The position numbers were made by a program, and so were the translations under genes. This document shows positions 1 through 64,000 of a stretch of 64,000 nucleotides of DNA, in pieces. Source of the stretch: an uncultured virus (IMG/VR IMGVR_UViG_3300015371_000022) (taxonomy: Duplodnaviria > Heunggongvirae > Uroviricota > Caudoviricetes). Location of the stretch: IMG/VR virus record IMGVR_UViG_3300015371_000022, one strand, 5' to 3'. Numbering within the stretch: position 1 is the stretch's first letter; every line of letters starts with the position of its first letter. The notes beneath the pieces are model-generated. The model was not told where the DNA came from and did no database searches. It saw only the letters and a program-made list of their open reading frames with translations.

Positions 1-854
1 TCCGGCGGCGGCGGCGGTGGCGGCGGTGGCGGTTCGTCTTTCGGCTTCTCGGGTTTGCCGGGTTTGCTAGTCGGTGGACGAGGTTCGGCCGGCGCTCGCG
101 GTTGCTGCTGTCCACCGCCACCACCAGTACCCTTGGGTGGCTGTTGCTGTCCGCCACCGCCTTGCGGTGGCTGCGCACCCTTGTCACCACCGCCACCGCC
201 GCCACCGCCGCCGCGCGCCGGATCGGTGGTCTGACTCTGGCTCGACTGCTCGCTGTGGCTCTCCTGGGTGTGCTGCGAGTACGAGGTATTGCCGAGCGGC
301 GGATACTTCAGCGACATGCCGGTACCCAGCAAAGCATTCATCGCCTTGGCAGCTTCGTAGCCGACCTGGGTATTCTGCAGCGAGGCCGAGATTGCCTGGT
401 TGCGCATGGCGTTGCCGGCAGCCTCGTCGGCCATGCGCTGCTGGTTGCCGGCTCCAGCCGCGGATGCCGATGACATCACCCGGTTGGCCTGGTCGAGCGC
501 CGCGTAGCGACCACTCGAGGGATCAATGCCATAGCTCTCGAGATCGCGGATCGCCGACAGCCGGCCCTTCTCGGCCGCCTGCTGCACACCGGACTCGGCC
601 ATGCCCATGTCGACCGCGATCCGCTGTGGGCTCGCGTAGGACAGGGCGTCCCGCATCAGGTTGTCGATGTTGCCCTGATTGCGGTTAAACTGGTCCATCC
701 CCCACTGGTAAACGGCAGGAGCCTGGTCGAAGGCATACTGGGCAATGGCCTGGAGGAGTGGGGCCTGCGGATAATCCGGGATGTAGGTCTGGGATTGGCT
801 GGTACCCTGGCCTGAACTGTCGCTGTGGCCGGAGGAAGAACTGGTCGATGCCAT
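1..854 (-). CDS. Putative internal virion / DNA-ejection protein (runs off the left edge; absent from ORF track)
   Basis: ATG at 854 (MASTSSSSGHSDSSGQGTSQSQTYIPDYPQ...GIDPSSGRYAALDQA...), open to the window edge; Ala/Gln/Gly-rich then Pro-rich; lies downstream of a TTAA-N7-TTAA promoter. Confidence 0.65.
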   Translation of the reverse strand, partial: MASTSSSSGHSDSSGQGTSQSQTYIPDYPQAPLLQAIAQYAFDQAPAVYQWGMDQFNRNQGNIDNLMRDALSYASPQRIAVDMGMAESGVQQAAEKGRLSAIRDLESYGIDPSSGRYAALDQANRVMSSASAAGAGNQQRMADEAAGNAMRNQAISASLQNTQVGYEAAKAMNALLGTGMSLKYPPLGNTSYSQHTQESHSEQSSQSQTTDPARGGGGGGGGGDKGAQPPQGGGGQQQPPKGTGGGGGQQQPRAPAEPRPPTSKPGKPEKPKDEPPPPPPPPPP

Positions 855-897
855 CGCTAAGGCCCTGGAAAAAGACTGGATTCTCCCAGCCTCTTCC

Positions 898-930
898 GGA
901 CTATCAGCAAAGGCTTAAGAAATGCTTAAG
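898..930 (-). promoter_or_regulatory. CtrA-type late promoter 1
   Basis: cttaagaaatgcttaag at 914-930 (TTAA-N7-TTAA); on the minus strand 10 nt then TAGTCC (903-898). Confidence 0.75.
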
Positions 931-1993
931 ATTGCTTCTTGGGACGCGGGCCGACGCAGATCGGATTGACCTGGTTGTGCTGCCCCATGGTGACCTTCTT
1001 CCACTGCAGGCCATCTTCCGACCAGGCCAGCGTAGTCGTTGCACTACCCGTGCCACTGCCGCCGCCGACCACGAACACGTAGTAGCCGTAGCCGATGGCA
1101 ATCGAGCGCGTGACCCCGGTATTGACGATTTGCGGTTCGACTGTGTTGTCGCCGACCACTTTCACCTCGACGGTGGCATCGCCGTGGTCGCCGCCTTCAG
1201 GAAAATAATGGTACGGCTTGATCTCGACCGAAATCGTTTGACCTTTAAACTTCCCCTTCTTCACTTTGCCGGCAGCAACGTTACGAAGCCCATCTCGAAA
1301 AATAATCTTATCACCTTGTTTATCGCCGCCACTGCCGGGAGCTGCCATCGGTGCCGGCACCAGCAACTGTCTTTGCACCGGCACCAAGCGTGAATCCGGA
1401 CCGGTTACAAACCGTGCAGCCGGTGAAATCCCAAACCCTGATTCAATCTCGGCAGTGCGAACGGCAGTGGACGTGCTACCGTGATAGTTCTTCGGCTGCC
1501 ACTCGCGGCCGTTCGGACTGCGAAAAGTATCGCTGTGCCAATCGGGAAAATTGAACTGACTCTGTATAAAAATTTGGTTGCCAGCATCGATAACAGCTCC
1601 CTCACAGGCGTGCCGTTCATCGAACACCGTCTTGTTGTCGACCGGAAAGTCCGTACCGGTGTCGGTGTAGCAAGCACAGGATCCGCATTGTGTTCTGCTG
1701 GTGCCGCCCATCATCATCCAGACTGGATGGTTGCCCTCCTGCAAGCCCTCGCGCAGCCAGCACCCACCGTAAAGCGGTCCGATCCCCTGCCCATTCGGCC
1801 GATAGAGATCGGTACCCTTCCAGTGCTTGCCATCTTCCGATGTGCATGCAAAACCACGATTGTCTGTCGGTATGCCGTTGGTGATGTTGACGCAACCAGT
1901 GCCTGCGACCCAGTACACCTTGGGCTCGGTCTCCCAGTTGACGTCGACGACTCGCTGAAAGAAGTCTTCCTTGAACAGGACGTCCCCGGGCAT
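926..1993 (-). CDS. Hypothetical virion-associated beta-rich protein
   Basis: 355 aa ORF in the structural operon; three BNR/Asp-box-like S-x-(D/N)-G-x-x-W motifs (SEDGKHW, SPNGREW, SEDGLQW). Confidence 0.6.
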   Translation of the reverse strand: MPGDVLFKEDFFQRVVDVNWETEPKVYWVAGTGCVNITNGIPTDNRGFACTSEDGKHWKGTDLYRPNGQGIGPLYGGCWLREGLQEGNHPVWMMMGGTSRTQCGSCACYTDTGTDFPVDNKTVFDERHACEGAVIDAGNQIFIQSQFNFPDWHSDTFRSPNGREWQPKNYHGSTSTAVRTAEIESGFGISPAARFVTGPDSRLVPVQRQLLVPAPMAAPGSGGDKQGDKIIFRDGLRNVAAGKVKKGKFKGQTISVEIKPYHYFPEGGDHGDATVEVKVVGDNTVEPQIVNTGVTRSIAIGYGYYVFVVGGGSGTGSATTTLAWSEDGLQWKKVTMGQHNQVNPICVGPRPKKQS

Positions 1994-1996
1994 TGC

Positions 1997-2479
1997 CTAG
2001 CCCAGCGGATTGGCCGTCGGGAACAACGGCTCGGTGCCGGGTGCATCGAGCGCCTTGTAATATTGCCAGACAAACTGCGGCTCTTCATGCACGACGTTCT
2101 CGTAGCTGACAGCATGCTCGCGTTGTACCCATAACCGACTGTTCTTATCCAGATTGCCACCCTTTTCATGATGGTAGATGAATCCCTTCTCCATCTCCTT
2201 GTCGCTCAAACGCCAGGCCGGATACTCCGCGTTGTAAGTGTCGCCTTCCGCCTTGGCGAAACCTTGCTTGGGCGCATGCAAATTATTGACCACCAGGCTC
2301 GAGGTGTACTGCCGCAGCACGTCACGCATGAGGTTGACGGTGCGAATGAGCGACGGCAGATCGGTCGCCAACGGGATGATCGGCACGCGCGTCGGCAGTG
2401 GCTGGCTTTGGTTGCCGCGGAACAGCGAACGATAATACGGATTCTGTCCGAAGCTAACCGGACAAGACGGTGCGGTCAT
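1997..2479 (-). CDS. Tail-associated protein, paralog C of a tandem trio
   Basis: MTAPSCPVS...DLPSLIRTVNLMRDVLRQ...VVNN, shared with the two upstream genes. Confidence 0.65.
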   Translation of the reverse strand: MTAPSCPVSFGQNPYYRSLFRGNQSQPLPTRVPIIPLATDLPSLIRTVNLMRDVLRQYTSSLVVNNLHAPKQGFAKAEGDTYNAEYPAWRLSDKEMEKGFIYHHEKGGNLDKNSRLWVQREHAVSYENVVHEEPQFVWQYYKALDAPGTEPLFPTANPLG

Positions 2480-2958
2480 CCGCCACCTCCACCAACTGGT
2501 TCTCCTCCCCTGGTGCCGTCATCCTCCCAGATCAGATGCGTCTTCCACGCCTTGTCGTACCACACCATTCGCATGATGCGTTCCACGGTGATGTAGACTT
2601 CTTTGTCGTCCTTGCCGTCTTCGTCCTTGCCGTAGAACTTGAACTTCTTTTTCACCCGCTTATCCTTCTGCTCCGACCAGCGCGCGGTCTTGGTCTTCAC
2701 CTTGTCCTTGGCCACCGACACCCGTCCTGTCGGCATCTGCTGAATATTGTTGATCACGCGGTTGTTGGACAACTGGGTCACGATCGAGCGCGCAATGTTG
2801 GCTACCAGGATCGCTGTCTGCAGATCGTTCGGCGGCACGCGAGGAATCGCCGGACGAATGAAGGTCGGCCGGTTGAACAAATGCGCCTGCCGTGGCCCGG
2901 TCGAAGAGTCAGTGCTGATCGGACAGGTCGGTGCGACTTCACTGAAATAGATCGGCGT
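2476..2958 (-). CDS. Tail-associated protein, paralog B (probable ACG start)
   Basis: APTCPIS...DLQTAILVANIARSIVTQL...VINN; GGGAG 5 nt before ACG at 2958; the ORF-track start at 3129 lies inside the previous gene. Confidence 0.55.
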   Translation of the reverse strand, partial: TPIYFSEVAPTCPISTDSSTGPRQAHLFNRPTFIRPAIPRVPPNDLQTAILVANIARSIVTQLSNNRVINNIQQMPTGRVSVAKDKVKTKTARWSEQKDKRVKKKFKFYGKDEDGKDDKEVYITVERIMRMVWYDKAWKTHLIWEDDGTRGGEPVGGGGG

Positions 2959-2959
2959 G

Positions 2960-3403
2960 TTAGCTCCCGCTCCCCCGTCGACCGGAGCCTTCTCCGTAGT
3001 ATTCGAGGCTCTCGCCCACGGTGGTGTTGATGAAAGAGACTGTCTCGAGTGTTGGGATTTCGATATACTGGTCGTTGTCGTCCGGATTGATCGCCTTCTG
3101 CGTGATGTAAGTTCGGCTCTCCAGCACATAATCGGAAGGGCCGTACTTCTGACCGAATTGCTGGCCCGTCACGATCACGCCGCCACCACCCTCGCCGTAG
3201 GGCCAGAGGTTGTTCACCTGTGGCTCGGCGCGGTTGAGCTGGGTGATGATGTTGTTCATGGCATTGAGCAACGTGATCACCGATGGCAGGTCGTGCGCCC
3301 GCGGCAGGCGGTTGACCTGGTCGAGGATCCGTTCCATCGGCGACCACACTCGAGCGGTGGGATTGGCTTGACCGATGCTGATGGGACAGGAGGGTGCGGT
3401 CAT
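2960..3403 (-). CDS. Tail-associated protein, paralog A
   Basis: MTAPSCPIS...DLPSVITLLNAMNNIITQL...QVNN; ATGA overlap with the nozzle gene. Confidence 0.65.
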   Translation of the reverse strand: MTAPSCPISIGQANPTARVWSPMERILDQVNRLPRAHDLPSVITLLNAMNNIITQLNRAEPQVNNLWPYGEGGGGVIVTGQQFGQKYGPSDYVLESRTYITQKAINPDDNDQYIEIPTLETVSFINTTVGESLEYYGEGSGRRGSGS

Positions 3404-5715
3404 ACGAGTGCAAGCTCCTTCACCGTGGTGGCAACCTGCATGTTAGAGATGATCACTCGACCCTCGAGCTCGAACTGCCACTGTTCGCCTTTTGCACCGG
3501 AAAAGATCCGCAACAGTTCACCGGATGTCCGGATCTCGCGCGTGGTCCACAGCTTGCCATCGAGATAGACCCGCACGATGCCGTATTGCTGATCTCCAAG
3601 TTCTGTCTGTGGAAAGGTTACATCCCGCGCCAGCTGCGGCGGCGTGGTGTCCGGGACTTCAAAGAAGATCCGCATGGCCGCGAAGTTGCGCTTGGCCATT
3701 TGTTGGTAGGTTTTCGATCGCCAGACGTAAGGAACGATGATGGGATGCTGGTCGGTGAAATCGTAATAATAAACTCCACCATCCTGTACCAGGAGACAGA
3801 TACCGGTCCAGGCATCGAGTTCAACATTGAGGATATCAAACCCATTGGGCGTGCTCAGATTGTCGTAGCCGAGCCTATGACCTCCTGCCTGTGGCCAAAT
3901 CGTAAATGAGGTTTTGTCTTCGCTCGAGAGCTCGACCGTGTAACCGCGCCGGATCGGTCCGTCGGCAGCATCGGCTCCGAAAGCGAAATAGCTCGAGGTG
4001 TGTTTGACCGCACGCACCTTGTGCTGCGGCGTGAGCTTTTGCCACTTCTCTCGAGAGATCCAGCCCTCGGTAGTGTTGAGACCAGCACCGGACTGGGAGA
4101 TCTGGATCAAGCCGTTCTGCGAGACGTAGAGCACCGCAGTGTCGGTCGCGACGATCGATGCCCTGAATAGACATGGCTCGGGAAGATTGATCTTGGTGAC
4201 AGCCATGGCAGCAGGATTAACGCCGTTGATGAGGTAAGGCGTGCCCTGGGTAGCAACCACGACCGACTGTCCGCACACCCCGATGCCGACGATGGGAAAC
4301 TCGGTGGTCAGCACATAACCTGGCGGCCAAGCATGCGGCCGATAAGCCTCGCTGAACCAGACCTCGTTGGCCCGGAAGCCCACTGCAATGCCATTAGGGA
4401 ACGCCTGGATGGTCTGCAGATCCTCGGGCGGGCCGAACCAGTAGAGCGAGAGTAGCTGACTGTTCAGCGCCACCGTGTCATCAGGGATGATGTCGACATA
4501 GACCCCTTGCTCGACCGGAATCTCGGCCACCAGGAAGTACGTCCCCAAGCCAGTCTGGCTCGAGACGGTGCGATAGATGCGCGTGAACTTGATGTTGCGG
4601 TCAGCCGGCAGCATCACTCCGGTCGGGTTGCCGTCAGCATCGAGCTCGGGATAATCCGCCCCCATATTCTCCGGCATCGGCTGGAACAGCGTGACCGTCC
4701 AAGTACCGTTCGACCAGCCGTTGACAATCACCGGATCCGACGGTGGACCTTCCTCGCCATACTCCGTCACCCAGGTGTAGACGTAACCGCGCGCTTCGAA
4801 GATCGACGCGCCCAACAGGTTGCCCCAGATCTGAAACGTCTTCAGCAGCTGGACGTCACCCGTGTTGAGCGGGTCGGGTGGAGAGTTGGAGAACGTCGCC
4901 GCATAACCGGCACTGCGCTGGATGTTGTCGACGTTCGCCATGAAATAAGCCTGGTCGGTCGCGATCCCCAGCCAGTAAGTCTGGTTGGAAATGACCGATA
5001 CCGGGTTGGCCAGCGCCGCCGTCCCGGTCAACGCCGAAGGATCCATCAACGTCGGCGCGCTCGAGCCCAAGAGCTCGTAAGGCCTGCCGTTGAGATCGCT
5101 GTAGACGGCTCCGTAGAAATACATCGGCGACGAATAGCCGGTCGGATTGAACGAAATGCTCTGCACCAGCATCGAGCCGGTCGGCACGATCGGCACGAAG
5201 GTGAGATGGTGACCAGGAACGTACAGACTGCCGATCGTGGTCAGTGGATCGACGTTGGGAAAGCCCACCTGAACCGTGTCACCGCCGCCAGTCACAGACA
5301 CGCCAGGTGGGCACCCGGACGCTGGAACGCCCAGGATCCAGTCATGCTCGTCGTTATAGATGCGATCGTAGGTGTTGTAGCGCGGAACGGTCGACGGACT
5401 GGCGTAGTAAAACCGATCATACTGATCCTGCACCACGGGCGAGCGCATCACCGCAGTGTCAGGATCGAGAAACTCGAGCCACTTGGAATCGTCGGCCGTG
5501 ATCACCGTGTTGTTGGTAATCTTGTTTGGCACCCGGTAGACAAACTGTGCCGCGGTGTTCTTGAGATCCCGCAATCGCTTGGGTTGTCGCCAGCCGATGA
5601 GAGCGCCGCTGAACAAATAACAGTCGCGGGAATAGTCCGCCTGCCCGTCAGGCAGCAGGCGACTGTCCCAGGCCGGGAGCATGCCGCCATATTTGTCCAG
5701 CTTCAGTGCGCTCAT
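3400..5715 (-). CDS. Podovirus tail nozzle / packaged-DNA stabilization protein
   Basis: 771 aa; YVYTWVTEYGEEGPPS, RIYRT, VWFSEAYRPHAWP and YVWRSKTY motifs typical of short-tail nozzle proteins; position in the tail cluster. Confidence 0.7.
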   Translation of the reverse strand: MSALKLDKYGGMLPAWDSRLLPDGQADYSRDCYLFSGALIGWRQPKRLRDLKNTAAQFVYRVPNKITNNTVITADDSKWLEFLDPDTAVMRSPVVQDQYDRFYYASPSTVPRYNTYDRIYNDEHDWILGVPASGCPPGVSVTGGGDTVQVGFPNVDPLTTIGSLYVPGHHLTFVPIVPTGSMLVQSISFNPTGYSSPMYFYGAVYSDLNGRPYELLGSSAPTLMDPSALTGTAALANPVSVISNQTYWLGIATDQAYFMANVDNIQRSAGYAATFSNSPPDPLNTGDVQLLKTFQIWGNLLGASIFEARGYVYTWVTEYGEEGPPSDPVIVNGWSNGTWTVTLFQPMPENMGADYPELDADGNPTGVMLPADRNIKFTRIYRTVSSQTGLGTYFLVAEIPVEQGVYVDIIPDDTVALNSQLLSLYWFGPPEDLQTIQAFPNGIAVGFRANEVWFSEAYRPHAWPPGYVLTTEFPIVGIGVCGQSVVVATQGTPYLINGVNPAAMAVTKINLPEPCLFRASIVATDTAVLYVSQNGLIQISQSGAGLNTTEGWISREKWQKLTPQHKVRAVKHTSSYFAFGADAADGPIRRGYTVELSSEDKTSFTIWPQAGGHRLGYDNLSTPNGFDILNVELDAWTGICLLVQDGGVYYYDFTDQHPIIVPYVWRSKTYQQMAKRNFAAMRIFFEVPDTTPPQLARDVTFPQTELGDQQYGIVRVYLDGKLWTTREIRTSGELLRIFSGAKGEQWQFELEGRVIISNMQVATTVKELALV

Positions 5716-6278
5716 CTAATCCACTTGCGTTGCTCCGGCTCGTTGGGACGATGTACCGTCTCCATCGAACCCAGCCGTTGCCGTTCCTCTTCCTCGTATT
5801 TACGCCTTAGCTCGCGATTGCGTTCGGCTTCCGCCTCTGCTCGAGCGACGGCCGCACGACCAGCTTCCTGCTCAACATTCAATCGTTCCAACTGATCCGG
5901 AGTGTAGCCGATCGGCTCCACTTCTTTTGGCTTCTCGTTGCGCATGTCGCGAATGCGCTGCAGCAGATGCTCGCGCATGTCGCCGGTAGAGACCTCTTTC
6001 ACGAGCGCCACCTGCCGCTGCGTCTCAGCATCTTCTACGGCATCCTCAGCCGCCTTTTGCTTCACGGCCGCATCGGCATCGACGCGCTCGATCTTGTTCA
6101 TGGCGACCTCATGCTGCCGCTGTCGCTCGGCAGCCTCAACCTTGGCCTCCGCGGACTGCTCACGCTCGAGCCGCTCGGACTCCTCCCGGATCTGAAGCGC
6201 ACGCTCTTCGGCCGTGATGATCGGCTTTCTCGGTCGCCCGGGCTTACGCTTTTCGGTCTCTGGCGTCTCGTTCTGCAT
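5712..6278 (-). CDS. Hypothetical charged coiled-coil protein
   Basis: 188 aa E/R/K-rich, N-terminal KRKPGRPRK; coupled to neighbours. Confidence 0.55.
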   Translation of the reverse strand: MQNETPETEKRKPGRPRKPIITAEERALQIREESERLEREQSAEAKVEAAERQRQHEVAMNKIERVDADAAVKQKAAEDAVEDAETQRQVALVKEVSTGDMREHLLQRIRDMRNEKPKEVEPIGYTPDQLERLNVEQEAGRAAVARAEAEAERNRELRRKYEEEERQRLGSMETVHRPNEPEQRKWIR

Positions 6279-6522
6279 TGGTTACGGCCTCCTTGCCTGC
6301 TTTCTGCTCTCGCTCGAGTTCTTCCTGCGCTTCCTTGGTCACCCGGCCGGGAGGGCCGGCATCGATCAGATTCTGCTGCATCTCGGGCAGCTTCTGCGAC
6401 TGCTCCTGCGCCTTCGGATCGAGCGCGTTCCCGCCCGATACCGACTCGTGGGACTTGGCAACCTTCATCCCCTCTCGCGGCGGAGCGTGAACCTTCTCTT
6501 CTTCATACGACTTCTTGGCCAT
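6244..6522 (-). CDS. Hypothetical protein
   Basis: 92 aa with GAGGA RBS; co-oriented. Confidence 0.55.
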   Translation of the reverse strand: MAKKSYEEEKVHAPPREGMKVAKSHESVSGGNALDPKAQEQSQKLPEMQQNLIDAGPPGRVTKEAQEELEREQKAGKEAVTNAERDARDRKA

Positions 6523-6531
6523 GAGTTCCTC

Positions 6532-6921
6532 CTATGGCGCTACCACGATGAACTTGAGGGTGTCGGTCTTCACGTTGCCCAGACTGTCGGTCATGGTCAT
6601 CAGCAACGTGACCCGCTCGCCGGTCGTTCCACCACTGAGCTTGAATACCACGTCGGTGCCCAGGATGACCGGAGTATCAACCGTACAATCGACCGAATCC
6701 GACGAAATGTCGACCGACGCGATGGTCGCCGTGTTGTCCAGCCAGCGATCGTACTGAACGGTCCACTGTCTGGTGTCACCTGCAGTATGCTGCTTGCTGG
6801 ATACGAGCATGGTGTCCAACACCTTTATCTTCCGCCACTCCGGCGGCACCGTGATGGTACGCGATTCTTCCGGGATGATCAGCACCCGGTCTTCAGCAGG
6901 GATGACGATGACATCGCTCAC
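6532..6921 (-). CDS. Putative fibre-attachment adaptor (Ig-like)
   Basis: GTG at 6921 overlapping the fibre stop; W-x-x-x-Y-x-x-WL ... LSGGTTG...T..G...TDT pattern of small phage adaptors. Confidence 0.5.
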   Translation of the reverse strand: MSDVIVIPAEDRVLIIPEESRTITVPPEWRKIKVLDTMLVSSKQHTAGDTRQWTVQYDRWLDNTATIASVDISSDSVDCTVDTPVILGTDVVFKLSGGTTGERVTLLMTMTDSLGNVKTDTLKFIVVAP

Positions 6922-8507
6922 ATGCGGGCTCCCCAGAACCACGTCTGCTGACTGGCGTAAACAGTCGCATTCGACGCGCCGTTATGGAGAAAGTAGCACT
7001 CGTAGTAGTCGGTGCCATTGGCAACGTCGATAGTCTGCACGCTGACGTTGCTGATGGTGACCGAACCAGTATTCGTCACAGCGTAATTGAGCAGCGCGCC
7101 GTTCTTGTAGATGCAAACATTGATGTTAACACCCGCCGCACCAGCACCGGCATAGAGCGTGGCACCGATCATCACGCGACCCGCAGGGGGCGTCCAACGG
7201 TTGTTGGTGGTGTTGAAGTTGCTGCCGACATTGGTGCCCGCAGTGTTGAACGTCACCTTGGTGAAAGAACTTGGTACGATGCCGGTCTGATCGGCACTGA
7301 GCGTGGCTTTGAAAGTCGACTGTCCCTGGAACTGGACGTTGCCATCGGACCCAATCGACATTCGCAACGTCATCGCACCGCCGGACGGGCGGGTCGAAAA
7401 TTCCAGACGACCGCTTACCACACCGCTGGCAACTGCATCGACCTTGGATGCTATCTGTGCGCCTACAGTAGTGGCAGTACCGGTATCCCCACTGAAATTG
7501 ACATTACCAAGCACGTCATCAGTCTGCACCGCTGCACGGGTGCCGATGGCTCCACCACGCGATTTGGCAAGATACAAAGCCGGACTGGTAGTAGCGTCAG
7601 CATTCCAGTGCTCGATCAGAACGGCACTGGCGGCACCACCACTGCGTTGAAATTGGACTGGATAGGTAGAAGAAGATTCTGGATATGTGGTGTTGCCTTG
7701 CAGAAGAGTCCCAGTCACCTGCAAAGCGCCGGAGATCGTGTCACCGCCAGATTTACCCACATAATAAAGGTCTACCCAGGCACACGTTGAAATTTGAGCA
7801 CTGGTGTTACCTGATCCTGGGTCTGTTGAAGTCGGAACGCCAGTAAATGCCGGTGAATTAATCGGCGCAGCGCCCAATGCAGTCAGCGCCGTTGCAGGCG
7901 TGATCGCCTCCAGCAAATATGAACCAGTCCAACGCGCGAAGTAGCCGTTGAACTGGCTGCCAACAGCAATGACGTTGCCTTCGTAGAATACATACCACGT
8001 ACTGTTAGTATACCTGTTATCCGTCAGCACCAATTTGGCAGAAGATTTATACGGCAGCGTTGCGATCAACGCTGCGCCATCAACACTATAGATTTGATAA
8101 ATGCATGCTGTATTGATGGATGTGTTGTTGAATGCAATCGGCTGTCCAATCGGAGGTGCCCTCGGGCTCATCGCCGATGGCAGATAAATCTTGTAGGTCG
8201 CAGCACCACCGTTGGCGAGATCGTTTATCGACCTAAGCGGATTGGTCAAAGTCACATCAGCGTTAACATTCTTACTTTGATATCCGCCAGCCCAGTAACT
8301 ATTGGCGTACATATCCAACTCAACGCCCAACGCCACCAACGTCGCCACAACCTTCGGCGTGTTGCCACCATCGGCAGCGAGCCACGCCGTATAAGTCGTA
8401 TTGGAAACAGGAACCCAGCCCTCGTCACGCGCAGAATAAACCTGCGTACCGTGATTAGTGTCGATAACGTCCCAGTACCATCGCAGTGGGTCAAATAAGC
8501 TGGCCAT
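6918..8507 (-). CDS. Tail fibre protein with C1q/TNF-like C-terminal tip
   Basis: APINSPAFTGVPT fibre repeat; C-terminal FTKVTFNT...NFNTTNNRWTP...IYKNG...GTDYYECY...TWFWG. Confidence 0.7.
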   Translation of the reverse strand: MASLFDPLRWYWDVIDTNHGTQVYSARDEGWVPVSNTTYTAWLAADGGNTPKVVATLVALGVELDMYANSYWAGGYQSKNVNADVTLTNPLRSINDLANGGAATYKIYLPSAMSPRAPPIGQPIAFNNTSINTACIYQIYSVDGAALIATLPYKSSAKLVLTDNRYTNSTWYVFYEGNVIAVGSQFNGYFARWTGSYLLEAITPATALTALGAAPINSPAFTGVPTSTDPGSGNTSAQISTCAWVDLYYVGKSGGDTISGALQVTGTLLQGNTTYPESSSTYPVQFQRSGGAASAVLIEHWNADATTSPALYLAKSRGGAIGTRAAVQTDDVLGNVNFSGDTGTATTVGAQIASKVDAVASGVVSGRLEFSTRPSGGAMTLRMSIGSDGNVQFQGQSTFKATLSADQTGIVPSSFTKVTFNTAGTNVGSNFNTTNNRWTPPAGRVMIGATLYAGAGAAGVNINVCIYKNGALLNYAVTNTGSVTISNVSVQTIDVANGTDYYECYFLHNGASNATVYASQQTWFWGARM

Positions 8508-9931
8508 CAATTATACCCTCCAGCCCAGGATGCTCCCGCTAGAGTACCAGGGAAAAGATTGACGTTGCCGCCAGTCCCGACAATGAGCGCGTTAGTTGCG
8601 TTGTTGAACTTCGTGCTGAAAGCCGATCCAGCCACACTCGAATAGGTGGTGCCGTTGACCACCAACTCGCCGGAAGTCTCACCATAGGCAAAATAACCGA
8701 ATGTGCGCGTACCGGTGATGGTGACGGACTTGCCGATGTCCTGGATGATGCCCTGGTTGGTGAACTGATAGTGTTGATTGAAGTCGTCATAGACTTCCTG
8801 AGTACCGATCAAGAACACGATGGCTCCGTAATCCGCAAACACATGCGACAGCGCCTTGCCCCAGCGAATATTACCCGCTTGAACGACAGTCGACCCACCG
8901 TAAGCTCGCAACCCACAATAACCGAACGTGTTAGCATTCAGTGTAAACCCGGAAATATTCCACTGCCCGATCACACCTGATGCAGCGGCACAGTCGCCAT
9001 TGGTCGTATTGATAATGACATTCTGTGGGCTGGCGTTGTTGCCCTGAATAGTGATTGGTCCGGCACCGACGTAGCTCTTGAGCGGCATGGCGGTGCCGGT
9101 GACGTTGTAAGTCCCATCCGCCGTGCTGATGGTCACACTGAACGTACTCAGATCGAGCGCACAGGCAGTGTTGATTGCCTTCACATGGGTCGCGAACGCG
9201 GTGCCCGCAGTCAGGCCATTGTTGCTATCGCTGCCAGTCGTGCTGACGTAATAAGTCCTGGGTGCCGTCAGCACCTCGCGCGCGTTGGCCACGCCTGGAC
9301 CGGTCATACCGGTCGGACCTGTCGGTCCTGCACCTCCCACAGAACCCGCTGTACCCTGCGCACCCGTGTTGCCGGTCGGACCTGTCGCCCCCACCCCACC
9401 CGGAGTGCCAGGCGTGCCCGCAGACCCTTGAGCTCCAGTCGATCCAGTAGGACCGGTCGACCCCGTGTTCCCGATTTGTCCACCGCTCCCGGTTGGCCCA
9501 GTTGCGCCTGCGCCAGTCGCGCCAGTCGGTCCCTGCGTCCCGGCACCAATGCCGGTTGGACCCGTAATGCCGGTCGCGCCAGTTGGACCGGTCGAACCGA
9601 TTCCGCTCGGTCCCGTCGATCCGACCGGACCAGTCGCCCCGATCCCAGTCGGTCCAGTAATACTCGGGCCTGTCGCTCCGGTACCTCCCGTCGGTCCGGT
9701 TGACCCAGCCCCCGTCGGACCGGCAGGGCCGCCTGGTCCGGTCGGTCCACCCGGATCGCCAGTCGGTCCAGTCGCGCCCGTTAATGTAGCAAAGCCAGCC
9801 GGTCCAGTGATCCCGGTCGGCCCGGTCGGTCCCGTATTGCCGGTGGTGCCGTCATAGCCAGTCGCGCCGGTATGCCCAGCCAACACGACTGGGAAGGCAT
9901 CGACCGGAGCGGCTGGAATCACCTTCACCAT
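8507..9931 (-). CDS. Collagen-like (G-X-T) fibre with C-terminal beta-helix domain
   Basis: About 190 aa of GPT/GAT/GST triplets, then [24 protein letters not shown] (typical start of a beta-helix tailspike domain). Confidence 0.75.
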
Positions 9932-9932
9932 G

Positions 9933-10700
9933 TCAGAGCTCTAGTACCATGACCGACACATCGCTGATGAACGCCTTGCCACCACCGCCTTGCGGATCTT
10001 GAATCGAGAGATCGAGCCAGCACATCTGATTGACTGGAAGTGGTGGATGGCTGACAGGATCGAACTGTCCGTTGAACGGTTGTGGGATCGTCCCCATGAT
10101 GGTGAACGACATCGTGTCGGTCGCGGCGCTGTTGGTCAGCGTCTGCGCTTGTCCCCACACCTTGCCCATAAAAGATGGACGGGTCTCATACGATTGTGCG
10201 GGGTCTTGCACCGAATTCTGATTCCACCGCCCGGTGATGGTGACCTTGCGATTACCCGCGAGCGTGTTGCCGCAAGTGCCGGACACGATCAGCAATAACC
10301 AACCGCTGCCTTCTGGCACGAAATGGTGGGCCATCCCCATCGACGTTTCCACGCTGAAATTGCCATTGAGCATCACCCCAGGCCACAACCGAGAACTAAA
10401 AGAATGCCCGAACGCCCCCACCGGCCCGGTTGGTCCAGTGTCACCGGGAGCACCAGGCGATCCACCCGGACCGGTCAATCCGGTTGGACCTGTAAATGCA
10501 CCTAATCCGGTCGCGCCGGTCGGCCCGGTGCCGAACACGAACGGCCCGGTCGGACCCATTGGTCCGGTCGCACCCGTGACAGCCGCAGATCCTTCCGGTC
10601 CAGTTGGCCCAGTCGGACCACCGGACGGACCTGTCGGTCCGCCGAGCACGACAACCGGCCAAGCCTCGACCGGTGCAGGTGTATTCGATTGCTCGCTCAT
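9933..10700 (-). CDS. Collagen-like protein with globular C-terminal head
   Basis: ATG at 10700 ([17 protein letters not shown]) in ATGA overlap; GPT repeats. Confidence 0.7.
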
Positions 10701-11410
10701 ATCTCCATGATCACCCATTGGAGGTCGTACAGCTGCACTTGCGCACCGGACGGCGTCGACGCCACCGCGATGTCGTACCAATACTCGTTGAAGATCGCAC
10801 CGAACCCGATCATGTCGAGTGTGATCAGCGCGAACGGAATCCGCCCATTCATCGGCAATTGGGCGAAAGTTTTCTCCAGACAAATCTGCGCCCCAATCGT
10901 ACCTTGGCCAAAGACCGGATAACCAAAGTCCGTGCTGCCACGGCGCAGATGCATCCGCAGCCCGCCATTGAGCACATTGTTGGCGACGGTGCCGGTGAAG
11001 CAGACGTAGGCATTGCCGGTGTTCTGGAAGTAGAACGGAATCTGCAGACCCTGGTGCCGCATAATATTGTCGAACGGCCCAGTCGGACTGGCGTAGCTCT
11101 GACTGATCGCCTGGAAGATGCCGCCTGGTCCTTGCGGCCCGGTCGGCCCCTCTGCCGCTGCCGGACCAGTCTCGCCAACTCCCGCCGGCCCAGTCATCCC
11201 GCGCGGTCCGGTCGGTCCGGTTTCGCTGTTTCCCACCGGCCCGGTCATGCCCGTGAACCCAGTCGGCCCGGTCGCCCCAGTCGCACCGACCGCTGCTGCC
11301 GCACCCGCAGCCCCGGTCGGTCCGGTCGGACCGCCAGCCGGTCCGGTTGGACCGCCGACAAGTACTACCGGATAGGCCGCAACAGGCGCAGGAATCGGCA
11401 GGTCGGACAT
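10697..11410 (-). CDS. Collagen-like protein with globular C-terminal head
   Basis: [16 protein letters not shown] then GPT repeats; AGGAG RBS. Confidence 0.7.
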
Positions 11411-11419
11411 CGATGCTCC

Positions 11420-11551
11420 TTAGAGGAACGGATGGATGACGAACACGCTCGACACGGTCACGACCGACTCCATGACGACCACGCCGTACAGCATCGACTC
11501 GTTGTCGGTCGACTCGGTCAGATAGAGAGCTCCCATCATGGTCGCGATCAT
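11420..11551 (-). CDS. Small hypothetical protein (43 aa; not in ORF track)
   Basis: [47 protein letters not shown] overlap with the upstream gene and fills the gap. Confidence 0.45.
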
Positions 11552-14121
11552 GACAACCTCAACTTCGGATCGATGAAATAGGGCACTGCCGCACGACCGA
11601 CGCGTGGATAGGCGTAGAGGTAACCCTTTTGCTGCAGCTGTGGCGAAGTCAGCGCCAAGGACTGCGAGAACCGGCAGCCAGCTCGCATGGTGGCACTGCC
11701 ATCGGCCACCGAACCGCCATCCACCGTCGAGCCATAACCAATCGCAAACGGCCCCGCCAAGAACCCGGTCGGTGGAGTGAAAGCAAAAGCCGACTGACCA
11801 AAATTAGAAGTGAACGCCAGCAAGCTGCCAGCATTGCCGCTGCCGGTCAGGTAGGCAAAACCGAACGCAGCATTGGTCGGAAACAACGACGAGATGTCGA
11901 AGCCACCGATATTGTTGGCTGGATCGTGACTGGCATTACCATTCCAATTGCCGCCATTGAGCCGGACGTGGAATTTCTTGTTAGTCAGATCGATCGCAAA
12001 ACACCAGACATCATTGAGCACCAGCGCAGAAAGCACACTGAGCGTGCGCGTACCGCAGGCCCACACCGTGCCCTGCTGATCGATGGTCGCACCGACATTG
12101 GTGTAATTGCTGAATGCTCCGGCTCCCGTGATGATCCCACACACCCCGGTCGGATAACCGAGAAACTGCTCGATGTGGGTGTTCTTGTGCTCGAAATAGA
12201 ACTTGCCGCTAGTCTGCGCCGCAGTGGTCCGGATCCCGCCCGCCGTCGCACCAGATTTGGTGACGGTCAACTTGTCGGCACTCAGATTGAGCACGGCATC
12301 GGCATCAAGCGTATTCCACACACCCAACCCATCGGCCGGCTCGTTTGCCCCGGTCGTCCCGGCTCCGGTGCAGAAGAACACCCGACCCAGATTGCTAGCA
12401 TGCTTGACCGCATCACCGACGACATAAGCGGTCGACCTGGCCACCGCTGGCACCTGGCTGTCCCAAGCCGAGCTGTCGGACGACAACCCACTTGGTGCCG
12501 ACAACACCGATGCCTTGCTGCCACGCTTGTACGATCCCCGCGGTGAAGACGCCGAGCCGAGATACTCGAGCACCACGTAGAGCTCATCGTTGTTCGGCAC
12601 GCGAATGTCGTTGGCGATCCCGTAGAGCGTGACGTTGCGATCAGTGTTGATGATGTCATTCCAAATTACCAGCGGCCAACAATTGAACACAGCGTAAGGA
12701 ATGCTGGTGGGTGAAATCATCACATTACGATGGGAAATCGGCGTGTTACCGTCGACGGCACCGCCTGTCCGCACGATGTTAGTCGCGATCGATTCCACTC
12801 CCAGGCTGGTATGCCGCTCGTTCTTATAGTTGGTACCATCGCTGGCACAGCGCACCAGGTCGAGCACAAAGCCGGGGAACATATTGCTGTCGCCACTGAC
12901 GAACACCGGACCCATATTGGCCGGAAGTTTGCAATCCTTGATCAGCATGTAACCGGCCAGGCCGCGCGACATAAGCGAGGCACCGGCAGCAAGATTGCTG
13001 AAATCGCTGCCTTCGATGGTGACATTCCCAGCCAAGCTTGGGCCGGTAAAGATCGCCTGGGTGCCACTGCCGAGCACACCGGTAAAAGCACAGTTCTCCA
13101 TCTTGATGATGCCAACACCCAGCGAAATAAGCTGACCGGCAGCAGCGAGATTGAACGTGCAATCCTTGAACTCAGCTTGTGTCCCGTTGACCGAAGTCGC
13201 CCGGTTGATCCTGATCTGTAAACCAGTGTTAGTGTTGGTCAGCGAGAACAGACAATTATCAAAGCGTGCCTGGCACAAATTGCCGCCGAGAATATCGAAT
13301 GTGCCGGTACCGGCATTGATGAACTGCAGGCCGTAAACATAGCTCGCAGAGTTCTGAAAAAGTGCAAATACCGCCGTACTGCTGATCGTAAATGTCGCCG
13401 TTGTCCTGGCATCGGCAGGGCCAGGCGGCAGCGTGACCGTGTGATCGACACAAATGACGGATCCGTTGGTCACACTGCTGGGCAAGATTTGCATCGTGCC
13501 GGACGAAATCGTCTCGGCATGATCGTCGCCCACATAGGTGACCATGCCGTTATTCGAAGTCCAACTTGTACTGCTGGACCAGATGCTCGCCAACCGCGCA
13601 GCCGGTGCAGCCCAACGAGTTGTAAAATTGCCAACCGGACCAAGACATAACCAAGTGATAAAATTTTCAACCGTTGTCGCACCCGGCGTCGTGTTCCAGG
13701 TCGGTTCGGTCGCAGCACCGTTGCTACCAGTTTGATTGATAAAGTAATGTGTACGCGCTGTATTCGTGATGATGCAACCAGTTGCAGTAGCAACCTGACT
13801 TGCTTGCCACGAATTTGTATTTGCCAAATCGCCATTCATCGCCGGCAGGGCCGTACACTCCTGCCACTTCGGCCCAGCAGCTTCAGTGATAATCACACCC
13901 TTGCCAGGCGAAGCACCCCACGTTGGTTCAGACGCCAACGATGTCCCAGCAAGAATACAAACGAAACAACGCTCGTTCGTAACTGTCGGTGCAGTGCGCT
14001 GCCGAATAATCTGTCCAACGGTGTAAGCTGTGCTTGCAGTCCAGCGCGCCACACCACCATCAGCACCGGATGGGCCGTAAGCCACCGAGTCAACGTAGAG
14101 CGATTTCTCGGTATAAGCCAT
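11548..14121 (-). CDS. Large tail spike / receptor-binding protein (beta-helix plus SPRY/ConA-like domain)
   Basis: ATG at 14121 in TAATG overlap; [11 protein letters not shown] / STAYVVGD repeats, F-x-N-C-x-F beta-helix rungs, SPRY-like SGKFYFE...[10 protein letters not shown]...[15 protein letters not shown]. Confidence 0.65.
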
Positions 14122-14921
14122 TACTGCAGCGCCTTCACACTGTAGGAATAGACACCGTTCACCCCCCACATCATCAGCGAGAACATGTGCCCGGTGATGG
14201 TGTCGAGCGCATCACCGACATTGCCGCCCACCGTCCAACCGGTGAACGTGATCGCGCCGGCACCGGACTGATTGAAGACCGTCAGGATGCAGCTGCCTGG
14301 CTGCGACGGCGCGGTGATGGTGAACGCCCCAGCGTTGTTGACGTACTGGATCGGATTGCGTCCGAAATCGACAGTGATATTGCCGGTCACGTACTGGTAG
14401 GGCGTCGACACCACGCCACCGCTGAGAGCTTGCCCAGTGGCTCCAAGCAGCATGGCACCAGGCTGAATCGGCCCGGTTGCACCGGTCGGACCAAGCCCTC
14501 CTACCGGCCCGGTCGGTCCACCCGCCGGTCCGGTCGGTCCGGGAGCTCCAGTTGCTCCGGTGTTGGTGGCAAGTCCAGTTGCACCTGGGGTACCAGTCGG
14601 TCCAGTCGGGCCACCAGCAGGCCCCTGGATGCCAGGAAGGCCCTGAATGCCCTGCTCACCGGTCGGACCTACAATCGTCTCGCCTTGCGGCCCTGTGAAG
14701 CCTGTGGAGCCGGTGGGGCCAGTAACAGTGCTACCTGGTCCAGTCGGACCGGTTGGAGCTCGCGGTCCTGTCGGTCCCGTAAACGAGACACCAGGAGCTC
14801 CGGAGGGGCCAGTTGATCCAGTGAGTCCGCTCGACGGACCAGTCGGTCCCGTGGCTCCGAAAATAGGAACAACAGGCCAGGCTGCAACGGGAGCATCATC
14901 GCTGTTCTTGATCGGGCTCAC
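14121..14921 (-). CDS. Collagen-like fibre protein
   Basis: GTG at 14921 in GTGA overlap; APVAAWPVV then GPT repeats; C-terminal ITVDF...[11 protein letters not shown] head. Confidence 0.7.
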
Positions 14922-15316
14922 GGTGGATATGTCACCCCCTGCGTCACCTCGACGGTGCCGTGTAGCAGCGGCACTCGAGTGGCAGGGTTGCTGGCATCCA
15001 CCATCACCAGATCGTAGACATAGCAACCCGGCTTCAGGCTGGCCTGGATGTCGTCCGGCGCGACATTGAAGTGGATCACCCGCTGGTAGACATCATCGAT
15101 GACAATCCGACCGTCGGCAGTTGACATCTGCAACAACGGCGTCTGGTCGTACCGGTTCAGCTGCACGTCCATCTCGAACCCCTGGCCCTCGAGATTCCAC
15201 TCGTAGCCGTTGGGCGCACCGAACTGGGTGGCATCCATCCAGGTGCCGTTATTGTCGATCTTGAAGTCGAGATGCGCCGAGGTGACCGAGTGACCGTTAC
15301 ATCCACACCGAGACAT
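14918..15316 (-). CDS. Putative fibre/baseplate adaptor (Ig-like)
   Basis: [11 protein letters not shown]...YVYDLVMVD...[13 protein letters not shown], a common phage adaptor pattern. Confidence 0.55.
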
Positions 15317-15319
15317 GAA

Positions 15320-16003
15320 TCACCTCAGCATTCCCGACGGATGAATGTTGAACGTGCTCACACCGCCACGCTGGCTCGAGACGTGAAAGTTGCGCGGGAA
15401 CACCCAGTTCTGCGCACCGACGGTGTTCGCCTTCATCGTCGCCACGCGAGCGTGCGCGATGCCATCGCGGAATTTCTGGGTGTGGTAGTTGGCCATCTGC
15501 GGATTAGAGAAGCTTGTCCCCGGCTGCAGCATCATCTCGCCCAGCACACCGTGCAGCAGCGTGAGGTAATGCGCCGGCAGCAGCCACTCCGGCACGCCCG
15601 GTGGATAGCAAGTCAGCGGGTCGGTGACGGTCTTGATCAGAAACGCCGCCATCGGCTGGGTCTGGCTGTACGGGTACTGAAACCGTACCGTGCCGATCTC
15701 CGGCATGATCGCCGCCTGCGGCACCCGGTTCTGATCGAGCACACCAAGGAGCCGCAGGATGCGGCCGCCATTCACCGGATAGAGCGGATAGTCGAGCGTC
15801 TCCGAGACGACGTTGAAGACAATGACCTCCTGCCAGCAGTTCGACTCGTCGAAGAACCGCTGCAAGGTGTCGAACAGCTGGGCCTTGAGGCCGACATCGG
15901 AGGCACCCGACAAGGAAACTTTGGCCTGACCGAGCAACTGCGCCCAATAGGTATCGCAGGGATCGCACTGCGGGTCGTCAGCTTTGCTTTTGCGCTTTCT
16001 CAT
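15320..16003 (-). CDS. Head-tail adaptor / tail tubular protein A-like
   Basis: 227 aa; LQRFFDESNCWQE and LLHGVLGEMMLQPGTSFSNPQMANYH motifs; follows the capsid. Confidence 0.6.
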   Translation of the reverse strand: MRKRKSKADDPQCDPCDTYWAQLLGQAKVSLSGASDVGLKAQLFDTLQRFFDESNCWQEVIVFNVVSETLDYPLYPVNGGRILRLLGVLDQNRVPQAAIMPEIGTVRFQYPYSQTQPMAAFLIKTVTDPLTCYPPGVPEWLLPAHYLTLLHGVLGEMMLQPGTSFSNPQMANYHTQKFRDGIAHARVATMKANTVGAQNWVFPRNFHVSSQRGGVSTFNIHPSGMLR

Positions 16004-16455
16004 CCGCCCTTCCCAGTCCGTTTGCCTGACGGCGGCGAACCACCAGTGACCGGGCCGAGCCCGTGCCCAACCAGCCCCTGGGTGAACATCCCGAGGAACG
16101 CCGTCGACCGTGAATCCTGGTAATCCTCCTGGTCACGCTCGAGCGCATGACCGACGATCCCGTGCAGGATGGCGAGCCGGAACGCCGGCTCCATCTCGAC
16201 ATAGGTGTCGTCGACTTCGGTGAACGCAGGGATCTGGCCGCTGACCGCCAGGTTGAACACGAACAGGTCCGACCGCAGCCGGCTGGCCTCGAGCATGGTC
16301 AGGTTGAGCGCACGCAATAGCGACAGGTCGTCATAGCGATAGCCAGGAACGACGTCCTGCAGCAGCGTGCGTGCGTCTTCGACGTAATCAGCCACGCTAT
16401 TGAGCGTGGGCTGATCCTTGTCGGAAAAATTGCCGTGGTATGCAGGACTTGCCAC
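16000..16455 (-). CDS. Head-tail adaptor protein
   Basis: VADYVEDARTLLQD...RYDD..LL..LN....E..RLRSDLF; GAGGAG RBS; directly after the capsid gene. Confidence 0.6.
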   Translation of the reverse strand: MASPAYHGNFSDKDQPTLNSVADYVEDARTLLQDVVPGYRYDDLSLLRALNLTMLEASRLRSDLFVFNLAVSGQIPAFTEVDDTYVEMEPAFRLAILHGIVGHALERDQEDYQDSRSTAFLGMFTQGLVGHGLGPVTGGSPPSGKRTGKGG

Positions 16456-16484
16456 CCTAGGCTCCTCTGGCGAGGAGCCTAGGG
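16455..16484 (-). terminator. 13-bp hairpin after the capsid gene that sequesters the downstream RBS
   Basis: ccctaggctcctc-tggc-gaggagcctaggg perfect inverted repeat containing GAGGAG and the first base of the GTG start; no U-tract, so attenuator/RBS gate rather than classic terminator. Confidence 0.65.
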
Positions 16485-16508
16485 GGAAAGTCTTAAGAAA
16501 CGCTTAAG
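16476..16508 (-). promoter_or_regulatory. CtrA-type late promoter 2
   Basis: cttaagaaacgcttaag at 16492-16508; 10 nt then TAGGCT on the minus strand. Confidence 0.75.
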
Positions 16509-16510
16509 GC

Positions 16511-17518
16511 TCAGTTCAGGACGATCTGGGCCTGCGCCAGGGCGGTGTTATCGACCACCTGGTAGCCATAGACCTGCAGACCCCGGAGGATCTGCCCGAA
16601 CGTGAGCTCGCTGCGCAGCGTCTCCACCTTGCTGATCTGCGAAGCAAACGTCAGCGCGTGGGCATGTCCCGCGTAGACCGGTTGCTCGCCGGCCGCAAAG
16701 TTGGTGGCGTCCGTCGCACTCGAGGGCAACAGGTTGGAGATGTAGATCGTGAACCGATCGATCTGACCCAACCGCCCATTGCGCAGCATCGAGGTGCCGT
16801 CACCCGACACATAGACCTGCCGGAGCTCGGACTGCTTGATGTAGCGACCGGCGGCCGCCGACATCACCACCCAGCGACCCTGCTCTGGGATGTTCTGCTC
16901 ATCGAGCACCTGGCCGAGCCGCAACAGGACGTCGGTGATGCTGATGTCAGTGCCGAGAACCGGATAGCCTTTCACCGCCAACGGCGTGCCCTTGACGCCG
17001 AGATTGAGGTTGCCGGAGATCACGCCAGCAGCCGCACCGCGGTTCTTGGCGTTCGCCTGCACCACAATGCCGCCGAGGACGTCGCGATCGACCACGATCT
17101 TCAGCTGCTGGGCCGCATCGTCCGACCACATGCTGAGGATGTTGAGATCCGACTGCACCTCCATCACGTCATCGAGAATCAACGAAAAATATTTCCCGAT
17201 GCCGATATACAACTCCACCGAGCCACCGGACGGACGATCGAGCGCGAGCAAGCCGTCAGCCAGGTAGTCGCGGATAGTGACCGTGGGCTTGGTGCGAATC
17301 TTCACACGATCGCCCATGTTTGCAATCTCGCCCTCGTAGTCGGTGTTGCTGATCGCTGCGAGGACGGTGCTCGCATAAAACTTCTCGACCAACTTAGCAC
17401 TCCAAATTTCCGGAATGAATCCAGTAGCTTGGAGGGTATTGGCGGTACTGCCAGTCGGATAAAGTGCAGGAGTACTGCCAGCAGTGGCAATACCAAACCC
17501 CGTGCTGGGAATAGGCAT
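16511..17518 (-). CDS. Major capsid protein
   Basis: 335 aa; FIPEIWSAKLVEKFY...NTDYEGEI...GDRVKI...RGLQVYGYQV typical HK97-fold capsid; follows the scaffold. Confidence 0.9.
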   Translation of the reverse strand: MPIPSTGFGIATAGSTPALYPTGSTANTLQATGFIPEIWSAKLVEKFYASTVLAAISNTDYEGEIANMGDRVKIRTKPTVTIRDYLADGLLALDRPSGGSVELYIGIGKYFSLILDDVMEVQSDLNILSMWSDDAAQQLKIVVDRDVLGGIVVQANAKNRGAAAGVISGNLNLGVKGTPLAVKGYPVLGTDISITDVLLRLGQVLDEQNIPEQGRWVVMSAAAGRYIKQSELRQVYVSGDGTSMLRNGRLGQIDRFTIYISNLLPSSATDATNFAAGEQPVYAGHAHALTFASQISKVETLRSELTFGQILRGLQVYGYQVVDNTALAQAQIVLN

Positions 17519-17577
17519 TGAGGTAGCCCCTCTGTTTGGGAGCTACCCCATCAGTTCATACCTGGCGCAGCCCCCGG

Positions 17578-18615
17578 TTAATCCCGGATGCGCCCTTCTC
17601 TTTGAGCTGCGAAGATATCTGCCTCGGTACGAGCCCACTCGGCCTCGCGACCGAGAAAAGCCTTTCTCCGATTCAGTCGGTAAAGCTCTGCGATCTGAGC
17701 GCGTGTGTAGGTCGGCTTGTCGGTCGGCAACGAGGCACTGCCTCCAGTTGCCGGTCGGGCGCGACCAGGAGCCGCCAGGGTGGCCAGGGGTATCGCCGGC
17801 TCCCTAGGCGGTACTACCGGGCTGGGAGAAGGCTCTGGCGTGTGACCTGTAGCTGCTTCCTCGTTAAGGAAGCTTTCGAAGAAATGCGCCACTCTAGGGG
17901 CAGAGCCGGCTGAAATGGCGTCATTCAACAGCGTCTGTCTAACACGACCAGAAAGGACGTCAATACCTAACAGCCAGCGGTGCCAGCGCGGATTGCGATC
18001 GATCTCGCGGAAATTCGGCACCCTGGCCTCGACCGCGATATCCATCGCCCGCCGGTCCTGCTTGGCCAGCCGCTGCCGAAGCTCCTTGTTCTGCTGCTCG
18101 AGTGTCTGGATGTGCGGAGACACCGTCTGCAGTGCCGCTCGAGCAGCGACGTCGAGCAAATCACGGCCGTAATTCTGCTCATCTTCCTTCGTCAGATACT
18201 GCCGGGGCTTCGGGGATGGTGTGCGTCGTTGTGGCTCCGAAGGCTGTCTAGCGACAACGTCGTTGAAGTACTTCTCCTGCAGTTCGCCGAGATCTTGCTT
18301 CAGTTGCTCGTTTTCTGCGCGTTCCCGCCCTTCCTTCGACAGGGCGCGGCTCTTCCAAGTGTTCGAGTTCGGATCGGCGTCTTCAGGTGATTCGGGGGCG
18401 GCTGGCTGCGCAACAGGTGCCGGCGGAGCTTGGGTCGGGGGGGCTTCACCAGGCGAGGTCGGCACCTGCGCAGCCGGAGCGCCGGGACCGGGCTCCGGAG
18501 TTTGGGAATATAGTGCGTCAACGGCCGCCGCGCGCTTGCGCACGGCTTCCGGAATGTCCTTGGGATCGTACGACAGCTTGGCTGCCGGTTCGGCGTCTAC
18601 GACAACATCAACCAT
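17578..18615 (-). CDS. Capsid scaffolding protein
   Basis: Pro-rich linker plus coiled coil, C-terminal EADIFAAQREGRI; immediately upstream of the capsid gene. Confidence 0.75.
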   Translation of the reverse strand: MVDVVVDAEPAAKLSYDPKDIPEAVRKRAAAVDALYSQTPEPGPGAPAAQVPTSPGEAPPTQAPPAPVAQPAAPESPEDADPNSNTWKSRALSKEGRERAENEQLKQDLGELQEKYFNDVVARQPSEPQRRTPSPKPRQYLTKEDEQNYGRDLLDVAARAALQTVSPHIQTLEQQNKELRQRLAKQDRRAMDIAVEARVPNFREIDRNPRWHRWLLGIDVLSGRVRQTLLNDAISAGSAPRVAHFFESFLNEEAATGHTPEPSPSPVVPPREPAIPLATLAAPGRARPATGGSASLPTDKPTYTRAQIAELYRLNRRKAFLGREAEWARTEADIFAAQREGRIRD

Positions 18616-18823
18616 TCTTGGCTTTCTCCAACGCTTGGAATATCGCCTTGCACTGCTGGGCGTGCCCCTGCGCGCGCTGCAGGTTGTCTGGCGGACTGTC
18701 GACCAGGGTCTCGTACTGGCGCTCGGTGTAGTCGGCGAACGCTGTGCAGAAACCCTGAAATGCCGACGGCGAGGCGTTCCGCAGGAAACGCGCGTGTTTC
18801 TCCAAATCGATCAGCGTGCTCAC
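18608..18823 (-). CDS. Small head-assembly protein
   Basis: 71 aa with LQRAQGHAQ motif typical of the small gene preceding podovirus scaffolds. Confidence 0.55.
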   Translation of the reverse strand: MSTLIDLEKHARFLRNASPSAFQGFCTAFADYTERQYETLVDSPPDNLQRAQGHAQQCKAIFQALEKAKNG

Positions 18824-19551
18824 TCATCACCATCGTTGTCCGGCGGCATCAGCGCCGTTGGCCCGCGCGAGGGAGCCTGACCCATCGGTACCGGGGGCGC
18901 GGGCTCATCCATGTCCGGCTCTGGTTCCGGCGCAGAAGGCTTGGGATAGCGATTCGCCATCCCTTGCATGGGATCACCCCCGGTCAGCGTCTCGGAGCCA
19001 CCAGGGCCTCTCCTTTGCTCGCTGGCACCCTTCCCGACGTGGGTGGTGATCCCGCCTCGCCCGATCGGCGTGAGATCCTTCTTGAATGGTCTACGTGCCA
19101 TAGGGATCAAACCCTCCTGGTCCGATCGGCCCGACAATGCTGGCCCCGCGGATGCCCATGTCAGGTCCAGTGGCAAACGGCGTACCGCCCTTGCCATACT
19201 CCCGGGTAGAAGTCGGCTTGATCCGCGGTGGACCCTGCACCGCCTTGGCCGGATCAAGCATCTTCGGACGCCCGAGCGGTCGGGGCGTGCGCGGAATTAT
19301 CGGTGCCATCAGCGTGCGCTCGTGCGACCGGGCTGCTGCGACTGCGCCCCGGAGAAGCCGAACATCTTGCCGTTGCCACCTTCGGCGAACTTCGGCCCGG
19401 GAGCCGAGCTCGGATCCTTGCCGGTATTCCCCGGCTTGTCGGGGCCAGCTGCCTGCTTGCCGAACATATGACCGTCGCCGCCCTCGGCGAACGTCACGTC
19501 GTGCTGGGCTTCCTTCTTGGTCGTATTGACCGAGAGCTTGTTAGCGCGCAT
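18820..19551 (-). CDS. Three small Gly/Pro-rich hypothetical proteins (18820-19101, 19091-19309, 19309-19551)
   Basis: Coupled minus-strand ORFs downstream of late promoter 3; the first has a GGAGG RBS and a repeated FAEGG motif. Confidence 0.55.
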
Positions 19552-19593
19552 AAAAAATCCTCCACGACCGTTGCAAGGTTGCGTCGTGGAGGA
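19552..19593 (-). terminator. Intrinsic terminator whose 3' arm is the RBS of the next gene
   Basis: Minus strand tcctccacgac-N14-gtcgtggagga-TTTTTT-ATG; perfect 11-bp stem. Confidence 0.75.
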
Positions 19594-19625
19594 AGTTAGG
19601 CGCTAAATCTTAAGAAATTGTTAAG
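19593..19625 (-). promoter_or_regulatory. CtrA-type late promoter 3
   Basis: cttaagaaattgttaag at 19609-19625; 10 nt then TAACTT on the minus strand. Confidence 0.75.
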
Positions 19626-19803
19626 GCGACCTGGGAACGTCGACCCGATGCTCGCGAGTCATCTCTAACCCCAGCCGGTAAACGACATGGCGCAGATGGT
19701 GCCAGAGCGAGTGGGCGAGCTCACCCTTCGCCTCAAGCTCCTGGAAATCCTCCAGAGCGTGCCGCGCATGCCGGTAGGCATGCCGTAAGTTCTCATCACT
19801 CAT
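19621..19803 (-). CDS. Small His-rich hypothetical protein
   Basis: MSDENLRHAYRHARH...; ATGA overlap with the upstream membrane gene. Confidence 0.45.
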   Translation of the reverse strand: MSDENLRHAYRHARHALEDFQELEAKGELAHSLWHHLRHVVYRLGLEMTREHRVDVPRSP

Positions 19804-20018
19804 GGCAGCTTCGGCATCCGAGGTGCCCCGCCGCCGACCAGGATGCTGATCAGGTAAATCAACGCAATCAGCAAGATCACCACCCAGATGCCCTTCTTCA
19901 CCATCTCCGGGATCGGGTAAATAAAGCTCTCGATCACCCAGATCGCCAAATAGACGATCCCGGCCAGGATGATCAGACCCACCAAGAACCACAAAATTCC
20001 AATTGCGATCTCAGCCAT
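19800..20018 (-). CDS. Two-TM membrane protein, holin candidate
   Basis: 72 aa, two hydrophobic helices, near the endolysin; GGAGG RBS. Confidence 0.55.
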   Translation of the reverse strand: MAEIAIGILWFLVGLIILAGIVYLAIWVIESFIYPIPEMVKKGIWVVILLIALIYLISILVGGGAPRMPKLP

Positions 20019-20027
20019 GTTGGCCTC

Positions 20028-20249
20028 CTATTTATCGGCCGTCGCTGCTTTCACAGCCCACATTGCAGCATTCTCGTAGTGAGTCATTGCCAGCGCCCAG
20101 CAACGGATAACTTCGCCTTTGAAATCAGTATCGATCTGACCCTGATTGCAGAGGTCGATGAGTTCGGCCGTCTTAACCTTGATCTGACCAACCAGATCAT
20201 CCTTCGACGGATTGAAGTCCAAACGAACGCGAGTTGTTCCCAGTGTCAT
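20028..20249 (-). CDS. Acb2/Tad1-like helical-hairpin protein (candidate anti-defence sponge)
   Basis: MTLGTTRVRLDFNPS...RCWALAMTHYENAAMWAVKA resembles the R-x-x-x-LA-x-T-x-x-E-x-A-x-MW hairpin motif; GGAG RBS. Confidence 0.5.
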   Translation of the reverse strand: MTLGTTRVRLDFNPSKDDLVGQIKVKTAELIDLCNQGQIDTDFKGEVIRCWALAMTHYENAAMWAVKAATADK

Positions 20250-20253
20250 TGGT

Positions 20254-20814
20254 TCACTCCCAGCTAATGCGATCAATGGTCGTTGGACCCTTGTACCCTC
20301 TTTGCCACACGAACCAAGCGAACGGCATTGCACTCGATGCCTTCGGTCCCTCCCAGCCCTTCCTGTGCATCATCGGCAGGCGGTTGCGAAACACATGAAT
20401 GCGCGCCAGGCCGGAGTGCTCCAGGATGTCGGTACGCTTCACACTCTCCAGGAATGCCAGCCGCAGCAACATGATCACCAGCGGACTAAATTCGAGTGCC
20501 TTACGAACGAATGCTTCCGCCAGCTGATATGGCGGATTGGTCACAACTGCGTCAGTCGTCCGATGACCAGCAGTCAAAAAATCGATGCCTGATAACCCGC
20601 AACCGTATTGATGCAAATCCGTGGCAAACACCTCGTGTCCGTGATCACGGAGAACCTTGACAATCGACCCTGGCCCGCACGCCGGTTCCCACACAGAATG
20701 AGGGAGACTCTCGACGCGCAAGAGCGCCTCAACGGCGCAAGCCGGAGTTTCGTAGCAGTCATCACCACGATCCTTGTAAGAATGCTGTCCTGCTTGGGCG
20801 GATTTATCGAGCAT
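20254..20814 (-). CDS. SAM-dependent DNA adenine methyltransferase-like protein
   Basis: YETP, WEPACGPG (motif I), VVTNPPY (motif IV). Confidence 0.8.
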   Translation of the reverse strand: MLDKSAQAGQHSYKDRGDDCYETPACAVEALLRVESLPHSVWEPACGPGSIVKVLRDHGHEVFATDLHQYGCGLSGIDFLTAGHRTTDAVVTNPPYQLAEAFVRKALEFSPLVIMLLRLAFLESVKRTDILEHSGLARIHVFRNRLPMMHRKGWEGPKASSAMPFAWFVWQRGYKGPTTIDRISWE

Positions 20815-21187
20815 CTTTCAACCGTTGTTCTCGTTGTTCGATCTTCTCTATCGATAAACTGTAGCCAGCCCGCGCATTGCGTGCCCCGGTTCCCGCACGA
20901 TGTGGAGCCTGCGGATCATTGGGGTCTTTCATCCACACTCCGAACACCAGACCTATGTGGTCCTTGTATGCTTTGTCCAATGCCTCGCGATCAAGCGCCA
21001 GCAGGTGTTCCTCGTATTTTGAAATCGGTAGATCATCCACATAAGACCGCGGTGCTGCCTGCGCTTCCGGCACCTCCCACCGCCCCGACAAATAGCCCGC
21101 ACACGCCAGTAAAATTAGCAAAATAATGATAATTGCCACCGTGAGCATCACACGGTGGCCGATGTCCATCTTATCGAGCGGTTCCAT
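20804..21187 (-). CDS. Membrane-anchored protein, possible spanin/lysis accessory
   Basis: N-terminal TM helix then helical domain; directly after the endolysin. Confidence 0.45.
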   Translation of the reverse strand: MEPLDKMDIGHRVMLTVAIIIILLILLACAGYLSGRWEVPEAQAAPRSYVDDLPISKYEEHLLALDREALDKAYKDHIGLVFGVWMKDPNDPQAPHRAGTGARNARAGYSLSIEKIEQREQRLKDAR

Positions 21188-21196
21188 CTCGGTGCC

Positions 21197-22717
21197 TCAC
21201 GCCGACTCGGAGCCGGCGTGAGGCCAGTTCGCGTCCATGTAATCCTGCACCTCTTGGAACATCGCGTCAGCGTCTTTTTTCAGTTCAGTCTCATGTCTGT
21301 TGATAGGCCCGTAGTGATTGCACAAGTTGCGCAACGTAAGCCCGCACGACTCAACAGAAAACGCAGGCTGGTTCTTACACAGATCCTGGAACTGCTCGCC
21401 ACGTCCGCCGCCGTAGCTCGTCCAATCCTCCGAGCTGCACGACACACCTTCCGAGAACGCCTCCAGATAGCCAGGAGAATCCCCCCGCAGATATTCATCC
21501 ATGAGATCATCAAACTCAGGATCGCTGGCACCGGCAGCATCGTAACTCGTCTGGAAAGCGCCGGCTTCAGTCGTGGTATCGGCTGGACCGTAATAGCCTG
21601 GCGGCACCGACTGATCTCGACCGCAGCAGTGCTCACCAGACGACTCGCGCATGCCGTGACCCAACATCAGGGCATAGAGATGCCTCAAACGATCCACGGC
21701 ACTGCCGTCGGTCCCTTCGTTCGACATACCGAGCTTGTTGAAGTCATTCTTGTACACGTTGAACACGTCCTTGTCGGAAGACGTGCGCGGTCGCGACATC
21801 TCGATCACACCCGGATGGTCGACCTTGAGCTTCTTGTAAGATTGCGCGAACGCAAGCGCCATACCTTGCGTCCACCCCGGAGGAGCCTCCCCTCTGTCAT
21901 CCCAACCATAAGAAGCAACCGCTGAATTTTTAGCGATATTTTTGATCGCTTTCTGTTGTGCAACCGTCAACGCTCCAGGTGGAGGAGCCGGTGGCGGCAA
22001 CGGCTTCTTATCATCATAAAGCGCCTGCCAGGTCTCTGGACCGACCACACCGTCGATCTCCAATCCGCGCGAAGACTGATAGCGAATGACGTTATCCTTG
22101 GTGATTGGCCCGAAGTCACCATCGACCACCCCGCTGAAATGCGGGATCATGCGCTGCAGATCCATCACATCTGGGCCTTCATCACCTTCTTCAAGCGTCG
22201 GCCGATCCTCAACATCAATCTCCGGCACCTCCCACCCGCGCACCCACATGTAGCCGATCACGGTGCTTGGATCGTAAGTACTGACATTGACGCAGTTGCT
22301 TTGATTCCCACCCCTGCAGCGCAAGTTACCGTTATCGTCCCACTCCTCAAACATGGTCACATGCCCGCCGCCTTCGCGGGTCATGACCACGATCGTTCCA
22401 GGGACTGGAGAACCAAGCTTCACGAAACCGGGGTCGCTCGCAAAGGACTGCGCCCACATCCACTTGTCAGTATCCGTTGGTCCGAACGGACCGGAGATGC
22501 CTTCTTTGGTGCAAGCCGCTAAACAGAAAGCCGTACAGACTCCACACCAAGCAATACTATCGTCGTCGTAAATCGAGGCATATTCAGCTTGTTCCGGAAA
22601 TTTTCGCCCGATATAAGCAGCCATCGCTTCGATCTTGGGATTGCTGCCGTTCTCGTACTCACTCAAACCGGTGATGGCGCGCATCACTTCCAACCAAGGT
22701 GGAATATCTTGCGACAT
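21197..22717 (-). CDS. Modular endolysin: CHAP-like (TIGR02594-type) + PG-binding + lysozyme-like C-terminal domain
   Basis: AWCG...GGGHV...GGNQSN; PTLEEGDEGPDVMDLQ...DGDFGPIT...DGVVGPETWQAL; C-terminal MRESSG...EAGAFQTS. Confidence 0.8.
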   Translation of the reverse strand: MSQDIPPWLEVMRAITGLSEYENGSNPKIEAMAAYIGRKFPEQAEYASIYDDDSIAWCGVCTAFCLAACTKEGISGPFGPTDTDKWMWAQSFASDPGFVKLGSPVPGTIVVMTREGGGHVTMFEEWDDNGNLRCRGGNQSNCVNVSTYDPSTVIGYMWVRGWEVPEIDVEDRPTLEEGDEGPDVMDLQRMIPHFSGVVDGDFGPITKDNVIRYQSSRGLEIDGVVGPETWQALYDDKKPLPPPAPPPGALTVAQQKAIKNIAKNSAVASYGWDDRGEAPPGWTQGMALAFAQSYKKLKVDHPGVIEMSRPRTSSDKDVFNVYKNDFNKLGMSNEGTDGSAVDRLRHLYALMLGHGMRESSGEHCCGRDQSVPPGYYGPADTTTEAGAFQTSYDAAGASDPEFDDLMDEYLRGDSPGYLEAFSEGVSCSSEDWTSYGGGRGEQFQDLCKNQPAFSVESCGLTLRNLCNHYGPINRHETELKKDADAMFQEVQDYMDANWPHAGSESA

Positions 22718-23396
22718 CTGCGTGCTCCGTTGCTCGGTAGTTGGTGAACATAGTCTGGTCGTGGTCGGCTCGGTACCACCAGACCGGAAACTCCGGATCG
22801 TGATCCTCGAGCCGCGCCAACGTGTTCACCTCCCAGGAAATGTTGCCGGTCTTACCCAGCCAGCGCGTATATTCGCGCTTCATGTTGTAATTGAACGGCC
22901 CCACCAGATTGCGTGGCACCACCATCACCCCGCCGCAGAACCGCCAGCAGGGAGAGTCGTCATCATATCTGTAGCCCTTGTCCCAGCAGCCCGGGATCGC
23001 GATCGCCTGCTCGCCCTCGACACGCTCGAGGAAGGCATCGATGATCTCAGCAGTCACGCCGGGAACGTGGAAAATTCCATAGTCCAGCCAAACGAACACA
23101 TCGACGAACGGCTCGACATAGGTCGCGACCTCGAGCCACTCGGTCTTCTGTGCCTGAACAATGTGATAGCCGAGTGAATTCTTTTGCGGATTGTCCGCGA
23201 CCGAATAAGTAAATCGCGTATCGGCACCATAGTCCTCTTTGAGATACTGGTAGAGCCAGCAATGCTGCAGATCGCCCTTGGCGCGCAGCACACAGTGCTC
23301 GATCCCCAGCAGCTGGCTGGCAAGCTCGTCATACTCCGCCTCCGAGCGCGGATGGCCGGGGATCGGAACATAAGCTGTCACCACGGCGACGGTCAT
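22659..23396 (-). CDS. HtrL/WlaTC-like glycosyltransferase
   Basis: ATG at 23396 in ATGA overlap; VTAY...KTEWL...FVWLDYGIFHV...WRFCGGVMVVP...WEVNTLA. Confidence 0.6.
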   Translation of the reverse strand: MTVAVVTAYVPIPGHPRSEAEYDELASQLLGIEHCVLRAKGDLQHCWLYQYLKEDYGADTRFTYSVADNPQKNSLGYHIVQAQKTEWLEVATYVEPFVDVFVWLDYGIFHVPGVTAEIIDAFLERVEGEQAIAIPGCWDKGYRYDDDSPCWRFCGGVMVVPRNLVGPFNYNMKREYTRWLGKTGNISWEVNTLARLEDHDPEFPVWWYRADHDQTMFTNYRATEHADVARYSTLVGSDARHHRFE

Positions 23397-25363
23397 AACG
23401 CATCCTTGAAACAAAACTGGATCACCTCCATAGGATCCATGGTCGCTGTCCAAGCTTCACAATCACGCACCCCGAAGCTGACCATGATTTTTCCTGTTTC
23501 AGGAAAAAATGCCAGTCCGGCCGCAAACTCGATCTGCCGGTCGAAAAAATAAAACGGTGGAGAAATCCGCTGCAGGCGCTTGTGATGGTCCCAAAGTACA
23601 AAGCGATGTTGGTAATAGCGGCCGGTGTGACCGGGGATCTGCCGTGCCTCATGCACGATCGCCATCCAGTGCCGATCAACCTTGATGACTTGCGATCCAC
23701 CGCTGATGTGGCCAACATCCCACTGCAGAGTGTCACGATGAATGTTCTCACCCTGGAGGTTGACCAATGACCCGAGACGATAAACGAAAAACAGGTCATC
23801 ACCACCCACCCACGGCATCCAGTTTTTCTCATGCCGACGATCAGATGGAAGAATTTGTCGCCAATTGTCTCCGTAGCTCCAGCCACCTTCTCCAGGATCA
23901 AGTGGCGCTAGAACTTGTTCGCACCATCCTTCGGGGGTCAACTCCCGAACGGTGGAGAGCGTCCAGAATTGTTGCCGCCATTCAAAGAGACGAGAATCCT
24001 CAAACCCCAAAACCAGCGGATAGCTTGCATCCGGCCAGTTGGATGGGAGTTTGAGTTCTAGCCAACCGTTAAGAGAATCCCAAAGAAAATTGCGAGTGTG
24101 AATAGGATAATTACCAGAGACCGTGCCATCGCTGGCCCGAATCCGGTACGCACCCTCGTCTGTAATCGTGTAATTAACACATCGAACAAGGATCTTTGGT
24201 TCTCCGCCATTCTCGATCACCGACGGGTTCGTCGCCACATAGCCGTCGGGCGGCTGGATTGTCAGCTGCTGCGGCTTGAATGACGGCACGTCCTGCACCA
24301 GCGGCTGCAGGTACCAGAACAAGTTGCGCCTCGCGAGCTCACTACCGACGAGCGCCAACTTGTTAGCCTCCTTTGCTGCTGTGCGGCGTTGGCGCTCGTC
24401 GTAATAACCGCAGATTGAAAACTCTTCTTTCAGCCCAGTCTGATGGACATACTCATTAACGAAAAGCTTGTCTCCTGTGGGCACTGGAATTCTACGTCCA
24501 GGCTCAGAGAAGAGTAGGCTACTGAAATTTTCCCCTCGCTCACGATAGAAGCGGGCAAGGTCGTACAGCGTTTCCCCCCGCTGGGGACGCATAGAATAAG
24601 CTTTGAGCATCTCCCACACGTAATGAGCATGTTGCCCCAGTTGTCGATAACACTCTGCAAGACGCATTTGCGCGTACCATCGCTCTTCCTCGTAACCTCC
24701 AAGCTCGGTTCGTCGACGATAGTGAACGATGGCATCGTCAAATCTCCCGGCATCGAAGTACGACTGCGCCAGATAGAAATGATACCGCTCGATCAATCCC
24801 GGTCGTGTCTCGACATCGAGTGCAACTTCCAGAAGGGCAATATCGCGAATAAATTTATCAGCACGATTGGCACCGTCAGCGTGATCAACAAACTCTGCGC
24901 CATGTAGTACTCCAAAAGACGGCACATCCAGATACTCATGCGTGACCCCTAAATAACCGCCGGTTGCCTGACGACTCAAAAGTCGGCGGTTATAATAGCT
25001 CAGAGCTCCCCCCACCTGGCGCATGTCATAAGAAAGCCCGCGATGACCATTGATCCAGTCCGCCCGCTTAACCCGAAGCTCCATGTCGGCGTCACAGAGC
25101 AGGAGGAAGTCCCACTCGAGCTTACTCTCGCGAGCGACCCGAAGAGCCTCGTTGCGCGCCTGCGCAAAGTCGACGAACGACGCAAAATGAAGCTCGCACG
25201 GTTTCTGGGCCTGCGCGAATAGCGCATGAATGATCTCGGCAGTCCCATCGGTACTGCCGGTATCCACGATAATCCCGCAATCCACATGCGGTAACAGCGA
25301 GCTCACGCAGCGTTCGATCCGCGCTGCCTCGTTCTTGACGATCGCGTTCCAGGCAACGCGCAT
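23393..25363 (-). CDS. GT2 glycosyltransferase with TPR repeats and C-terminal beta-propeller glycosidase-like domain
   Basis: IVKNEA...VDTGSTDGT...DFAQARNEAL...CDAD...GVTHEY; TPR FYLAQSYFD; NPS...GFEDSRLF...EKNWMP propeller motifs. Confidence 0.85.
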   Translation of the reverse strand: MRVAWNAIVKNEAARIERCVSSLLPHVDCGIIVDTGSTDGTAEIIHALFAQAQKPCELHFASFVDFAQARNEALRVARESKLEWDFLLLCDADMELRVKRADWINGHRGLSYDMRQVGGALSYYNRRLLSRQATGGYLGVTHEYLDVPSFGVLHGAEFVDHADGANRADKFIRDIALLEVALDVETRPGLIERYHFYLAQSYFDAGRFDDAIVHYRRRTELGGYEEERWYAQMRLAECYRQLGQHAHYVWEMLKAYSMRPQRGETLYDLARFYRERGENFSSLLFSEPGRRIPVPTGDKLFVNEYVHQTGLKEEFSICGYYDERQRRTAAKEANKLALVGSELARRNLFWYLQPLVQDVPSFKPQQLTIQPPDGYVATNPSVIENGGEPKILVRCVNYTITDEGAYRIRASDGTVSGNYPIHTRNFLWDSLNGWLELKLPSNWPDASYPLVLGFEDSRLFEWRQQFWTLSTVRELTPEGWCEQVLAPLDPGEGGWSYGDNWRQILPSDRRHEKNWMPWVGGDDLFFVYRLGSLVNLQGENIHRDTLQWDVGHISGGSQVIKVDRHWMAIVHEARQIPGHTGRYYQHRFVLWDHHKRLQRISPPFYFFDRQIEFAAGLAFFPETGKIMVSFGVRDCEAWTATMDPMEVIQFCFKDAL

Positions 25364-25572
25364 CAAAGCCCAGCGCCGGTCGCCCCCGACGGACCGGTCC
25401 CGCCTGTGACACCCGTAGTCGCCAGCGTGGTGTCGGCCCCGAGAACTTGAAATTCCTCGCCTGGACCCTCGCTCGCCACCAGGTTGGCGATCGCCTGGGC
25501 GCGCGAGTTGGCCACCACCTGGTAGGTCACCACCGGTCCGAGCTTGCGCGCCTGGATGTAAAACGTCGCCAT
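25363..25572 (-). CDS. Small protein with C-terminal G-X-T tail
   Basis: MATFYIQ...PGEEFQVL...TGVTGGTGPSGATG; paralog of the adjacent gene. Confidence 0.6.
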   Translation of the reverse strand: MATFYIQARKLGPVVTYQVVANSRAQAIANLVASEGPGEEFQVLGADTTLATTGVTGGTGPSGATGAGL

Positions 25573-25574
25573 CG

Positions 25575-25802
25575 CTACCTCCCCATTGCGCCAGTCGAAC
25601 CGGTCGAACCCGTCGAACCCGTCGAACCCGACGTCCCGGGCGGTGCCGCCGCCGGCACTGGCTCGGTATCCATCACCTCGATCGACTCGCCGGGAGCAGC
25701 ACTGTCGAGCACCGCCTGGATGGCGTGCTGGTAGGTCTCGCCCGACGCCTGCACGATCTCGATCGGCATGGTCCTGCGGATCTTCAGATAGAAATCAGGC
25801 AT
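25575..25802 (-). CDS. Small protein with C-terminal G-S-T tail
   Basis: MPDFYLK...PGESIEVM...GTSGSTGSTGSTGSTG; GAGGAGG RBS. Confidence 0.6.
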   Translation of the reverse strand: MPDFYLKIRRTMPIEIVQASGETYQHAIQAVLDSAAPGESIEVMDTEPVPAAAPPGTSGSTGSTGSTGSTGAMGR

Positions 25803-25817
25803 CTAGCCCTCCTCTGG

Positions 25818-28127
25818 TTAACCTGGTCCGCCCTGGATCGGCGGCGGCCGCATCCCTGGCTGCATCGGCCGGCGCTGCAACCCGACCACGTTGCCGGGGA
25901 GCGCCTGCTGGTTCGACATCGGCGTAGGCTGGTTGCCTTGGGCTTGGCGAGCTCCCTCAGCCATGTTTCCGGGCGGTCCGGGAGGGGCACTAGGGGGACC
26001 ACCGCCTGGGCCGCCAGGGGGCGCTCCTAAGCCCGGTGAGCCTCCCGGCGCTTCCTCACCCGGCATCGCGGCATGTGAGGCAAGGAACCCGGCGGTGAGC
26101 TCGGACGCGATCTTCTGCACCCCCAGTTCGACACCAGCCTGAATGCCCTCGTCGACCTTCTGGCTGATCGCCTTGTTCTGCTCGTTCTGCTCCTGCTTCT
26201 CCTGCTTCTTGGCCAGCACCTCGTCGGACGGCACCACCTCCTCGCCCTCGAGACCGATGGTCTGCGACACCGAACGCAGCACCACGCCGCGGCCCTTGAT
26301 CCCCATGATGCCAAGATCGACCGGGTTGTTGGTGTGCTGCAGGAACTCCAGCTGCCTCTGTCTCTGCGTCTCGCGCTGGACCGCGACGTTGACGCCCTGG
26401 ACGTAGATGTCCTCTTGGCCAGTGAGCGCGCCGGAGGTGTCGGTGAGCAGCACCAGGTCGGACAGTTGCTCGAGCGCGACCTCGAAAATGTCGCGGTCAA
26501 TATTGGCGGCAACGGTCTGCAGGATCTTGCTCGCGTTGCCCATCAACATCGCGAGCCCGGATGCCGTGCGTCCCGCGCCGCCCGACGCCTGACCGCCGAT
26601 ATACTTCGGGATCGCCGACACGTCATCGGATAGTTCGACGAGCGCCTTGAAGACCGTCAGTAACTCCTGGGCATTGCTCTGCGGCTGGAAGAACTCGACC
26701 GGCGGCTTGGCATTGTTGCCAACCGGATCGTCGGTGACATGCCAGCGTTTCCAGGGATAGAGCTCGTCGACGTTATCCTCCGGCCTGCACCTGCTGTCAT
26801 TGATCACCACCTGCGGTCCGCTGGAGATACTCATGTTGTTGACGAGCGAGCGCAGCGTGGAGTTGGCGGCGTCCTGCAGGTCAGCGATCAGATCGATCAG
26901 CGAATTGCCGACCACGGTTCCAGGCACTTTTTCGAACGAGGTAATGAAGTAGTTGTGCCGTGCCCGGGGCGATGGCGATAGGTTGGCCTTGATAACGTGG
27001 CTGCCGATGCAATAGGCGTCGATGTGGTAGTCGCGGATCGGGTCGGAGATCCCGGGCATGCCGTACTCTTGCAGGATCTCGCCTTGGACGTTGCCGTGGA
27101 ACTCCATTTGGGTGATAAGGCCAGACCGGTTCCATGCAGGGTTCTCCCGGTTCTCGAGCACAGCCCGCTCGGCGTCGGTGGTGTCCCAGTTGTCATAGAG
27201 CCCACCGCGGCCGTACTCAGTCAGCACGGCGCGCACCTCGTCCTGATTGAAACCGGGCAGGTCGAGCATGTCGTTGAGCTCGGTGCGGGTGAGGTTGGAC
27301 TTCTCGATCACCGCGGCGTTCGCGATGTCGCTCACCCCGGGAGTGAACCAGATGTCGAACGGCGACACCCGGTCCCACATCATCACCGGGTTCTGCTTGA
27401 TGGTCGGCTTGCTGTTCTCCCACACGATCTCCGGGATGAGCTTGACGGTGGGGCCTTTGAGCACGGCGAAGGGGAAGATCGGCAAGTCGACGATGAACTC
27501 GGCGAGCGCGTGGTAGAACATGCCGTTGCGCAGGAACTCCTCGACCTTGTCCTCGGACTCCTTGGCCTGCTTCTGCGCCAGCGTGCGGGCGGCGTCCTCC
27601 GCCGACTCCATCAGCGCCAGCCGGCGGGTGCGCAGGGCGTCCTCCGGCGGCGGCTGCCCGGTGGCCTGCTGCACCATCTGCTGCTCATGCTGCATCAGCT
27701 GGTTGATCTTCTGGATGATCTCGTCCGGCACGTCGGGATCGGCGGGAGGACGGATCGCCCAAGGTCGGTCGGCTCCGAGATAGACATCGCGCAACAGGGA
27801 GGACGCTGCCCGACATTTTTGCGCAGACAGACGCGCATAGATCTCGGAGCCGCCGAACTTTTTCACCTCCTGCATCTTGTTCGGCGAATACTGGCCGTTG
27901 AACGTCCGCATGGCCTCGAGCAAACGATTGCTCCAACCAGCCGCGGTGTTGCGGTGGTTGCGGAAGATCTCGAACTGACTCTTGATGTAGCCGACCAGCT
28001 GCGGCGGAGCCGCGACCGGCGGGGCTGCTGCCGCCGCCCGCGCCTGCTCCTCCGCCAGCAATTGTGCCTCCAACATCGCTGGAGGCACCACCCGCAATAC
28101 GCCCTGGGGGCCGAATCCGTCTGCCAT
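25818..28127 (-). CDS. Portal protein
   Basis: 769 aa; RVSPFDIWF, MSISSGPQV, TASGLAMLMGNASK portal motifs; Pro/Gly-rich C-terminal tail. Confidence 0.85.
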   Translation of the reverse strand: MADGFGPQGVLRVVPPAMLEAQLLAEEQARAAAAAPPVAAPPQLVGYIKSQFEIFRNHRNTAAGWSNRLLEAMRTFNGQYSPNKMQEVKKFGGSEIYARLSAQKCRAASSLLRDVYLGADRPWAIRPPADPDVPDEIIQKINQLMQHEQQMVQQATGQPPPEDALRTRRLALMESAEDAARTLAQKQAKESEDKVEEFLRNGMFYHALAEFIVDLPIFPFAVLKGPTVKLIPEIVWENSKPTIKQNPVMMWDRVSPFDIWFTPGVSDIANAAVIEKSNLTRTELNDMLDLPGFNQDEVRAVLTEYGRGGLYDNWDTTDAERAVLENRENPAWNRSGLITQMEFHGNVQGEILQEYGMPGISDPIRDYHIDAYCIGSHVIKANLSPSPRARHNYFITSFEKVPGTVVGNSLIDLIADLQDAANSTLRSLVNNMSISSGPQVVINDSRCRPEDNVDELYPWKRWHVTDDPVGNNAKPPVEFFQPQSNAQELLTVFKALVELSDDVSAIPKYIGGQASGGAGRTASGLAMLMGNASKILQTVAANIDRDIFEVALEQLSDLVLLTDTSGALTGQEDIYVQGVNVAVQRETQRQRQLEFLQHTNNPVDLGIMGIKGRGVVLRSVSQTIGLEGEEVVPSDEVLAKKQEKQEQNEQNKAISQKVDEGIQAGVELGVQKIASELTAGFLASHAAMPGEEAPGGSPGLGAPPGGPGGGPPSAPPGPPGNMAEGARQAQGNQPTPMSNQQALPGNVVGLQRRPMQPGMRPPPIQGGPG

Positions 28128-28133
28128 GGAACA

Positions 28134-28182
28134 CGAGTAGCGGACAAACCTTAAGAAAATCTTAAGACTTGCTCGCTAGCTT
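28134..28182. promoter_or_regulatory. Bidirectional CtrA-type promoter (portal and terminase)
   Basis: cttaagaaaatcttaag at 28150-28166; plus strand N10-TAGCTT-N7-ATG; minus strand N10-TACTCG-N6-ATG. Confidence 0.8.
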
Positions 28183-28189
28183 CCCGGGC

Positions 28190-28732
28190 ATGACCGATCT
28201 CGATGAAACCACCATGGCCGCGCTGGCGCGTGACCTTGTGCTCAATATCCGCAGCTACAAAGAGACCTTTGCGGAGTTTGGAATCGACGAAAATGACTAC
28301 CAACGGATTGAAAAGAATGAGTTCTTCCGCAAGGTCCGCGAGCAGCTGATCGCCGAGTGGAACGCGATCGGATCGACCGAAGAGCGCATCCGCTTCCAGA
28401 ACCTGGCCTACTTCGAAAAGCTCGGCCCGGTGATCGCCCGCCGCGCCATGCAGCCGGACGCCAATCTGTCGGCATCGACCGATGTCGCCAAGGTGGTGAT
28501 GCGCGCCGCCGGCATCGGTGAGGACAAGGGCGACAAGCCTTCCAACGAACGCTTTGTCATCACCATCAACCTCGGCGGCGAGAGTGAAACCTACGACAAG
28601 GCGATCGACATCACCCCCGACGATCCCCCGCGCGGGAAACAGCAAGAGCTCGCACGCGAGCGCGAGATGCAGACCCCACGCAAGCGTAGGACGCGCAAGC
28701 AGCTGCCTGACCTGGTGCTGAAAAATGAGTGA
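28190..28732 (+). CDS. Probable terminase small subunit
   Basis: N-terminal helical DNA-binding-like region, FVITINLG beta-strand; upstream of TerL. Confidence 0.6.
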   Translation: MTDLDETTMAALARDLVLNIRSYKETFAEFGIDENDYQRIEKNEFFRKVREQLIAEWNAIGSTEERIRFQNLAYFEKLGPVIARRAMQPDANLSASTDVAKVVMRAAGIGEDKGDKPSNERFVITINLGGESETYDKAIDITPDDPPRGKQQELAREREMQTPRKRRTRKQLPDLVLKNE

Positions 28733-28904
28733 TTACGCCATTACTTATGCCAACGACGGCAGGTCGCTGGTGCTGCACCGCATCGACTGCCCCGACGTGC
28801 GTGCCCAGGCCAAAGCCGGCGAGCCGGTGCTCTCGCTGTTCGACTGCCAGCGCGAGCCCAAGGAGGGCGAGGTCAAGCGCCACTCCTGCCTGAAAGGGCA
28901 CTGA
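28725..28904 (+). CDS. Small Cys/His hypothetical protein (59 aa; not in ORF track)
   Basis: MSDYAITYANDGRSLVLHRIDCPDV...RHSCLKGH; TGATG coupling to TerL. Confidence 0.5.
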   Translation: MSDYAITYANDGRSLVLHRIDCPDVRAQAKAGEPVLSLFDCQREPKEGEVKRHSCLKGH

Positions 28905-30361
28905 TGGCAGTCATCTACACGGCACCGCCGACGGTCGCGCGGTTCATGAAGTCGAGCGCGTTCGGCCGCATCATCGCCGGCCCGGTGGGGTCGGGCAAGA
29001 CCACCGGCTGCGTGATGGAGACGCTGCGGCGCTCGCTCAGTCAGGCCAAAGCCACCGACGGCTATCGCTACACCCGCTGGGCGTTCGTGCGGCAGACGCT
29101 CAAACAACTGAAAGACACCGTGCTCAAAGACGTGCAGTCCTGGCTGGTGGGCCTGGGCGACTGGAAGGTGTCGGACAACACCTACTACCTCGACTTCGGC
29201 GACGTGAAATCAGAGTGGATCTTCGTGCCGCTGGAAAATGCCGAAGATCAGGCCCGGTTGCTGTCCATGCAATTGACCGGGGCGTGGCTCTCGGAAGCCA
29301 TCGAGATGAACTTCGACATATTGGCCCCCGTTTCGGGCCGTATTGGCCGCTATCCAAGCGGCAATCGCGGTGTCCCGAGCTGGTACGGCATCATTGCCGA
29401 CACCAACATGCCAGTCGAAATGGGTGAGTGGCATAAATTTATGACCGAGCCGCCGCCGAACTGGCAGGTCTTCATCCAGCCAGGCGGCATGTCGCCGGCC
29501 GCTGAGAATCTCAATTATCTGCTGCAGACCGAAGAGACGAAAGTACTTCCCATCAACCATCCGCTCCGGCTCGCGCAGGGACGCAAGTACTACGAGCAGT
29601 TTCTGCAGATGTACGGGAGCGATCACCCGTGGGTACGTCGGTACGTTGACGCGCAATACGGCGACGACCCTTCTGGCGAAGCTGTCTTTAGAGCGAGCTT
29701 CAAGCCATCGTTCCATGTCGTACCCGATACCCTTGTGATACCAGGCTATCCACTGATCGTAGGACAGGATTTCGGCCGGAACCCCTGGTCCGTCATAGCG
29801 CAAGTCGACCATCTCGGACGGTTGCTGGTTCATGAGGAAGTCCCCGCTACCAATGTCGGTCTCGAGAAACACGTCGAACAGCAGCTACGGCCCCGCCTGT
29901 TCCAAGAGCGTTTCATCGGTTCCAAAGTCATCCTGGTCGGCGATCCATCGGGCATTTCCAAGGGGACGATCGCCGAGGAGACCAGCTTTGAAGCACTGAA
30001 ACGCATGGGCCTGCCGTGCTTCCCGGCTCCAACGAACGACATCGACCCGCGCTTGCGTGCGGTGGAAGCGTTGCTTGGCAAGCAGGTCAACGGTGGACCG
30101 GCGCTGATCATCAACGGCAGCAAGTGCCCGTTCCTGGTGCGCGCCATGAGCGGCGGCTACCGCTACAAGAAACACAAGGACGGTGGCCTTCGTATCGTCC
30201 CTGAGAAGTTCGACAAGGAAGGCTTCTCGCATGTCGCCGACTGTCTACAATACATCGCCCTGGTGGTCCACGGCGGGCTGGTGCATGAGTTCGCCCGCCG
30301 GCTGACCCCGACCCGGCGAACGTATCAGCGCCCGCAGATCACCGCCGCGGGATGGACCTGA
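28904..30361 (+). CDS. terL: Terminase large subunit
   Basis: Walker A GPVGSGKT, Walker B-like AWLSE, DTN coupling motif, nuclease GQDFG...GDPSG...SHVADCLQY. Confidence 0.9.
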   Translation: MAVIYTAPPTVARFMKSSAFGRIIAGPVGSGKTTGCVMETLRRSLSQAKATDGYRYTRWAFVRQTLKQLKDTVLKDVQSWLVGLGDWKVSDNTYYLDFGDVKSEWIFVPLENAEDQARLLSMQLTGAWLSEAIEMNFDILAPVSGRIGRYPSGNRGVPSWYGIIADTNMPVEMGEWHKFMTEPPPNWQVFIQPGGMSPAAENLNYLLQTEETKVLPINHPLRLAQGRKYYEQFLQMYGSDHPWVRRYVDAQYGDDPSGEAVFRASFKPSFHVVPDTLVIPGYPLIVGQDFGRNPWSVIAQVDHLGRLLVHEEVPATNVGLEKHVEQQLRPRLFQERFIGSKVILVGDPSGISKGTIAEETSFEALKRMGLPCFPAPTNDIDPRLRAVEALLGKQVNGGPALIINGSKCPFLVRAMSGGYRYKKHKDGGLRIVPEKFDKEGFSHVADCLQYIALVVHGGLVHEFARRLTPTRRTYQRPQITAAGWT

Positions 30362-30405
30362 CACCGGCACGCTGCTAGTTTGTAATTTTACAAGGGAGCA
30401 GCAAC

Positions 30406-30786
30406 ATGAAAAAGCGCAAGAAGTCGGCGACCACCCGCCGGCCATTGAATAAAAAGACCCTGCGCCGGGTCCGCACCGCCGGCACCGCGGCATCCTCGCG
30501 CTACACCGTTGGCGGCAAGCGCAACAAGAAGCGCAAGCCGGTGAGCGTGGCAAAGACCGCCAAGCGCAAGGCGGTACGCAAGCCGAAACCCACTGCCAGC
30601 GTGACAGAGATCGCCGAAGCCACACAGAAGCTGCAGGAATACCACGAACCTCGAGTGGACGATCCGGGCGAGCATGTCCGAGTTATTCCCAACAAATCTG
30701 ACGAGCAACCGGGTGTGCGGGACGTGCAGCCTGTGCTGCAAGGTGATGACAGTCCCGAACTTCCCGGGGAAACCGAACCCACATAA
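30406..30786 (+). CDS. Highly basic hypothetical protein
   Basis: Lys/Arg-rich N-terminal half; GGAG RBS; overlaps the next ORF. Confidence 0.45.
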   Translation: MKKRKKSATTRRPLNKKTLRRVRTAGTAASSRYTVGGKRNKKRKPVSVAKTAKRKAVRKPKPTASVTEIAEATQKLQEYHEPRVDDPGEHVRVIPNKSDEQPGVRDVQPVLQGDDSPELPGETEPT

Positions 30787-31120
30787 GTGGTGCGCCCACG
30801 CGCGGCCCGGTAAAGGCTGCAGCATTTACGCGGATCGCCCGCAGGAATGCCGGGATTTTGCTTGCCTGTGGTTGATCGACGGCCGCATCCCGGACTACTG
30901 GTTCCCGAAATGGTCGAAGATCGTGATCGCGCCACATCTGGCGGAGAAAGAAAAGTACGTCGCCTTCATTGTGGACCCGGCCTATCCAGGAAGGTGGCGG
31001 GAAGAACCGTGGTTCAGTGATCTGAAGAAGCTGGCAAAGGCGGGGATCGACGGGTCGCTGGGGCAAAAATGGACTTCATTCGTTCTTGTCGGAGACGATC
31101 GCATTCAAATCGGAGCCTGA
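30674..31120 (+). CDS. CxxCxxCC (YkgJ-like) Fe-S/Zn cluster protein
   Basis: CGTCSLCC...WC...GCSIYADRPQECRDFAC. Confidence 0.75.
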   Translation: MSELFPTNLTSNRVCGTCSLCCKVMTVPNFPGKPNPHKWCAHARPGKGCSIYADRPQECRDFACLWLIDGRIPDYWFPKWSKIVIAPHLAEKEKYVAFIVDPAYPGRWREEPWFSDLKKLAKAGIDGSLGQKWTSFVLVGDDRIQIGA

Positions 31121-31131
31121 ATTCCGACCAG

Positions 31132-31746
31132 TCAGCGACCGCGAGCGGGTTGTAGATCGGCGCGTACTGCCATACGAGCTCCATCGTCGACTTGAGATCC
31201 ATTGGCCGTCTCCACCTTGTGGAAGATGATGTCCATCAGCTTGCGGCGGTCCTCCGGCAGGAACTGGTAGCCGTAGCCCCACAAGGTCGAGACTTTAATC
31301 CCGAATGGCTCGAGCCGCTTGCGGATCGAACAGATATGCACACCTATCGACACCCCGGTCATGGTGCCGGCGAGCCGCTCGCGCAGCAACGTCGGGTACT
31401 GCAGCAGCACCAGCAGCAAGCTGATTTCGGTCGGCGTCAGGTGGAACACCTCCTGCATGGCCACGAACAAGCGATCGCGGTTCTCGCTCACCAATCTCGA
31501 GAGCTGCAGCGCACGCTGGTCGCGTGGAAACCCGGGTGGCCAGTCGTCGCGCGGCAGGTCGAGCAGCTTGCCGGCAGCCTGGGCGATGCGCAGGCGTTCG
31601 CGCACGATGTCGGACGACAGCTTGATCGCTCGAGCGATCGCGCGCAGCGGCACACCTTCGTCCGCCAACCGGATGGCGATATCGGGGATGACCCGTTCGG
31701 GGTCAAACCCTTGGGATCCCACTTGGGCTAGTGGTTCAGCCGCCAT
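31132..31746 (-). CDS. Transcriptional regulator: N-terminal HTH plus OmpR/CtrA-type winged helix, no receiver domain
   Basis: GVPLRAIARAIKLSSDIVRERL (HTH); HLTPTEISLLLVL...IGVHICSIRKRL...VSTLWGYGYQF (Trans_reg_C). Confidence 0.8.
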   Translation of the reverse strand: MAAEPLAQVGSQGFDPERVIPDIAIRLADEGVPLRAIARAIKLSSDIVRERLRIAQAAGKLLDLPRDDWPPGFPRDQRALQLSRLVSENRDRLFVAMQEVFHLTPTEISLLLVLLQYPTLLRERLAGTMTGVSIGVHICSIRKRLEPFGIKVSTLWGYGYQFLPEDRRKLMDIIFHKVETANGSQVDDGARMAVRADLQPARGR

Positions 31747-31983
31747 GACCCCCAATACAGCCGATTCTTAAACATTTAAAGGGAAAAAGCGGCTAGATCA
31801 GAGACCTAGCCGCAACAGGGAGACCATTGACGGCCAAGTATAGCAGTCTGGCACAGTCGGTACAGCCACCTATTTTAGCCGCAAATTTGGTGGTTTTGAC
31901 CCCGAATCGGCAGGACAAAAGGCGAACTTGGCAAAAAATACTGCTGCCGGGTTGGTGCCACGGTTAACGACAGCGAGGTTGAC

Positions 31984-32181
31984 TTAATAACCAACCAGCG
32001 CGTGCCACAACCACCTCAGACCGGCGAACGCCCAGAGAAGCGCAATCAGCCAGAAGCAGCCGAGGAATAACAGGTCGGCACTGGCCGAATAGGGGTAACC
32101 CTGACCCCAGAGCTTGGGGTTGAACCGAATGACTTTTGTCAAGGGATGGGGTTCGAAGATCTTGGGATCGAGTTTTTTCAT
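31984..32181 (-). CDS. Small membrane protein
   Basis: 65 aa with hydrophobic C-terminal half; downstream of leftward TTGACA elements. Confidence 0.4.
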   Translation of the reverse strand: MKKLDPKIFEPHPLTKVIRFNPKLWGQGYPYSASADLLFLGCFWLIALLWAFAGLRWLWHALVGY

Positions 32182-32217
32182 GGTAGTGAGGTAGCCGGCT
32201 GGTATGGGGGTTGCAAG

Positions 32218-32264
32218 TTAACATTTGTCAATGTGAGGTATTTTGTATCCTTGACTTCTGTCAA
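32218..32264. promoter_or_regulatory. Two TTGAC-N4-GTCAA-type palindromes (leftward -35 elements)
   Basis: ttaacatttgtcaa at 32218-32231 and ttgacttctgtcaa at 32251-32264. Confidence 0.6.
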
Positions 32265-32449
32265 TCATGGTATTTTTGTACCGTTAAATTTTTGGGGGTT
32301 GGGATATTTCCAACCTCCTGGGGAAGAATGCGCGCGCCGGCCGGGGCCTGGCCAGCGTCCCCCGGGGGTGGGGGGTGGGGGGTCTGCCGCGGCGAGGACT
32401 GTGGCCAGAGCTCGGCTCTGCCGTCGACAAGCGCCAAGAGCTCGAGCTT

Positions 32450-32960
32450 GCATTGACGGAATGAATCAATGATATCAACAACTAGCTCCAAATCCTTCCT
32501 ATGCAAAACTTAACATTTCTGCATGGCCATGGTCCGTTCTCGAGTTATGCAGCCTCAAAAGCATCGAAAGCAAACCCGACCGGATAGAAGATAGTATAAT
32601 CAAATCAATGGCTTATGTGTATCACTATCTCAGAATCCACGTTTTTCCCAACTACAGTCCCCCCTTTTTTTTTTCTCTCCAGAATCCACAGAATCCCACA
32701 ACCCTTTATTTTTAAACTTACGTAACGAGATAATATTATACCTGTAAATATCTATATGATTCTAAGAATAAATAACGTCAATACAGTGATTTTGCTTGAC
32801 AGTTGTCGGACGATAGTTTCATCTGTATCAATATACGATATGACCGTACGAAAAAAATTTTAGGAGAGGTGTATTACTTGGAAAACCGCGGATTCCGAGA
32901 TACCGAGATATCAAGGGTAAACCATCTTCCTCAGGCCTCCGTGCCGTCAGAGTCCATTTC
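32450..32960. other. AT-rich non-coding control region (candidate origin or genome end)
   Basis: No ORF of 60 aa or more between 32506 and 32963; poly-T and poly-A runs; cagaatcc x3; transcription diverges here. Confidence 0.55.
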
Positions 32961-32962
32961 TC

Positions 32963-32994
32963 CTATTGACAAGCGTCAATAGTCCCCCTATAGA
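32963..32994 (+). promoter_or_regulatory. Sigma70 early promoter with operator palindrome over the -35
   Basis: TTGACA-17-TATAGA; ctattgac-aagc-gtcaatag perfect 8-bp arms. Confidence 0.8.
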
Positions 32995-33044
32995 AAGAGC
33001 GCGCCGCGATTGTGCGGTACCTGGAACCAACAAGGCAAAATGAC

Positions 33045-33569
33045 ATGTCTGATCCATTTGAAGGACTCGACGATAATCTGGACCACGGCGCGGACGAAAG
33101 CCCGCAGACCATGCAAGGTCTATTCGACAACGCCATTGCCGCGCGGCAATTCATGCGTGCCGGCAATGCCACGGTGACGCTCGTCAGCAAGGCTAGCGGG
33201 ACGCGGTTCACGTTTCGCATCAGCGAAGCCCGCGACAAGACGACCGGCAAGCGTACCGGCGACGGCACGCTGTTCGTCGGTTTGCTCGCCGGAGCGGACA
33301 ATAACAACGACTATCGCTACATGGGCCGCATCGCGCGCGACGTGTACTGGCACGGCCGGCGGGTACCAAAGCCAACCGACGTCTCGAGTGAAGCCAAGTC
33401 GGCCAAGGCGTTCAGCTGGACATGGCGCAAGCTCATGCAAGGCGAGCTGCCCGACGTGTTGGAGGTCTGGCACGAAGGCAAATGCGGCCGCTGCGGCCGC
33501 AAGCTCACCGTGCCGTCGTCCATTGCGTCAGGATTTGGTCCGGAATGCATCGGTAAAATTTTCGGTTGA
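33045..33569 (+). CDS. DUF6011-type zinc-ribbon protein
   Basis: C-terminal CGRCGRKLTVPSSIASGFGPEC. Confidence 0.75.
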   Translation: MSDPFEGLDDNLDHGADESPQTMQGLFDNAIAARQFMRAGNATVTLVSKASGTRFTFRISEARDKTTGKRTGDGTLFVGLLAGADNNNDYRYMGRIARDVYWHGRRVPKPTDVSSEAKSAKAFSWTWRKLMQGELPDVLEVWHEGKCGRCGRKLTVPSSIASGFGPECIGKIFG

Positions 33570-33836
33570 AGCATGCCGGCCGGTCAATCCCAAGCTTTCG
33601 GGCTTAGGTCGCGCAAACGGTGGGCCAAACGTGAAGCCCGCCGCTTGCGCCAGCAAGCGGAGATGTTGCGCCAAATGGGGCGCAAACACCTAAAGGAAAA
33701 GATCGGCGGGAAAAAACCTCGCCGCCCTAGTCCTAGGCCATAGGACAAACGAAACGGGCTTCCTTGGCCTTCCTACGGAAGCACCATACTACCACTAAGG
33801 GCAATCCTGCCCGACAACGGTAATGAGGTAAGGCAA

Positions 33837-34121
33837 ATGTCCTATTCGTTCCACATCGACCCGGGTCACGGCTGGCTAGCGGTCCGGCATGATGATCTGG
33901 CTGCGTTAGGTCTGAGCGCGGTTGATTTCACGGCATGCAGTCACATTGACGAGCGCAACATCTATCTGGAGGAGGATTGTGACGCCGGGAAATTCATTGA
34001 CGCCTACAAGGCAAAGCATGGCCGCGCGCCCGACATTTTGGAGCGTCACAGCAACTCCGACTCCTTCATTCGCCGCCGCCCGCGCAATTTCCGCGGCAAG
34101 TGGCAACCGTTCGCCCGCTAA
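33837..34121 (+). CDS. Conserved phage early protein
   Basis: DPGHGWLAV...YLEEDCDA motif; GAGG RBS. Confidence 0.65.
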   Translation: MSYSFHIDPGHGWLAVRHDDLAALGLSAVDFTACSHIDERNIYLEEDCDAGKFIDAYKAKHGRAPDILERHSNSDSFIRRRPRNFRGKWQPFAR

Positions 34122-34287
34122 CCAGAAAGGACACAAGGCAATGTTTCGATATGATCTCGCGTGGTTCGGCGCATGCCGCATAATCCTGATCACGGACGAA
34201 AGCCCGAATGAGCGTAGCAAGATTCCGCTCTTGGGATATGTGGTCCTGCCGAGCGCAGTCTATCGCCCCGCACGCTAAATTAAATCC

Positions 34288-34340
34288 GAGCGCAGGGATT
34301 GACTCTCCCTGCGCTCTCCTACTATCTTGACAACTGTCAA
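34288..34340 (+). promoter_or_regulatory. 11-bp hairpin with TTGACT in the loop, followed by TTGAC-N4-GTCAA palindrome
   Basis: gagcgcaggga-ttgactc-tccctgcgctc at 34288-34316; ttgacaactgtcaa at 34327-34340. Confidence 0.6.
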
Positions 34341-34359
34341 CTCTAACAGGCTTAGGCAA

Positions 34360-35130
34360 ATGACAACGCTAACGATCAATCATGCGGCCAAGCGCGCGCC
34401 GAGTGCTGCGCTGGCATTCTGGAACGAAGACACTGCAATTACCTACGATCTGCCGTTGTCGGCCGATCTGGCGCATCTGATCGCCGGCAGCATGGGCTTT
34501 CCGAGCAAGATGCCGGGGACTGCTTATGGTCTGAGCGCGCGGCGATGCATCACGGGCAGCAAGCTCGCACAGATCAAAAACACGGTCTGTCACGACTGTT
34601 ACGCGCTAAAGGGAAATTACGTCTATAGCGATGTGATCCGAGCGCAAGAGATCCGCTATGCCGGCACCAAACACGCGCGCTGGGCCGAATGCATGGCCTA
34701 CCTGCTTAATGCCATGCATGGCTTTGCGCCACGGCCCAAGCGATTGAAATCCAAAAAAGTAAAGAGCAAGGGCTGGCATCGCTGGCACGATGCCGGCGAT
34801 CTGCAAAGTGTCGCGCATCTCGCCGCGATCTGCCGCGTGTGCGAGCTAACGCCCAAGATCAAGCATTGGCTGCCGACTCGCGAAACGGCGATTGTGCTGG
34901 CATTCGTGAAGGCCGGCGGCATCATTCCCGATAATCTCACTATCCGGGTCAGCGCGACCATGGTCGACGGCCAAGCGACCAAAACATGGCTGTGGACGAG
35001 TGGCGTGCATGACCAGATCGTGCCCGCGGCCAAGGACCGCTGCACTGCGCCCGATACGAACGGCGAGTGTGCGTCATGCCGCAAGTGCTGGGACCGCGAG
35101 CAATCCCACACGACCTACCACCTGCATTGA
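34360..35130 (+). CDS. GP88-family Cys-rich (radical-SAM-like) protein
   Basis: SKMPG...C.TGSKL....NTVCHDCYA.KG.Y, RWHDAGD, HWLPTRE, C-x6-CASCRKCW. Confidence 0.75.
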   Translation: MTTLTINHAAKRAPSAALAFWNEDTAITYDLPLSADLAHLIAGSMGFPSKMPGTAYGLSARRCITGSKLAQIKNTVCHDCYALKGNYVYSDVIRAQEIRYAGTKHARWAECMAYLLNAMHGFAPRPKRLKSKKVKSKGWHRWHDAGDLQSVAHLAAICRVCELTPKIKHWLPTRETAIVLAFVKAGGIIPDNLTIRVSATMVDGQATKTWLWTSGVHDQIVPAAKDRCTAPDTNGECASCRKCWDREQSHTTYHLH

Positions 35131-35142
35131 GGAGATAACAAA

Positions 35143-36826
35143 ATGACAACGACTCTTTCCGACATTGCCCGCGCGGCATTGGCCAAGGCCTACGCCACGC
35201 GCGGACCGCATCGCGGGCAATTGCTGGCACGTTGCCCGCGTTCCAACACACTCGCGGCCGCGGCATGGCAGGGCGCAATGCTGGTGGTCAATCCCTACCA
35301 AGCAAGCATTGGCGCAATGTTGTTCATGTCTGCCGAGCAAAGGACCGTGCGCGATGAAATCGTGGCGCATTTCGAGTCCTTGCCGCGCGAGTACCAAATC
35401 CTGGCACAGCGCGATCGTGAGGCGCTGACTCGTTTGGGGGTATGGTGACATGGACCGTGAATATTGGCGTTTGATTGCCTTGGCAATCGAGGAATTGAGC
35501 GAATACGGTTTCATTATCGAGCGCACGCAAGAGCGGATGCGCAACCACCCCATGAATATTGACCCCGTGCAAGTCGCGTTGGGTTGGTCCGATGTGGAGG
35601 GCTGAAACCATGTCCCGCAATATCCCCCAAGTGCGCCTCTGGCGCGTGACCTACTTACGCGACGGCGTGCAGATCTTCCAGCACGAGTCGCATGCGCCTA
35701 CCAAATTGTTCGCACGCTGGAACGCGCGCGATGCATTCATTCAATCCGGCATATGGCGCGAGTCCGGCCTTGCCGACAAGATTCGAGTCGGGCTCATTAG
35801 GAAAGGACATTGAGTCCATGACCGCGTTCAAAGACCCGATGTTGCGCAAGGTCTACGACTATTGCCGCACGACCGGCGGCAATATCGGGTCAAGCCCATT
35901 GCGCTACGCCTATCGTTTGGGCCGTCGAGGTACCAAAAACATGTTCGTTCGCTTGTCGTCACAGCATGCCGCATGGGCAGCTGGGCGCGATGATTACCGC
36001 GAAGTCAACAAAGGAAAGGCAATTGAGTCATGACCGATCTCGCAAAGCTCGCCATGCCGACCGTGCATTTGAACGGCACCGGCAAAGCCGAGCTATTGAA
36101 CGGCTATCGCCAAGCCATGGCCGCGGTGCGGCTGGCAATCAATACCGTGCAATCGACCGCGCCGCATGGCCGCGACTACTACGTGCAGAAAGATAACCCG
36201 ATACAGGCTGCGATCACCGAGCACAGCGAACGACTCCAAGTCTTGGAGCATGTTTTTAACGAGTTGGAGACGCTAGCGGTGCATGTCATGGAGCAAGGCA
36301 CATGAAATCTATAGACCAGAATATCGCTAATCTCGCCAAGCTAATGCATCGCATGGCCGCAAACGATATGGGCGAATTGAGCGCGGCAGAAGCGGCATGC
36401 TTTCACACCGCCTGCGCTGCGATTGATAATTTGATTGTGGCGCGCGAAGCCCGACAAGAGGACGAAGAGGAGTCTGTATCGTGACCGGCTTAATCATCAT
36501 GACCGCATTCGTGTTCTGCTTTGCGCTCACGTTTGCGGTCGCTGCCATCATCGACGAAATGAGTGGAGACAACCATGGGTGAGCTTTTCAGCGTCTACTA
36601 TTTCTCCAGCGAAATCCTGGGCGATATTCAGGAGCGCGAGTGCTACCTCGTGCCGTTGAACGAAGCCAAACAATGGTTCGTGCATCATACCACCAACGTG
36701 GCGGCCAATGCCGGCTTTACCGTGCGCGTGATCATGACCGACAGTGACGACTGCATCGTGGCCGAGTGGAAATATGGTCAAGGAATCACGTGGCCGAAGG
36801 AGTCGACGTTTAGACATGATGCCTAA
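35143..36826 (+). CDS. Cluster of small early hypothetical genes (35143-35448, 35450-35605, 35610-35813, 35818-36033, 36030-36305, 36302-36484, 36575-36826)
   Basis: Tightly packed co-oriented ORFs with RBSs and stop/start overlaps; no family recognised. Confidence 0.6.
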
Positions 36827-36871
36827 ACCTCTGCGTCCCAAGGGCGCTTGCCTTCGAATCAAATTAGTAAG

Positions 36872-36900
36872 TTGACAAACGTCAATTAGTGTGCTAACCT
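36872..36900 (+). promoter_or_regulatory. Sigma70 early promoter with operator palindrome
   Basis: TTGACA-17-TAACCT; ttgacaaacgtcaa. Confidence 0.75.
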
Positions 36901-36932
36901 CTCTTCGTTCAACTCTAACCATGTAGGCAATC

Positions 36933-37733
36933 ATGACAACCGAATTAGACCGCATCAAGTTCAAGATCAAAGCTCTGGCCGCGAAGACCGTGGCCAACGG
37001 CTGCAGCGAGCACGAGGCCATGTCGGCAATGGAGGGCGTCGGCCGCTTGCTGGCGCAGTACAATCTCACCATGGAGGAGTGCGACGTCCGCTCGAGTGTG
37101 TGCAAAACGATCTTTATCGATATCGACCGGCAACACCGCCACCCCATCGACTCGTGCGTGACTTCGCTCGCCGATCTGGTCAATGCCAAGTGCTGGTTTA
37201 ACCGGCAATACAAGAAATACCCGGGGCCTAATGGTGGCGTAGTCTACAAGAAAAGCGCAGCCTATGCGTTCTTTGGCCAGGAGCAGGATCTCGAGCTGAT
37301 CGAATATCTGTTCAAGGTCATTCACTCCGCCATCGAGGCCGAGTCAGCCAAGTTCAAGCAATCGTCCTATTATTCCAACGGCCACAAGACCAGCCCCGAA
37401 TACCGGCATCGCGTGGCCGGCGCGCGCCGCAGTGCGACCGTGAGCTTCCAGCGCGGCATGGCAAGCCGCATTGGCCAGCGCCTGCGCGTGCTCAAAGCGC
37501 AGAACGACGCCGAGCTTGCCAAGCATCGCAGCACCGGCACCGCGCTGGTCGTGCTCAAAAAGCAAATTATCGAGGACGCTTGGCAGCACGAGGGCATCAA
37601 GCTCAGAAGCAATCGTTCGTCCTATCGCATCAAGGACTCCTCCGCTTTCGAACACGGCCACCGGGCCGGCGACAAGGTCAATCTCTCGCGGCCGATCCCG
37701 GGCGCGGGCAAGGTCGGAGGGCTGCTGACATGA
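36933..37733 (+). CDS. DUF2786-domain protein
   Basis: KIKALAAKT...SEHEA..A.....RLLAQYNL N-terminus; FFG...D...YLF; SF..G. Confidence 0.75.
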   Translation: MTTELDRIKFKIKALAAKTVANGCSEHEAMSAMEGVGRLLAQYNLTMEECDVRSSVCKTIFIDIDRQHRHPIDSCVTSLADLVNAKCWFNRQYKKYPGPNGGVVYKKSAAYAFFGQEQDLELIEYLFKVIHSAIEAESAKFKQSSYYSNGHKTSPEYRHRVAGARRSATVSFQRGMASRIGQRLRVLKAQNDAELAKHRSTGTALVVLKKQIIEDAWQHEGIKLRSNRSSYRIKDSSAFEHGHRAGDKVNLSRPIPGAGKVGGLLT

Positions 37734-37917
37734 ACACAAACCATAAAGTCGGAGAACGTTATCGGCTGGAGCGTCTGACTGCAGGCGACCGTAACGCCAT
37801 CTTTGAGACGAACGAACTGGATCAATACGACTTGGACAACGGCGGCGATGGGATCGTCTACGCTGGTACAGCCAGAGAGGCTGCAGAAATTCGCGCTACC
37901 GTTGCCCAGGTGCCGTC

Positions 37918-38343
37918 GTGACGGTGAAGGATTACCAGCGCAAGCGGGTCTATCGCTGGGAGGATGCCGTGGTGGGGCCGCGTTGCTCCGCCATGGTGCC
38001 GTTCGCCGCCGGCCAGACCTACGTCAATGGCGTCTGGCTGGCGCAGGGCTGGCTTAAACCGCCCCGGGTGGTCCCGATCTCCACCCGACAGCGCAAGCAC
38101 CTTGCCCGGGCTTCCCACGGCCAAATAGAGCTACCTGTGAACGTCCCCGGCTGGGTGGTCCTGCACGAGTTGGCGCACTCTCTTACTGACGATGGGCATG
38201 GTCCCAACTTCATGGGCATGTACATCGATCTGCTCGAGCGGGTCGAGGGGCTGTCGCGACTGCTTACCATGTACTCGCTCAAGCAGGCGAGGATTGATTT
38301 CAACCTGGGAGTCCAGCCGCTGGGCTGGGTGATTAAACGTTGA
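37918..38343 (+). CDS. HExxH metalloprotease-like protein (SprT/TIGR04338-like)
   Basis: DYQRKRVYRWE...VVLHELAH...HGPNF; common neighbour of DUF2786 genes. Confidence 0.7.
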   Translation: MTVKDYQRKRVYRWEDAVVGPRCSAMVPFAAGQTYVNGVWLAQGWLKPPRVVPISTRQRKHLARASHGQIELPVNVPGWVVLHELAHSLTDDGHGPNFMGMYIDLLERVEGLSRLLTMYSLKQARIDFNLGVQPLGWVIKR

Positions 38344-38368
38344 CAAACGTCAATTAAATGCCTAAGTG
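38340..38368 (+). promoter_or_regulatory. Sigma70 early promoter with operator palindrome
   Basis: TTGACA-17-TAAGTG; ttgacaaacgtcaa identical to 36872. Confidence 0.7.
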
Positions 38369-38399
38369 AGCACAACTCTAACCCGAACGAGGCAATGAC

Positions 38400-40826
38400 A
38401 TGCACACCTTTGCAAGATCCCGCCAGGATGATGGCAGCTACCTCTATACCGTGGGCTACTGGTGCCCTGCTGCCTATAACGAGGGCACCGTGTTTCAGCC
38501 TTTGCGCGACTGTGCCACGGCATCTGAGGCCGTGCGCTGGGTGTCCTATCTCAATGGCGGCGAGCGCCCGGGAGGTGAGTGGTGACCGAGCATTTTGTTC
38601 GTTCCTCGCGCAAGCGGCCCAGCTGCCCCTGCGGCAGCGGGCTGCCGCGGCGCACGCTCGAGGATGCGCGCGGGATCTTCTGCTGCTTTGTCTGCAATGA
38701 ATGCGAGGCCGAGAAGAAGGCCAAGTATCGCGCCGACATTTTCACCAACCCGAACTATTTCACCGAGGAACCAATCGAACCAGAGGAGTAAGGCAAATGG
38801 CTAAAATAATGTGTTGCTACGGCAATTGCGACGAGTGGGTTGGCGAAGGGAGCTTCAAGCTCACGCTGACCGAGTCACGCCGCGGCACCGTGAACGAGCG
38901 GCAATCGTTCTGCTGCTACGAGCACGCGATATTGTGGCTGCAGAAGCGTGACGAGAAACTGAACCACGGCGTTCGATCCTGGCGCGGGCCGGTTGAACGC
39001 CACACACAGGAGTAAGGCAAATGCCGACGTTCTACGACGACAACTACGGCTTCTGGCACGACATGGATGATCCTGAGATGCGGGACTTCTATTTCCAGAC
39101 CCAGAAACGCAGCAAGGCCAAGATGTGCAAGGGCTGCGGCCGCATGGTCAAGATCAAGCCCGAGTACGCCTACTGCAACTCGTGCGCCGACAAGATGGAG
39201 CAAGGAGGCGAATTCTAATGTGGAAGGTAGTCGATAAGCACGACGGCCACACGGTGCAGACCTTCGACACTCAGATCGATGCCGTCATGGCTGCACAGCG
39301 TTACAACGCCGGCTGGAGCGTCTGGCCGTTCATAGTAGTCCCTCTGCCGCCAGATGAACCTCCCCGTGCCGACCACATCAAAGGAAAAGGCAATGGCTAA
39401 GACCATCTACCGCGCCACCCTCTGCAACTCTGCTGGCGAGCTCGACATGTTCACCGCCAACAGCATCGAGGATCTGCAACGCCAGCTGGGCAAGCGGCTG
39501 CTCCAACCGGGCAGTACTTGGATCCTGGCCGACGGCGACACCATCATCATATCGAGCGGCGACTTCCGCAACGTCGAGGCGAAAGCAGCATGACAGCACA
39601 AGAAGATATCAACGCCTGGGCCGAGGAGGCGTTCCACAAATGGATGAATGACTGCAGCTGGCGCTACAAGCTGGTTGGCGTGAAACCGAATGAAGCCATG
39701 GCGTATCTGGGGTTGATTTGCATGCTGGGCTTCGTCTCCACCGCTGCAGCCTACAGTTCCGATGAAGAGAGACTGATCGAGATCGTGCGCAAGGCATTCC
39801 GCGATGCGAGCAAGACCGTGACGGAAATCAAACAGGAGCTAGGCAAATGACCGAGGATGATGACCGCGACTACTGGGAACTGGGCTTCAACCTGTTCAGC
39901 AAGGAGCCCGAGCTCTTGGGCGCTGCCGTGTGGTGGCGTGCCCACGATCTTAATTTACAGGCTGAAGATGCCTACAACTTCGTCTTCGGCTATAGCACTG
40001 CCAGGAGGCAGCGAGATGACTACCAGCGAGAACGACAAGATCAAGCAGATGGCGGCGGAAATGCTGTTGAAACAGGGCATTGCGACCTTGAGTGAAGCGG
40101 CCAAATTGCGCGGCGTGAGCCGGCAGGCCATGCATCAGGCCACTGCCACTAAGTACGACACCCGACTTATTCGCAGAAAATATCTAGGAATTGTGTGGAA
40201 AGAATTGCTCGAACGGTTGACGGCATAGGGCATCGCCTTGCCTATGTCGGGCAGCGTGGGGCTCGACAAATCGAAAGGTGTTCTGCGGGGGGCGATGCCC
40301 TGGGGGTGGACGTTGGCCCCCGAATGGAATGTCACCGTCCAAGAACACCGACCCACGCACTTGCTTTCTAAATTTAGTCGCTGCCACTATTCAACGCTTG
40401 CAGGAAGGTAAACCCAAATGAGGATCAAGCTGCCGCCGACCCAGCAGGAGATGGAGGAATCGGATTATCTGGTTTGCGCTAAATGGGTGCATGCCGTCCC
40501 AGACGACTGCGAGGCAGGTAAATGCAGCAGCTGCGGCACCGACGTGATGTACGCCAAGAGCATGCCAAAGAAACCGCAGCGCATCTGCATGGATTGTGCG
40601 GTCGAGATGATGGATCGAGAAGTCAGGACGGGACACTACAATGGGTAACAGGATCGCCATGCCGGCAGAGCCGACGCTCAAGGAAGCCTTGGCCAAGCTC
40701 GAGGAACTGCTGGACTATCGCTTGCCGCAATCACACAAGCCATCGACCGCGATCGTGCTCGCGCGCGGCTATGCCGAGGTGATCTATCGGGCGTTGCTAA
40801 AATCGAGCTTGAACGATGCAACCTAA
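38400..40826 (+). CDS. Cluster of small early genes, several with CxxC zinc fingers (38400-38585, 38582-38791, 38797-39015, 39021-39218, 39218-39400, 39393-39593, 39590-39850, 39847-40095, 40016-40228 HTH-like, 40418-40648, 40641-40826)
   Basis: Co-oriented coupled ORFs with RBSs; CPCGSG, CKGCG...CNSC, CSSCG...CMDC motifs. Confidence 0.6.
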
Positions 40827-40855
40827 GTTTTCTTGGTGCATTGCCGGGATAATGA

Positions 40856-41048
40856 ATCGTCGGAGCGTGCTCCCCGGTGTGCGGAGTTCTACCCCCTCTG
40901 CCCATAACCGGCCCGACGAAACGACGCCGGGGACGATACTTGTAACCAGCTGGTGCCGGGGCGTGCCCCTCTGCGTGCAGTCACTCAAGGCGAGAGCCAA
41001 GAGTCGGGAGCTCGCGCGTACAGATCCGCGAAATGACGCGGAGGCACC
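40856..41048 (+). ncRNA. Candidate tandem structured RNA elements (unassigned)
   Basis: Two units with the same architecture: 6-bp stem, GGRG-CGTG-CYCC side hairpin, 7-bp stem, apical hairpins; stem sequences differ but pairing is kept. Confidence 0.45.
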
Positions 41049-41156
41049 TCCTACCCCATTTGGGTTATTGAATTAATCCAAAAATAATCGCTAGCTAAAA
41101 TTAGCGCCCGAGGGCAGGCTCGATCGGTTGGTAAACTTGCAAGGAGATACCCCAAC

Positions 41157-41807
41157 ATGAAGAAGCTACTTCTAGCCGCGAGCATTCTAACGGCGCTCGC
41201 CCTACCTGCCAAGGCCGATGTCATCATCGACGACAAATTGTCGGGGACTGGTGACAACGTGGTTTTCCAATCTTCGACAACCAGCCTCGTCATCGGCAGT
41301 TTCAACGGGCAACATCAGGGGCTCGTCGATTTCAACTGCTTGGCGGGCTGCACCAACTTCGTCGGAGCGCAAAGCGGCAACGACCTCAAGATCACGGCGG
41401 ATGGTCTAACCAACCTATCGGTCCAGGTCTTCGACACGTCCGGTCTTAACGTGTTGCCCACGCAAACCGATGTGTTCTCGATCACAGGCACCGGGCACGT
41501 GTTCGTAGGCGTGACAGCGAATGAACCGGGTGGTGGCACCCAACTGACAACCTTCGACCTGTTCTCGTTGTTCGGGGCGCTTGGCCCCGGCCAAAACGGG
41601 TTCACATTGACGGCGATCAACGGTGAAACCATCAACAAGTTCACGCTGCTCGATGTCGGTGGCGTGATCACTGACTTCGAGCACTACCGGATCGACGTTG
41701 CTGCTCCGGTCCCTGGACCCATCGTCGGTGCCGGCCTCCCCGGCATCCTCGGTGCGCTGGGGCTGTGGGGCTTCAACCGGTCCCGCAGAAAGCGTCAGGT
41801 GGCTTAG
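41157..41807 (+). CDS. Secreted protein with PEP-CTERM-like sorting signal
   Basis: Signal peptide MKKLLLAASILTALALPAKA; C-terminal VPGPIVGAGLPG + hydrophobic helix + RSRRKR; AAGGAG RBS. Confidence 0.8.
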   Translation: MKKLLLAASILTALALPAKADVIIDDKLSGTGDNVVFQSSTTSLVIGSFNGQHQGLVDFNCLAGCTNFVGAQSGNDLKITADGLTNLSVQVFDTSGLNVLPTQTDVFSITGTGHVFVGVTANEPGGGTQLTTFDLFSLFGALGPGQNGFTLTAINGETINKFTLLDVGGVITDFEHYRIDVAAPVPGPIVGAGLPGILGALGLWGFNRSRRKRQVA

Positions 41808-41839
41808 GTCCGCCGCATTTCCTGAGTTCCTGACGCTGT

Positions 41840-41885
41840 GCCCCGCCGGGTGTATTGAGTGAGCCTCCCGGCGGGGCTTCTTTTT
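41840..41885 (+). terminator. Intrinsic terminator
   Basis: gccccgccggg-N16-cccggcggggc followed by ttcttttt. Confidence 0.7.
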
Positions 41886-41950
41886 ATCCACAGGGGATTG
41901 CGCTAAATTTACAGCTTGTTAGGGTTGTGTAGTATGCACAACCGGAGGCA

Positions 41951-42319
41951 ATGATGTTCCGCCTGGAGATATTCGTAGACGATAAGAAATTGAGTTATGT
42001 GCTGTGGGCCTTGACCGGCCACATCCTGGGCGATCCCAAGATCCATCCGGTTGTCAATGCTACGGTCAAGAACGGCAAAGTGCGAGCCGAGACTTCCGGC
42101 GATCACGTCGAGATGTTCCGCAAGCATGTCGCCAGTCGGGGCGGCAACGAGTTCTCTCCGGCATTCATGCAGGATTGGTGCATCGGCCTGGGCTTGAAGC
42201 GCAAGAGCTACAGCAACATCCTCGCCAAGGGCATCCGCGCCAAGGCCTGGAAGCGCGTGCCGCAGAAGGGCACGAAAGGAAAATACAGCTACATCATTAC
42301 AAGAGAGGAGAAGGCGTGA
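41951..42319 (+). CDS. Hypothetical protein
   Basis: 122 aa, GGAGG RBS. Confidence 0.6.
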   Translation: MMFRLEIFVDDKKLSYVLWALTGHILGDPKIHPVVNATVKNGKVRAETSGDHVEMFRKHVASRGGNEFSPAFMQDWCIGLGLKRKSYSNILAKGIRAKAWKRVPQKGTKGKYSYIITREEKA

Positions 42320-42585
42320 TGGCGAAGGGCAACGGGCGCTTCAAGACCTACGGCGCTTACAAATTTGTGGACAAGGATCCAGTGATTTATCAATTGCAGC
42401 AAATGCGCGCCAACACGTCGCTGACGCAGATCACCAAGGATGGTGGGCCGAGCTCCACCTGCATGCACAACTGGTTCTATGGTGAGACCCGCCGGCCGCA
42501 GAACGCGACTATCGAAGCCGCGGGAAGAGCAATGGGCTACGAGCGCAAATGGATGCCGATGCGCAGGAAGACGGAGAAACAGTGA
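42319..42585 (+). CDS. XRE/Cro-like HTH protein
   Basis: SLTQITKDGGPSSTCMHNWFYGETRRPQNATIEAAGRAMG fits the XRE pattern; GAGGAG RBS. Confidence 0.65.
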   Translation: MAKGNGRFKTYGAYKFVDKDPVIYQLQQMRANTSLTQITKDGGPSSTCMHNWFYGETRRPQNATIEAAGRAMGYERKWMPMRRKTEKQ

Positions 42586-43057
42586 GTTACGGTCCTATGT
42601 GGGAAGATGGGTTTGCTGCTGGCAAGAAAGAGGCCGCAGCTAAACTCATCGACACCGCCGCCCTCCTCGACCGGCTGGCGGAACGTATCGAGGGGCTAAT
42701 CCAGAAGCCCGATCCGCACGGCTGGCGCACCGAACCTACCGAGCCATTTATCTTGGCCGCCGCCTACTGCCGCGCGGAGGCGAAGCGACTGAGGGGGGAG
42801 ACATGAGCTACGATGACGACACCAAGCGCATCATCCGATTGCACGACCGGATTAAGGACTTGGAGCACAAGCTCGCCGATACCGCCGCCTTCCTCGACCG
42901 GCTGGCGGAACGGCTGGACTTGCGTGGCGATCAGATAGCCCCGCTGCCACGTCGCGGACAATCTGCGATGACTGCACCGATGCAGCGCCCCGCCCCTGAA
43001 AAGCAAGACGCCGCCGACTGCCGCGCGGAGGCGAAGAAGCTGCGGGACGAGACATGA
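42582..43057 (+). CDS. Two tandem paralogous small genes (42582-42806, 42803-43057)
   Basis: Both contain DTAA.LDRLAER and AA.CRAEAK.LR.ET. Confidence 0.65.
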
Positions 43058-44662
43058 TCATACCACGCTGGGTCGACGGAATGCTCAATGTGATGTCGAT
43101 CATCTTGTTCCCGTCGCGCAACCATACGACAGCCACCATCATAATTTACACTCTGGTCATCGGCATCGGGTTGTGGATATGGCTAGGTTCCTGGTTGTGG
43201 CTGCCGGCGACTGTGCTCAGTATGATCATGGCTTGGATGCTCACGGAGTGGTTTTTCTGACATGAAACTCAACGGCGGACTGAAAATCACCTCCAACGGC
43301 TACGGCTCGAGCACTATCCATATCGATGTCGAGCTCTCGAGCGTCGAGGAGGTCGATGACCTGCAGGCCTATTGCCGATATGCCCTGAAGTTCACCAAAG
43401 CCTGGGCGGCACGTTGTGCCAAGCATCGGGAAAAGCTCAATGTCACGCAACTGGGAACGACACGCAAGGGCGCTTGACCTGCGGCTCGAGGGCAAGACGC
43501 TGCCCGAGATCGCTGCCGAGTTCGGTGTCAGCAAGGAATACGTGCGGCAGATGGTGGTGCTGGCCAAGGCGCAGCTGGCCTATCGGGTGTTCAAGGGTGT
43601 TCCGCGCCCGTTACCAAAACCATCATGGGAGAGAAACAGTGAAGCTATATCGCAAGCGTGGCTTGACGCGCATGACGCCATGGCAGCCGGACACCAACAT
43701 GGAAGGCGTAACCGTGTCGCCGGAAGACAGTTTGGCTGGCTCGCCGCGAATTGGTGACATGATCGCCGAGGATCCCACCAACAACTCGCGCTGGCTGGTG
43801 AGCGCAAGCTACTTCGCCCGCAACTATGAAGAAGTAAAATAATGTGGGGGATGGAGCATATGCGCCACCTGAAGAAGGGTGAGAGTGAAGCGTCGGGCTG
43901 GATCGTAGGTCTGTCGCTGGCGCTCGCCACCGTGCTGGCGCTGGCAATAATTTTACTCACCGCCTGTCAGATGCCGCTGCGATGACCCACAAAGAAAAGC
44001 TTCTGTTGCTGATGCTCGAGCACACGCCCGACCGCAACACCCAGGCGGTAATTTTACAGAGCTTCATCGCCGAATACGGTCCCCTGAGTGAGGATGTTGG
44101 GGACAAAGTACGAAATCTGTTGAAAACCAAAACGAGCGGAGATCGACCATGACGACACCAAGCCAAGCTGAATTCTTGCTGCGGCTCGCCGAGAACTCGA
44201 GCGAAGCCGGCGAAGAGGTCATCAACGAGATCCGCCGGCTGGGCACCGCCCATGCGCAACGCTTGCTCGGCGACAAAGACCTGATAGAAAAAGCCTTGGA
44301 GATCAATCGTCAGGATCTGCAACGGTTTGCGCAGTATCTGCCGGCCCGGGTGATGCAGCAGCCAGCACCCCGTGCCTTGATTAACGGAGGATCCAGTGAG
44401 GAAAAGACGCCGGAACGGCAACGGCCACAAGCCAGTCCGCAAGGTCAACGATCGTAAGACCACCCAGCGCGCCCGCATGCGCGTGCTCAAGCGCGCGCTC
44501 GAGCGCGGCATGGTGACCAACGAGGAAGCCAAGCGCATCGGTAATTTCAACCAAGCCTACTACCATCTCAACAAACTGGCGCAGGCTGGCGTTCTGAAGC
44601 GGACCGGTTACAACACATGGGTACCCGTGCGGCGTAAGGGTCGCCGTCCAGCGGTAGTATAA
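43054..44662 (+). CDS. Small middle genes: 43054-43260 (membrane), 43262-43477, 43440-43757 (sigma-region-4-like HTH), 43639-43842, 43842-43985 (TM plus LTAC lipobox-like), 43982-44152, 44149-44457, 44396-44662 (winged-helix-like)
   Basis: Coupled plus-strand ORFs; GKTLPEIAAEFGVSKEYVRQM HTH; AYYHLNKLAQAGVL wHTH pattern. Confidence 0.55.
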
Positions 44663-44717
44663 TGGCAGCCAGATCTGATGCTACTGTAAATCTAACTGCG
44701 TATGGGCTACAAGAACG

Positions 44718-44897
44718 ATGCAAGCACGTAACCGCACATACGTGAGATTGTCTGTAGACAAGGTTGCTGAAATTCGCAGGCTCTATGCGACCGGCGAATA
44801 TACTCAGCAGGAACTAGCCACTGAATTTGGTGTAGTTCAAAACCATGTGTCTAAAATCGTTCGAAATGGGGTGTGGAGACTGGAGGGCGATCAGTGA
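44718..44897 (+). CDS. Small HTH protein (59 aa; not in ORF track)
   Basis: VAEIRRLYATGEYTQQELATEFGVVQNHVSKIVRNGVW; stop overlaps the GTG of polA. Confidence 0.65.
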   Translation: MQARNRTYVRLSVDKVAEIRRLYATGEYTQQELATEFGVVQNHVSKIVRNGVWRLEGDQ

Positions 44898-46727
44898 CAT
44901 TGAAACATTTCCTGGTCGTGGATTTTCGAGACCTACTACGATAAAGATTACTCACTCAGGCATATGAGCCCACCTGAGTACATTCTCGACCAGCGTTTTG
45001 AAGTTCTTATGATGGCTGCCTACGACGTGGCCCGCTGGGACGCGCCGAAGATCCTGCTGCCGCACGAGATCCCTGCATTTCTAGAACAATATCCTGCTAG
45101 CGAGACCATTGCATGCAGTCATAACGCTTTGTTTGATATGAGTATTTTATCTTGGCGCTACGGTTGGGTGCCAGGACTCCTTCAATGTACTTTGTCGATG
45201 GTGCGGGCGTTGCGCAACTACCAACGCAATTCGCTCGAGGCCGTGATCAAGGAACTGTTCGGCCGCACCCTCGACAAGTCGCTGATCAAGAGCGTGCGCG
45301 GCATGCACCGGGCCGACATCATGCGCGCCGGCCTGTGGCCGGCGTTCTGCACCTACTCGATGGTCGACGCCCGCGAATGCTGGCACATCTACAGCAAGCT
45401 CTATCCGGAGTTCCCGCCGGAGGAGCGCGCCATCATGGATCTGGTGCTGCGCGCGGCAGTGGTGCCGCGGATCCATGCCGACGTGCCCATGCTCGAGCAG
45501 CACCTCGAGGATCTGCGCAAGCGCAAACAGTACCTGCTGCGAGCGTCCGGCTACGATAAAGCGGCCCTCATGTCCGTCCAGAGCTTCAAGGAGGCCCTGG
45601 AGAGCCTGGGGGTGGAGGTCAAGACCAAGATCTCCGGCACGGGGCGTGAAATCCCCGCCTTTGCCAAAACCGACCAGTTCATGGCCGACCTGCTGGAGCA
45701 CCCCGATTTCCAGGTGCAGGCGCTGGCGGCCGCCAGGTTGTCGGAGAAGTCCACCATCGAGGAGACCCGGGCGCAGCGGTTCCTCAACATCGCCAAGCTG
45801 CCCTGGGGCAACGGCGCGCTGCTGCCGATCCCATTGCGCTACGGTGCCGCCCACACCCACCGTCTTGGTGGTGAGTGGAAGATGAATCCGCAGAACCTGC
45901 CGCGGGACAAGGAGAAGAGCAAACTACGGCAGTCGCTCACGGTGCCGCCGGGGACTAAATTAATGACCGCCGACCTCGCCCAGATCGAGGCGCGGATCAC
46001 CGCCAAAATCGCTGGCCAGGACGATCTGGTGGAGGCGTTCCGCCACGGCGTCGATGTCTATGCCCAGTTCGCCTCATACGTGTTCGGCATCTTGGTCAAC
46101 AAGAAGGACCAGCCGCACCATAGATTCATCGGCAAGACCGCAGTGCTCGGTTTAGGGTACGGCTGCGGCTGGTCGCGATTCTTCAACATGGTGGTCACCG
46201 ACGCGCGCAAGTACGGGATCCCGCTCGAGGGCCTGTTCGACCAGACCCTCGCTCGCAATACCGTGCATAAATATCGCTCGATGTACGCCGGCATCCCGCG
46301 CTCCTGGGAGCAGCTGGACTACTGGTGGCAGGCGGTGCTTGACAACCCGCAAATCGACAAGCCGACCAAGTGGCCGGATGAGGACACGGGGCCGCTCGAG
46401 TTCCGCCACGGTCACATCGTACTGCCCAACAAGATGACCCTGCGCTACACCTCCGGCCAGAAGCTGTGGGGCGGGGTGCTGCTCGAGAACATCGTTCAAG
46501 CTTTGGCCAGAATCGTGGTGATGCAAGCGGCGGTCCGACTCAGCCGCCGCGGGTATCGTTTTGTTCTCCAGGCCCACGACGAGCTCGTATTCGCAGTGCC
46601 GGAGGATGATGTAAATTCAGCGCGAAATATTATATCTCAGGAGATGACCCGCACGCCGAAATGGCTGCCTGGGCTGCCGTTGGCTGTCGAGATCGGGGTG
46701 GGGGACAACTACGGAGAATGCAAATGA
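44894..46727 (+). CDS. polA: Family A DNA polymerase with 3'-5' exonuclease; 5' end requires a +1 frameshift at 44923-44927
   Basis: ExoI VVDF/ETYY split across frames, ExoII HNALFD, motif A DLAQIEAR, motif B RFIGKTAVLGLGYG, motif C AHDELV. Confidence 0.9.
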
Positions 46728-47173
46728 CCTACAAAGTGTACCTCGCCGGACCGATGACCAACGTCGGCGGGAACTACAATTTCCCCCTATTCGATCACGT
46801 CGCAACAAAATTGCGCAAAGCCGGCTGCGAGGTGTTCTCGCCGCCCGACCATGCCCGCAAATGCATCGGCCCGGACGAGAAAATCTTCAGCATGCCCAAG
46901 GACGAAGTCGCGAAATACGTCCGGTCGATGTTCAAACAGGAGCTCGATTGGATCTGCGATCACGCCAATGTAATTTTATTGCTCCCTGGCTGGCAACAAT
47001 CGATCGGAGCCCGTGCCGAGCACGCTGTGGCGCTGGCTTGTCGAAATATCAAGGTGGTCGAAGCCGATACGATCTTGCTAATCGACGAAGACTCGGCGTT
47101 TAATATTGGCTCACTGGCACTCGACCTCGCAGAAAAGATGGCACCCGATGGACACGCAAATCGTCCAGCCTAA
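46724..47173 (+). CDS. DUF4406 / nucleoside 2-deoxyribosyltransferase-like protein
   Basis: VYLAGPMT...NFPLF...LLPGWQQSIGARAE. Confidence 0.8.
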   Translation: MTYKVYLAGPMTNVGGNYNFPLFDHVATKLRKAGCEVFSPPDHARKCIGPDEKIFSMPKDEVAKYVRSMFKQELDWICDHANVILLLPGWQQSIGARAEHAVALACRNIKVVEADTILLIDEDSAFNIGSLALDLAEKMAPDGHANRPA

Positions 47174-47837
47174 GAAGGAATTCGCGTGGTCGTACTCGAG
47201 GCTCAAGGGGCATGCCGATTGTCCCCGGCGCTATTACGAGACCCAGATCGCCAAGAACTGGCCCGACACCACCTCGGACCAGGAGTGGGGCAATGCCGTA
47301 CATGCTGCGCTCGCGCAGGCTTTGCGAGACGGCACTGACCTCTCCTCCAAGTTCGCGCCGACTTGCCAGAAATGGCTGGACGAGGTGCGCCGGGTCGAGG
47401 GCGAGATGTTGATCGAGGACGACTGTCAGTGGGCCTGCACTCGAGATTTCAAGCCCACGCCCTGGTTCGCCAAGGACGTCTGGCTGCGCTGTATCGCCGA
47501 CGTGGCGATCCTCAATCCGCCGGGAGCCATGGTGGTGGACTGGAAGGCCGGCAAGAGCTCGAACGTCGACCCGATCCAGCTGCTGCTGACCTCGCTGATG
47601 ATCCTGATCCAGTTCCCCAAGATCGATCGCGTGCTGTCAGCCTTCATCTGGCTGAAGGAAGGCCACAAGACCGTGCAGACGCTCTATCGCGAGGACGCGC
47701 CTGACCAGTGGGCCGAGATCCTGCCGCGGGTGCAGCGGTTCGAGGATGCAGTTACTCGAGAGCATTTCCCGCCCCAGCCTGGGCGGCTGTGCCGCAACTG
47801 GTGTCCGGTGAAAAGTTGTGAGTACAATGGCAAATAA
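47148..47837 (+). CDS. PD-(D/E)XK (Cas4/RecB-like) exonuclease
   Basis: WSYSRL...CPRRYY, GNAVH, IADV, VDWKAG, LCRNWCPVKSC. Confidence 0.85.
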   Translation: MDTQIVQPKKEFAWSYSRLKGHADCPRRYYETQIAKNWPDTTSDQEWGNAVHAALAQALRDGTDLSSKFAPTCQKWLDEVRRVEGEMLIEDDCQWACTRDFKPTPWFAKDVWLRCIADVAILNPPGAMVVDWKAGKSSNVDPIQLLLTSLMILIQFPKIDRVLSAFIWLKEGHKTVQTLYREDAPDQWAEILPRVQRFEDAVTREHFPPQPGRLCRNWCPVKSCEYNGK

Positions 47838-48753
47838 ACACTGCATCATCTGTAAAAAGAACTTTGTTCCTTATCGGAATAAAGACTTACTATGTTCAAA
47901 GGAATGTCGTGATGAACACAGACGACAGTATGCCAAGCGGTGGGCTAAAACTAATATCGAAAAAGTTAAAAAAAATGCTGCGCGCTACCGTAAAGCGCAT
48001 CCTATTAAACATAAAATACATTACTGCATCATTTGTAAGAAAGAATTTACACCAAACTCTAATGCACAGCTTGCTTGTTCAAATTTTTGTTCGCAAGAAC
48101 ATAGATACCAACAAGGACGGATATGGAGGGCTGCTAATCGTAAATATCTAACTATTCGAGAAGTCGCGCGCCAACGCCATAAACGAATAACTGATACTGA
48201 ATATGCACGTAGAGAGAAAGAATATGCACGTTCGTGGCGGTTAGCAAACAAAGAAGCAATACGTGAAACACAGCGTCGTTGGAGTGCGACTAATAAAGAA
48301 TCAATCAATAGAAGAAAACGTCAGTGGGCTGATGCTAATAGAGAATTAGTACGAAAACGTGGGCGTGAACATGCGCGCAAACGCTATTTAGCTAATCCAG
48401 AGTATTATCGTCAAAAAAACCGTAATTGGTGGGTTGCTAATTTAGAACATGCGCGCGAGAGATCGCGTATGGCTGCACAAGAACGACGTATGCTACATCC
48501 AGAACGTGAGCGTGAACGACAGCAAAAATGGCAAGCAGCTAATCCTGAACGTAAACGAGAACTGCAAACTAAATGGCGAACGCTAAATCGAGAGCGTTAT
48601 CTAAAACTACAGCATAAGAAATATGTAGAATATGCTGCTTTAGTTGCTGCTTTTCGCCAGCTCTGTCCTGATGCTAACATTAATGCATGGAAACATCGAA
48701 CTGCCCTCTTTCACAGCATGAAAAACCAACTAAAGGAGCTAGACCATGACTGA
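47827..48753 (+). CDS. AT-rich zinc-finger and W-x-x-x-N repeat protein (homing-endonuclease-like DNA-binding arms, no nuclease motif seen)
   Basis: CIICKK.F.P...CS..C twice; repeated W..AN.E..RE..RR units; sharp drop in GC. Confidence 0.65.
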   Translation: MANKHCIICKKNFVPYRNKDLLCSKECRDEHRRQYAKRWAKTNIEKVKKNAARYRKAHPIKHKIHYCIICKKEFTPNSNAQLACSNFCSQEHRYQQGRIWRAANRKYLTIREVARQRHKRITDTEYARREKEYARSWRLANKEAIRETQRRWSATNKESINRRKRQWADANRELVRKRGREHARKRYLANPEYYRQKNRNWWVANLEHARERSRMAAQERRMLHPERERERQQKWQAANPERKRELQTKWRTLNRERYLKLQHKKYVEYAALVAAFRQLCPDANINAWKHRTALFHSMKNQLKELDHD

Positions 48754-49297
48754 CACCTATTCAACTACCGGCTACGGCGCAACCCGCGAACATCGTCGTA
48801 CTGTGTCGGCAGAGGCGTTGCTTAAACGCTACATGGATAACGCGGATAACCCACACGATTGGGAAGAGCGCAACCGCATCAAGAATGAAATTACCGACTA
48901 TCTGCGTAGCAAGGAAGGTGAAGCCTATATCGAGACGGTGATCGAAGGCTGGTTCCAGAATGCGTACCGGCGTATGCTGTTCGATTATGCCCGCGGAGAC
49001 GGTAGCCTGCCTGATCGCAAGAAAAGACAAAAAGAGATTGAAGAAAAACAAGGTGAGATCGAGAAAGACATCGAAAAAGTCATTGATAGACGTGCTAAAC
49101 TTAAACTGCTCGACTTGATCATGCCAAATGGCAAGATGCTACGAAACTGCACAGGTAAAGAATGCAAGCAGTTAAGTACAAAGACCAGCACTTGGTTGGC
49201 TAAAATAGCTACCAAGGTTAAACCGACGGAGTTAGTCGGTGCTGTACTGAGCGAAGTACAAGTCCATAATTTATGGTCGAGCACTCGTGGCAAGTAA
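48746..49297 (+). CDS. Hypothetical protein
   Basis: 183 aa, AAGGAG RBS; MPNGKMLRNCTG motif; reduced GC. Confidence 0.6.
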   Translation: MTDTYSTTGYGATREHRRTVSAEALLKRYMDNADNPHDWEERNRIKNEITDYLRSKEGEAYIETVIEGWFQNAYRRMLFDYARGDGSLPDRKKRQKEIEEKQGEIEKDIEKVIDRRAKLKLLDLIMPNGKMLRNCTGKECKQLSTKTSTWLAKIATKVKPTELVGAVLSEVQVHNLWSSTRGK

Positions 49298-49706
49298 CGC
49301 ACGCGATTCAGATCCGACTACCAGTCATGCTACCAATCCGACGATCGAGTCGGATCTGAAAGCCGATCGCGCCAAAGTCAGGTTCTTCCATTACGGCTAT
49401 ATCCGCCGCGGGCTGACCGACTGGGAGCTCGACGACTTGTGCGGCGGGCACATGAACGGCCGCTGGCGCAAGCGACGTTGCGACCTCACCATCGGATCGA
49501 AAGCCCCAGGTGAGAAGATCCTGATCATGGCGCAGGATTGCCCAGGTTGGACCGGCGAGCACGAGCGTCGCAACCCGCGCACCAACAAATGGCAGAAGGT
49601 CTGGGTGGTCAGGCCACACCAGGAAGCGCCAGCAACAACCGGAACCGTCACAGAACAAGTTGCGTCTTACTTCTTCGGTGGGGCCGATGCTGGAGAAGAC
49701 AATTAA
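49287..49706 (+). CDS. Hypothetical protein (possible winged helix)
   Basis: ARDSDPTTSH...GLTDWEL...RKRRCDL pattern. Confidence 0.5.
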   Translation: MASNARDSDPTTSHATNPTIESDLKADRAKVRFFHYGYIRRGLTDWELDDLCGGHMNGRWRKRRCDLTIGSKAPGEKILIMAQDCPGWTGEHERRNPRTNKWQKVWVVRPHQEAPATTGTVTEQVASYFFGGADAGEDN

Positions 49707-50076
49707 GCTGGCGGTGAAGAAGCGCCTCAAGGAGATCGGGGCCTACCAGCACTGGCCGGTCCAAATGGGCATGGGCGAGCCTTGCCTGGATTGCCACGGC
49801 TGCTATTACGGCTATTACTTCGCCGTCGAGACCAAGGCTCCAGGCAAACACCCCACCAAGTTGCAATGGGTCACCATCAATAATATTCGTGCTGCTGGCG
49901 GCATTGTGTTCGTGATCGACAACGTGGAGGACGCGCGTGCCATCTTCGCCGATTGTACACCCGCCGTCGCAAAGCTTGCTCGTGCCCTACGACCGAATCT
50001 CCGCGTTGTGGCCGAACGCCCAGACGGTGAATTACCGCGGCGAAAAGTACGCCATCTTCCCCCATCATCCCTATAG
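49687..50076 (+). CDS. VRR-NUC nuclease / Holliday junction resolvase
   Basis: LEKTIK...FAVETKAPGKHPTKLQ...IRAAGGIVFVID. Confidence 0.8.
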   Translation: MLEKTIKLAVKKRLKEIGAYQHWPVQMGMGEPCLDCHGCYYGYYFAVETKAPGKHPTKLQWVTINNIRAAGGIVFVIDNVEDARAIFADCTPAVAKLARALRPNLRVVAERPDGELPRRKVRHLPPSSL

Positions 50077-51559
50077 CCAGATCCAGCTGCGCGCGGCCGA
50101 AGTCGAAGCGCCGGCTCCGATCTTATATTACTTCGACTGGAAGGCGGCCGACGGCGGCAAGCCGTTCGAGGTGCAAAAGCAAACCGCGGCGCTCGCCACC
50201 TCCTACCAAAGAGCCTACATTCTCAACGACATGGGCACCGGCAAGACCCGGGCCGCACTGTGGTCCTGGTACTACCTGCGGCAGGCCCATGTGGCCAAGA
50301 AGCTCCTGGTGGTGGCCCCCCTCAGCACCCTGAAATTCGTCTGGCTGCGGGAAATCTCCCTGATCATGCCGCAGATCAAAGCCGCCGTGCTGCATGGCAG
50401 CAAGAAACAGCGGCTCGAGGCGCTCGCCAGCGATGCCGAGATCTACATCATCAACCACGACGGCCTGAAAACCATCGTGCAGGAACTGCACGCGCGCAGC
50501 GATATCGACACGCTCATCCTGGATGAATTGGCCGTCTACAGAAACAATTCACAGAGATCTAAAAGAATGCGCGCGTTTGCCCCGCGATTCACATGGGTGT
50601 GGGGTATGACCGGCCGACCAATGCCGCAATCTCCTGTGGATGTCTGGGCGCAGTGCAAGATCCTCACCCCACACACCGTGCCGAAGTTCTACACCTGGGC
50701 GAAAACCGCGCTGATGCAACAGGTTGATCTATACAAATGGATCCCGCGGGCGGGCGCGATCGAGACCGCGTTCTCCTGGATGAAGCCGAGCGTGCGCTAC
50801 TCGCTCGATGACGTGGTGGAATTACCGGAAGCGATCTATCGCACCCTAGATGTGGAGATGAGCAACGAGCAAGCTACTACCTATAGAATGGTTGCAAACG
50901 AATACATCGCCTGGGTGAAAGATAAGCGGATAACTGCCGCCAACGCCGCGGTCGCGCTGGGCAAATTATTGCAGATCGGCTGCGGCTACGTGTACACTGT
51001 GTCTCCGGAATACGCGACTCTCGACTCAGGCCCGCGCCAGCAATTGCTGCTCGATCTGCTCGAGGAATCGGCGCACAAGGTTCTGGTCTTCTGTCCGTGG
51101 CGGCACTTGATCGATAACCTGTCAGCATTGCTGACTAATCCACCCGAGAAGCGCGAGCCAATCGAACATGCTGTGGTTCACGGTCAGACCTCTCTCAAGA
51201 AGCGCGGCGAGATCTTCTATGCGTTTCAAAACACCAGTCAGTACAAGGCATTGCTGGCGCACCCAGCATGCCTGCATCACGGCGTGACGCTGACGGCGGC
51301 AACCACCATCATCTGGTATTCGCCCGTTACGTCGCTGGAAATCTACGAGCAAGCCAACGCCCGCATCAGACGGGTGGGACAAAAAGAGAAACAGTTGTTC
51401 TTACACATCCAGTCAACGGCAGTGGAGAAAAAAGTCTATGCCATGCTGCGACAGAAGGCACGCATGCAGGACGCTTTTCTTGAGCTCATAAAAACGTCAA
51501 CCAGTGGAGTAGACCATGACACAGACGCAAATGAATGGACGGCCGTTGCGGCGGAGTAA
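49937..51559 (+). CDS. SNF2-like helicase
   Basis: DMGTGKT, LILDEL, MTGRP, HGVTLTAA, YEQANARIRRVGQ. Confidence 0.9.
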   Translation: MPSSPIVHPPSQSLLVPYDRISALWPNAQTVNYRGEKYAIFPHHPYSQIQLRAAEVEAPAPILYYFDWKAADGGKPFEVQKQTAALATSYQRAYILNDMGTGKTRAALWSWYYLRQAHVAKKLLVVAPLSTLKFVWLREISLIMPQIKAAVLHGSKKQRLEALASDAEIYIINHDGLKTIVQELHARSDIDTLILDELAVYRNNSQRSKRMRAFAPRFTWVWGMTGRPMPQSPVDVWAQCKILTPHTVPKFYTWAKTALMQQVDLYKWIPRAGAIETAFSWMKPSVRYSLDDVVELPEAIYRTLDVEMSNEQATTYRMVANEYIAWVKDKRITAANAAVALGKLLQIGCGYVYTVSPEYATLDSGPRQQLLLDLLEESAHKVLVFCPWRHLIDNLSALLTNPPEKREPIEHAVVHGQTSLKKRGEIFYAFQNTSQYKALLAHPACLHHGVTLTAATTIIWYSPVTSLEIYEQANARIRRVGQKEKQLFLHIQSTAVEKKVYAMLRQKARMQDAFLELIKTSTSGVDHDTDANEWTAVAAE

Positions 51560-51956
51560 ATACCGGCTCGACGAACTGGTCGAAGCCTATATCGATTGCC
51601 GCAGAATGATCGAATCGATCGAAGAGCGCCACAAGCAGGAGCTCGCCAAGCCGCGCAAACTGAAAGAAATGCTGACCGAACGCCTACTCGACATGCTGGC
51701 AGCCACCGGCCAGGAGATGGCCCGCACCAAGTTCGGCACGGTGTCGGCAGCCACCCGCGATACCGCCTCCTGCTCGGATCCCAACATCTTTGTCGATTAC
51801 GTCCGCGAGCACGATGCCTACGAGCTCATGGACCGTCGCCCCAACAGCACCGCCTGCCGTGCCTTCCTCGAGGAACATGGGGAATTGCCGCCCGGGGTGA
51901 AACTCAATGTCTTACAATATGTCAACGTGCGCGCAGCACACACGGAGGGTTCCTGA
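51516..51956 (+). CDS. Conserved phage replication-region coiled-coil protein
   Basis: LVEAYI..R...RTKFGTV...LPPGV pattern preceding the SSB. Confidence 0.6.
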   Translation: MTQTQMNGRPLRRSKYRLDELVEAYIDCRRMIESIEERHKQELAKPRKLKEMLTERLLDMLAATGQEMARTKFGTVSAATRDTASCSDPNIFVDYVREHDAYELMDRRPNSTACRAFLEEHGELPPGVKLNVLQYVNVRAAHTEGS

Positions 51957-52933
51957 TGCCTAGCACCAATGGAAAAATCGAAGTCGCCGAAGCCTTTCGA
52001 CATCTGCAGGTCCATCACGACTTCAACGACAACATCCAGGTCGGCTCCTTCCATCGCATCGGCATGAAGGGCAAGGTCTGGAAGCTCATTTCCGGCGGCG
52101 AGACCTACACTTTCATCCGCTCCGACGACGGCACCCCGCTGCCGACCCTCGACGTGGTGATCGTCGGTATCAACAAGGGGATATCTCGGCTGTATTACGC
52201 CGGTCAATACACCGAAGACTCCAATAACCCACCGACCTGCGCCTCGGTCGCCGGCATCGAGCCGGATCCCGGCGTGCCCATCCCGCAGTCCAAGACCTGC
52301 GGCGGCTGCCCGCACAGCCAGTGGAAGCCCAACCGCGGCGGCAAGGACTGCCAGGAGCACAAGCGAGTAGCGGTGCTACTCCTGCCCTACATGAAGACCA
52401 AGCCGATCCTGCCGGCTCCATTGATCGAGCCGGTGTTCCTCAAGATCCCGCCAGCATCGCTGAAAAAGTGGAAGGCCTATACCGACGACCTGCAGGCGCG
52501 CAACGCGCCGTTCCCGGCGGTGATCACCCGGATCACGTTCGAGCCCGACAAGCAGTTCGAGATGCGCTTCGACATGCTCAAGACACTGAAGAACGACGAC
52601 GCCAAGCTGGTGCTGCCGCTGCTCGAGGACGCCAAGACCAGCAACATCCTCGGCAGCATGGCGGAGTACAAGGCGATTGCCGCCCCCAAGATGGACGTGC
52701 CGGAGGATACCGGGCTCGCTGCTGCGTTCGGTCAGGCTGCACCCAGGGAGGAGACCTCGGTGACCTCGGTGGTGCCGGCCAAGCGCGGTCCAAAGCCGAA
52801 GCCAAAGAAGGAAGAGCCGGTCGAAGCCAAATCCGACGAAGGCGAGGAGGCCTCCTGGGAGGAGCCCCAGGATGAGAGTCTCGACAGCATGATGACCGAG
52901 GTGCTGAACAAAGCTGGCAAAGCAATGTCATAG
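51956..52933 (+). CDS. Probable ssDNA-binding / recombination protein
   Basis: ATG at 51956 with GGAGG; RLYYAGQY...PTCAS...CGGCPHSQW...GKDC...LKIPPASL; acidic C-terminal tail. Confidence 0.65.
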   Translation: MPSTNGKIEVAEAFRHLQVHHDFNDNIQVGSFHRIGMKGKVWKLISGGETYTFIRSDDGTPLPTLDVVIVGINKGISRLYYAGQYTEDSNNPPTCASVAGIEPDPGVPIPQSKTCGGCPHSQWKPNRGGKDCQEHKRVAVLLLPYMKTKPILPAPLIEPVFLKIPPASLKKWKAYTDDLQARNAPFPAVITRITFEPDKQFEMRFDMLKTLKNDDAKLVLPLLEDAKTSNILGSMAEYKAIAAPKMDVPEDTGLAAAFGQAAPREETSVTSVVPAKRGPKPKPKKEEPVEAKSDEGEEASWEEPQDESLDSMMTEVLNKAGKAMS

Positions 52934-52983
52934 TGCGTAGCGCGCCCAGGCATGGCTGGGCACTTGTTTGAAATGCGGCCCCC

Positions 52984-55932
52984 ATGGACGTTAAGCGGTT
53001 TCTCGCCACCGTGGTGGCGTGGGAGTCCGGTGGCTATATCACGGTCCACTGGTACCGATCGAGCGAGCATCGGTGGTTCGGGCGCTCGCACCGAACCATC
53101 GATGACGTCTTCGTCACCGTCGATGATCTCAAGACCAAACCGTATGACGTCTACTTCTGCCTCTCCACACAAACGGAGAACCGTGGGAGTCGTTCCCGCA
53201 AGAACGCCAAAGCGTTGCGGGCAGCGTGGATGGACTTCGACGTCGGGGCCGACGACCCCAAGAAGTACCCCTCGGTCCAAGCCGCGTTCAAGGCGCTGAT
53301 TGAGTTCTGCCAGCTGCTGGAGATTCCGTTCCCCTCGTTCGTGGTGCGCTCCGGCGGCGGTCTGCATGCCTACTGGTGCTCCGATCGCGACCTGACAGTC
53401 GCGGAATGGCAGCCCTATGCCGACCTGCTCAAGACCGCGGCGCGCGCCTGCAACCTGAAGATTGACTTCGCGGTCACCGGGGATGCTGCCCGCATCCTGC
53501 GCTTCCCAGGTACCTTCAACCACAAATACGGCGAGCCTCGACCGGTGGTGCTGGTCGAGGGCAGCAGCGGTGCCCAGTACAATTTCGAAGAGACGTTCAA
53601 AAAAATTTTCACTCAATTCAATGTATCGGTTGACCGACTCAAGGACAAAAAACCCATAGAAGTCGCGGATGCCTTCAAGCACCTGCCGGTCGAGCATGGC
53701 CTCAACGACAGCATCGTCATCCGGGAGGCTCCGCTCCTGCCGTTCGAGCCGATCAAGCACGAATGTGCGTGGCTGCGCGACGTGCATGAGACCGGCGGCG
53801 AGCACTACGACAATAATCTGTGGAATCAATCGGTGCTTTGCGCCACTTTTCTGGTCGACGGTCACGAACTGGCGCACGAGTTCTCCAACCGCTACCCGCG
53901 CTACCTGGTGGCGCAGACCGAGGATCTGTGGGAGCGCAAGAAGCGCGAGCGCGAGAACAATCCACAGCTGGGCTGGCCCGCCTGCAAGACCATCGAGGGC
54001 TACGGCTGCACGCTCTGCCTCGAGTGCAAACACCGCCAGCGCGGCAAGAGCCCGCTGTTGATCGGCTACGAGTCCATCCTCAACGAGCTCGTCGACAAAG
54101 AGATGAAGGATCTCGGCGGCGAGCGGCCGCCGGAACTGCGCCTGCCGGAAGGTTTCTGTCGCGACAAGCACGGCCGCATCTGTGCCTTCATCCCGACCAT
54201 GGCCGGCAAAGGCGACAAGATCGTCGCCGGCAAGCTCCTCTGGCTGTTCAGCAACCATGTGCGCGAGCCCAAGCTCGAGACCCAGGACAATATCGGCGGT
54301 ATCAGCTTCATGGTGGAGGCGACCCGCAACCAGTGGAACGAGGTCTACCTGAACACCGTCACGGTCGTCGGCGACCAGGGGCTGATCAAGGCACTGACAT
54401 CGCGCGGCGTGAACATCAATGCGGACAAAGAGGTCAAAGCCATGATCGAGCGTTTCGCCACTAGCTGGCTGGACAAGCTGAATATCGAGGACGTCCCCGC
54501 CGTGCGCGACGTCAGCATGGGCTGGCGCTACGAGCATGGTGAGATCATCGGCTTTGTCTACGGCGACAAGCTCTACCACGAGAACGGCACGGTGGTGCCG
54601 GTGGTGGGCGGCACCGACGACGAGTTCCGCTCCTGGTACAAGCCGACCGGCAAGCGCGAGGTCTGGGTGCGCGCCGCGCGGTTGTTGACAGATCGCAAGC
54701 GGCCGGAGCTCGACGTGCTGATCGCTGCCGCCTTTGCCGGCCCGCTCTGCGTGTTCGCCGGCACGCTCTATGGCCCGGTGTTGATCATCTGGGGCGAGCC
54801 GGGGACGGCCAAGAGCACCGCCCAGCAGGTAGCAAGCGCGGTCTATGGCCACCCCAAGCAAACTCGAGAGAGTCTCACCAGCACGGCTAAATCGATCCAG
54901 GGCCGGCTGGGGCGGGTGAAAAACCTGCCGGCGTACTGGGATGACGTGCAGGACGATCGCCACCTCGAGAAACTGTTCGACACCATGTTCGTCGCCAGCG
55001 AGGGGGCCGAGGGCGGCCGGCTCAATACCGACGCCAGCTACAAGGTTCGCCTGCAATGGCAGACCATCCTGGTGGCCTGCGCCAATGCCTCGTTCGTCGA
55101 GTACCTGGCGCGCAAGCAGAAGTCGACCACTGCCGGCATGCGACGCGTGTTCGAGATTGAGTTCAATCGGCAGACGGGGGGCGAGCCGGGGATGATCAAC
55201 GGACTGCAGGCCAGCCAGACCTTCGCGGAGTTGGAGCACCATTACGGCGTGATCGGACGGGAATACGCCGCCTTCCTGGGCCAGCGCCATCGTGATGTCG
55301 CAGCCCTGGTCAAGTGGGTGATCGACCGCTTCACCGCCAAGGTTGAAGCGACGATGGATGAATCGTACTGGGTGGGACTCTGTGGGGTGCTGATTGCCGG
55401 TGCCAAGCTGTCACAGCAATTCGGCTGCGAAATATCGTTACAACGATTGGAAGACTTCCTGGTCGCCAAGTTTCTCGAGAACCGCAAGATCCGGGCGACC
55501 GAGGGCACCGAGGGCGGCTCTTACGACAATACCGAGTACGCACTGACCGGGTTCTTGAACGAATATTTCGGCCACGGCAACTACGTCGTCACCCAGCGTG
55601 TGTTCGAGAACCGTCACACTGCGGTGGGGTTCATCTCCGGCCCCAATGTCGGTCGTCCGATCTATCTACAGATTTGTCGCGACGATCGCACCATCATTAT
55701 CTCCAAGCGCGCGTTCCGCAAACACCTGGACGATAACGACATTCGCACCCGGCAGGTGTTTGTCGGCTTGAGCAAGTACTTTAAAGCCAGAGAAGCCAAA
55801 GTGACACTGGGAGCCGGCACGCAGCATGCACAGACCCAGGAATTATGTTTCGTGGTCCCGGTCGAAGACGACAGGAACGCTCTATTCGACATTCTGGCGA
55901 TAAGGCACCCGGATCCGCCGAAGTCGGCTTGA
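52984..55932 (+). CDS. Primase-helicase (RepB'-like primase plus DUF927-type P-loop domain)
   Basis: WMDFD, SGGGLHAYW, DAARILRFPGTFN; Zn motif C...CLECKH; Walker A GEPGTAKS, YWDD. Confidence 0.85.
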   Translation: MDVKRFLATVVAWESGGYITVHWYRSSEHRWFGRSHRTIDDVFVTVDDLKTKPYDVYFCLSTQTENRGSRSRKNAKALRAAWMDFDVGADDPKKYPSVQAAFKALIEFCQLLEIPFPSFVVRSGGGLHAYWCSDRDLTVAEWQPYADLLKTAARACNLKIDFAVTGDAARILRFPGTFNHKYGEPRPVVLVEGSSGAQYNFEETFKKIFTQFNVSVDRLKDKKPIEVADAFKHLPVEHGLNDSIVIREAPLLPFEPIKHECAWLRDVHETGGEHYDNNLWNQSVLCATFLVDGHELAHEFSNRYPRYLVAQTEDLWERKKRERENNPQLGWPACKTIEGYGCTLCLECKHRQRGKSPLLIGYESILNELVDKEMKDLGGERPPELRLPEGFCRDKHGRICAFIPTMAGKGDKIVAGKLLWLFSNHVREPKLETQDNIGGISFMVEATRNQWNEVYLNTVTVVGDQGLIKALTSRGVNINADKEVKAMIERFATSWLDKLNIEDVPAVRDVSMGWRYEHGEIIGFVYGDKLYHENGTVVPVVGGTDDEFRSWYKPTGKREVWVRAARLLTDRKRPELDVLIAAAFAGPLCVFAGTLYGPVLIIWGEPGTAKSTAQQVASAVYGHPKQTRESLTSTAKSIQGRLGRVKNLPAYWDDVQDDRHLEKLFDTMFVASEGAEGGRLNTDASYKVRLQWQTILVACANASFVEYLARKQKSTTAGMRRVFEIEFNRQTGGEPGMINGLQASQTFAELEHHYGVIGREYAAFLGQRHRDVAALVKWVIDRFTAKVEATMDESYWVGLCGVLIAGAKLSQQFGCEISLQRLEDFLVAKFLENRKIRATEGTEGGSYDNTEYALTGFLNEYFGHGNYVVTQRVFENRHTAVGFISGPNVGRPIYLQICRDDRTIIISKRAFRKHLDDNDIRTRQVFVGLSKYFKAREAKVTLGAGTQHAQTQELCFVVPVEDDRNALFDILAIRHPDPPKSA

Positions 55933-55963
55933 CATTCTTAATTTAGTCGGGCCTTAATGTCGC

Positions 55964-55993
55964 CCCGGTCCCCAGGCTGATCCGGGGACCGGG
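55964..55993. other. 10-bp GC hairpin after the primase gene
   Basis: cccggtcccc-N10-ggggaccggg, flanked on both sides by TTGACA. Confidence 0.5.
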
Positions 55994-56025
55994 ACTTGAC
56001 ACGGTAACTGGCGCAAGCAGTCACA

Positions 56026-56703
56026 ATGTCCGATCGTCCTTATAACATATTTCTCGCCGGACCCGTCACACAAGGGTCGGCCTCATTGAAATTTCGCCGC
56101 GAACGTCGCCCCAATATCGGCGCTGCCTTGGCGCACAACTTCGCCGATGGCAAGTGGTACACGCTCACGACCATCGCAGAAAAGCTCAAGGTCGAGACCT
56201 CGCATGCCGAACGCACGCTGCTCGGCATGCAGTGGACCGGAGCCTATGGCTGCCGCGCGGAAAAGCGCCGCGGCAAAGAGGTGCAATGGAGAATCTTCAA
56301 ACTCGAGAAGAGCATTCCAGTGACGGAGCTCCTCTCTGAAATTCGCCCACTCGTACAGGCGCTTCGTATAGAGGGCCGGAAAAATATGGTGACTATGTCC
56401 CCAGCGACAGTCGCCGTACTCGCCGGCCGTCTCGAGAAGCTCCTTCAGAAGTGGTCGGATCGCTCGCTGCCGTCCGAATCCCGGCAGCGTGGTCGCCAGA
56501 AGGATTCGCTAAGAGGAGCCTCCCATGTCACAGGGAGATCTACTGCAGACGCCAGCTCTGGACCAACCCAGCTTCCGGCTGGTGAGATCCACGACCGTGC
56601 CGCTGACGCCAGAACTGGCGACACGGTTCGCAACAATGACCCCGAGTCCGACGGAACGCCCGCTGGACGAAAAGAGGGTGAAGTACCTCCGCGCCAAGAT
56701 TGA
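56026..56703 (+). CDS. Hypothetical protein with winged-helix-like region
   Basis: DGKWYTLTTIAEKLKVETSHAERTL; its C-terminal tail overlaps the next gene by 179 nt. Confidence 0.5.
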   Translation: MSDRPYNIFLAGPVTQGSASLKFRRERRPNIGAALAHNFADGKWYTLTTIAEKLKVETSHAERTLLGMQWTGAYGCRAEKRRGKEVQWRIFKLEKSIPVTELLSEIRPLVQALRIEGRKNMVTMSPATVAVLAGRLEKLLQKWSDRSLPSESRQRGRQKDSLRGASHVTGRSTADASSGPTQLPAGEIHDRAADARTGDTVRNNDPESDGTPAGRKEGEVPPRQD

Positions 56704-57454
56704 CGCGGGGCTCGCTGTCTCGTTCCAGTGGGCTTTCGCCAAATACGTCGACAAGCAAGGCCAGGAGTTCATCTACCGGATGAACGCCCAGCATTCATCG
56801 ACTGTGCTCAACGGCATGGACGGACAGATGCCGGAAGGACTGTTCGCACATGTCGACGAGTTCGAGGTGAACTCGCAAGAGGCGCTGGCACTACTGTTCC
56901 GTCAGTATGACGATCGCAAGAGTGCCAGATCGGTTGGCGATGTCTGCGGTGCCTATATGGGGATCTATCCCCCGCTGAACGATGTTCCACGCGACATCGG
57001 CAACATCGGCATGAAGGGCATCACCTGGTACAATAACCAGGTCGAGCGTCTCGGTGTACCCACTGGTGACGAAATCTACAGCCGTTTCTCGGATCGCGGT
57101 CTGTGGCCATTCTTCCACTGGCTCGCAGGCATCAACCCAACGGACGAGCTCAAGATCGTTGCCCTCGTGGGGGCGATGTTCGCAACCTTCAGTACTGACA
57201 AGGAGGCTGCGGAGGAGTTCTGGCGGCAAGTCTCGGAGGGTGGCATCGAGTTCGAAAATGACGCTCCGAGTTCGGCGCTCTACAATTGGCTCAAGGGTTC
57301 CTACGAGGGCACTCTGAATGTCAAAATCAAACCCGAAGGCTTCTTCCAGGGTGCGATCTTTTGTTGGAATGCCTATCGCGCTAATCGTACCGTGAATAAC
57401 ATCCGTTACGAGCGAGTGCGAACACCAACGGGCTTCCACAAAATCGCCAATTGA
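56525..57454 (+). CDS. ParB/Srx-like N-terminal domain protein
   Basis: LTPELA...ERPLDEKRVKYL...MNAQHS (variant of DGQHR)...YDDRKSARS; GAGGAG RBS. Confidence 0.6.
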   Translation: MSQGDLLQTPALDQPSFRLVRSTTVPLTPELATRFATMTPSPTERPLDEKRVKYLRAKIDAGLAVSFQWAFAKYVDKQGQEFIYRMNAQHSSTVLNGMDGQMPEGLFAHVDEFEVNSQEALALLFRQYDDRKSARSVGDVCGAYMGIYPPLNDVPRDIGNIGMKGITWYNNQVERLGVPTGDEIYSRFSDRGLWPFFHWLAGINPTDELKIVALVGAMFATFSTDKEAAEEFWRQVSEGGIEFENDAPSSALYNWLKGSYEGTLNVKIKPEGFFQGAIFCWNAYRANRTVNNIRYERVRTPTGFHKIAN

Positions 57455-57471
57455 GAACAAGCCGAAGGGTA

Positions 57472-57507
57472 GGAGCCCCTCGCCCTGGCGAGGGGCTCCG
57501 CTTTTTT
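57472..57507 (+). terminator. Intrinsic terminator at the convergence of early and late transcription
   Basis: ggagcccctcgcc-ct-ggcgaggggctcc followed by gc and T6. Confidence 0.8.
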
Positions 57508-57724
57508 ACGTCCGCGGCTTGATCGCCTTCTCCGACTTGGTATCCCCCTCGGCCTTGCTGAGGGGGTCTTTCTTGGCACCGTAGTCGCGCTTCTCGGTGT
57601 TGACCGGTGCCGTGAAGATGTTGGGGGTCTTGTAGAATTTCGAGGTCGAGTTGAAGCACTCGCCCCCCTGCGCGTACTTGGCACTGACCGGGCCTTTGCC
57701 CTTAGATCCTTCGCTCAGTCTCAT
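57506..57724 (-). CDS. Small basic hypothetical protein
   Basis: 72 aa with YAQGG motif, similar to the FAEGG of 19309-19551; ATGA coupling. Confidence 0.5.
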   Translation of the reverse strand: MRLSEGSKGKGPVSAKYAQGGECFNSTSKFYKTPNIFTAPVNTEKRDYGAKKDPLSKAEGDTKSEKAIKPRT

Positions 57725-57887
57725 TTGCGTTTTCCTTTCGGTTTCGACATCCCTGCCTCCGACAACGCGATCGCGACTGCCTGTTTACGGTTGGTCACCA
57801 CCTTGCCGGTGCCGCCGGAATGCAGCTTGCCCTGCTTGAACCGCCGCATCTCCTGCTCGACGCCTTTCTGTCCCTTGGCTACTGGCA

Positions 57888-57888
<1 letters not shown>
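57721..57888 (-). CDS. DUF6496-like small basic protein (55 aa; not in ORF track)
   Basis: MRRFKQGKLHSGGTGKVVTNRKQAVAIALSEAG; TAATG overlap with the giant gene. Confidence 0.7.
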
Positions 57889-63572
<5,684 letters not shown>

Positions 63573-63575
63573 GGC

Positions 63576-64000
63576 TCACTGCGACAGCGGCACCGTCGGC
63601 CTGGCCGGCGCTTGCTCGGTCGGCCGCAGGCTCCACTTGCCGGTGGATTTGGAGCGGCCCCACTGCATTCCCTTCGGAGCCGGATACGGCTCCTCGTTGC
63701 CGCGATAGGTCTCGAGGTCGACTTTGCCATTGCCACCGTTCGGTGCAGCGGTCGCCGGCTCGCTGGTTTTCGCACCACCGCCGGTCCCCCGGTCAGGTGG
63801 AGCAGCCGGTGCCGTCGGCCGTGCCGGTGGTGCGTTGGAATCCGGCTGCAATCGCGGCCGCAACTGCTCCCACATATCATTCTCGATTGCGGTCTGCCGG
63901 ATCTTGTCGAGCAGCTGACGGTCTTGTTCGGTGTAGCTGTAGGGCAAGCCCAGTTTACCATCCGGCGTATTTTGGTGCGCCTTAACCCGGTTCTCGAGAT
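63576..64000 (-). CDS. 3' end of a virion/ejection gene entering from the right edge
   Basis: Frame is open to the window end (LENRVKAHQNTPDGKLGLPYSY...). Confidence 0.6.
   Translation of the reverse strand, partial: LENRVKAHQNTPDGKLGLPYSYTEQDRQLLDKIRQTAIENDMWEQLRPRLQPDSNAPPARPTAPAAPPDRGTGGGAKTSEPATAAPNGGNGKVDLETYRGNEEPYPAPKGMQWGRSKSTGKWSLRPTEQAPARPTVPLSQ

Follow-up and report, generated by a model that had tools for sequence, protein, structure and literature searches.

A phage-encoded, receiver-less OmpR-type regulator that co-occurs with CtrA-type boxes at late promoters

We analyzed a 64,000-nucleotide stretch of DNA (hereafter, the window) from an uncultured alphaproteobacterial phage (IMG/VR record IMGVR_UViG_3300015371_000022) and found that it encodes a 204-aa regulator, P0001, in which an OmpR/PhoB-type winged helix is joined to a small helix-turn-helix (HTH) domain instead of a receiver. 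Boxes of the sequence TTAA-N7-TTAA, the type read by the alphaproteobacterial cell-cycle regulator CtrA, head the late operons of the window, and in related phages the regulator gene and the box occur together. Neither a phage RNA polymerase nor a complete sigma factor was found among the window ORFs scanned. The regulator may be a phosphorylation-independent activator of late transcription that works on these predicted boxes, a reading that we regard as evenly poised between right and wrong.

Architecture of the regulator and its gene

The regulator ORF is a real gene. Its codon composition gives a GC3 of 0.78 versus a GC2 of 0.44, and IMG/VR contigs carry a protein identical to the 204-aa product. 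An earlier note on the window, made from the sequence alone, had described this protein as a phage-encoded, receiver-less, CtrA-like activator fused to a second HTH; domain searches and the AF2 model agree on the lack of a receiver and on an OmpR-type winged helix joined to a second small HTH. The strings quoted in the note all lie within the 204-aa translation (GVPLRAIARAIKLSSDIVRERL at residues 31–52, HLTPTEISLLLVL at 102–114, IGVHICSIRKRL at 134–145 and VSTLWGYGYQF at 153–163), and Pfam detected no receiver domain (Response_reg) in the regulator even at E ≤ 10.

The N-terminal HTH was modeled as helices at residues 22–29, 34–41 and 45–57 (pLDDT 88–93). It matched HTH_28 in Pfam (residues 24–66, E 0.018), and across the family the same region gave weak matches to HTH_28, HTH_23, HTH_38 and Sigma70_r4_2; a search of the N-terminal part against the protein atlas returned generic small viral HTH clusters only, with no family name. 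The linker that follows has a pLDDT of 66–77 in the AF2 model. Alignment of 32 relatives showed that its residues P65, D68, W69, P71, G72, R75, D76 and R78 are invariant, and the W and P stay invariant in 16 deep members of the family.

With the regulator alone as query, Trans_reg_C (PF00486) matched residues 100–162 at E 3.3e-5 and 24.3 bits, below the 26.2-bit cut-off. All 32 aligned relatives matched the same model (best E 9.1e-10), two deep members, L009 and L021, scored 35.8 and 41.0 bits, and PF00486 is precomputed for most homologues. Judged by these profile scores, the family belongs to PF00486 and the window protein is a borderline member. PDB profile matches were 2m1b, SaeR and PhoB, with 2m1b reaching E 1.3e-4 when the regulator was the sole query and E 5.8e-7 when the profile was used. 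The recognition helix spans approximately residues 131–148 and the wing residues 152–162, and the AF2 model shows a helix at 131–148 and strands at 152–155 and 159–162.

OmpR/PhoB-family effector domains begin with a four-stranded β-sheet. In the AF2 model of the regulator this sheet appears to be absent, and helices at residues 77–88 and 90–101 (pLDDT 90–97) lie where CtrA and PhoB align their β-strand region. The α2–α3 loop of the window clade is ~9–11 residues shorter than that of CtrA and of the deep family members. The response-regulator alignment stops at the wing; beyond it lies a C-terminal helix that has no counterpart in canonical OmpR domains and in which R167 and M171 are almost invariant.

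Upstream of the gene, relatives carry a hairpin and T-run at the place that matches the terminator of the window. The GAATC of the promoter-like element is a GANTC site, and a GAATC-N2-3-CT(G)TATTG or GATAATG element was found in seven distinct close relatives (L004, L005, L022, L023, L024, L029 and L036). We propose that this short promoter would drive the regulator gene on its own and that the terminator would shield it from leftward transcription out of the adjoining divergent control region, a repeat-rich stretch of 1.26 kb with ACTTTTGTCAA in three copies and TTGACA-type inverted repeats. The gene had previously been described as lacking a ribosome-binding site, which was not confirmed: GGGGG stops 3 nt short of the ATG, where relatives have GAGGG, AAGGA or AAGGG. 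The two TTAA half-sites noted before are indeed present (31768–31771 and 31776–31779), but their spacing is N4 rather than N7 and they are missing in relatives, including one that is 73% identical. The idea of leaderless, autoregulated expression rests on these half-sites and is not supported.

Features of the regulator gene and of the late-promoter boxes, in window coordinates
Feature	Coordinates	Strand	Basis
Regulator gene P0001, 204 aa, stop codon included	31132..31746	-	ORF list and translation
N-terminal three-helix HTH, residues 22–57, containing family-invariant RLADEGVP..AIARA	31576..31683	-	AF2 and weak Pfam
Conserved linker LPRDDWPPGFPRDQRALQLSR (contains LPRDDWPPG), residues 64–84	31495..31557	-	Alignment of 32 relatives
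OmpR/PhoB-type winged helix (Trans_reg_C), residues 100–162	31261..31449	-	Pfam, PDB profiles, AF2, alignments
Extra C-terminal helix, residues 164–195, with conserved RRK.MD.IL	31162..31257	-	AF2 and alignment
Promoter-like element GAATC-GG-CTGTATTG, 6 nt before ATG	31753..31767	-	Conserved in relatives
Two TTAA half-sites, N4 spacing	31768..31779	.	Window sequence
Intrinsic terminator, 11-bp stem then TTTTT, directly upstream of regulator gene	31789..31813	-	Terminator scan and inverted repeat
Box TTAAGAAAATCTTAA, divergent portal/terminase-operon junction	28151..28165	.	Exact-site scan
Late-promoter box TTAACAATTTCTTAA, 58 nt upstream of ORF starting 19551	19610..19624	-	
Late-promoter box TTAAGCGTTTCTTAA, 37 nt upstream of ORF starting 16455	16493..16507	-	
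Late-promoter box TTAAGCATTTCTTAA, 60 nt upstream of ORF starting 854	915..929	-	

Late-promoter boxes and their co-occurrence with the regulator gene

The TTAA-N7-TTAA boxes that the earlier note had reported as late promoters are present in four copies in the window, with 0.08 expected by chance. They read TTAAG-N2-TTTCTTAAG, a direct repeat with 11-bp spacing, agree with the canonical host CtrA consensus and all (4/4) face the same way with respect to the late strand. The boxes lie at about −35 of the late promoters; in all five promoter readings a box is followed by a 9-nt spacer and a −10-like sCTAnn hexamer. At the portal junction, 23 nt separate the box from the portal ATG and 24 nt separate it from the start codon of the gene that opens the terminase operon; in close relatives its offset is fixed at 22–25 nt from the portal ATG. 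Another box (16493–16507) is located just downstream of the major head gene. In relatives, half-sites of the TTAACCAT type and the form TTAA-N7-TTAAC also occur. In 16 bacterial loci no exact TTAA-N7-TTAA was found; a one-mismatch scan of these loci identified TTAA-N7-TTAT/C conserved before the primase operon in Pleomorphomonas prophages, with box totals otherwise near shuffle levels.

In our proposed mechanism, the regulator would be a transcription factor active without phosphorylation, with the small HTH and conserved linker standing in place of the receiver. Two copies would sit head to tail on the 11-bp-spaced repeat, which overlaps the −35 region at each of the four late promoters, including a bidirectional one. 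There the protein would activate rather than repress the portal, terminase, head and tail operons by bringing in host RNA polymerase. Homodimer prediction with two copies and an alignment gave a median score of 0.32, against a mark of 0.42, which speaks neither for nor against a dimer. Other OmpR-family activators touch RNA polymerase via the α2–α3 loop, and the shortening of this loop in the window protein speaks against activation.

We then compared gene neighborhoods centered on TerL, covering 80 loci out of 205 TerL relatives. The regulator was encoded in 58 of the 80, and 20 of the remaining 22 loci were too short in flank to hold it. A box with at most one mismatch was found at 25 of the 30 distinct portal junctions with a regulator, the other five having none; sequence shuffling predicted 1.1 junctions with a box over all 39 junctions. 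Two relatives, L159 and Rhizobium phage RHph_TM3_14A, have good flanks and syntenic late regions and carry neither regulator nor box. Co-occurrence of homologues with the boxes, named in the earlier note as a check, was borne out across the lineage by the junctions and by co-absence in these two relatives. Co-variation of regulator type with box type or position is confounded by phylogeny, because only two clades were separated.

The main alternative, possible if rather doubtful, is that phosphorylated host CtrA (CtrA~P) activates the four late boxes, tying late expression to the host cell cycle and leaving the phage protein with another job. That job might be control of sites elsewhere or, at these very boxes, modulation of CtrA or competition with it, in the manner of a timer or anti-CtrA factor. 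Consistent with such a role for the host protein, the boxes are exact TTAA-N7-TTAA sites, and their type is retained across regulators that have drifted to ~32% identity and differ at helix positions. One Arg of PhoB reads bases; the residue aligned with it is S, R, N, H, K or W in the close clade, and this variation, with boxes that stay TTAA-type, is what a reader that does not vary, for instance host CtrA, would allow. Against this, the regulator belongs to the core genes of the lineage, and the two relatives that lack it are also boxless. Rhizobium hosts possess CtrA, so the boxless, regulator-less Rhizobium phage counts against the host protein as the reader. Moreover, activation by host CtrA would leave a receiver-less protein with a CtrA-type helix without an obvious role.

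Host CtrA is already known as a reader of sites in phage genomes. In "lytic deferment" (Mascolo et al. 2022, PMC9437464), as described in the available part of that paper, the predicted sites of unrelated alphaproteobacterial phages are bound by host CtrA~P, which controls phage genes. Both systems have CtrA-type boxes in promoters of phages infecting Alphaproteobacteria. The sites in that part of PMC9437464 cluster in intergenic or terminal-repeat regions near early genes, whereas in the window single boxes head late operons and the phage carries its own candidate CtrA-type reader; this difference also argues against host CtrA as the activator here. The term "phage-encoded" is absent from PMC9437464. 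If our activator reading is true, a switch-less, phage-made reader of CtrA type would be a complementary strategy, in which the phage supplies its own signal rather than waiting for that of the host.

Resemblance to CtrA and placement of the family

The CtrA residues given in the earlier note were correct, as orthologues from three alphaproteobacterial genomes read LKIIDVFICKLRKKL ... IETVWGRGY. A Cys in the recognition helix is shared by 3/3 CtrA proteins and 21/29 family members and by none of 19 other OmpR-family paralogues; a wing Trp, also present in CtrA, was found in 25/29 family members versus 1/19 paralogues. The window protein keeps both. Its overall agreement with CtrA is 7/15 positions in the helix and 5/12 in the wing, and the 19 paralogues span 4–7/15 and 3–8/12. 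Deep members match the CtrA recognition helix at 9–13/15 positions, the basal ones at 11–12/15 and one at 13/15. A "TK" motif found where CtrA has T170 (numbering from the available part of PMC6847485) was rejected as a diagnostic, being present in 8/18 deep members but also in 2/19 paralogues.

The NCBI CtrA model (NF045991), which basal members match ahead of other models, was the commonest match among deep members (12/16); its top score there was 32 bits, compared with 420–426 bits for true CtrA and a curated cut-off of 350 bits. It matched 18/32 close relatives (best E 4.9e-4) and was absent from the NCBIfam matches of the window protein at E ≤ 1. By this cut-off the window protein falls outside the CtrA orthologues. 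PhoB-type models outscored the CtrA model for the window protein and matched 32/32 of the close clade, and two alignments gave effector-domain identities of 24–27% to CtrA and 27–29% to PhoB. From sequence comparison, then, basal family members are clearly CtrA-like in the reading head, and the window protein is a derived member, no nearer CtrA than PhoB, for which a CtrA-type reading head is marginal. The resemblance to CtrA put forward in the earlier note is borne out in part, for the Cys and Trp and for the basal helices (11–13/15), but not for the window helix at 7/15 or for the model scores.

Phylogenetic analysis against OmpR subfamilies recovered the family as one clade (100/99) and did not single out CtrA or any other group as its sister: AU tests rejected none of six candidates. 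CtrA had the best sister likelihood only with deep members included (+13.2 vs +5.3 to +9.8); with these left out, OmpR-like and sortase-RR-like sisters outscored it. PDB sequence matches contained no chain named CtrA at E ≤ 1 or E ≤ 10, and Foldseek against the PDB returned none at E ≤ 0.001, with whole-model matches that were MarR-like and had poor rmsd. VIA-align matched DrrD (1kgs; Z 7.8, rmsd 2.8 over 80 residues), ArlR (Z 7.6) and DrrB (Z 7.3, 33% identity over 63 residues). In its wide search OmpR-, MarR- and MotA-type domains were level at Z 7–9, so the subfamily is not decided by fold alone.

The protein could instead be an ordinary DNA-binding regulator of the phage, for instance one that represses the divergent control region or acts there as an autoregulator. 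Its OmpR-type fold would then have nothing to do with the TTAA boxes, and its CtrA-like residues would be convergent or due to chance. The repeat-rich region next to the gene, the failure of the tree to put the family beside CtrA and the tie between MarR-type and OmpR-type winged helices would all suit such a protein, which we nevertheless consider very unlikely. The CtrA-specific Cys and Trp, together with helix matches of 11–13/15 in deep members, are hard to call chance, and the gene and box co-occur and are co-absent. Furthermore, no integrase was found among the window ORFs scanned, and prophage relatives carry a separate CI-like S24 repressor. Because of this separate repressor, a function of the regulator as the lysogeny repressor was rejected.

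Distribution of the family and comparison with known systems

We identified 338 close homologues of the regulator, and exhaustive searching yielded a family of 423 clusters at 50% identity. Nearly all members are 150–260 aa long; the best 150 of the 423 span 77–262 aa except for one repetitive protein of 1022 aa. This large, nameless family is distributed among phages and prophages of Alphaproteobacteria, with 47 loci on viral contigs and 16 loci in early operons of Hyphomicrobiales prophages, and in a soil phage lineage whose genomes measure ~55–70 kb it is one of the core genes. We found no name for, or study of, the family in the literature searched and no match to cultured-phage proteins at E ≤ 1e-3; a DNA search with positions 30000–34000 gave one irrelevant match of 87 nt. 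A search for RNA sequencing runs listed two runs of DNA type and none of RNA. One prophage has a GcrA-domain gene three genes upstream of the regulator.

The regulator might act mainly on CtrA-type boxes in the chromosome of its host (the origin and the genes for pili, flagella and division are examples), locking or unlocking the cell-cycle program to the advantage of the phage, with the phage late boxes being secondary. The CtrA-like recognition helix of deep members and the early-operon position of the gene in prophages are compatible with this, and the neighboring GcrA-domain gene hints at wider mimicry of cell-cycle regulators. A phage-internal role already explains the tight link between the gene and the late-junction box, however, and the window helix has diverged from that of CtrA, which makes a mainly chromosomal target unlikely. 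A more elaborate form of our activator reading, which we offer tentatively, is that phages captured or converged on the CtrA reading head and that the HTH-plus-DWPPG module replaces the phosphorylation switch. CtrA-type promoters would then fire free of the CckA–ChpT–CtrA phosphorelay and of CtrA proteolysis, and the protein may in addition sit on CtrA sites of the host, such as those at the origin and at pilus, flagellar and division genes, reprogramming the host cell cycle during infection.

Like CtrA (NF045991; OmpR/PhoB family), the regulator has an OmpR-type winged helix with the recognition-helix Cys and wing Trp, and its candidate target is a CtrA-type TTAA-N7-TTAA direct repeat overlapping −35. 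Unlike CtrA, it has no receiver or phospho-acceptor Asp, carrying the HTH and LPRDDWPPG linker instead, and it ends in an extra helix; the window clade also differs in its shortened α2–α3 loop, and the AF2 model has helices where the N-terminal β-sheet would be expected. PhoB/OmpR effector domains (PF00486; PDB 1qqi, 1gxp, 1opc; stand-alone 2m1b) are the best profile matches of the window protein and its close clade and share a TVDVH-type start of the recognition helix, whereas the regulator has no receiver partner, has added N- and C-terminal modules and is 27–29% identical over the domain. GafA, described in the available parts of PMC6363796 and PMC9638019 as directly activating the gene transfer agent of Rhodobacter, is likewise an activator dedicated to phage-like structural genes; it operates in Alphaproteobacteria, inside a network that CtrA controls. 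It had no sequence relation to the regulator in the searches run.

The module is compact, comprising one protein of 170–200 aa and one candidate box of 15 bp. It could show how OmpR-type domains activate transcription without phosphorylation-driven dimerization, and could reveal whether phages interfere with the cell cycle of Alphaproteobacteria. Among known activators of phage late genes, P2 Ogr, Mu C and T4 MotA work by bringing in the RNA polymerase of the host. Their sequence families are unrelated to the regulator, and the likeness lies in the proposed role, that of an early-made phage protein opening late promoters without a good −35. In the structure search the MotA activation domain tied with other matches (Z 8.5, rmsd 4.2 over 90 residues), in a range that denotes a common arrangement.

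Architecture of the regulator and its likeness to CtrA

All peptide strings quoted in the earlier note occur in the 204-aa translation of ORF 31132–31746, and the feature is real and exceeds a generic regulator. From its sequence we infer a receiver-less OmpR-type protein whose reading head is of CtrA type and which would activate the late genes of the phage. Pfam placed Trans_reg_C at residues 100–162 (E = 3.3e-5; 24.3 bits, the cut-off being 26.2) of the window protein, matched HTH_28 weakly at residues 24–66, and detected no receiver domain even at E ≤ 10. PDB sequence searches led to stand-alone and response-regulator OmpR/PhoB domains (2m1b, PhoB, SaeR and OmpR). We built an AlphaFold2 model from 32 relatives (mean pLDDT 83.8; Table). 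Structure searches left OmpR-type and MarR-type winged helices inseparable, all at Z 7–9; DrrD (1kgs) scored Z 7.8 with an rmsd of 2.8 over 80 residues.

The CtrA strings given in the note agreed with database CtrA (LKIIDVFICKLRKKL ... IETVWGRGY). As references, we used CtrA from three alphaproteobacterial genomes (420–426 bits on NF045991); one genome also supplied 19 further regulators of the OmpR family. The window protein matched CtrA at 7/15 helix and 5/12 wing positions, against 4–7 and 3–8 for the 19 paralogues, and in two alignments its domain identity was 24–27% to CtrA versus 27–29% to PhoB. Its NCBIfam matches ranked PhoB, TctD, IS630 transposase and OmpR, with the CtrA model absent; among the 32 close relatives, PhoB models matched all and the CtrA model 18. 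A recognition-helix cysteine is found in 3/3 CtrA sequences, 21/29 family members and 0/19 paralogues, and a wing tryptophan in 25/29 family members versus one of the paralogues; judged by these counts, both are CtrA-specific residues. Prophage and distant viral copies match the CtrA helix at 9–12 of 15 positions, as in Pleomorphomonas (PKIIDVFVCKIRAKL ... IETIWGQGY), and one viral copy reaches 13/15 (IKIVDVFICKLRKKL). The CtrA model is also the commonest NCBIfam match of the deep, that is basal or distant, members (12/16; best E 2.8e-8) and ranks first for the Pleomorphomonas protein. By sequence, the deeper branches are plainly CtrA-like, and the proposed architecture and CtrA resemblance hold at the family level; for the window protein itself, the case is marginal and the likeness weak.

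Distribution and phylogeny of the family

The window protein is not an orphan: a word-indexed search returned 338 homologues at E ≤ 1e-3, and in an exhaustive HMMER search 423 clusters (50% identity) emerged, of which 202 had E ≤ 1e-10. The best 150 of the 423 clusters span 77–262 aa, one repetitive protein excepted. The two-domain build is common to the whole family, and conservation is stricter in the N-terminal string RLADEGVP..AIARA and in the LP..DWPPG linker than in the DNA-binding domain. Members lie on 47 viral contigs and at 16 bacterial-genome sites, all in Hyphomicrobiales or unclassified Proteobacteria MAGs (Pleomorphomonas, 8; “Proteobacteria” MAGs, 4; Hyphomicrobiales MAGs, 2; Salinarimonas, 1; Ancylobacter, 1); no cultured phage of the searched collection carries a homologue. 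The bacterial copies are housed in prophage early operons. Pleomorphomonas oryzae shows the order divergent CI-like HTH_3/S24 repressor, small ORF, DUF669 gene, regulator and Prim-Pol primase, and in Ancylobacter the regulator has a GcrA-domain gene on one side and helicase, terminase, portal and P22-type coat genes on the other. This GcrA-domain gene, three genes upstream of the regulator homologue, encodes a 428-aa protein (GcrA cell-cycle-regulator domain, E 2.4e-21) that would be a second look-alike of a host cell-cycle regulator in the same early operon.

In trees, the family forms a robust clade (100/99) apart from every receiver-bearing regulator. Placement against the OmpR subfamilies, a check the earlier note had proposed, gave no resolved sister group: AU tests rejected none of six candidate sisters, and CtrA had the best likelihood only with deep members included. 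Prophage copies branch closest to the base, and the window clade is nested, with a shorter alpha2–alpha3 loop and with TxDVH replacing KIIDVF. In our reading, the family's winged helix either arose from a CtrA-type head or came to resemble one by convergence, and the window protein is a derived form.

Late-promoter boxes and their proposed reader

The window holds four TTAA-N7-TTAA direct repeats (boxes), against 0.08 expected, and each has the form TTAAG-N2-TTTCTTAAG when read on the late (minus) strand. In 5/5 promoter readings, one bidirectional site being read both ways, a spacer of 9 nt lies between the box and a -10-like hexamer (GATAGT, CCTAGG, CCTAAC, GCTACT or GCTAGC); the box therefore covers about -36 to -22. 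The box at 28151–28165, 23 nt from the ATG of the portal gene and 24 nt from the terminase operon's first ATG, resembles a symmetric divergent promoter whose leaders are very short. The window ORFs scanned include no phage RNA polymerase or complete sigma factor; the sole sigma-like candidate among them, an early protein of 113 aa, has a Sigma70_r4-like HTH (Pfam E 1.8e-5) and is a further small regulator with a possible part in the early-to-late switch.

We then compared 80 TerL-centred loci kept from 205 TerL relatives, counting regulators at E ≤ 1e-5. A homologue was present in 58/80; of the other 22 loci, 20 extend less than about 1.5 kb, and one 1,976 nt, towards the side where relatives have the gene, and locus L159, with 10 kb there, has none even at E ≤ 1. 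The portal junction, taken as the 125 nt preceding the portal gene, was readable in 39 distinct versions: 17 have an exact box, 15 a box with one mismatch (mostly CTAA-N7-TTAA), and 7 none, against a box in 1.1/39 in a shuffled control. The co-occurrence called for in the earlier note was borne out: where the regulator lies on the same contig, 25/30 versions have a box, and both adequately flanked regulator-less relatives lack it in the DNA examined (L159, 13.7 kb; the syntenic Rhizobium phage RHph_TM3_14A, 24.7 kb). The five boxless regulator-bearing versions include L117 and L155, one with TTAA half-sites at N8 (TTAAGAAATTTCTTAA) and the other with a consensus sigma-70-type promoter, TTGACA-N17-TATAAT, at the junction instead. 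Regulators with “VH” helices go with TTAAG half-sites and with boxes at 22–25 nt from the portal ATG, and PKMVDVV-type helices with boxes at 41–52 nt, often GCTAA-N6-CTTAA; this pairing is suggestive but not independent evidence, because it only separates two clades.

The best-supported account, to which we give about an even chance, is that the phage regulator would bind the direct repeat at -35 without phosphorylation and so switch on the late genes. Its main rival, possible but rather unlikely in our estimate, makes host CtrA~P the reader, a role shown for it in other alphaproteobacterial phages (PMC9437464, where the term “phage-encoded” does not appear). In its favour, the boxes have the canonical CtrA form and persist despite variation in the regulator helices. 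Against host CtrA stand the joint loss of regulator and box in two relatives and the lack, in that case, of an evident purpose for a CtrA-type phage reader. The two accounts could also combine, CtrA and the phage protein competing or one giving way to the other. Full-text searches of main articles turned up no account of a receiver-less CtrA-type regulator encoded by a phage.

As side observations, Pleomorphomonas prophages keep a near-box, TTAA-N7-TTAT/C (e.g. TTAAGAATGTCTTAT), just before the DUF6511/Prim-Pol operon, 0.65–1.15 kb downstream of the regulator gene start. In a subset of loci within L145–L177 (e.g. L151, L162 and L169; TerL about 68–70% identical), TerL is followed by the portal gene and preceded, 4.1–5.1 kb upstream, by the regulator, all three on one strand; the module was therefore rearranged with the regulator kept.

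Control of the regulator gene and its surroundings

The window is a phage genome whose large terminase shares 51% identity with its counterpart in Rhizobium phages RHph_TM3_14A and TM27A. The regulator ORF stands by itself: on one side it converges with the end of the terminase operon, and on the other a control region of 1.26 kb lies between it and the early operon.

The promoter-side details of the earlier note were wrong. Its idea of leaderless, autoregulated expression finds no support: the upstream TTAA half-sites are present in the window, but they are spaced by N4 and missing in relatives, including one 73% identical. Denial of an RBS was too strong, because a G-rich run ends 3–6 nt before the start (GGGGG in the window; GAGGG, AAGGA or AAGGG in relatives). 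Upstream of the regulator genes, seven distinct close relatives, among them L005, L022, L023, L024, L029 and L036, share an element whose GAATC is a GANTC site; it precedes the -10-like element of the regulator promoter by 2–3 nt. GANTC is the CcrM methylation site, a mark read by GcrA; given this conserved site, the methylation state might influence regulator expression. Two distant relatives (35% identity) have a full TTAACTAATTATTAA box 45–60 nt upstream of the regulator gene.

Features of the window, of related loci and of the regulator model
Feature	Position	Strand or direction	Remarks
Structural and lysis (late) genes	from 28127	minus, leftwards	portal or adaptor protein, major head protein, tail fibres, internal virion protein
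Methyltransferase-like ORF	20254–20814	minus	among late genes
Divergent-promoter box	28151–28165		
Short terminase operon	about 28190 to 31120	rightwards	
Regulator gene	31132–31746	minus	
GAATC-N2-3-CT(G)TATTG element	31753–31767	minus	6–9 nt before ATG; 7 distinct close relatives
Strong intrinsic terminator	31813–31789		conserved; just upstream of regulator gene
Control-region repeats	32130–32270, 32790–32980		
G-run	32360–32385		
AT-rich stretch	32480–32880		
Long T-run	about 32664–32674		
Replication genes	33012 to about 57450	rightwards	DNA polymerase, helicase, primase
Sigma-like candidate	43416–43757	plus	
LPD38 ORF	57888–63572	minus	
Pleomorphomonas near-boxes	L009:11146, L011:11122, L015:11137, L017:10849, L019:5970		
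Ancylobacter GcrA-domain gene	L021:6572–7858	plus	
Three-helix HTH	residues 22–57		AlphaFold2 model
Conserved linker	after N-terminal HTH		AlphaFold2 model; lower confidence
Two helices	residues 77–101		AlphaFold2 model; at position of OmpR-domain beta-sheet
Recognition helix	residues 131–148		AlphaFold2 model
Beta-hairpin wing	residues 152–162		AlphaFold2 model
Extra helix	residues 164–195		AlphaFold2 model

In the control region, AC(T/A)T(T/C)TGTCAA occurs three times, alongside several inverted repeats of TTGACA/TGTCAA; these, the two runs and the AT-rich stretch listed in the Table could serve as operators, early promoters or an origin. The methyltransferase-like ORF (186 aa) within the late genes matches PHROG 799, “DNA methyltransferase” (E 3.1e-60), over positions 199–382 of a 458-position profile, has no Pfam match at E ≤ 0.001 and may be a fragment or split gene. 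Past the last replication genes, the late strand carries a 1894-aa ORF with Large polyvalent protein associated domain 38 (LPD38) near its C-terminus.
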